Source: the human T2T-CHM13v2.0 reference genome, Homo sapiens
Assembly: GCF_009914755.1 (NCBI RefSeq)
Contig: NC_060939.1
Reading direction: 5' to 3' (one strand)
DNA: 64,000 bases
Shown here: in pieces, positions 1-64,000 of the stretch
How the letters are laid out: each line of letters starts with the position of its first letter
Position numbering within the stretch: position 1 is the stretch's first letter
Translations under genes and position numbers: made by a program
Notes under the pieces: generated by a model
Databases searched by the model: none
The model's input: only the letters and a program-made list of their open reading frames with translations
Told to the model about the DNA's origin: nothing

Positions 1-317
1 ATTTTAAATCAGGAGTTTAGGGTGAGGAAAAATAACTTACCAGAAACAAGAGGAAATATTACTACTACATTAACATTACTACCATTATCATTAGGGGACA
101 ACAAATAGCTTAAACACTTGCAACCAGAACAAGAGCTAAAAATTCAAGTTTTGTTTTCACATATTACTTAGCACACTCGATGAACAATTATATGCTCTTG
201 ATAATGTTATAAATTCTAAATTCTAACATTTCACATGTAAGTACTCAATGCAAAGAATTCACAGCATTGTTTAACTGACTCAACAGTCCTCCTTTAGCTT
301 AAGAATTACTTGAACTA

Positions 318-927
<610 letters not shown>

Positions 928-989
928 CAGATAATCTAATTTAGAGACAGTTTTACTCCACAGACAACTTCCTGGAGTTGTACTCCTAG

Positions 990-2480
<1,491 letters not shown>

Positions 2481-2547
2481 GTGAGTCAACTGGCATATAG
2501 ATAGTATTTAAAGTCATGGAACTAAATAAATACAGATGTAGAAGATT

Positions 2548-2670
2548 TTGTTTATTTCATCCTCACATCAGCCCTATGACGTAGCAACTATAATTATTCC
2601 CATTTTATAGATCAGAAAACTGAGACTAAGAGATTAAGACTTGCCTAACATCATTCTACCTAACTGGTAG
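2548..2670 (-). mobile_element. MIR SINE
   Basis: CCCATTTTATAGATCAGAAAACTGAGACT core. Confidence 0.8.
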
Positions 2671-3002
2671 AAGGAAGAAGGAGCTGGGGGAAAGAACAGA
2701 TCTAACTGGTGACAATGCCCGTGACCTTTCTCAACTGGGGCTTGTTATCTGAACCTCAGAACATTGACAATGGTCGGAGTGGATACTTTCTCAATTCTCA
2801 CAAGGATGGTACATAACTAGTGCCATCCTACATTGGAGAAAAGTTAATTATTTACATATAACAAATGTCCAAATGTCTTTGGGCATTTGGGTTTATTCTC
2901 TTATGAAACCCAGTTGAAAGAAAAAAAGAAACTATACTATACTACTATTATTCCATTATTATTATTCCATTACTACTATTGGGAATAATTTAAAATGAGA
3001 GA

Positions 3003-4711
<1,709 letters not shown>

Positions 4712-4947
4712 TAAAATGAGAGAGAAGAGACTGGTGAACAATATGTTACCATCCTGTGACTTTTGTGGGCTTATTTTGTAATCAGTAAAATGAAATATTA
4801 TTTGAAGTTTTTATAGCAGCAAAGGTGATTGTACTTTAAGACTATCCCAGGCCTTTACTGGTTCCATTCACAATCAGCACTCAGCATCTATTTTCCTGGG
4901 AACATCAGTTCATTAGAAAACCACGAAAAAAAAGAAAAATAATAAAT

Positions 4948-5240
4948 TTTTTTTTTTTGAGATGGATTCTCGTTCTTGTCCCCCAGGCTGAGTATAGCGG
5001 TGGGTCTCAGCTCACTGCAACCTCCACCTCCTGGGTTCAAGTGATTCTCCTGCCTCAGCCTCCCGAGTAGCTGGGATTACAGGCACCCGCCACCATGCTC
5101 AGTTAATTTTTGTTTTTTTAGTAGAGACGGGGTTTCACCATGTTGGCCAGGCTGGTCTCAAACTCCTGACCTCAGGTGATCCACCCACCTCAGCCTCCCA
5201 AAGTGCTGGAACTAACAGGTGTGAGCCACCACGCCCGGCC
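4948..5240 (-). mobile_element. AluS
   Basis: Full Alu consensus in reverse, T-tract first. Confidence 0.93.
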
Positions 5241-5960
5241 AAATAATAATTTCTTAAAAAGAAAACGAATGGAATATAAACTCATCAAGTGCCAGAATCT
5301 TTGATTTTCAATTAATGTGTTCCAAGCACCTGGAGCAGCACTCTTTCTGGGAATGAACCTAAATTTCCAGTGTTGCTGGGCAGCACTTGTTACCCTAAAA
5401 GATGGGGATTTCTTCATGTTGTCTTGGTTTTTTGGCACCGCTAAAATCTAATAGGATTGCCCTAACCCAGAACTTTAAACTCGCGGTTTAATTTTCATTA
5501 CGACTGCCCTTCTTCCTTATGGAACTATGACAGGTTCCAAGATACTGCCATTACTGGTCCAAATAACTACCATACCATGGGTATCAATACGTACTGTATA
5601 TACCGTTCAAAATAACTATGTACAATGTGAACCAATAACTACCATATCACATATTCTAGCCTAAGAAATATTCTTAGAATTTCAGTTATCCTCTGTTAAA
5701 CCCCAAAAGTATTTTAGAGCACAGGTACTATGAATCAATGTAGCACTTCCATTAAATGCAAAATGTTAAAATGAACAATCCTGACTAGGCCAGAACTAAT
5801 GGACTTTACCTGCACATAATAAGCTACATGTATGAATGCAATATTAGTGGACAATGTATTTCATTTTCAAGCTATAAGAACCAACCATCTGCAAGCATTA
5901 AGCACTCATCCACAAGGGGTCACCCGAATGACTACTATTCTTTTAATCACTTATCTCTGG

Positions 5961-6030
<70 letters not shown>
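5961..6030. repeat. poly(A) followed by (AT)n microsatellite
   Basis: Directly visible. Confidence 0.97.
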
Positions 6031-9935
<3,905 letters not shown>

Positions 9936-10274
9936 ATCCATCAACCAATCATCTGATACAACTGTCATATCTTCTTGCTCAAGGATCTCATCTGAAATTT
10001 AACAGTCCCATTAATTTAGAGAGCCCGGTAGGCAACATCAGAACAAACTAAAATCATGAAAATCGGATCTGGCATCTAGTAAGTAAACAACTACTTTATG
10101 CTCTTTTTCACTTTTTGTAGTTAAAGAAAATGCTAGCAGATGTGACCTTCCTGGCTTTGCAAACTTCTCTGTAAATGATTTGACCAACTTTTTATGTTTT
10201 CAACATCATGATAATCTGCAATACATGCTCATAACAATGTATTTCATGTGTATGTTAAGCCAAAGTTGTGTAGA

Positions 10275-10595
10275 CCTTTGTTGTTGTTTGTTTTGTTTTA
10301 TTTTGCTTTTGAGATAGAGTCTCACTGTGTCTCCCAGGCTGGAGTAGAGTGGTGCAATCACAGCTCACTGCAGCCTCAATCTCCCAGGCTCAATTGATCC
10401 TCCCATCTCAGCCTCCCTAATAGCAGGAATTGCAGGTATGCACCACCACGTCCAGCAAATTTTTGTATTTACCATAGAGACAAGGTTTCACCATGTTGCC
10501 CAGACTGATCTTAAACTCCTGGGCTCAAGCCATCCTCCCACCTCGGCCTCCCCAAGGGCTGAGATTACAGGCGTGAGCTACTGTAATCTGGCCAA
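10275..10595 (-). mobile_element. AluJ
   Basis: Reverse Alu with J-type CTCCTGGGCTCAAGC. Confidence 0.9.
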
Positions 10596-12922
10596 AAGTT
10601 CTATTTACAATTTTTAAAAATAGCTTCAACAGATTATAGTAAGTTTGTTACTTGCTATTATATAGTTATCCAACTATAACATTCAAGTTTTGTTTCACAA
10701 GTTTCTTTTTATCCTAACACAACCTTCTCACTCTCCAAGCCACGATGTCATCATTATCATCATTTTAAGATCTGAAAATCTGAATTTTAAAAATTTTAAA
10801 AGGTCAGCTCCTTCAATATACCCAGCCCCCTTTTTTTTCTATTTCAAATATTAGGGAGTATTCAGTATGACTTTTTTGGGGGAAAACATGCTTGGAACGT
10901 TGGAATTGTTATTACTATTTATTATTTGCACCCTCTACTAACCCAATCCAGTCCAATCACCAACACGTTCTCCAAAATTTCTTTAAATTGAGATTTTCAA
11001 GAGATGTTTATATTAATAAGCAGATTAAGTGACGCATTTACATTTGCTTTCTCTTCCATGCAACATCAGGGTGCCTGCATTGGAAATGGAATACATGACC
11101 AGCAAATGAATGGATGTGTCACATGCAAACAGCATGACTGGAAATTTAAGAAGCAAAATGATAAGAACCTTAGGGAACGCAAAATTCATAAAAGTTTAGA
11201 ATTACAAGAGGCCTTAATAGGCCATTTAATCCATTCCAATAACAACAACCCCAGATGACAATCTATCCTATTTTTAAAAGGCTCCAGATTTCCAACCTCC
11301 CTAGATATCTCATTCTGCCATACAACCTTGTCATGTGATTTGGGGGAAATATTATGACTGTTCTTTGCCCTTCCTAATGCTATCTTTTCTCAAATAATAT
11401 AGCAATACATCTTAACTCACTTCCAAGATATATAAATGTGTATAGGTGCAGAATACGTGTGTGTGTGTGTGTGTCTCTATACATATATACGTACATTTAT
11501 GCATAAGACAGGCACCTAGGACATTCAATTTTGCTTGTATAAACGCAGGCTATGGAAACACATATATCAAAGAGACATACTCATCCCACACTAATCACAA
11601 CAGGCACTATGAAACAATGTCACAGAACAATTTTGGTCTAAAAATATCCAGTAGAAATCAATTTCATAAAACCTGAGGTAAATAGGTTTCTTCCCACTAT
11701 GAATAATCATAGTTTCTTTCCCTTCTACAAATACTGCCCCATTTTGAGCAACCACCACTAACAGAATTGTAAAAATATAATATATACATAGGTACTAGAC
11801 CCAAACAGACAATGTTTTAACGTTTGATTTTTCAAACCACTTAGCTAACAATCATTTTGGAAAAGGGCCCAATGAAAAAGATAGTGATGGCAGAGTTCAG
11901 CCAGTGATAATGAACTAGCAGCCAGTTTTAATCAAGCAGGCCAGAGAACTGATTCAAATAAAATAAATCATTTTTGGAACAAATATAGAATGAGGAAGTC
12001 CCAAGCAAGGATAAAAAAAAATGTGTCTGTTAGGAAATACAATAAAATGTTAACCATGAAATGCCACCTCTGGAGATGGAATTACAAAGATGGGTTAGTT
12101 TGTTCAGATTTGTTATTCCCATCATTTAATTATCTCTATATTCTAAGTATTATAGACATTTCTTAAACTAAGACAAATCTGTCCCTGCGTTTCACAGCTC
12201 TCTAAGATAACATGTCTTTTACATAACCTCCTGGGAGAGGTGGTACAAGCTCCTGTCCTCCTCGTGTCTCCCAGTAACCTGCCACCCATCACAGAACAGA
12301 TTTCACCATGTTCCCCGGGGTAGCTCCTGTCATCACCATCATCATCCTCATCTCACGCTTAAGACTAAACAATGCGCCCCGCCTCGCCTCCCGGTTGCAA
12401 AGGCTTTATAATTTGTTGTTTTATTGGGGCGGGAGATTTGGAGAAAGGTTTAGCAGATGATGAGCTGCCCTCACCCAAAGGCAGAGGAGAGGAGGAAGAC
12501 ACGTCGTCCCAGCCTCCACCCCGCTAAAGGCGGCCGGCGCCTGGGGACACCGGGGTCGCGGCACTCCCCGGACCCTGAGAGGGAGTCGGCCGCCGCCCGC
12601 GGACCGAGCCCCAGCCGGGGCAGAGGAGCTGGTCAGCAGATAAAGGAATGAAGCAGAAAGAGACGCGACCACAGCGGGGCCGGGGCACAGACGTTGTAAG
12701 CCGCTGGAGGGGCGGGTCTCTCGGCCCTCTCCGCGGGCGCCTCGGCTTCTACGCTGCTCCGAGGCGCCCGGGCGGCAGGAGGCCTCTAGAGCCGGGGACC
12801 CGGGGGATCCGCGGCGCGCCAGGAGGGCTCCCCCAGCTCGCCTGCCGCCCACCCGGGACCCCAGCAGCCCCGCTCGGCTGCAGTCCCGAAACGGCCCCGG
12901 CCGGCCCTGCGCGGCCGGCAAA

Positions 12923-12929
12923 GCACACA

Positions 12930-12969
<40 letters not shown>
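12923..12969. repeat. (CA)n/(TG)n microsatellite at the start of HERC1 intron 1
   Basis: Directly visible CA run with a short CG interruption. Confidence 0.97.
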
Positions 12970-12972
<3 letters not shown>

Positions 12973-13004
12973 CCAGGAGGACGGTAGATGATGCGTTACC
13001 GTAC

Positions 13005-13130
13005 GTGGCTCTGGAGCTGGCGGGGTGGGGCGCGGCTCCGGCGACCCGAGCCCGGCTCCGCAGAGGCTGCGGCGGTCGCGTCCTTTATTTTTGCTGCAGC
13101 AGCAGCGACTTGTCAAAGGGAAAGACGTAA
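13005..13130 (-). other. HERC1: HERC1 exon 1 (non-coding 5'UTR; TSS approximate, could extend to ~13160)
   Basis: Minus strand reads ...GCAGCCTCTGCGGAGCCGGGCTCGGGTCGCCGGAGCCGCGCCCCACCCCGCCAGCTCCAGAGCCAC|GTACGG, matching my recollection of the HERC1 mRNA leader. No ATG; inside the CpG island; MIR422A ~37 kb away fits the locus. Confidence 0.85.
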
Positions 13131-13819
13131 GAGGCGGCGGCAGCAGCGGCGGCGTCAGGCGAGTCTCACGAGATTTGGGCGGAACTCTCGCGCAGCCGGG
13201 AGCCCTCGCCCCGCCCAACAGGCCCAGCGCGGGAGGTGAAAGGGGAACCGAGAGGAAGGCGGCTGAGGTGGAGTTGGGGGTTGAGCGAAAAGGGGAAAGG
13301 GATTTGGGAGCGAGGGGAGCCAAGCTAGGTGCTGGGGACACTTTGCTACCGCGCGGCCCTCACCCTTCAGCCGTCGCGGAATCCGGGCAGCCCCGACCGC
13401 CTGCGGGGACCTGACTCCACAGATGAAGCACAATTGGGGGCGTTTCACAAAGGGTGGTGAGGAGTGGGGGGCCATGCAGTGTGCCCCCTTTTCCTCGTGG
13501 TGGGCAGGGAAGACCCCGCCGCCAGGCGAAGGGACACGTGTTACGGCCGGCGGCAGGGCCAGGGCCTCACCCCTTTATCTCCGCCTCGCACCCGGCGCCC
13601 CACGCTCTTTATCTCTCATCGCAGCGGCCCCGGCCCTCCGGCCGGCTAAGTTCAATCACATAAAAGCGTTTCACTTGACCTACTCTTCCACCTTGTTCAT
13701 GTCTTTGCGCCTTATGGGACTGCCAGAACCCTGCAGATGCCAGGGCCTGGCTCCTCGGTTTTCTTTTCTGCTTGGGAACACAGTAGTGTCCTTTGGGTGA
13801 CTTACATCCTTGATCATGA

Positions 13820-14460
13820 CCTCGACCTCCACGTGAAACCCCATGAGGGGAAGGACACAGACTGGCTCAGTCCTCACCATATCTCCAGCGCCTAACATAG
13901 GTCCAAGTGGACATTAAATTGTTGAGTGAATACCCCATCTCCATCTTCCTCCTTCTGTACCTGGTTTTACTCCTTTCCAGCCACCTTCATGGTGTCTTTC
14001 CTTCCAGATATTCTAAGGAGCATCAATTAAACTGACCGATGACTTGGGGACAAAAAATAGAGTTGGCCTCTGCGTTCCAGAAGTTTGCAATCCAATTGGA
14101 GGCGTAGGAGAAGCACACAAACATACAAGCCATGAATGTGTCACTAATGTAAGAAATTACGGTATAGACAGACGAGGGAGTGCTTTCCCATGGTTAAATT
14201 AGATACATGTTTGTGTGTCACATGAGGCAGTTTAGTCCAAGAGTTAGGAGCCATGTGCTTCACTGTCAGACACTGGTGGGAATTCTGGAATCCCACTTAC
14301 CCCAGGTGTGTGACCTTGGGCAAGTTGCTTGACCTCTCTGAACCTCAGTTCCTTATGTGTCAATTTATAATGCCAGTTCTTGTTATCACAAGGTTCCTCT
14401 GAGGAGTAAAATATATGTAAAGCTCACATACGGCACATATTAAGTACTCATTAAATGATG
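13820..14460 (+). mobile_element. L2 3' end (~13820-13930) and MIR (~14220-14460)
   Basis: L2 tail TTGTTGAGTGAAT; MIR GTGTGACCTTGGGCAAGTTGCTTGACCTCTCTGAACCTCAGTT. Confidence 0.75.
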
Positions 14461-14690
14461 GGTCTTAGGTGTGTAGCTTTTAAGTTTCTATGTATAAAAT
14501 GTGTATTTCCGGTAAATGATGTAAGGGAGTAGCTACATGAGGAGTGATGTCATTGTTGCTAGTGCTTTATGATCTGGGTATTGTGTGTGAAGCATACTCA
14601 AAAACAACAAGCAAAAGCTCCTCCTTTTAACTTGTTGATGTCATCTACGTCACTCACAAATATGATATTCTGTCTTTCTTGAATTTGTAA

Positions 14691-15550
<860 letters not shown>

Positions 15551-16576
15551 GCTTAAAACACTGTTTCATACTCAAATCAGCATATCCTGGAACCTTGTTG
15601 TCAGCATTAACCTCCCAACTCTACCAGTTCATTTTATTCAGATTTCCCTAAAGAAAAATGTTGGAGATGGGAAGAGTGGATGGAGGGATCTCAGAGCCAC
15701 AGCCAAGTCCTAAGCATCACAAGCCCTTGGTCTGATAGCCCTCTGAGCAGCATACCCTGGCCATACCAGTCAGCCACATCTTCCTCCCCTCACGTATGTC
15801 ACCCCCACTTCATGCCTCATACTTCACAGCACCACACCACAGCTGGGAGGTCCCAGGCAAAGGAACTGGAGAATCAACAGTAGAATATATATTTTTCATC
15901 TTTCATCTGCATTTAGGAAATGTGCAACTCCTAGATAAAAATCAGGGCTAAGTTTGAAGTGAAGAAATCCAGCAGAGCAGTAAAGTGTGGAGGCAGAGCA
16001 GCAGGGGTAAACAGACACTGGGAGTAAGTTTGTGTTGCCCTTGGCACTTGGCTCAGGAAATATATCACTCTGAAAACAGAAAAGAGCTCCAGAGCAGGAA
16101 TCCATGGACATGAGTTCTGGTAGCTCCAGAAATTGCAGCCTAGTTGCCCTGCCATTACACAGTCTTTCTGAGCCTAGTCTCACATCTGTAAATAGGGGTA
16201 ATAATAAAACCCACTGCCTGCCGGAGAGTATCATGGGAGTCAAATAACATAAGAAAGTACTTTGTAACCATATTTGTAGCACTATTTAAATGTGAGGTAT
16301 GATTATTCATTCATTCATTTAACAGGTCTTTGTGGAATGCCTATCATAAGTCAGGCACTGTGCAAGGCACTAAATATACTATTGAACAAGCTTAAACACC
16401 TGCCCTCAAGGAGCTTATGGTCTAATGGGAGGAGAGAGGGAAGAAAATAGATCGATATAATATCACATGAGGAGAGTGCAAGTGATAAAGGTATAGTGGG
16501 AGGGAGCAAGCAAACCAGAAGAAGTGCAAAAAGAGCTGAAAGCCTTTTTGGAGGAGGTTTAGAAAACATATATAAT

Positions 16577-16875
16577 GGGCCAGGCACGGTGGCTCACGCC
16601 TGTAATCCCAGCAATTTGAGAGGCTGAGGCGGGCAGATTACCTGAGGTCAGGAGTTCAAGACCAGTCTGGCCAACATGGCAAAACCCCGTCTCTATTTAA
16701 AAAATACAAAAATTAGCCAGGCTTGGTGGCGGGCACCTGTAATCCCAGCTACTCAGGAGTCTGAGGCAGGGAGAATTGCTTGAACCCAGGAAGCAGAGGT
16801 TGCAGTGAGCGGAAATCGCACCACTGAACTCCAGCCTGGGTGACAGAGTGAGATTCTGTCTCAAAAAAAAAAAAG
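16577..16875 (+). mobile_element. AluS
   Basis: Alu consensus with A-tail. Confidence 0.93.
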
Positions 16876-17291
16876 CATCCATAATGAAGATTGATCACAT
16901 TTCATGAAGAGCGATTCCTAAATCAACTCCAAAATAACTTCAACAAATTGTTCTGTTGTGGGCTGTGAATTCTCCTTGGTTCTAATAAAAATTGTATCTC
17001 CTAAACCATTAGAAAAGAGTCTTTGATGTGGAGTCATTATATACACCCTTAGCTTTGAATAAAGATGGAATTAATGGAGAGAAAAATTAGTGGTATCTTA
17101 ATTAGAAACATTTTGTTCTTACAGCTTGTGTTTAAACACCAGAAAAAGAATTCATTCCACCTCACGTACTTGGTCCCCAATAGTTCCCTTCAGCCACTCT
17201 TTTGATCCAGATAATATTGCAGATCAGAGCCTAAGAGGCATTTCCAAAATATGACAACACATACTTTATTTTCATTTATGGTTTATTTATA

Positions 17292-17957
17292 CAGATGGTC
17301 CCTGACTTCTCTGATTTTTCAACCTTAATGATGGTGTGAAAGCAATATGCATTCAGTAGAAACTGTACTTCAAATTTTGAATTTTTATCTTTTCCTGGGC
17401 AATATGGATATTCTCCTACAGTCTTGGGCAGTGGCAGCAAGCTGCAGCTCCCAGTCAGGCTTGCAATCACCAACACTACAGTGTCCTGTTTTGCCAGATG
17501 ATTTTGTCCAGCTGTAGGCTAATGTAAGTGTTGTGAGCACTTCAAATTAGGGTGGGCTAAGCTATGATGTTCAATAGGTTAATTGTATTAAATGCATTTT
17601 TGACTTTTTTGTTGTTGTTGAGACAGACTTTTGTTGTTGTTGTTGTTGTTGCAGTCACAGTTCACTGAAGCCTCTACCACCCAGGCTCAAGCAATCCTCC
17701 CACCCCAGCCTCCCAAATAGCTGGGACTACAGGCACATGCCATCACGCCCAGCTAATTTTTTTTATTTTTTTACTTTTAGTAGAGATGAGGTCTGCTATG
17801 TTGTCCAGGATGGTCTTGAATTCTTGGACTCAAGCAATTCTCCCGCCTCAGCCTCCCAAAATGCTGGGATCGCAAGCATGAGCCACCGCACCTGGCCTGA
17901 CTTGATTTATGACGGGTTTATTGGGATATAACCCCATCGTATGTGGAGGAGCATCTG
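17292..17957 (-). mobile_element. MER47 (Tigger-family) DNA transposon with inserted AluJ (17605-17898)
   Basis: Termini CAGATGGTCC.../...GGAGCATCTG with TA target duplication; internal GGCTAAGCTATGATGTTC typical of MER47. Confidence 0.85.
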
Positions 17958-19495
17958 TACTCTGCTTCTTTACAAAAGGCTTTGAGATAGCTATTAACAC
18001 TTTATTCATAATCATATTCCCTACAAAGAAACTCCAAGAGAGTGTATCAGTTCATCATTTCTCACAATTATTGAGTTCCTTCCATGTGTAAGACATTATG
18101 CTAGAACTATAAGCTGTATGAAGCGTGTCCATGCCCTTTAGGGGTCTGAAAACTATAGATGCAGATATATATCCATGAAAATATAGCTAAATAATAAACA
18201 ACTCTATCCCTTTATCCTTATAGTCTATTGTATCTCTTTGTATTTCCTATTGGTTGTATGAGCAAAATTATAAAGTTAGGTGCCCAACTTCTGAAACTTG
18301 TTCACTCTACACTGCTGCTTTTCCATAGAAGCAGGATATCAAAGAAGGGCAAGATTTTAACTTGATATTTATAGATCTATAATAGGTATTTTAGTAGGTC
18401 TTCTTGAATACCTCATCCTTTAAACAGAGCACAACCATGACAATTTTCTCTTAGTACAGGTAAAATTTGAAATTGGCTAAACCTAAAGACTAATTTAAAT
18501 TAATTCTGGAAGACAAAGACTTGCACAAAAAAAATAGCCTTTGATAAAAGGCAATATGATACAAGGTAAAAGAAAGTACAGAAAAAAAAAAATATTCCCG
18601 GAACTCAGAAGAGACTCCTGGAGAGAATTTCATCCAGGTGGTAGAATTTGAGAGGGTAGCTGACAGCTAAATACAAAAAGTTACATATTCTGATAATAAG
18701 GTATTCTCAAAACACCAACCTCCAAGCCACAAAAGTTGCCTAGAATTTTTGTTAAAATGTATCTACATATGAAAACACATTCATTGCCTCCTATCTTACT
18801 AACAGATAATTGATCTGCCAAAGAGGTTTGAAGGGAAGTAGGGATACTAAAAATAGGATCATAAGATTGGCAGTTGGTTCTTTTGGAAACAGAGTTCTTT
18901 CTTGCTAAATGCAAACCTTCTAGGGTTTCTATTTGAAATCCATATCCTAAAATCAAATATTACATACACTAGGACAACCCACTATCTAAACAGTGTTAAA
19001 GACTTCCCTTTCTAGCTGTTTCTTAGACCTACAATGCGATAACCATTTTTAGATAAATTATTTTTACAACAGTTAGTGTTGTTTCATCGAAACACAATAC
19101 CCTGGGGCAGACACAGACGAACATTTTCTCACTCAGCAGCAGGGAATGGAATGTTGATGCTGGAAAAAGAAAATGAAGCTACAGGGGGAAAAGCCTACTA
19201 TGTAGGGAGAAGGGAAAGAAGAAGGGAACTAACAATTACAGAGTGCTATCCATGCCAGACACTGTGGTAGCACATTGAGAAGAAGATGAACTAGGCACAT
19301 CTTTGTTCTGGAAAGAAAATAATAAGAAGCTTATATAAATAATTTTACCTTTTTTCCACACTCTGTCAAGCCTCAGGATATATAAATAATCATAACACAA
19401 GTTAGAAAGCTGTGAGCACAACAAGAAGTATGTATCCCTTTTTCTCCTTTCAAAAAAGGACTGGGGGGCTTAGACAAGGTATAGTTAAATTATAG

Positions 19496-19835
<340 letters not shown>

Positions 19836-19979
19836 AGAAATGGGTTCTTAAAGGTTGAGTGGTTAAATTTGGATAGTGGGAATAGGGCACATTCTAGGCA
19901 CAAGAAACAGGATAAGCAAAAGTGTTCTCAGGATCAGCAGGCAGTCCAGTTTAGTTGTAGCTCTGTGGTGCTTATGTTT

Positions 19980-20350
19980 TCCAAGACTCTTGGTTGCAAG
20001 TGACAGAAACCCAACCTGAACTTGCTTAGGCAAAAGTGAAGAAGAATCGGCTGAAGAGATCCAAAAAAGTGTTTAAATGTCAAGGTAGGATAGGGCAATG
20101 AGCCAAGGCTTCAGGAACTTCTGGAGTCAGGAACTCTCTTGCTTCTTTGCTCACCTTGCTGCCTGGGCTTCAATTTATCTTAACACAGACTGGCTTCCTT
20201 CATATAGCTGGATATATGGCACCCCTTAGCTTTACGTCTTACCATTTCCACCCCTAGAATGGGAATAACATTCTTAAGTTTGAAAAAAATCCTGTGGGAA
20301 GAATGCTAATTGGCCAGGCTTGGATCAGTGCCCATCCTTAGACCAATCCC
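19980..20350 (-). mobile_element. Old MaLR LTR (MLT1N/M-like)
   Basis: GACTCTTGGTTGCAAGTGACAGAAACCCAAC and TTGGCCAGGCTTGGATCAGTGCCCATCC motifs. Confidence 0.6.
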
Positions 20351-20871
20351 GGGGGGCCCAAGGGAGGGGCAGAGCATAGTAAAAGAGAAAATGGGTGATG
20401 GGGTCTGGAAAGCAGTCTTGTGAGGCTGTGTTCGGAGAATTGATAAGGACTGAAAGATTGCAACTTTACAAGAAGCATATCAACAGGGGAGGAAACATGT
20501 TGGCCCAAAATTATGGTAACATTTGCTGCACTACCAAGTTAAAATGAGGTTGAAAATTTTATGGCATTGTTCAAATTATTAATGTTTTGTCATTTCAGTC
20601 AAGATATGAAACATAGTGGATCTTTCACACTGGCTTAATGACAATAGGACCTGGAATCCTTCAGTTACCTAGCCAGATGACTTTAGGTGAACATCTTAAC
20701 CAACCTGAGCCTCAATTTCCTCATTGAAAAATAATACTAATAATTATAGCTAACATCTATTGAATCTTGGTGTTCTAAGCACTTTTCAAATATTTAATCT
20801 TCAAAACAAACCTATAAGGCTCTATAAATCTGATACAATAATCCCCATTCACAAGGTTATTATAAAGATTA

Positions 20872-21200
<329 letters not shown>

Positions 21201-21706
21201 GATGCATAGACCAATTGCCTGGCTTACAGCCAGCCCTGAATACATCATAATTTTTAATGATCTGTTGTCCAAAAAAGGAAACTCTCTGCATTTCCTGATT
21301 GCCTTGGGAACCAAAAGCTTTGAAAAAACAAAAACAACAAACGGAAGGAAAAGACTCTAGACTCTGTGACTCCTTATCTCTGACATAGAAGCGGGTAGAT
21401 AGGGTAGGACTTAATAGGGACTAAAATAAGTCACGAGGAGAGCTACTAAAAAACAAACAGAAAGTAGAAAATTGAGAAGTGTGATAGTAGAATGTCAAGC
21501 AAATGAGAGTGGCCAACGTTTTGGTTCTTTTTTCTTGCAGGATAGAACTTTCCAAAAATGCCCATCTGTAAAGCTGAGCCATTTAAAGTTATCATGTCTT
21601 TGACCTGAATGCTGTCAAACAACTCAGATTATTCAACCAAGGACAGGAACTAACACTCATTGGCAAAATCCATTATGTTTGGGCTCTGTGCTGAGCCCTT
21701 TATACA

Positions 21707-22281
<575 letters not shown>

Positions 22282-23526
22282 CTAGTAAGTAGCAAGGCTG
22301 GGATTCAAACACAGGTCTGTCTCACTTCAAAGCCTAGAATACAAAATAAGTCCTACTTCCTTACCAGAGTGAGATATTCAAGGCATGAGTACTACCAAAA
22401 TCTGAGAAAACTGATGAAAGAATAGGCCCTTCCTAACCTGTCTTTCTCCTACTCTTTCTCCTGTGTTCATCCCCCTTACACACCACCTCCTGGCTGCCCA
22501 GGTCTGGAGACTTTCCCCAAGGACTATCTTCTCATCAAAATGTATCTGTCCTGTTCTACTCTTCACCATAGTGACATTGCATTGTAAAGAATTGATGTGC
22601 CCTTCCCTCTAGTTCACACGTTTTTGCATTCTAAGTTGGACTTCCTGGGAGTATTGAACAATATTAAGAAATAATTCAAAAGATGGAAATTTCAGAACCT
22701 GGAAAAGGGACATGGATAAAATCAAAGCTGTTTACAGAGAAGTAGGCCTCTGAGAGTTCACCATTTTGTACCATGTAGATCTTCACAAACGTACACACAC
22801 ACACACAGCCAGCTGTGAGTTCCCTGAGAGCTGAACCTGGGGCTGTCTTGTTCAGTGCCTGGAAATCAATAAATATATAATGAATCAATGATATCTGAAA
22901 TACACAACTGCACTTTATTTTCCCTGGGCCTCAGACTAACCCAGCACATGCGCCAATTGTTCCAGGTGACAGGATTTGTATTCATCTTTAGCAAAACACC
23001 GCTTCCTATCCCCTCTCTTAGTGAGCCCTGCTGACCCTCCAAAAAGGTCAGAAAGAACCAAGCCTCAGTGAATGACAATGACCCCCATCATTGGGAAATA
23101 TGGAATAAAGCTTTCAAGAGCACTGAGAGAATGAAGACGAACAGGTTTGCCTGTGTGTGGTGGTGAATGTGAGTTACTGCAGACAGTTAAAGCGATCACC
23201 AAAAACCCAGCAAAACCAGCAGTTCCTTGAGAAACATTCACTAGCCTTGTGAGGATCTACAGATATGTAGATGGACTCTCTTGGTTGCAAAGGGGGAACA
23301 TTACTGGTTCACATCACTGGAAATTCCATGATATATCCAGCTTCAGAAATGGCTGGATGCCGATAATCAAAGATCATCATGGACTTTATGTCTCATACTA
23401 TATCTCTAGGCACTGCATTCCTTTGGAATGGCTTCATTCCCTAGCAGCTCGCTCTCTCTCTGCATAGAGAAGGATCATGGCACCTAGCAGCTCTAGGCTT
23501 ATGTTGTCATTAGAATTCTTTTTTTT

Positions 23527-24245
<719 letters not shown>

Positions 24246-24299
24246 ATATTTTTAAAAAAACTATAAAATAAAACACAATTTCAAAAAAAAAAAAAAACA

Positions 24300-24985
<686 letters not shown>

Positions 24986-25210
24986 TCATCTAAAGTGAAG
25001 ATTCTTGTCACCACCAGGTCAAGAAATAGAATATCTTGCAACCTACCCCAGAAGTTCCATCCATGAGCCCCTTCCCAATTGCAACCCTCCTCATATCCTG
25101 ATTTTTGTATTAATCACCCAAATGTGCATTATTAAACTAGGGTTTAGTCTTTCCCATTCCTCTCCAAGCTAATATGTCCCTAAGCTTTTTTCAACCCATA
25201 TCTTCCCGTC

Positions 25211-27796
<2,586 letters not shown>

Positions 27797-28136
27797 CCCT
27801 CTATCCCTTTTCTTTACCCAGTCTGTTAAAGAATCCTTTTGACCTGCACAGCTTCCCATGGTCTAGATTTTGCTGATTGCATATTCTTGGTGCAGTTCAA
27901 CCAGTTTTTCTGTCACCCATATTTCCTGCCATCTACAGCTGTATCCAAGGACTGGATTAAACTCAGGTTTGGTCCTTTGATAACAGAGTAAGAGATATTA
28001 GGTAAGTCCATAGCAAACACACATGCCTGGTTATCTCCCTTTTTATGATGATAACATCCATGTTAACATGTTATAGTGCCTAATGCCCATATCTATTAAT
28101 TCACTGAGGGTTGTTAAATGATGATATTCTCATTCA

Positions 28137-28210
28137 AGGGTTGGCAAACCATGGCCTGCAGGCCAAATCTGTCAAACTTCCCCTGTTTCTATAAGTAAAA
28201 TGTTGTGGTC
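28137..28210 (+). mobile_element. MER58-like hAT fragment
   Basis: CAAGGGTTGGCAAACCATGGCCTGCAGGCCAAATCTG. Confidence 0.7.
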
Positions 28211-28645
28211 AGGAAGCAACAGTCAGGCATGGAAAGCCAAGATCTAAGGTCTAGTCTCTGGAAACACCAGGCTGCTGGTCCCCTCTGAGGTCATGCCATC
28301 TCCCTGGGATTAGTCAGGTTAGAGTACAGGACCCCAAAGTCACAGAATCTACAGACTTCTATCTCCTCTTGTCTCAAGGACTCTCTCTTTACTTTCATGG
28401 CTTGAGCCTACCCTATCTTAGAACATCTAACCTCTCCCCCTTCCCCCATCATAATCCCCTCAAAGAGCTCCAATTTTTAGAAACCTAACCCAGGAGAGCA
28501 AGCCACCTTAGGTGACCTCTTCTCTCAGCCCTACAGGTCAAACTTCCTCTGAGGCAGGAAACTTAAAAGCTTGCATACCTTTTCAGAAAACAAGGGGGAA
28601 ACCCCAAGAATAACTAACTAAATAAATGGCTGTTATCCTTTCTAA

Positions 28646-29428
<783 letters not shown>

Positions 29429-30949
29429 GGACCCAAGGACAGGACTGGAATAGCTGCTCTGAGCACTCTGGGACCTTATGGGATCCCAGCCTCTACTCTT
29501 CTGTTTTGCATGCGCTCCATTCTCCTTTCTCTGCAAAACATTTCTTCTCGTTTCTCTTTTCCCCTGGCAGAAAATAGCCATCCTGTGGCTCTCAATTCTG
29601 TCTTTCAGTTCAAGAGACAGTGGATATTCACTAGTATTTCTCAAGGCCAAAATTTCCAGATGGATAAATCTGATTGTTTCACCCCCAGAGGTTGCAGATA
29701 TCCCTTGCCCTCAAGTCCTGTTGGCCAGAACTTATTCACGTGGCTACGTCTAGCTGTAAGGGAGGCTGGGTTTCATGGCCTCTAACGGGATGATCATAGG
29801 CTCTGTGGCTCTTCCTAAAAGGAAGAAAGGTAAAATGGCTACTGGAGACAGCTGCCTCTGCCACACTCCATATCAAATGCTTAGTTGTTTAAGACAAAGA
29901 ATATGGCATCCCCTAGAGATAAGGCCAAAGACAAATGATAGCCTCAACCCATGCTGGGAGCTGTAAGCTATAAAGAGAGAGGAACTGACACCAACAAGAA
30001 ACAGACCTGATACCTTCTTTTTGTAGGTGAAATTCACAAAAATGGGATTCCCAAGTCAAAGATCATGTGTATTTTAAATTTTAATTCATATAGCCAGATT
30101 ATTTTCCCACAAGGTTGTAGTAATTTCCATTTCTATCACCTGGCATCTGTTTTACTTGGTGCAGTTCAACGAGTTTTTCTGTCCCCCATATTTCCTACAA
30201 TCTGCAGCTATATCCAAGGACTGGATTAAACTCAAGTTTGGTCCTTTGACAACAGAATGAGATAGAGCCCTCCAGAATAACCTTTTTTTTTCTGTATTTG
30301 ATAGCCAGTAAGATGTGGCATCTGTTTTCTCAGTCTTACGAGCATTGTATGTTATCTATCAGTCTTTCAAGTTTTACCAATCTGAAAGATGAAAAAGGTA
30401 TACATTACCTAACTACAAGTCAGTTTGCAGGATAAACATGTTTCCTGTTTGTTGCTTTACTCATGGCCTCAGGACACACCAATCTATATGTCTTCAACCC
30501 ACCTCAGTTTGCAAAGCCTGACAGCACAATTCCACCTTTGCTTCGGCAGCTGCACCACTCTCTGTGCATTAATAAAGCCCTTCTGGAAAACAATTTGCCA
30601 AAATAAATCATTGTTCTCACCTTTAGTTCAGTGACCCCTCTTCTGGAAATCTATCTGACAGAAATAATCTAACTTATAGAGAAAACTATATGCACAAAGA
30701 TGTTCATTACAGCATTATTTATAACAGAAGAATTTTAAAAGCAATCTAAGTAGCCAACAATATTACACAAGGGTTAGTCAAGCTATGGTATGATGTAATC
30801 CTAAATCCATTAAAATGGTAATTATGAAGACTATGGAGTAATATGCAAATTAATCATGATATAAAATATGGATAGATTAGGTATGCATATGTTAATTAAT
30901 TTGATTTAGCCATATCAAAATGTGTATATATTTCAAAACATCATGTTGT

Positions 30950-33835
<2,886 letters not shown>

Positions 33836-34044
33836 TTACAAAATTGTGTTTGTAAATACATATGACTTTTGTTCAATTAAAACGTAATAAATGTTAAATA
33901 AAATAAAAATGGATTGAGGATAGCTTCTGCTTTTGCATGCCTTTAAGGAATTGCCCTCTTTCTGGCTGTGTGGCACTATTCCTCCTAGTCCCTGACTGCA
34001 GGAGTGGGTATGTGACACAGGCCTGGAGAATCACGATACCCTGT

Positions 34045-34490
34045 CATAACAAACTTAATGGCTTAAAACAACGAACATTTTTTATCTTACATTTCTGGGA
34101 AGTCAGAAGTTTGAAATAGGTCTATATGGACTAAAGTCAAGGTGTTGGCTGAGCTGTGTTCCTTCTGGAGGATCTAGGGGACACTGTTTCCTTTTCAGTT
34201 TCTAAAAGTTGCCTCCATTTCTTGGCTCATAGCCTGTTCCTCCATCTTCAAAGCCAGGAGCACAGCATTTTCAAACCGCTCTCTCACCCTGACTCTAACC
34301 TGCCTTTTATAAGGACCTTTGTGATTCTGCTCAGCCCACTGGAGAATCCAGAATACTCTCCCCATCTGAAAATCCTTAACTTAATCATATCTGCAAAGCC
34401 CTCTTTGCCATGCAAGGTAACATATTCACAGGGGCCAGGGATTAAGACAAGGCGGTCTTTCAAAGGTCATCATTCTGCCTCCCACACAAG
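34045..34490 (-). mobile_element. MLT1 (B/C-like) LTR
   Basis: GGCTTAAAACAAC...CTGGGAAGTCAGAAGT...CCATGCAAGGTAACATATTCACAGG. Confidence 0.8.
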
Positions 34491-35279
34491 TTATATAACT
34501 ACAAAATTTAAGACTTGGAACATGTACAAAAACGTTACTCGCAATTTCTCCATCACCCTAAACACAATCACTAATGATATCTTTCTTGAGTCTTTCCAAT
34601 CTTTTTTCTGTTTACAGTTGTTCACACAGTTACAATTATACCATTTTGTATTTAACTTTTTCACTTGATACATACCACCCACCATTTCCTATGCCTTTAT
34701 GATACTCATTAGCAATGGCTGCATAATATGCCACTGAGTGGATATGTTGTCACTTATTTAACCAACTCCATGTTGTTAGACCTTTAGGTTGACATGTAGG
34801 TTTCCATCTTTTCACTCTTATACATAACGAGCCAATGAACAAATATATGCATACAGCTCTTTCTAAATATGTGGATTATTTCTTTAGAATAGATTATCAG
34901 AGGTGGGATTACCAAGCCTAAAGAAATAAACAGTTTGATGTGAACAGCCAAATTACATCCCCAAAGATTGCAGTGATTTCACTCCCACCTGTGATAAAGG
35001 AGAATGCCTAATTCACTACCCCCCATCAGTTGTTGTCACTCCAGGGGAGTGAATTCAAAGCCCTTGCCAAATGTCATTTGACTCATTCTCTATATCCTGT
35101 ATGTACTCAGGCATCTTGTCCCAAGTTATGACATTTACGGTAAACCTGAAGTGTCATGATTTCTCAGGTATGTTTTCATCACTCAGAACTGAATTAGCCA
35201 GTCAACTAAGTCAACATTTCATCCAAAGATATGTAAAGTTAGAAACCAACTTTCCAGCAGTGATTTTGATTTATTAATT

Positions 35280-35899
<620 letters not shown>

Positions 35900-36214
35900 C
35901 TCTTTTATGGTTTCGTATAATAAACAGCACCAATCCCTGCCACAACAGCTGTGGAGCACACCTGGAACATGTCAACATGTCTTCCTTGTTTGTAGAACTG
36001 TGCCCAGCTGAACCCACCTGGTGGATCCTTAAGCTGCTCACCCTCCTGAACTCTGAAAGGGAAAGGGTCCTAACTTCCCAGACCTTGCCAAGCATGCAGC
36101 CTCAGGCCACTATGACAACACAGAGAGGTAAAGCCACATTAGCATCTAGACTTGTGGCTGCCTCTGGTCCTAAGTTAAAGCTATGCTCTGAAAATGGTAA
36201 CATCACGATAGCGC

Positions 36215-36450
36215 TAACAGCAATGACCCACATCTACTGAGTAATGGTTAAAGTACAGGCATTGTGCTCGGTATGATTATATGGATCATCTCATTTCTCC
36301 TTACAAGAACTCTAGAAGGTATCTGCTATAAAACCATTTTAAAATGAGGAAATTGAGCCTCAGAAAAGTTAAGGAATTTGCCCAAGGCCACACAGCTAAC
36401 AAGTAGCAAAACCAGGATGTGAGGCCAGATGCTATCTGACTCCAGAGGAG
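36215..36450 (-). mobile_element. MIR
   Basis: GAGGAAATTGAGCCTCAGAAAAGTTAAGGAATTTGCCCAAGGCCACACAGCT. Confidence 0.85.
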
Positions 36451-37125
36451 AATTCTTAACAACATATTAGGTGGTGTTGCTGCTAAAAATATCTGCAGCA
36501 TATTGTCTTAGTGTGTTACTCATCAAAACCCAGAGTCTTAGGGAAAAGCAACCTGGTGCCTTTCTGTACATTCAAAGAAAAGCAGCAGGGTAGGCCCCTA
36601 AACAACAGTGAGGCCTTGGAAAAGAAACACAGAAATAATGAAGAGGCGTTTGTATCTTGTCCACACATTCTTTTGCTGTCTGATTCGCCTTCTCAACTGG
36701 GAAATACAATGAGGACATGTATGTGTAACTGGGTTCAGGATCCTGGTTTGTCTCTAAGATCAAAAGGTCAGCACCTTGAATTCTGGGCTATGTCATGTGT
36801 CTGCATTTCCACAGCATCCCATAATTCCAGGCCTGGCCTAAGGGCACTGGGCCAGACGGAAGCACAGATGGAAGGCCTTGGTTGGTGATCCTGAGCCAGG
36901 GTCTCTTAGCCAGGAGGCTGCACCCCAGACACAGACACTCCAGCAGAAATGTTGAGTGGGTGGATGCAGATGTTAACCTCCTCAGCCTCAAGAGCCCTCA
37001 GACCAGGCTTCAGACTCAAAATTCAATCCCAACTAGCAGTGTGAAGTTGTGACCTCCAGACTTTGACCCCTTCTAAGCACATCCTCCCTTATTGTTGCTG
37101 CCGTCTCTATTCATCCTTTTTGTGA

Positions 37126-38685
<1,560 letters not shown>

Positions 38686-38688
38686 TCA

Positions 38689-39201
<513 letters not shown>

Positions 39202-39339
39202 AGAATAGAGGGCCAGAATGAAAGGAGCTAGTTGTTCACCCACAGAATTCAGAGTTGGGCAAAGTTAGAAGCAATGGAGAAGGCATTTAGCAGGCTTTTG
39301 TAGGCCACTGTAGGCTTTCCTCACTGCAAGATTTTTGAC

Positions 39340-39600
39340 AGACTGCTAGAATACCTTCTGGAGCAGAAAGCTCACTTTTTCACAAGAGAGCCAAGGCCAT
39401 TGCTGGCAGCTGTGTTAAAAACTTCTTCCTTAGTTGAAGTCTACTTCCTCAGAAATGCACCCATTGGTCCTATCTCTACAGAGGCTGAACAGCTGCTCCC
39501 CCACCCACTGCCTTCCGGAGGTGAGGCTTTCAAGTGTAATGAAATCTTTGAAAGGTGCTTGTACTAAATCAAAGACACCAGCTGCACCCAGGGTGTACCA
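39340..39600 (-). mobile_element. Ancient L3/CR1 LINE fragment
   Basis: GCTGTGTTAAAAACTTCTTCCTTAGTTGAAGTCTACTTCC...CACCCATTGGTCCTA resembles reverse L3. Confidence 0.55.
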
Positions 39601-40276
39601 GCTGCCATCATCCACTGCCACAGGAACAGTGGATCTTCTAGGTGCTTTCAGAGTCCATGAACCAGTGACAATACTAGTCTGGTGCCTGCCACAAACAAAC
39701 AGGCTCTTTAAAGCAGTGCCCTGGATCAAAGAGCAGAACCAGATCATCCTTGGAAGAAAAGGGCCGAGCAGATTTGGAAACACGGCCAGATGCCCCAGAC
39801 TCCTCTCCTTATAGCAGCTGTCAGAATTACAAGAAAGTATCTGTTGATGTCCCTGGTCCCTGTGCCCTGAAAACCTTCCTCCTCACTCTCTGGCCTAGGA
39901 GTAGAAATGGTTTCCTGCTGCTGCTGATCTGAGTTGTGTCATACTCTCCAGTGCTTTCTTGATTCTTCCATTGCTTGTGTGATGTCTATTAACATCTTTC
40001 TGTTTTAAATACTCAAAGTAGTATTCGTTTTCAGACTAGACATTACTCATGTAGGCTATGTTACCTGTATTACATTACCTATATATGTTACCTTCAGCTG
40101 TCATGCTTCAAGCACCCCCTTGCTGTTCTACAAGTGCTAAATTTCCTCCTTTAGACTAGCTATTCATTTTCCCATTTAACAGCCTTGGTAACTGATTTAG
40201 AAAAAATCTCTCTCTCTCTTTTTTTTAAAGAATCTCTGAAAAGGAAGATACAGGTCTGTGTGATCCACAAAGATCA

Positions 40277-41108
<832 letters not shown>

Positions 41109-41343
41109 GTGAGTATAAACAAATGGGGAGGTTTGCGGACTGAACTCTGAACATTCCTGTGTTCAGAGGTTAGGAAATTATGGAAGAACCAGGAGAGGGG
41201 ACTGAAGAGACAGGGTGTGTGTATGTGTGTGTGTGTGTATGTGTGTGTGTAGCAAGGAGAGAGGAGAGACTGTGAATGATCCTTGGGTAACTGCAGTCCA
41301 TGTCTGTCTGTATGTCTTGTACCTCTGAGTTTGTGTAGCAGAG

Positions 41344-41885
41344 GACAGCCACATGGACTTTGAGTCTGCAAGCAAAGTTCCAGGCATGCAGTGAAAGTTC
41401 AGTGACCTCCCCAAAAAGGGTCCATAAACTCAGTTCATGGGTCTCTCCAAGAAGCCCCTACAACTTGAGTTCAATGCAGTCCTCAAGAATGTCCTGTTGG
41501 ACCTGAGTTTATCAGCCTCCCCAGACAGCCTCACAGTTAGAGTCAGTACATTTCCTAAGAACCCCCTGCCTGAATTCAGTGAGCCCCTGCAGCCTAAATT
41601 TCGCACATTTCCCAGAAAGGTCCCACAGCCTCAGTTCAGTCACTTCGCTAGGGTGTCCTTAGAATCTGAGTTCTGAGCACTTCTCAAAGGTTCCTGCAGC
41701 CCGAGTTCAAAGCATTTTGACCTCCCTGCAGGCTGATTCCCTCTATGTCCTACCCCCAGGAAACCCCTGTGCCTCTAGTCCCCATCACTCCAGGCTCACC
41801 CTCAGGCTCTAAGTTACCAAGGCCCAAGGCCAGGAAGGCATGTGAAGCCAGGAGTCTTTTACTTCAGGGAAGAAAGGACACTAGG

Positions 41886-41917
<32 letters not shown>

Positions 41918-42165
41918 CTGCTTACTCTGACAAAGGCCTCTGCCCCTTGCTGGCAGCCTAGTGTCCCCATCTGCCAAGCCCCTAGGAGACCCTCAGTGGT
42001 GGCCACAGGTAGATCAGGGTGCAGACTCAGGATGGTGAGAAAGAAGGATCCCAGGAGAGAAGGGGGCTGAGTCTCCCTGGCAGCTCTGTCTTTCTCCCAT
42101 TTTTCTCTTTCTCTCACCTCTGCTGGTAGCAACACCCAGGTCATGCACCCTGAATGGACTCTACA
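41344..42165 (+). pseudogene. Degenerate unprocessed PRAM1-like (FYB/ADAP family) pseudogene: exon-2-like (41344-42008) and exon-3-like (~42119-42165) remnants
   Basis: Translation across frameshifts gives DSHMDF/SLQAKFQA...SDLPKK, 12-aa repeats (KKPLQLEF, PEFISLPR, STFPKNPLPEF, TFPRKVPQPQF, LQPEFKAF), RPLPLAGSLVSPSAKP and RRPSVVAT G|gtagat, colinear with recalled PRAM1. In-frame stops at 41392, 41425 and 41674. Confidence 0.8.
41388..41740 (+). repeat. Degenerate ~36-bp tandem repeat, ~10 units
   Basis: Units resemble GCAGCCTGAGTTCAGTGCACTTCCCAAGAAGGTCCCT, recurring every ~35-37 bp with one shortened unit. Confidence 0.85.
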
Positions 42166-42469
42166 GTGAATGGGAGGAGCAAAGGGAAAGGGAAGGCATA
42201 GAAGGCCAAGGGAGTCCTAAGCTAGGCCAGCATCTTGGCAAGGAGCTGGCAGAGCTCCCCAATGTTAGAGAGCTCAACACCACTCCCCTTGGGAGAATCT
42301 CTGATGTTAGAGGGCTCTTCGATACCCCCTAACCCTCAGGAAAAAATGTTTGGGGCTGGGCGTGCCAAGGGCTCTGGTCCTCAGTCTGCTGCAGAGAGTA
42401 GAAAAACATTTATTCAAAACTAGTCTCTAACCCCCTCAATGCCAAAAAAGTTTATCCTGATATCAACAG

Positions 42470-43780
<1,311 letters not shown>

Positions 43781-44209
43781 GGAGGTAGCCCATCTGTGCC
43801 CTCTAGGGAGAACAGGTGTCAGGGCACAAAGGAGAGTACATGTCACTGTGGTTCAAAGTCGACTTAGGAGGGTCAGTGAGGAGCCATGAGGGGCCAAAGC
43901 ATGCTGTGCGGTTTCCCCTGGCTCCTTTAGGCAACAACAAGCCCGCCTTCCAGCTACTCTGGATGGTTGATCTGCCAGGAGCCTCTCCACCTCATAGAAG
44001 GTAACCTGGCCTGCTGGGAAGCACCCAGCCTTCAGCTTGACTTTGAGTTTGCAACTCTACTTGGCTGCTTCCTCGTTGAGTAGCTATAGGTAAATTCATT
44101 AACTTAGCCTCCGTTTTCTCATCTATAAAATGGCATCTTCACAGGGATTAAATAAAAGAACATTGTGAATATAATCAACTTAACTATGGACTTAAAAATG
44201 GTTACAATG

Positions 44210-44910
<701 letters not shown>

Positions 44911-45929
44911 TGAATCGTACACCTTAAATGGGTATATTGTATGGTATGTGAATTATAGCTCAGTAAATCTGTTAAAAAACATGAATGGGCATATTAATTT
45001 GCTTATTTAATTATTTCCTATAAAGTGTTGTTTATAGGAATCGTGCCAACTTACTGCCCAAGTTAAGTTTTATTTGTTGGTATATATTAACACATATACA
45101 CACAGTTTACAATTTAATTTTCACCCTAAGTGGTGTACAGTCATTAAAGGGGCCCAGACCTCTGGGCTGCTCCAGGTTAAGAACCTTGCCCATGTCTCCT
45201 AGACCCTGAGTCTGATCTTCATCTCAGAAGTTGTCAAACTCCACCTGCAAAGCTCACTCTGGGGTAACCAAGCTCTGGAGAACCCAGGCCTCTGATGCAG
45301 ACGCTTGAGAGGCTGATAAACAGGAAGGCCAATGGCTCCTTTTACCGATGGGGACACACTGAGCAGTCCTGGGTAAGGGCCCTCCCCATCACTGCGTGCC
45401 CAGCAGAAAGGAGGAACACAGGGTGCTCAGTGTTCTTCAGCACCCTCTTCCTAGCTATAACAACCATGGTTTTCACTGGCTGGTTCAACTTTATTGTGGG
45501 ATAGAAGTCAATGATCAGAGCAGATATAAATAAAGAGCATTAGAAAATAATGAATCAGGAACATTTTTTTTTTTTTAAGATTCCAGTTCTACAAACCTGT
45601 TAGGAAAAACATCAGCCCCTACCACTCCCGTTTCCCACTTTCCAGGGAAACCACGTTCAGCTCTTACAGTGTCTTAAAAAAAAAAAAATCTACTCCTTCC
45701 TGCTATTTTTCAGATTGGAAAACAGTTTGTAGAAGTCCTGGATGAGGGTCTCAATTTTGACAATTGCTCTAAGAGAACCTGTAAAGCAATATGAAATCTT
45801 GTAGAGCAATAGTAATTAGCTGTGGTAGAGGGTAGTTATAATAATGTAACTATTGCATCCTAACCCCTCTACCACAGCTAATTATTTCATGTTGCTGTAC
45901 AGATTGCAAATGACTCTCCTCTACAGTAT

Positions 45930-47330
45930 ATCTTTTTTTTTTTTTTTTTTTTTTTGTTTTTGTTTTTGTTTGAGATGGAGTCTCGCTCTGTCTCCCATGC
46001 TGGAATGCAGTGGCGCGATCTCAGCTCACTGCAACCTCCGCCTCACGGGTTCACGCCATTCTCCCGCCTCAGCCTCCTGAGTACAGGCACCCGCCACCAT
46101 GCCGGGCTAATTTTTTTTTCCTTTTTTTTTTTTTTTTTTTTTTGTATTTTTAGTAGAGACGGGGTTTCACCGTGTTAGCCAGGATTGTCTCAATCTCCTG
46201 ACCTCGTGATCTGCCCGCCTCAGCTTCCCACAGTGTTGGGATTACAGGCGTGAGCCACCGCGCCTGGCCTATATCTTTCTTTTTTTAAAAAAGGTAATTT
46301 TTATTGTGTTAAAATATACATAATATAAAATTTATCTTTTTTACTTTTTATTTTTTCTTTGAAACAGGGTCTCACTCTGTCACCCAGGCTGGAGTGCAGT
46401 GGCACAATCATAGCTCACTTCAGCCTTGAACTCCTGGATTCAAGCGGTCTTCCTGCCTTAGTCTCCAGAGTAGTTGGGCATTTTAACAATTTTTGACTGT
46501 ACAATTCTTTGGCATTAAGTATATTCATGTTGTGTAGGCATCACCACCATCCATCTTAAAACTTTTTCACCACCTTAAACTGAAACTCTGTACCCATTAA
46601 ACAATAACTCCCCATTGCTTCCTCCTCCAGCTCCTGATAATGACTACTCTACTTTCTTTCTCTATGAGTTTGACTCCTCTACGAACCTCATCTACCTGGA
46701 ATCATACATTTGTCCACCTTTTGTGTCTGGCTTCTTTCACTTAACATAGTGTTTTCAAGGATCATCATGTTGAAGCATGTATCAGAATTACATTCCTTCT
46801 TCAGGCTAAATGGTATTCCGTTGTGTATGTATCATACTTTGCTTATCCATTCATCCATTAATGGATGCTTGGGTTGTTTCCACTGTTTGGCTCTTGTGAA
46901 TAACGCTGCTATGAACATGAGGGTAAAAATATCTGTTGAAGTCCCTGCTTTCAATTCATTCATTCATTCATTGAGACAGGATCTTACTTTATCAGTCAGG
47001 CTGGAGTGCGTGGTGTGATCACAGCTCACTGCAGCCTCAACCTTCCAGGCTCAAGCCATCCTCCCACGTCAGCCCCCTTAGTAGCCAAGACCACAGGTGC
47101 ATGCCACCATGCCCAGCTAATTTAATTTTTTTTTTGTAGAGAAGGGGGGGTCTCACTATGTTGCCCAGGCTGGTCTTGAACTCCTGCCTCAAGCAGTCCT
47201 CCCTCTTTAGCCTCCCAAAGTTCTAGGATTGCAAGTGTGAGCCACTGAGCCCAGCCTCAATTTTTTGTATACCTAGAAGTGGAATTGCTGGATCTTCTAG
47301 TAATTTTATGTTTAATTTTTTGAGGGACCT
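45930..47330 (-). mobile_element. AluY (45930-46270) and L1MB-like fragment (46290-47330) with inserted Alus
   Basis: GGGTTCACGCCATTCTCC (AluY); L1M CTGAAACTCTGTACCCATTAAACAATAACTCCCCATT. Confidence 0.85.
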
Positions 47331-48499
47331 ACTTTGTCTTTCTGACAACAGTTTTATGACCAAGGTGAGGCAGATACTAAGACAACTGTTCTCATAAACC
47401 AGACAGGACACTTGGTGGCTGGCCCAGGGTCTCAAAGCTTGTTGGAAAGTAGAGCTGGGACTTGAGCCTGGCTCTTCTGGCTTTAAGTCCACCTTCTTTC
47501 TCGCTACCATGCTGTCCTCCCTATTATATTGGCCTTCTTAAGCCTATAGTCCCCAACCAGAGGTCTCAGATAGATGTTCCCATTCCTCCAGAGCATGTAG
47601 AGGAAGCTACATTTATGCAGCCACCCCCCTTTGTTTGCAATCATCATTAGCATCTATCAATGGCACATGCCTGGTCTATTATAGGTCTTGAATTAGAGCC
47701 CACCTCACCTCCGGTTAGACTAACTCATTGGATGAAGAAGTCTCATTGACACATTGGGAAAAAGGGTGTGCCTTTGCAATGATTCATGTCTATCTTATAT
47801 GAATGCTTAATCCCTCAGGGGCTGTTCTTTGATCCAAATTTTGTTCCCCCTCTATTCTGGACCAACTGCTCCACACATAACTCATGGCATTGAAATAACA
47901 ATTTTAAAGTAGCTGCCACATTTCAGGAATGGAGGGCTTTGCACATGTTAGCTCATTTACTCCCCTCACCCTGAGAAACAGAAAGCATCTTTCTGTTTTG
48001 CAGATAAAGAAACATAGGCCAGAGAGATCAAGCCACTTGCCTGAGAGATGGCCCAAGATTTTCTGGGTGCCAACATCAGTGCCTCTATTTCTCCACCTCA
48101 CAACACCTCCTTCCCAAGGATATCTCCCACTATGTAAGACTTTGTAATCTAAAGCTTATGCTCTTAACGGGAACAGAGGGTTTTTTGAGTTGATGGGTTT
48201 TTTTTCTTTTTTCCTGTCTGGAGTTCAGACTTGACTTCTAATTGGTAGGGTTTTGTCCTCACTTCTTTGGACCCTCTCCTACAAGACCCTCTCCTACAAG
48301 ACCACCCACCAGTCTGGGTCCTAATTGTTTGTGACTCTTTTTCAGGGTGGGAGCAGGGTGGTTATGGAATGACCATGGGTCCCGGCATGTAATAAGTGGC
48401 CATGACCTCTAGGTCTCTGGGCTAACACCAAGTGTCCCTGTTTAGCCAGTTCTCATTGAGATGTATTGAATGAATAAATAAGCTCATGAAAAAAAAATC

Positions 48500-48611
48500 A
48501 ACCTAGACAATATTCTTCTCATCAAGAATAATAATACAAAATCAACCTAGACAATATTCTTCTCATCAAGAATAAAAATAAAATAAACCTAGACAATATT
48601 CTTCTCATCAA
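48500..48611. repeat. Three tandem copies of a 26-bp core with A-rich spacers
   Basis: AACCTAGACAATATTCTTCTCATCAA at 48500, 48544 and 48586. Confidence 0.95.
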
Positions 48612-48681
48612 ACAAAAACAAACAAACAAACAAAAAACTCATAATTATCCCCAGTGTTCTCTGCTTCAAAATAATGTGGAG

Positions 48682-49230
48682 GTACTCAGGAGGCTGAGGT
48701 GGGAGGATTCCCTCAGGCCAGGAGTTTGAGACCAGCCTGGGCAACACAGCAAGACCCCATCTTTAAAAAATTTTTTTTTAATTATCCAGGTGTGGTGGTA
48801 TGTGCCTATATTCCCAGCTACTTGAGAGGCTGGTGTGGGAGGGTGATTTGAACCCAGGAGTTTGAGGCTGCAGTGAGGTATAATCTCACCACTGCACTCC
48901 AGCCTGGATGACAGAGCAAGACCTTGTCTCTAAAACACACACACACACACACACACAAACACACATAATAGTGAGGAGGACTTGAATGCTATGAGAAGTG
49001 GGGAGCTTAGGAGAGAGGAGGCCAATTTGCTATGATGAAAAGTTCAGTGCCCTAAGTTGAAATCCTAATTCCAGTCGCTTACTGTGTGGCCCTGGGCACA
49101 TCACTTAACCTCTCTGAGTCATATTTTTCTCATTTTTGAAAAGGGGATAATAATTCTTGCCTCGCTGAGATGGTTGTGAGGATTAAATAAAATGAGGGGT
49201 GTGAAGGTGAGAGCACAGTCTCCAGCACAC
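48682..49230 (+). mobile_element. AluJ with (CA)n tail (48682-48965) and MIR (49050-49230)
   Basis: Consensus motifs. Confidence 0.8.
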
Positions 49231-50109
49231 AGGAGAAATGAGGAAGCAGAGAGAATACTGGATGGATGAATGACCTAGCAAACAGTACAATATAGAATCT
49301 GTTTAAAGAAGTGAGCTTAAAAAATCCTCATGTGATGTATGTTATCTTTTGGGGCTATAAATGGCATTAGGCAATGAGGTATGTCAACGAACAATTATGA
49401 CTCACCGTGGAAATACCAAGTCTTTAAAACCCAAGAACCAATTACCAAATCCAGCATCAAAGACACACTGAAGCACTTAAAAAAAAAAAAAAGTCCCATA
49501 GTCTAGGATGTGACAAAATTGCTATGTGTGGGATAGAGCCCTTGATTGCTAAGAAGATTCTGAACATTCACAGTGGAAAATTTTTCTCTTCCATAGGATC
49601 AAGTGAGAATCCTATATTCTATATGTGGATTAGGACCAATTAGGATGTCAGGGTCTAAATGATTTTGGTGATCTTGGCCCTAAGGATTGCAGGCAAAACC
49701 CAAAAGCCACAGTCTCTGAGCTCCTCCACTAAGGGTGTGCCCAACCCCCTCCTGCTCCCCCTCCGAAGCACTGGAGCTCCTCACTGCCGGTGCCAACCTC
49801 CTCTTCCAGGAAGGAGCTCCCCACTCTCCCATGCCCTACTCTGGAGCTCTGGGTCTGATGTGTGCCTGGGCCTCCATGCTCCTGGCCTGAGGTGCTGTCC
49901 AGATGCTGAGAGTTGGGAGACTTTGCTGTCTCCAGGAATATTAATAGCATGGGAGCTGTCCAGCCTAGGGAGCCAGCACTGAGAACAGGAGCTGGGCAGG
50001 GAGGGCCTCGGAGCTCAGAGCCCAGGACCCAGAGCTTCTGAGCCAAGCTAGGATAGCCAGGAGGGGCCCTGGAGGCCATGCCTAAATGAACAAAGGAGGA
50101 AACTGAGGC

Positions 50110-50199
50110 CCAGGGAGGACAAAGCTTGGCTCAGGGACAGAGAGCCCATCTGCAGCAGAGAGACTCAGGCCTTCTGACCCTAAGTCCAGTGCTTCTCTC
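50110..50199 (-). ncRNA. MIR422A: MIR422A precursor (mature miR-422a at 50169-50190), MIR-SINE derived
   Basis: Reverse complement of 50169-50190 is ACUGGACUUAGGGUCAGAAGGC; the 90-nt precursor GAGAGAAGCACUGG...CUCCCUGG matches as recalled; adjoins the MIR core GAGGAAACTGAGGCCCAG. Confidence 0.95.
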
Positions 50200-50911
50200 G
50201 TGTCCTCACATTGTGGGCTTCCCCCAGCAACATACAGTATTATATGCTCACCAATGAGGTATGCATCTGCTGACACATACCTACCACTGACCATGACACT
50301 CACTGATACAGCCCCCTCACAAGGTGCTTTTATCATCTCATTTAATTCTTACCACTACCCTGTGATTAGCTATGGTAGTACCGTCATCATCATCGTATTT
50401 TCCAGCTACAGAAACTGAGGCACAGAGAGGTGGGGTGCCAGACCTGGGGACTGGAGTCAGTTGTGAGAGCAGTGCGCCAGGGAAGGTTGCCTAGAAGAGG
50501 GGACATCTGAGCTGGATAGAGAAGCAGGTGTTCACTAGGAGGGTAAAGGAAGGGAAAGACATTGTAGGGAGAGGGACCAGCAGGAACAAAGCCTAGATTT
50601 ATGAGGTTGGGGAGAGAGAGACAGAGGCAGAGAGAGAAGAGCACTGCAGGAGCATGAGGCATGCAGAGGATGATAGAGGGTACGGTGGAGACAGTGGGCA
50701 GGGTGGGGCTGGGGACTGTCTTACACAGCCATCCCTAAAGGCTCTCTCTGAGGGAACATGTGCATTAGTCCCGGGGCAGCAGACCCTCTGGACCCCAGCC
50801 TGAAAAATTTTGGAGCAGAGCTTCCCTAAGTGTTTTCCCTGACGGTGTTCCCAAGGGGTGTGGCTTAACCTTCCAACTACGCAGTAACCTCTCCTAAGTA
50901 AGAATAGTATC

Positions 50912-51826
<915 letters not shown>

Positions 51827-51934
51827 TGTAAACACTTTAATTTAAATATGCTATTTTATTTAATCCTCTCAAAAACCTTCACTTTATAATTGAGGAAACC
51901 AAAACTCAGAGAGGTAAGATAAGTCACCTGAGGT

Positions 51935-52280
51935 GTTTCCCCTGAGGCCATACTTCCCACTAGTATCCGCCTATGGGGATACTAAGGCCGACCTGGAAGT
52001 TGAGATTGACAGCACTGCTCTGAAGGAAATCTTTAGCTCAAGGACCCCCTTAATCCACTGGCCTTGTTGACCTTTCTTAGAACTGCACTGCCGTGTAAGA
52101 TACTTTGATGTAACCTTCCTTCCTTCCCTCTCTCCATCACATGGGTCAGACCTGCATTGACGTCTGACGCCTCTCTCAGCCTTGCCAGCTCCCTCTCCAG
52201 TTTTGCACACTTACCGAATAATCTCCTGCAGTCTAACCCTGTCTTGATGTCTGCTACTTGGAAGACCTGGGCTAACACAG
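51935..52280 (+). mobile_element. ERVL LTR16-like fragment
   Basis: Ends AATAATCTCCTGCAGTCTAACCCTGTCTTGATGTCTGCTACTTGGAAGACCTGGGCTAACACA. Confidence 0.6.
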
Positions 52281-52634
52281 CCATACAGCTAGTGGTAGCT
52301 GGCTGGGCTTAGACTGACCTATATAATCCTTCTTCTGCACCATGTGCCACCTGCCATGAAATGGAAATGTCGGGGACTAATGTGAGCTGCTGCCTGGTTT
52401 TCTTTAAACAGCACAGGACAGAACTCCTTAGCCCTCCTCCCTCCCACAGCTTCCTTGCTTCCTTCCAGATGGAGTGACTGGCTGCCTCTGGAATCTCAGG
52501 GATCTCTTTGTGCCTGCCTGGCTGCTTCTCACTTTTCCCTGGGACTCAAGTGGGGAAGAAAGTCTACGTAGGTTTATTTATATCTTGAAATGAATCTTCC
52601 AGCCTGTTTTACACCTACCTCTCAGTTTCAGGTT

Positions 52635-54539
<1,905 letters not shown>

Positions 54540-55510
54540 TAAATCCTATCCAGTCCTTAAAGCCCAGTTCAATTTTCACCTCCTCCATGAAGCCTTCTGT
54601 GGCTACTCCATTGCATGATGACCTCTAGGCTGTCTCTAGCTTCCTGGGACGCTGTTCTGTACAACATGGCACTTACAGTTGTAAGTCCTGCCTTTTATAG
54701 CTAATGGTCTGCATTTGTGTAACATTTGCATTCACAACTTGATTGCAAGTCTCTAGAGAGCAATAGTTTTGTTTTCTTCTCAGTTCCAGGAACACAGTAA
54801 ATCAACACTTGTTGGTTTGGATATGCAGTAAGCACTCAATAAATGACTGTTGATCTGGCATCCAATAGATGCTCAATAAATGCCTATTGGTTTGGTTTAC
54901 AGAAAGTGCTCAATAAACGCCTACTAGCTTGGTATACAATAGGAGTTCGGTAAGTGACTGGCTTGATCTACTAGGGTTTTTTTTGAGTCTCCTCTTTGTT
55001 GAGGACTGGCTAAGCCGATTGGGCACCAGACCCAGTGGGAAGCTGGTTGGAAGATAGCTAGGACAGGAGAGCTCCCCACAGCAGGCCAAAGTGGAGAGCG
55101 AACAGTAGGGAGAACCCAAGCCAAATTCTTGAGAGGGACTAAGAGTCAAGGTCTGGAGAGCCCAGACCTAAATATCAGTTCCTAAGAAGCATCTTCCAGT
55201 AACTTCTAACAGCACCTCTTCAGTGAAGCCTTTCCTGACCTCACTATCCAAAGTAGCCATCCCTCGCCCTGTCACTCTCTGTTGCACTCTCCCATCTTAC
55301 TTACTTCTTAGCATTCACACTACTTGATATTAGCATTTCTCCCCTACCGGGCACCCACCCCACTCCCCACTAGAATGTAATCCCTGTGAGGAAAGACTTC
55401 CTTGTTTATCAACACTTGCCTTGTTCACCAACATAACCCCACGGCTAGAAGAGTGCCAGCACATAGTAGGTGCTCAATAAATAGAACTTGAATGAATGAC
55501 TGGATGAACT
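54540..55510 (+). mobile_element. L2 3' fragments
   Basis: GTGCCAGCACATAGTAGGTGCTCAATAAATAG...TGAATGAATG. Confidence 0.75.
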
Positions 55511-55743
55511 GAGAGAAATCAAGAGAAAGGAAGTCAGCAGGAAGTGAATTCAGACAGATCTGAATGGGAACTAGCAAGGTCCTGGGCCTCTGGCGAGAAT
55601 GGCCCATGAGGCTGTGTGGGAGTTTTCCGCCTTCCTTTATGAGCCTGTAGGTGCCATAAATGGTCGTGTCTGGTAATCTTAAAGGGACGGAGGAGAAGGA
55701 AGAGAGGGTCAGCCTACCCCTTTCACATTATTTCTATCCTCAG

Positions 55744-56077
<334 letters not shown>

Positions 56078-56219
56078 CTAACTATAAAATTCTACAATGG
56101 CTCCACTTTCTTAACCTTGGGGAGCCCCGTAGGATACTCTCTCGTGGATAACATCAAAACATCTCACAAAGCACATTATGTTTGCTTTATTATACAAGTA
56201 ATAAGCAATAAACTGGGTT

Positions 56220-56700
56220 AGTACTCAGAATATACCCACTCCCCTCCCACTCCCACTGTGGGTGGCATATACTTCCCTGCCCCATTGGTGTTGGGCTTGG
56301 CCATAGGACTTGCTTTAGCCAATAAAATGTTAGGAAATGAGGTAAACAGAGGCTTTATACATGCTTGTGCATTTTGGCTTGTCTCTTGGGCTCTGACAAG
56401 CTGGAAGGTGAAGCGAAGCAAGCTTTTATAACTGTTGCCCCTTCAGCCAGAGCCCCAGAATGAAGGCACGTGGGGCATACAGCCTGACCTGCAGTGAGGA
56501 GCCAGACCTAGTCCAACTGCAATTTGACTGATTTAGCAGGGCGGGGCTGAGACAGAGCAGCCCTTCCATGCCCAACCTAAGTCAGTCAAATTGCAGTTGA
56601 TCTGCAGAACTGTGAGCTTGAGAATAAATCCTTGTGTTGTAATCTACTGAGATTTGGGGCTGGTCTGTTATGCAGTATTATTGTGGCAATAGCTAATAAT
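56220..56700 (+). mobile_element. MLT1J/I-like LTR
   Basis: GGGCTTGGCCATAGGACTTGCTTTAGCCAAT...GTGGCAATAGCTAA. Confidence 0.8.
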
Positions 56701-57319
56701 TATATAATATATATTTACTGTAGAAAAAATTAAAAATATAGATAAGTAAACAGGGAAAAATAATACACCCATGATCCTATCACCCAGAATAAGTACTGTT
56801 AGCATAGTGGAATATGGCTCTTGGCTATTTTTCTATATTTCACAGCAATGGGGGCCTAGTATATATACCTTTTTTGTAATCTGCTTTTTCATACCAACAT
56901 ATCATGAGCATCTTTCTAAGGCCATAAGCATTGCAGCATTTTCTCATCACCCCTCCCAGCAACTTACAAGACAGGCGCAGTGGCAACCGTGTTTGCCCAA
57001 GTTCACTCCTCTAGAAATGAGCAGAGCACATTGTGACTCCAAGCTCAGTACCCTTTCTACCAGGCAGGGGTTCTCTTGGGGCCTCATTAGCATTTTTGTC
57101 ACCTGGCAAGGTCAGCTCTTTCCCCAAGGAGAAGAAAGTGAAACCTTTATCTTATCTGGAAGTGGAACAGAAGTGTTTGATTCCCTTGATTCACCTGATC
57201 CCAGGGGCTGCAACAGGCCCCAGCTCCAGGGACCTACTGCCAACCTCTCACCACAAGCATCCAGGGGAACACTTGTTTCTGCCTTAGGGTGTAGTGGGGC
57301 ATGAGCAAGCGGTTGGTAA

Positions 57320-60660
<3,341 letters not shown>

Positions 60661-60669
60661 CAGAGGTTA

Positions 60670-60782
60670 CAATTTGAATTGCAGACGTGTGTGAAAAATC
60701 AGGCCTTGGTGATGACCTTGAGCCGCAGGATATAAATAACTCCCACCTGCTTAGCATTCCAATAATGGAACACTAGGCATAA
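60670..60782 (-). mobile_element. MER85 (piggyBac/PGBD3-derived MITE), termini truncated
   Basis: Reverse complement reads TTATGCCTAGTGTTCCATTATTGGAATGCTAAGCAGGTGGGAGTTATTTATATCCTGCGGCTCAAGGTCATCACCAAGG, matching MER85 as recalled. Confidence 0.85.
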
Positions 60783-61026
60783 GACCTTCTGGTGGGCAGG
60801 TACCCATCTGGGAGGCTGCAACAGATTGTGGTTTCAAACACTATTTCTTCCATTTGCCAGCTGAGTGATCTAAGACGAATAATCTGCCCCTTTGAGTCTC
60901 AGCTTCCTCATCCCCAAAGTGGGGAAGTGAAAAGTGCGAGGTTGTTTAGACACGGATGGAACTGCCTGAGTGAAGACACTTGGCATGCAATAGGTGCTGG
61001 GCCATCCTACTTGCCAGCCTGCTTTT

Positions 61027-61640
61027 GTAGGGCAAAGAGGTGTAGTACCTTTTCCTCACCCATTCCAAGGTCCATGGCCAATACCCCCATGACAAAAAAC
61101 AGATTAACGAGAGAAAAGCATAACACATTTATTTAATCTAAGTTTTACGTGATGCGAGAGGCTTCAGAAATGAAGATCCAGAGACAAAGGGAAAACTGTG
61201 TATTTTTAAGCTTAGGTCCAATAAAGAACAGACAGCCATGTAGAAATGTGATTGGAAAGAGGGTGTGCTCTAATGGTGATAGACTGAAGGCAGAACACAG
61301 CAAGGCCTCTTGTTCAGCTTCTCTACGGCCTCTCTGTGTAGCGTTCTTTCCTTCCTGAGTAAGGGGCAGGACCCCTGTCGTATGAGGGTCTTCCAGGGAG
61401 ATGGGAAGAGGTTAGAGAGTGACATTTCTAGGTTTCGTGGCTTGCACTGGGGAGAGGAGTTCTAGTTTCTATGACCTCTTTCAGGGGCAATACTGGGTAA
61501 GGAGAAAGGAGGGAAAGAAAAAGGAAGGCAGGAGAGGATCAGCAAGACTTGCTTTTGAGGCCCTTCCCATCCCTTCCAGTCCAAATAACTCAGAGTGCTA
61601 GAGTGCCATATTTTGGGATATTGTGTTCTGAGCCCCAATA
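61027..61640 (-). mobile_element. ERV1-class solo LTR (MER34/MER39-like; subfamily uncertain)
   Basis: Starts TGTAGGG, ends GTGCCATATTTTGGGATATTGTGTTCTGAGCCCCAA. Confidence 0.6.
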
Positions 61641-62239
61641 TTTGCTTGGGTTTTTTTTTTTTGTCCCTCCCTTCCTTCCTTTCTTCCTTCCTCCCTCCCT
61701 CAGGCCTGGCAGGCTGAGGAGGCTGCCCCTGCCATAGCTGCTCCACAGCAAGGCCTAGAGAGTAGCCACTGCACCAAGAGCCTTGGGCCAAGCTCTGAGC
61801 ACCCTGGCTAATACCAAAGCTGGAGCCTAGAGCAGGGTTCCCAGAAGGTTATCTGGGGCTGGCTTTGACCACATTGGCTACAGCATGGCCTGTGGGTAGA
61901 CATGCTCTGAACAGCTGAGGCTGACCTGAACGTTGGCATCATCAGCAGAATCATCTTCACCAAGCAGGGTTTGAACTTGAGGTCAGTGACCCCAGGCAGT
62001 GTGGGGAGAGGGTTCTTCACCTGGCTGTGCCCCATGGATGGACAGCTAGGACTATACTCTGGGCACTGCCCTATAGCTCAAGAAACATCGTTTACCCAGA
62101 GGAGGCAGAGACATCCCAACTGGTTTTGGGAAACAAATATGAGAGGCTCAGATCATATAAATGAAAGCTTGTTAGGCACCAAGGGAAAGTGGGCAGAACG
62201 GCCCCTCCACCTTACAGATCAATAAATCTGACTAAACAG

Positions 62240-63440
<1,201 letters not shown>

Positions 63441-64000
63441 AGGTCCTAAGAGAACCAAAATTGTCTCATCACAAAGTTCACGCTCTCCCCAATGTCTGAG
63501 GCACCTTCCTTTGGCACTTTGCTGATTTTTTAGTTGACAAAAGAGAAGCATTAAAGAGCATTCTATTTTTTCACTCTGGAAGTCGGAAGAGCAGACTCAG
63601 ACCTGGCCCTGGGCACAATTGTGAGGCAGACGGGTCTCAGGAACCTTTTCTGTGCCTTGTGTTCCCTTCCCACCCACCTCCGGGCACTTCCTGGATACAT
63701 GTCCTTCTTTGCTTGCCCCACGGAAGCTTGCTCTTGGGAAAGAGTCTTCCTGAATCATTCCCATCCTACTCCCTGTGATGGAGAAGGCTTAAAATGTTTT
63801 TATGTTCAGGGAAGCATCAAAGAGAAAAATTTCTAGCTCTGGGATTGCAGGAGTCAGGAAGCAGGGCAGGGCCGTGAAGAGGACAGTTGTACCCTGAAGT
63901 CATAGTTCACAGACCTCCTCATGGTGGTCGGCCCTGAGGGGTCAGGGCAAGATGCCCTGAGCAGAGGAGTGAATCAGGAGGTGTGAGACCTGAGCCTGTG

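What the first reader, a model, noticed from the sequence alone, without database searches (positions are those of the whole stretch)
41344..42008. Fossil of a lost PRAM1-like (FYB/ADAP family) adaptor gene between HERC1 and DAPK2
Seen: a ~36-bp (12-codon) degenerate array preceded by GAC AGC CAC ATG GAC TTT g AGT CTG CAA GCA AAG TTC CAG GCA (DSHMDF/SLQAKFQA) and KFSDLPKK. The units read KKPLQLEF, PEFISLPR, STFPKNPLPEF, TFPRKVPQPQF and LQPEFKAF. The block ends with RPLPLAGSLVSPSAKP and RRPSVVAT-G|gtagat. Knowledge (recalled): PRAM1's large second exon starts ESHQDFRSIKAKFQASQPEPSDLPKK, carries 12-aa repeats (STFPKKPAQPEF, PEFNSLPR, EFKAL), contains RPLPPASSLGHPPAKP and ends RRPSAASI-D in phase 1. 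The order of all motifs is colinear. Inference: this is a diverged, frameshifted paralog with stops at 41392, 41425 and 41674. I know of no annotation for it, but cannot check.
Basis: partly seen in the sequence, partly recalled or inferred. Interest (0 to 1): 0.92.

Follow-up and report, generated by a model that had tools for sequence, protein, structure and literature searches.

The report
Decayed partial copy of PRAM1
Between HERC1 and DAPK2 lies a broken, unannotated copy of two exons and one intron of the immune adaptor gene PRAM1, most likely a dead partial duplicate made early in placental mammals rather than a lost ancient gene.

Summary

The homology is not compositional. PRAM1 exon 2 DNA hits 41342-41736 at E 9e-17. 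Reversed and codon-shuffled controls reach at most 34 bits against 79.7. Both exon borders align to the base.

Homology continues through intron 2 and a truncated exon 3 to about 42235, so this is an unprocessed DNA-level copy. No trace of exon 4, exons 5-8 or the hSH3 domain appears in the window or the next 24 kb, although a simulation says the hSH3 exon should usually be found.

The relic carries the 12-residue repeat array. That array is present in 85 eutherian PRAM1 proteins and absent from 5 marsupial and 1 platypus proteins. The relic shares 12 eutherian-only residues against 1 outgroup-only residue.

It is therefore most likely a truncated duplicate of PRAM1 itself, made in the eutherian stem. 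An ancient fourth FYB-family gene is unlikely. RefSeq annotates nothing here, and four full-text searches found no report. The finding is real and well spotted, but of an ordinary kind.

The parts
41342..41343 (+). AG aligned base for base with the splice acceptor of PRAM1 exon 2
   Evidence: The pairwise DNA alignment puts ag|GAC of the window opposite ag|GAG of PRAM1. Upstream of it no homology exceeds background.
41344..42008 (+). Relic of PRAM1 exon 2. It is 665 nt against about 1405 nt in PRAM1. The best reading path has at least 5 stops and about 5-6 frame changes.
   Evidence: blastn gives E 9e-17 for 41342-41736, and 69 of 74 orthologues hit here.
41344..41436 (+). N-terminal block (DSHMDF / SLQAKFQA / KFSDLPKKGP / TQF). 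It has a 2-nt and a 1-nt deletion and stops at 41392 and 41425.
   Evidence: Identity to PRAM1 is 70.7% over 92 nt, K2P 0.37. The profile of 82 orthologues has its top hit here among 4142 six-frame peptides, at E 7.5e-4; the next best is E 0.7.
41389..41720 (+). Degenerate 36-nt (12-codon) repeat array of the PKKPxQPEF type. It holds about 9 units, against about 28 in human PRAM1.
   Evidence: Autocorrelation at lags 36 and 72 exceeds all 500 shuffles. The unit motif occurs 3 times here against 1 in the rest of the window's six frames.
41886..41917 (+). (TC)16 microsatellite inside the exon 2 relic, with no counterpart in PRAM1
   Evidence: Called by Tandem Repeats Finder. It is the only part of the relic that matches elsewhere in the genome.
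41931..42008 (+). C-terminal block of exon 2. QRPLPLAGSLVSPSAKP corresponds to PRAM1's RRRPLPPASSLGHPPAKP. A 34-nt deletion follows, then RRPSVVAT plus G.
   Evidence: Identity is 73.3% over 75 nt, K2P 0.35. blastn gives E 4e-5 for 41934-41982. It is the top hit of the C-block profile, but only at E 0.13.
42009..42117 (+). Relic of PRAM1 intron 2. The donor GT is kept at 42009-42010, but the AG acceptor of exon 3 is lost.
   Evidence: Shown by the alignment. Over 42009-42250 identity is 62.8% across 191 nt, and 0 of 600 background genomic segments reach its score.
42118..42165 (+). Relic of PRAM1 exon 3. It is 48 nt against 68 nt because of a 19-nt deletion, and is followed by a retained GT donor at 42166-42167.
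   Evidence: Shown. PRAM1 exon 3 was identified from the locus and from protein P0001.
42166..42235 (+). Relic of the first ~70 nt of PRAM1 intron 3. Detectable homology ends here.
   Evidence: Homology shown. No exon 4 signal lies downstream.

Best explanation
Window 41344-42235 is a dead, unprocessed, partial copy of the PRAM1 gene on chr19p13.2. A stretch of PRAM1 genomic DNA was copied at the DNA level into the HERC1-DAPK2 intergenic region. The stretch ran from about the exon 2 acceptor, through intron 2 and exon 3, into intron 3.

The copy was made in the eutherian stem lineage. That is after PRAM1 had acquired its 12-residue repeat array and before the living placental orders split, very roughly 100-170 million years ago.

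As far as can be seen, the copy lacks a promoter, exon 1 and exons 4-8, which hold the tyrosine motifs and the hSH3 domain. It therefore most likely never encoded a working adaptor and has drifted neutrally since. The damage now includes stops, frameshifts, 34-nt and 19-nt deletions, a microsatellite and a lost acceptor. It has no present function.

Shown: the homology, its extent, the conserved splice-site positions and the affinity to eutherian-type PRAM1. Inferred: that the copy was partial from the start, its age, and its neutrality.
For: Homology:
- blastn gives E 9e-17, with the C block at E 4e-5.
- Reversed DNA scores 28 bits, reversed protein E 0.36, and 100 codon shuffles reach at most 34.0 bits against 79.7 for the real sequence.
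- 69 of 74 orthologues hit only this region.
- Independent N-block and C-block profiles both have their top hit of 4142 peptides here, in the right order.

Unprocessed copy:
- Acceptor and donor align to the base.
- Intron 2, exon 3 and the start of intron 3 are 62.8% identical over 191 nt, and 0 of 600 background segments reach that score.

Partial copy:
- No exon 4.
- No exons 5-8 or hSH3 in 64 kb plus 24 kb.
- PF14603 searched genome-wide finds only FYB1, PRAM1 and FYB2 above cut-off.
- In a simulation, an hSH3 exon drifted by K 0.3, 0.4 or 0.5 was found in 38, 26 or 10 of 40 runs. Observed K2P is 0.35-0.37.

Eutherian origin:
- The array motif count has a median of 10 (range 2-20) in 85 eutherian PRAM1 proteins. 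It is 0 in 5 marsupial and 1 platypus PRAM1 and 0 in 3 amphibian FYB-like proteins. The relic has 3.
- Of 53 comparable columns, the relic matches the eutherian majority alone at 12 and the outgroup majority alone at 1. Identity reaches 66% to eutherians and 45-47% to outgroups.
- In the tree the relic is sister to 70 eutherian PRAM1 proteins. The split from marsupials plus platypus has support 100/98.
- At N-block position 20 the relic has F, as do 6 of 6 outgroups and 0 of 70 eutherians. This fits a branch-off before the crown group.

Single copy and not masked as a repeat.
Against: - The AU test does not reject placing the relic outside therian PRAM1 (p 0.156, lnL difference 15.2, 72 columns). 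Monophyly of eutherian PRAM1 excluding the relic has only 61/51 support.
- The array motif was defined by me after seeing the sequences.
- Absence of the 3' exons could equally come from a later deletion. Short exons such as exon 4 (77 nt) have low detection power.
- Exon 1 and the promoter would not be detectable in any case.
- Only one monotreme and five marsupial predicted proteins stand for the outgroup.
- The age rests on recalled neutral rates, not on a calibration made here.
- No other mammalian genome could be examined, so the date and the 'never functional' claim are inference.
- An 82-codon stop-free stretch (79 aa from its ATG) survives at 41437-41673. This is mildly unexpected under long neutrality, but I did not test it.
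Confidence: 0.68

Rival explanations
1. A complete second PRAM1-like gene (a whole-gene duplicate) once worked between HERC1 and DAPK2. It was later lost, and its promoter, exon 1 and exons 4-8 have since been deleted or have decayed beyond recognition.
For: - Both splice sites of exon 2 and the donor of exon 3 are still GT/AG-compatible.
- An 82-codon stop-free stretch (79 aa from its ATG) persists at 41437-41673.
- Differences from PRAM1 in the N block fall 13, 10 and 4 on codon positions 3, 1 and 2. This is my hand count on the alignment.
- Short exons have limited detection power (at K 0.5: 10 of 40).
Against: - Nothing was found for the most conserved part of the family, the hSH3 exons, in 88 kb on either strand. 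Simulated detection was 26-38 of 40 at the observed divergence.
- Homology stops about 70 nt into intron 3, where exon 4 should follow closely.
- Three protein searches returned only PRAM1 orthologues. Where a species gave several entries they were identical in the blocks compared.
- The codon-position skew is expected from constraint on the PRAM1 side alone.
Confidence: 0.17
2. The relic is a fourth ancient member of the FYB1/FYB2/PRAM1 family, dating from the early vertebrate genome duplications and lost in mammals. This is the deep reading of the reader's title.
For: - The AU test cannot reject a position outside therian PRAM1 (p 0.156).
- From recall only, 15q22 and 19p13 share several paralogous gene pairs.
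Against: - Intron 2 is still 62.8% identical at the DNA level, and the conserved exon blocks are 71-73% identical.
- The relic has the repeat array that marsupial, platypus and amphibian relatives lack.
- It shares 12 eutherian-specific states against 1.
- The amphibian FYB-like proteins gave no hit in the relic.
Confidence: 0.03
3. The copy arose through RNA or a mobile element. For example, a reverse-transcribed piece of unspliced PRAM1 pre-mRNA, or a fragment captured during repair, rather than a segmental duplication.
For: The copied segment is short (about 0.9 kb now, about 1.6 kb in PRAM1), contains an intron, and starts close to an exon border.
Against: I looked for no poly(A) tail, target-site duplication or flanking element of matching age. 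After about 100 million years such marks would be gone. The flanking Alus are later insertions.
Confidence: 0.1
4. The resemblance is a chance match of proline/lysine-rich, low-complexity or periodic sequence.
For: - Under frameshift-tolerant BLOSUM scoring, the whole exon scores 101 here against 92 at the HERC1 CpG island.
- The C block alone is not an outlier under that scoring.
- The C-block profile E-value is only 0.13.
Against: - Reversed and codon-shuffled controls score far lower.
- DNA-level E-values are 9e-17 and 4e-5.
- The N block scores 61 against a next best of 44.
- Three independent segments, plus intron 2 and exon 3, all map colinearly on one strand within 0.9 kb.
Confidence: 0.01

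Closest known systems
PRAM1 (PML-RARA regulated adaptor molecule 1), human chr19p13.2, exons 2-3 with intron 2
   Same: - Same exon borders to the base.
- Same N-terminal block and same 12-residue PKKPxQPEF-type array.
- Same RPLP...LG..P.KP block and same exon-end RRPS... plus G|gt.
- Homologous intron 2 and exon 3.
   Different: - Five or more stops, about 5-6 frame changes, 34-nt and 19-nt deletions, and an inserted (TC)16 tract.
- About 9 repeat units instead of about 28.
- The exon 3 acceptor is lost.
- No exon 1, no exons 4-8 and no hSH3 domain were found.
FYB1/ADAP and FYB2 (the other two human genes with an hSH3 domain)
   Same: The family-wide N-terminal D-F-x-x-L-x-A-K-F motif and the proline-rich SKAP-binding type motif are visible in the amphibian FYB-like proteins P0077, P0078 and P0083 and in the relic. 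The statement that human FYB1 and FYB2 carry these motifs is recalled.
   Different: - The amphibian FYB-like proteins have no 12-residue array.
- They gave no tblastn hit in the relic.
- Human FYB1 and FYB2 N-terminal exons were not retrieved, so they were not compared directly (one search found only hSH3 exons).
Unprocessed (duplicated) pseudogene fragments
   Same: A DNA-level copy with an intron and splice-site positions retained, a parent gene elsewhere in the genome, and disabling mutations.
   Different: It is very old and short. It is not annotated in RefSeq. Similarity to the parent is only 60-73% at the DNA level, and the whole-genome protein search failed to link it to PRAM1.
Unitary pseudogenes (genes lost in a lineage but intact in others)
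   Same: A lone relic at a locus with no annotated gene.
   Different: A functional parent, PRAM1, is still present. No intact orthologue of this locus is known from the 94 proteins retrieved.

Membership tests
PRAM1 / FYB adaptor gene (functional member) | Open reading frame across the large exon | tested here: not met
   Frame 1 has stops at 41392, 41425 and 41674, and frame 3 has stops at 41718 and 41928. The motifs are spread over three frames.
PRAM1 / FYB adaptor gene (functional member) | Helically extended SH3 domain (Pfam PF14603) | tested here: not met
   The genome-wide six-frame search finds PF14603 above cut-off only at FYB1, PRAM1 and FYB2. The C-terminal profile finds nothing in the window plus 24 kb; best E is 2.5. 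Exon-wise profiles have best E values of 0.44-1.9.
PRAM1 / FYB adaptor gene (functional member) | Tyrosine motifs of the YDDV type (exons 4 and 8 in PRAM1) | tested here: not met
   No exon 4 or exon 8 homology. The functional role of these motifs is recalled.
PRAM1-derived sequence (homology, not function) | N-terminal block ESHQDFRSxxAKFQASQ...DLPKK at the start of exon 2 | tested here: met
   Identity is 70.7% over 92 nt. The profile hit is E 7.5e-4 and top of 4142 peptides.
PRAM1-derived sequence (homology, not function) | 12-residue PKKPxQPEF repeat array (eutherian PRAM1) | tested here: met
   Periodicity at 36 and 72 nt. The motif occurs 3 times in the relic, with a median of 10 in 85 eutherians and 0 in 6 outgroup PRAM1 proteins. 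The motif was defined post hoc.
PRAM1-derived sequence (homology, not function) | RRRPLP....LG.PP.KP proline-rich block and exon end RRPS..., phase 1, G|gt | tested here: met
   Identity is 73.3% over 75 nt with a 34-nt deletion. blastn gives E 4e-5. The profile E is only 0.13. That PRAM1 has a proline-rich motif bound by SKAP SH3 domains comes from a passage of 10.1101/2023.12.11.571115. Which motif that is, is recalled.
Unprocessed (duplicated) pseudogene | Intron sequence and splice-site positions of the parent retained | tested here: met
Processed (retro-copied) pseudogene | Exons joined without introns; poly(A) tract | tested here: not met
   Exon 2 and exon 3 are separated by a homologue of intron 2. 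I did not look for a poly(A) tract.
Unitary pseudogene / lost gene | Intact orthologue at the same locus in other species | not testable with these tools
   No other vertebrate genomes were available. The protein searches returned only PRAM1 orthologues, but they give no genomic context, and more than 6000 unnamed candidates were left out of each.
Ancient (pre-mammalian) FYB-family paralogue | Branches outside all mammalian PRAM1 | tested here: inconclusive
   The tree puts it with eutherians at 100/98, and characters favour eutherians 12 to 1. The AU test does not reject the outside position (p 0.156).
Transposable element or dispersed repeat | Many copies in the genome; masked as a repeat | tested here: not met
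   Only the (TC)n tract matches elsewhere. No masked repeat of 100 bases or more lies in 41118-42669. No Rfam family reaches its threshold.

The most novel reading that the evidence does not exclude
Early placental mammals had a second, working PRAM1-like adaptor gene next to DAPK2. The human relic is its remnant, and the gene may still be intact in some mammalian lineage. A weaker version of the same reading: with only about 9 units, the relic is a frozen snapshot of the PRAM1 repeat array at an early stage of its growth.
Probability: 0.12. Interest if true: 0.5.

Novelty: new member of a known kind. Interest (0 to 1): 0.3.

Why it matters
This adds one unannotated, very old unprocessed pseudogene fragment to the human catalogue.

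It also gives an independent, neutrally drifting witness of what PRAM1 exon 2 looked like in the eutherian stem. The relic already had the 12-residue array and the eutherian states at 12 positions, but it still had the ancestral F at block position 20. That helps date a rapid, lineage-specific expansion in a myeloid signalling adaptor.

It has no evident bearing on present-day function or disease. It does show that a careful reading of raw sequence can find relics that standard pipelines miss.

Tried and rejected
Searches and tests that led nowhere or discriminated poorly:
- The whole-genome search with the 79-aa open piece found only itself, so it gave no link to PRAM1.
- tblastx of the window against the PRAM1 locus was swamped by Alu matches.
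- Frameshift-tolerant BLOSUM alignment of the whole exon discriminated poorly: 101 here against 92 at the HERC1 CpG island. The C block alone was not an outlier.
- Tandem Repeats Finder did not call the 36-nt array.
- A genome search with amphibian protein P0077, meant to reach the N-terminal exons of FYB1 and FYB2, found only hSH3 exons. No direct comparison with human FYB1 or FYB2 was therefore made.

Searches for the other PRAM1 exons, all negative:
- tblastn of 74 and then 15 more proteins against the masked window.
- tblastn of 89 proteins against the 24-kb extension.
- C-terminal and exon-wise profiles.
- blastn of the 14-kb PRAM1 locus against the window and the extension.
- Smith-Waterman scans.
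- The exon 6 profile's top hit at 43396-43470 (E 1.1) has no DNA-level support, and I took it as chance.
- Intron 3 matches at 42911-43024 are Alu against Alu.
- The exon 4 region scored 6.0, which 14 of 400 background segments reached, and the alignment was a trivial end overlap.
- The upstream flank showed no homology. An earlier shuffle test on 60 nt gave 9 of 300 shuffles reaching the score.

Other negative or inconclusive results:
- The AU test did not reject the rival tree.
- Pfam found nothing in three open pieces.
- Rfam found only Alu-like and sub-threshold hits.
- Literature: the listings for 'PRAM1 + pseudogene' (13 papers), 'PRAM1 + FYB2 + FYB1' (2), 'PRAM1 + paralog' (24) and 'PRAM-1 + SKAP-HOM + ADAP + proline-rich' (5) showed nothing on a PRAM1 pseudogene or second copy. 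I read passages only of 10.1101/2023.12.11.571115 and PMC3403907. I did not ask for supplements. GENCODE and pseudogene-track annotation could not be checked.
Full report
**What is there.**
- Frame 1 gives EDSHMDF, KFSDLPKKGP, KKPLQLEF, STFPKNPLPEF and TFPRKVPQPQF.
- Frame 2 gives SLQAKFQA and RRPSVVATG, followed by gtagat.
- Frame 3 gives PEFISLPRQP, LQPEFKAF and QRPLPLAGSLVSPSAKP.
- Frame-1 stops are at 41392, 41425 and 41674. Frame 3 adds stops at 41718 and 41928.
- The 36-nt periodicity is real. Autocorrelation is 0.384 at lag 36 and 0.394 at lag 72, against a maximum of 0.362 in 500 shuffles. Tandem Repeats Finder does not call it.
- No masked repeat of 100 bases or more lies in 41118-42669, and RefSeq annotates nothing there.

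**The recalled PRAM1 text is right.** I took the PRAM1 locus from the same genome. Its large exon translates as ESHQDFRSIKAKFQASQPEPSDLPKK...STFPKKPAQPEF...AEFKAL...PEFNSLPR...RRRPLPPASSLGHPPAKP...RRPSAASI. The unique anchors are colinear.

**Is it more than chance?** At the protein level:
- tblastn of exon 2 puts all hits below E 0.01 at 41344-41835. The best is E 4e-6 unmasked and 8e-4 with masking and composition correction.
- Of 74 PRAM1 orthologues, all eutherian, 69 hit 41.0-42.0 kb. The best is E 6e-8, and no other place in the window got a hit below E 0.1.

At the DNA level:
- PRAM1 exon 2 hits 41342-41736 at E 9e-17, and its 3' block hits 41934-41982 at E 4e-5. All are on the plus strand and colinear.
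- Controls: reversed DNA scores 28 bits, reversed protein E 0.36, and 100 codon shuffles reach at most 34.0 bits against 79.7.

With profiles of the two unique blocks, built from 82 and 85 orthologues:
- Each profile has its top hit of 4142 six-frame peptides here. The N block scores E 7.5e-4 (next best 0.7).
- The C block scores only E 0.13.

A cruder frameshift-tolerant score was less discriminating. It gave 101 here against 92 at the HERC1 CpG island, and the C block alone was not an outlier. The relic is single copy in the genome apart from its (TC)n tract.

**Anatomy.**
- The exon 2 borders align to the base: ag|GAC against ag|GAG, and CAG|gt against TAG|gt.
- The conserved blocks are 70.7% (92 nt) and 73.3% (75 nt) identical, with K2P 0.37 and 0.35. 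They carry 2-nt, 1-nt and 34-nt deletions.
- Homology goes on past the donor. Window 42009-42235 matches PRAM1 intron 2, exon 3 (with a 19-nt deletion, acceptor lost, donor GT kept) and the start of intron 3. Identity is 62.8% over 191 nt, and 0 of 600 background genomic segments reach its score.
- So this is an unprocessed, DNA-level copy, not a retro-copy of spliced mRNA.
- Upstream of the acceptor nothing exceeds background.

**What is missing.**
- Exon 4 should follow closely, because most of human PRAM1 intron 3 is an Alu. It is not detectable.
- Exons 5-8, including the highly conserved hSH3 domain, are not detectable anywhere in the window or in the 24 kb up to DAPK2. This holds for tblastn, profiles, blastn and Smith-Waterman scans.
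- Genome-wide, PF14603 passes its cut-off only at FYB1, PRAM1 and FYB2.
- In a simulation, a 165-nt hSH3 exon drifted by K 0.3, 0.4 or 0.5 was recovered in 38, 26 or 10 of 40 runs with the same blastn settings.
- At the observed K of about 0.36 its absence is therefore informative. It is not conclusive, and it cannot separate 'never copied' from 'later deleted'.

**Where it belongs.** Further searches added 5 marsupial and 1 platypus PRAM1 proteins and 3 amphibian FYB-like proteins.
- The marsupial proteins are 351-371 aa. P0089 is 644 aa, but about 320 residues at its N-terminus have no counterpart in the other four and look like upstream mis-prediction. The platypus protein is 480 aa. None of them has the PKKPxQPEF array.
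- A unit motif that I defined post hoc occurs a median of 10 times (range 2-20) in 85 eutherian proteins. It occurs 0 times in the 6 outgroup and 3 amphibian proteins, 3 times in the relic, and once in the rest of the window's six frames.
- Over 53 comparable columns of the two unique blocks, the relic agrees with the eutherian majority alone at 12 and with the outgroup majority alone at 1. Identity is up to 66% to eutherians and 45-47% to outgroups.
- The single outgroup-like state is F at block position 20, found in 6 of 6 outgroups and 0 of 70 eutherians. It fits a branch-off before the crown group.
- A maximum-likelihood tree on 72 columns puts the relic as sister to all 70 eutherian PRAM1 proteins. 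The split from marsupials plus platypus has support 100/98, but the eutherian clade excluding the relic has only 61/51.
- The AU test does not reject the relic lying outside therian PRAM1 (p 0.156). The tree alone is therefore not decisive. The shared array, the 12-to-1 character count and the still-alignable intron carry the argument.

**Age.** K is about 0.36 in the constrained blocks, and intron identity is about 63%. Taken with recalled human-lineage neutral rates, these suggest roughly 100-170 million years. This is a rough inference, not a calibration made here.

**Interpretation.** The best reading is a truncated duplicate of PRAM1 genomic DNA (exon 2 to intron 3), inserted between HERC1 and DAPK2 in the eutherian stem and decaying neutrally since. 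The main rival is a whole second gene that worked for a time and later lost its 3' half. That cannot be excluded without other genomes. An ancient fourth FYB-family member is unlikely, and chance is excluded.

PRAM-1 is described as an ADAP homologue of myeloid cells that binds SLP-76, SKAP-HOM and Lyn (passage of PMC3403907). SKAP SH3 domains are said to bind a proline-rich motif of PRAM1, FYB1 and FYB2 (passage of 10.1101/2023.12.11.571115). That the RPLP block is that motif is my recollection.

**Novelty.** RefSeq has nothing here. Four full-text searches found no paper on a PRAM1 pseudogene or second copy. GENCODE and pseudogene tracks could not be checked. The finding is real and a good catch, but it is an ordinary kind of object: an old unprocessed pseudogene fragment.

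Noticed in passing
L003:2536-2685 (human PRAM1 exon 2, chr19): Human PRAM1 holds 4.2 perfect tandem copies of a 36-bp unit encoding PPPPEVTDLPKK. The perfect identity points to a very recent expansion, and the copy number may vary between people.
   Followed up: no
proteins P0089-P0094 (marsupial and platypus PRAM1): Marsupial and platypus PRAM1 proteins lack the 12-residue repeat array altogether. The array therefore appears to be a eutherian innovation that roughly doubled the protein's length.
   Followed up: partly
window 12300-13650: The HERC1 promoter CpG island gives spurious proline/arginine-rich matches to the C-terminal part of PRAM1 exon 2 under frameshift-tolerant scoring, with scores of 68-92. 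This is a false-positive trap for searches of this type.
   Followed up: yes
window 43396-43470 (+): This is the top hit of the PRAM1 exon 6 profile among 5512 peptides (E 1.1, 7.9 bits). It lies 1.2 kb downstream of the relic on the same strand but has no DNA-level support, so it is probably chance.
   Followed up: partly
window 41215-41250 and 41886-41917: A (GT)18 microsatellite lies just upstream of the relic and a (TC)16 microsatellite lies inside it.
   Followed up: no
window 40865-41117 and 42891-43052: The masked repeats flanking the relic give SRP-RNA-like Rfam hits below threshold, as Alu elements do. Human PRAM1 intron 3 also holds an Alu, with a short repeated sequence on each side of it, so that intron was much shorter before the insertion.
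   Followed up: partly
proteins P0082 and P0087: Two predicted 'PRAM1' proteins (cotton rat and a bat) also carry Pfam PF15909. They look like read-through fusions with a neighbouring gene in the annotation.
   Followed up: no
window 50110-50199 (-): MIR422A, the only annotated gene between HERC1 and the window's end, lies 8 kb downstream of the relic on the opposite strand. I did not examine it.
   Followed up: no
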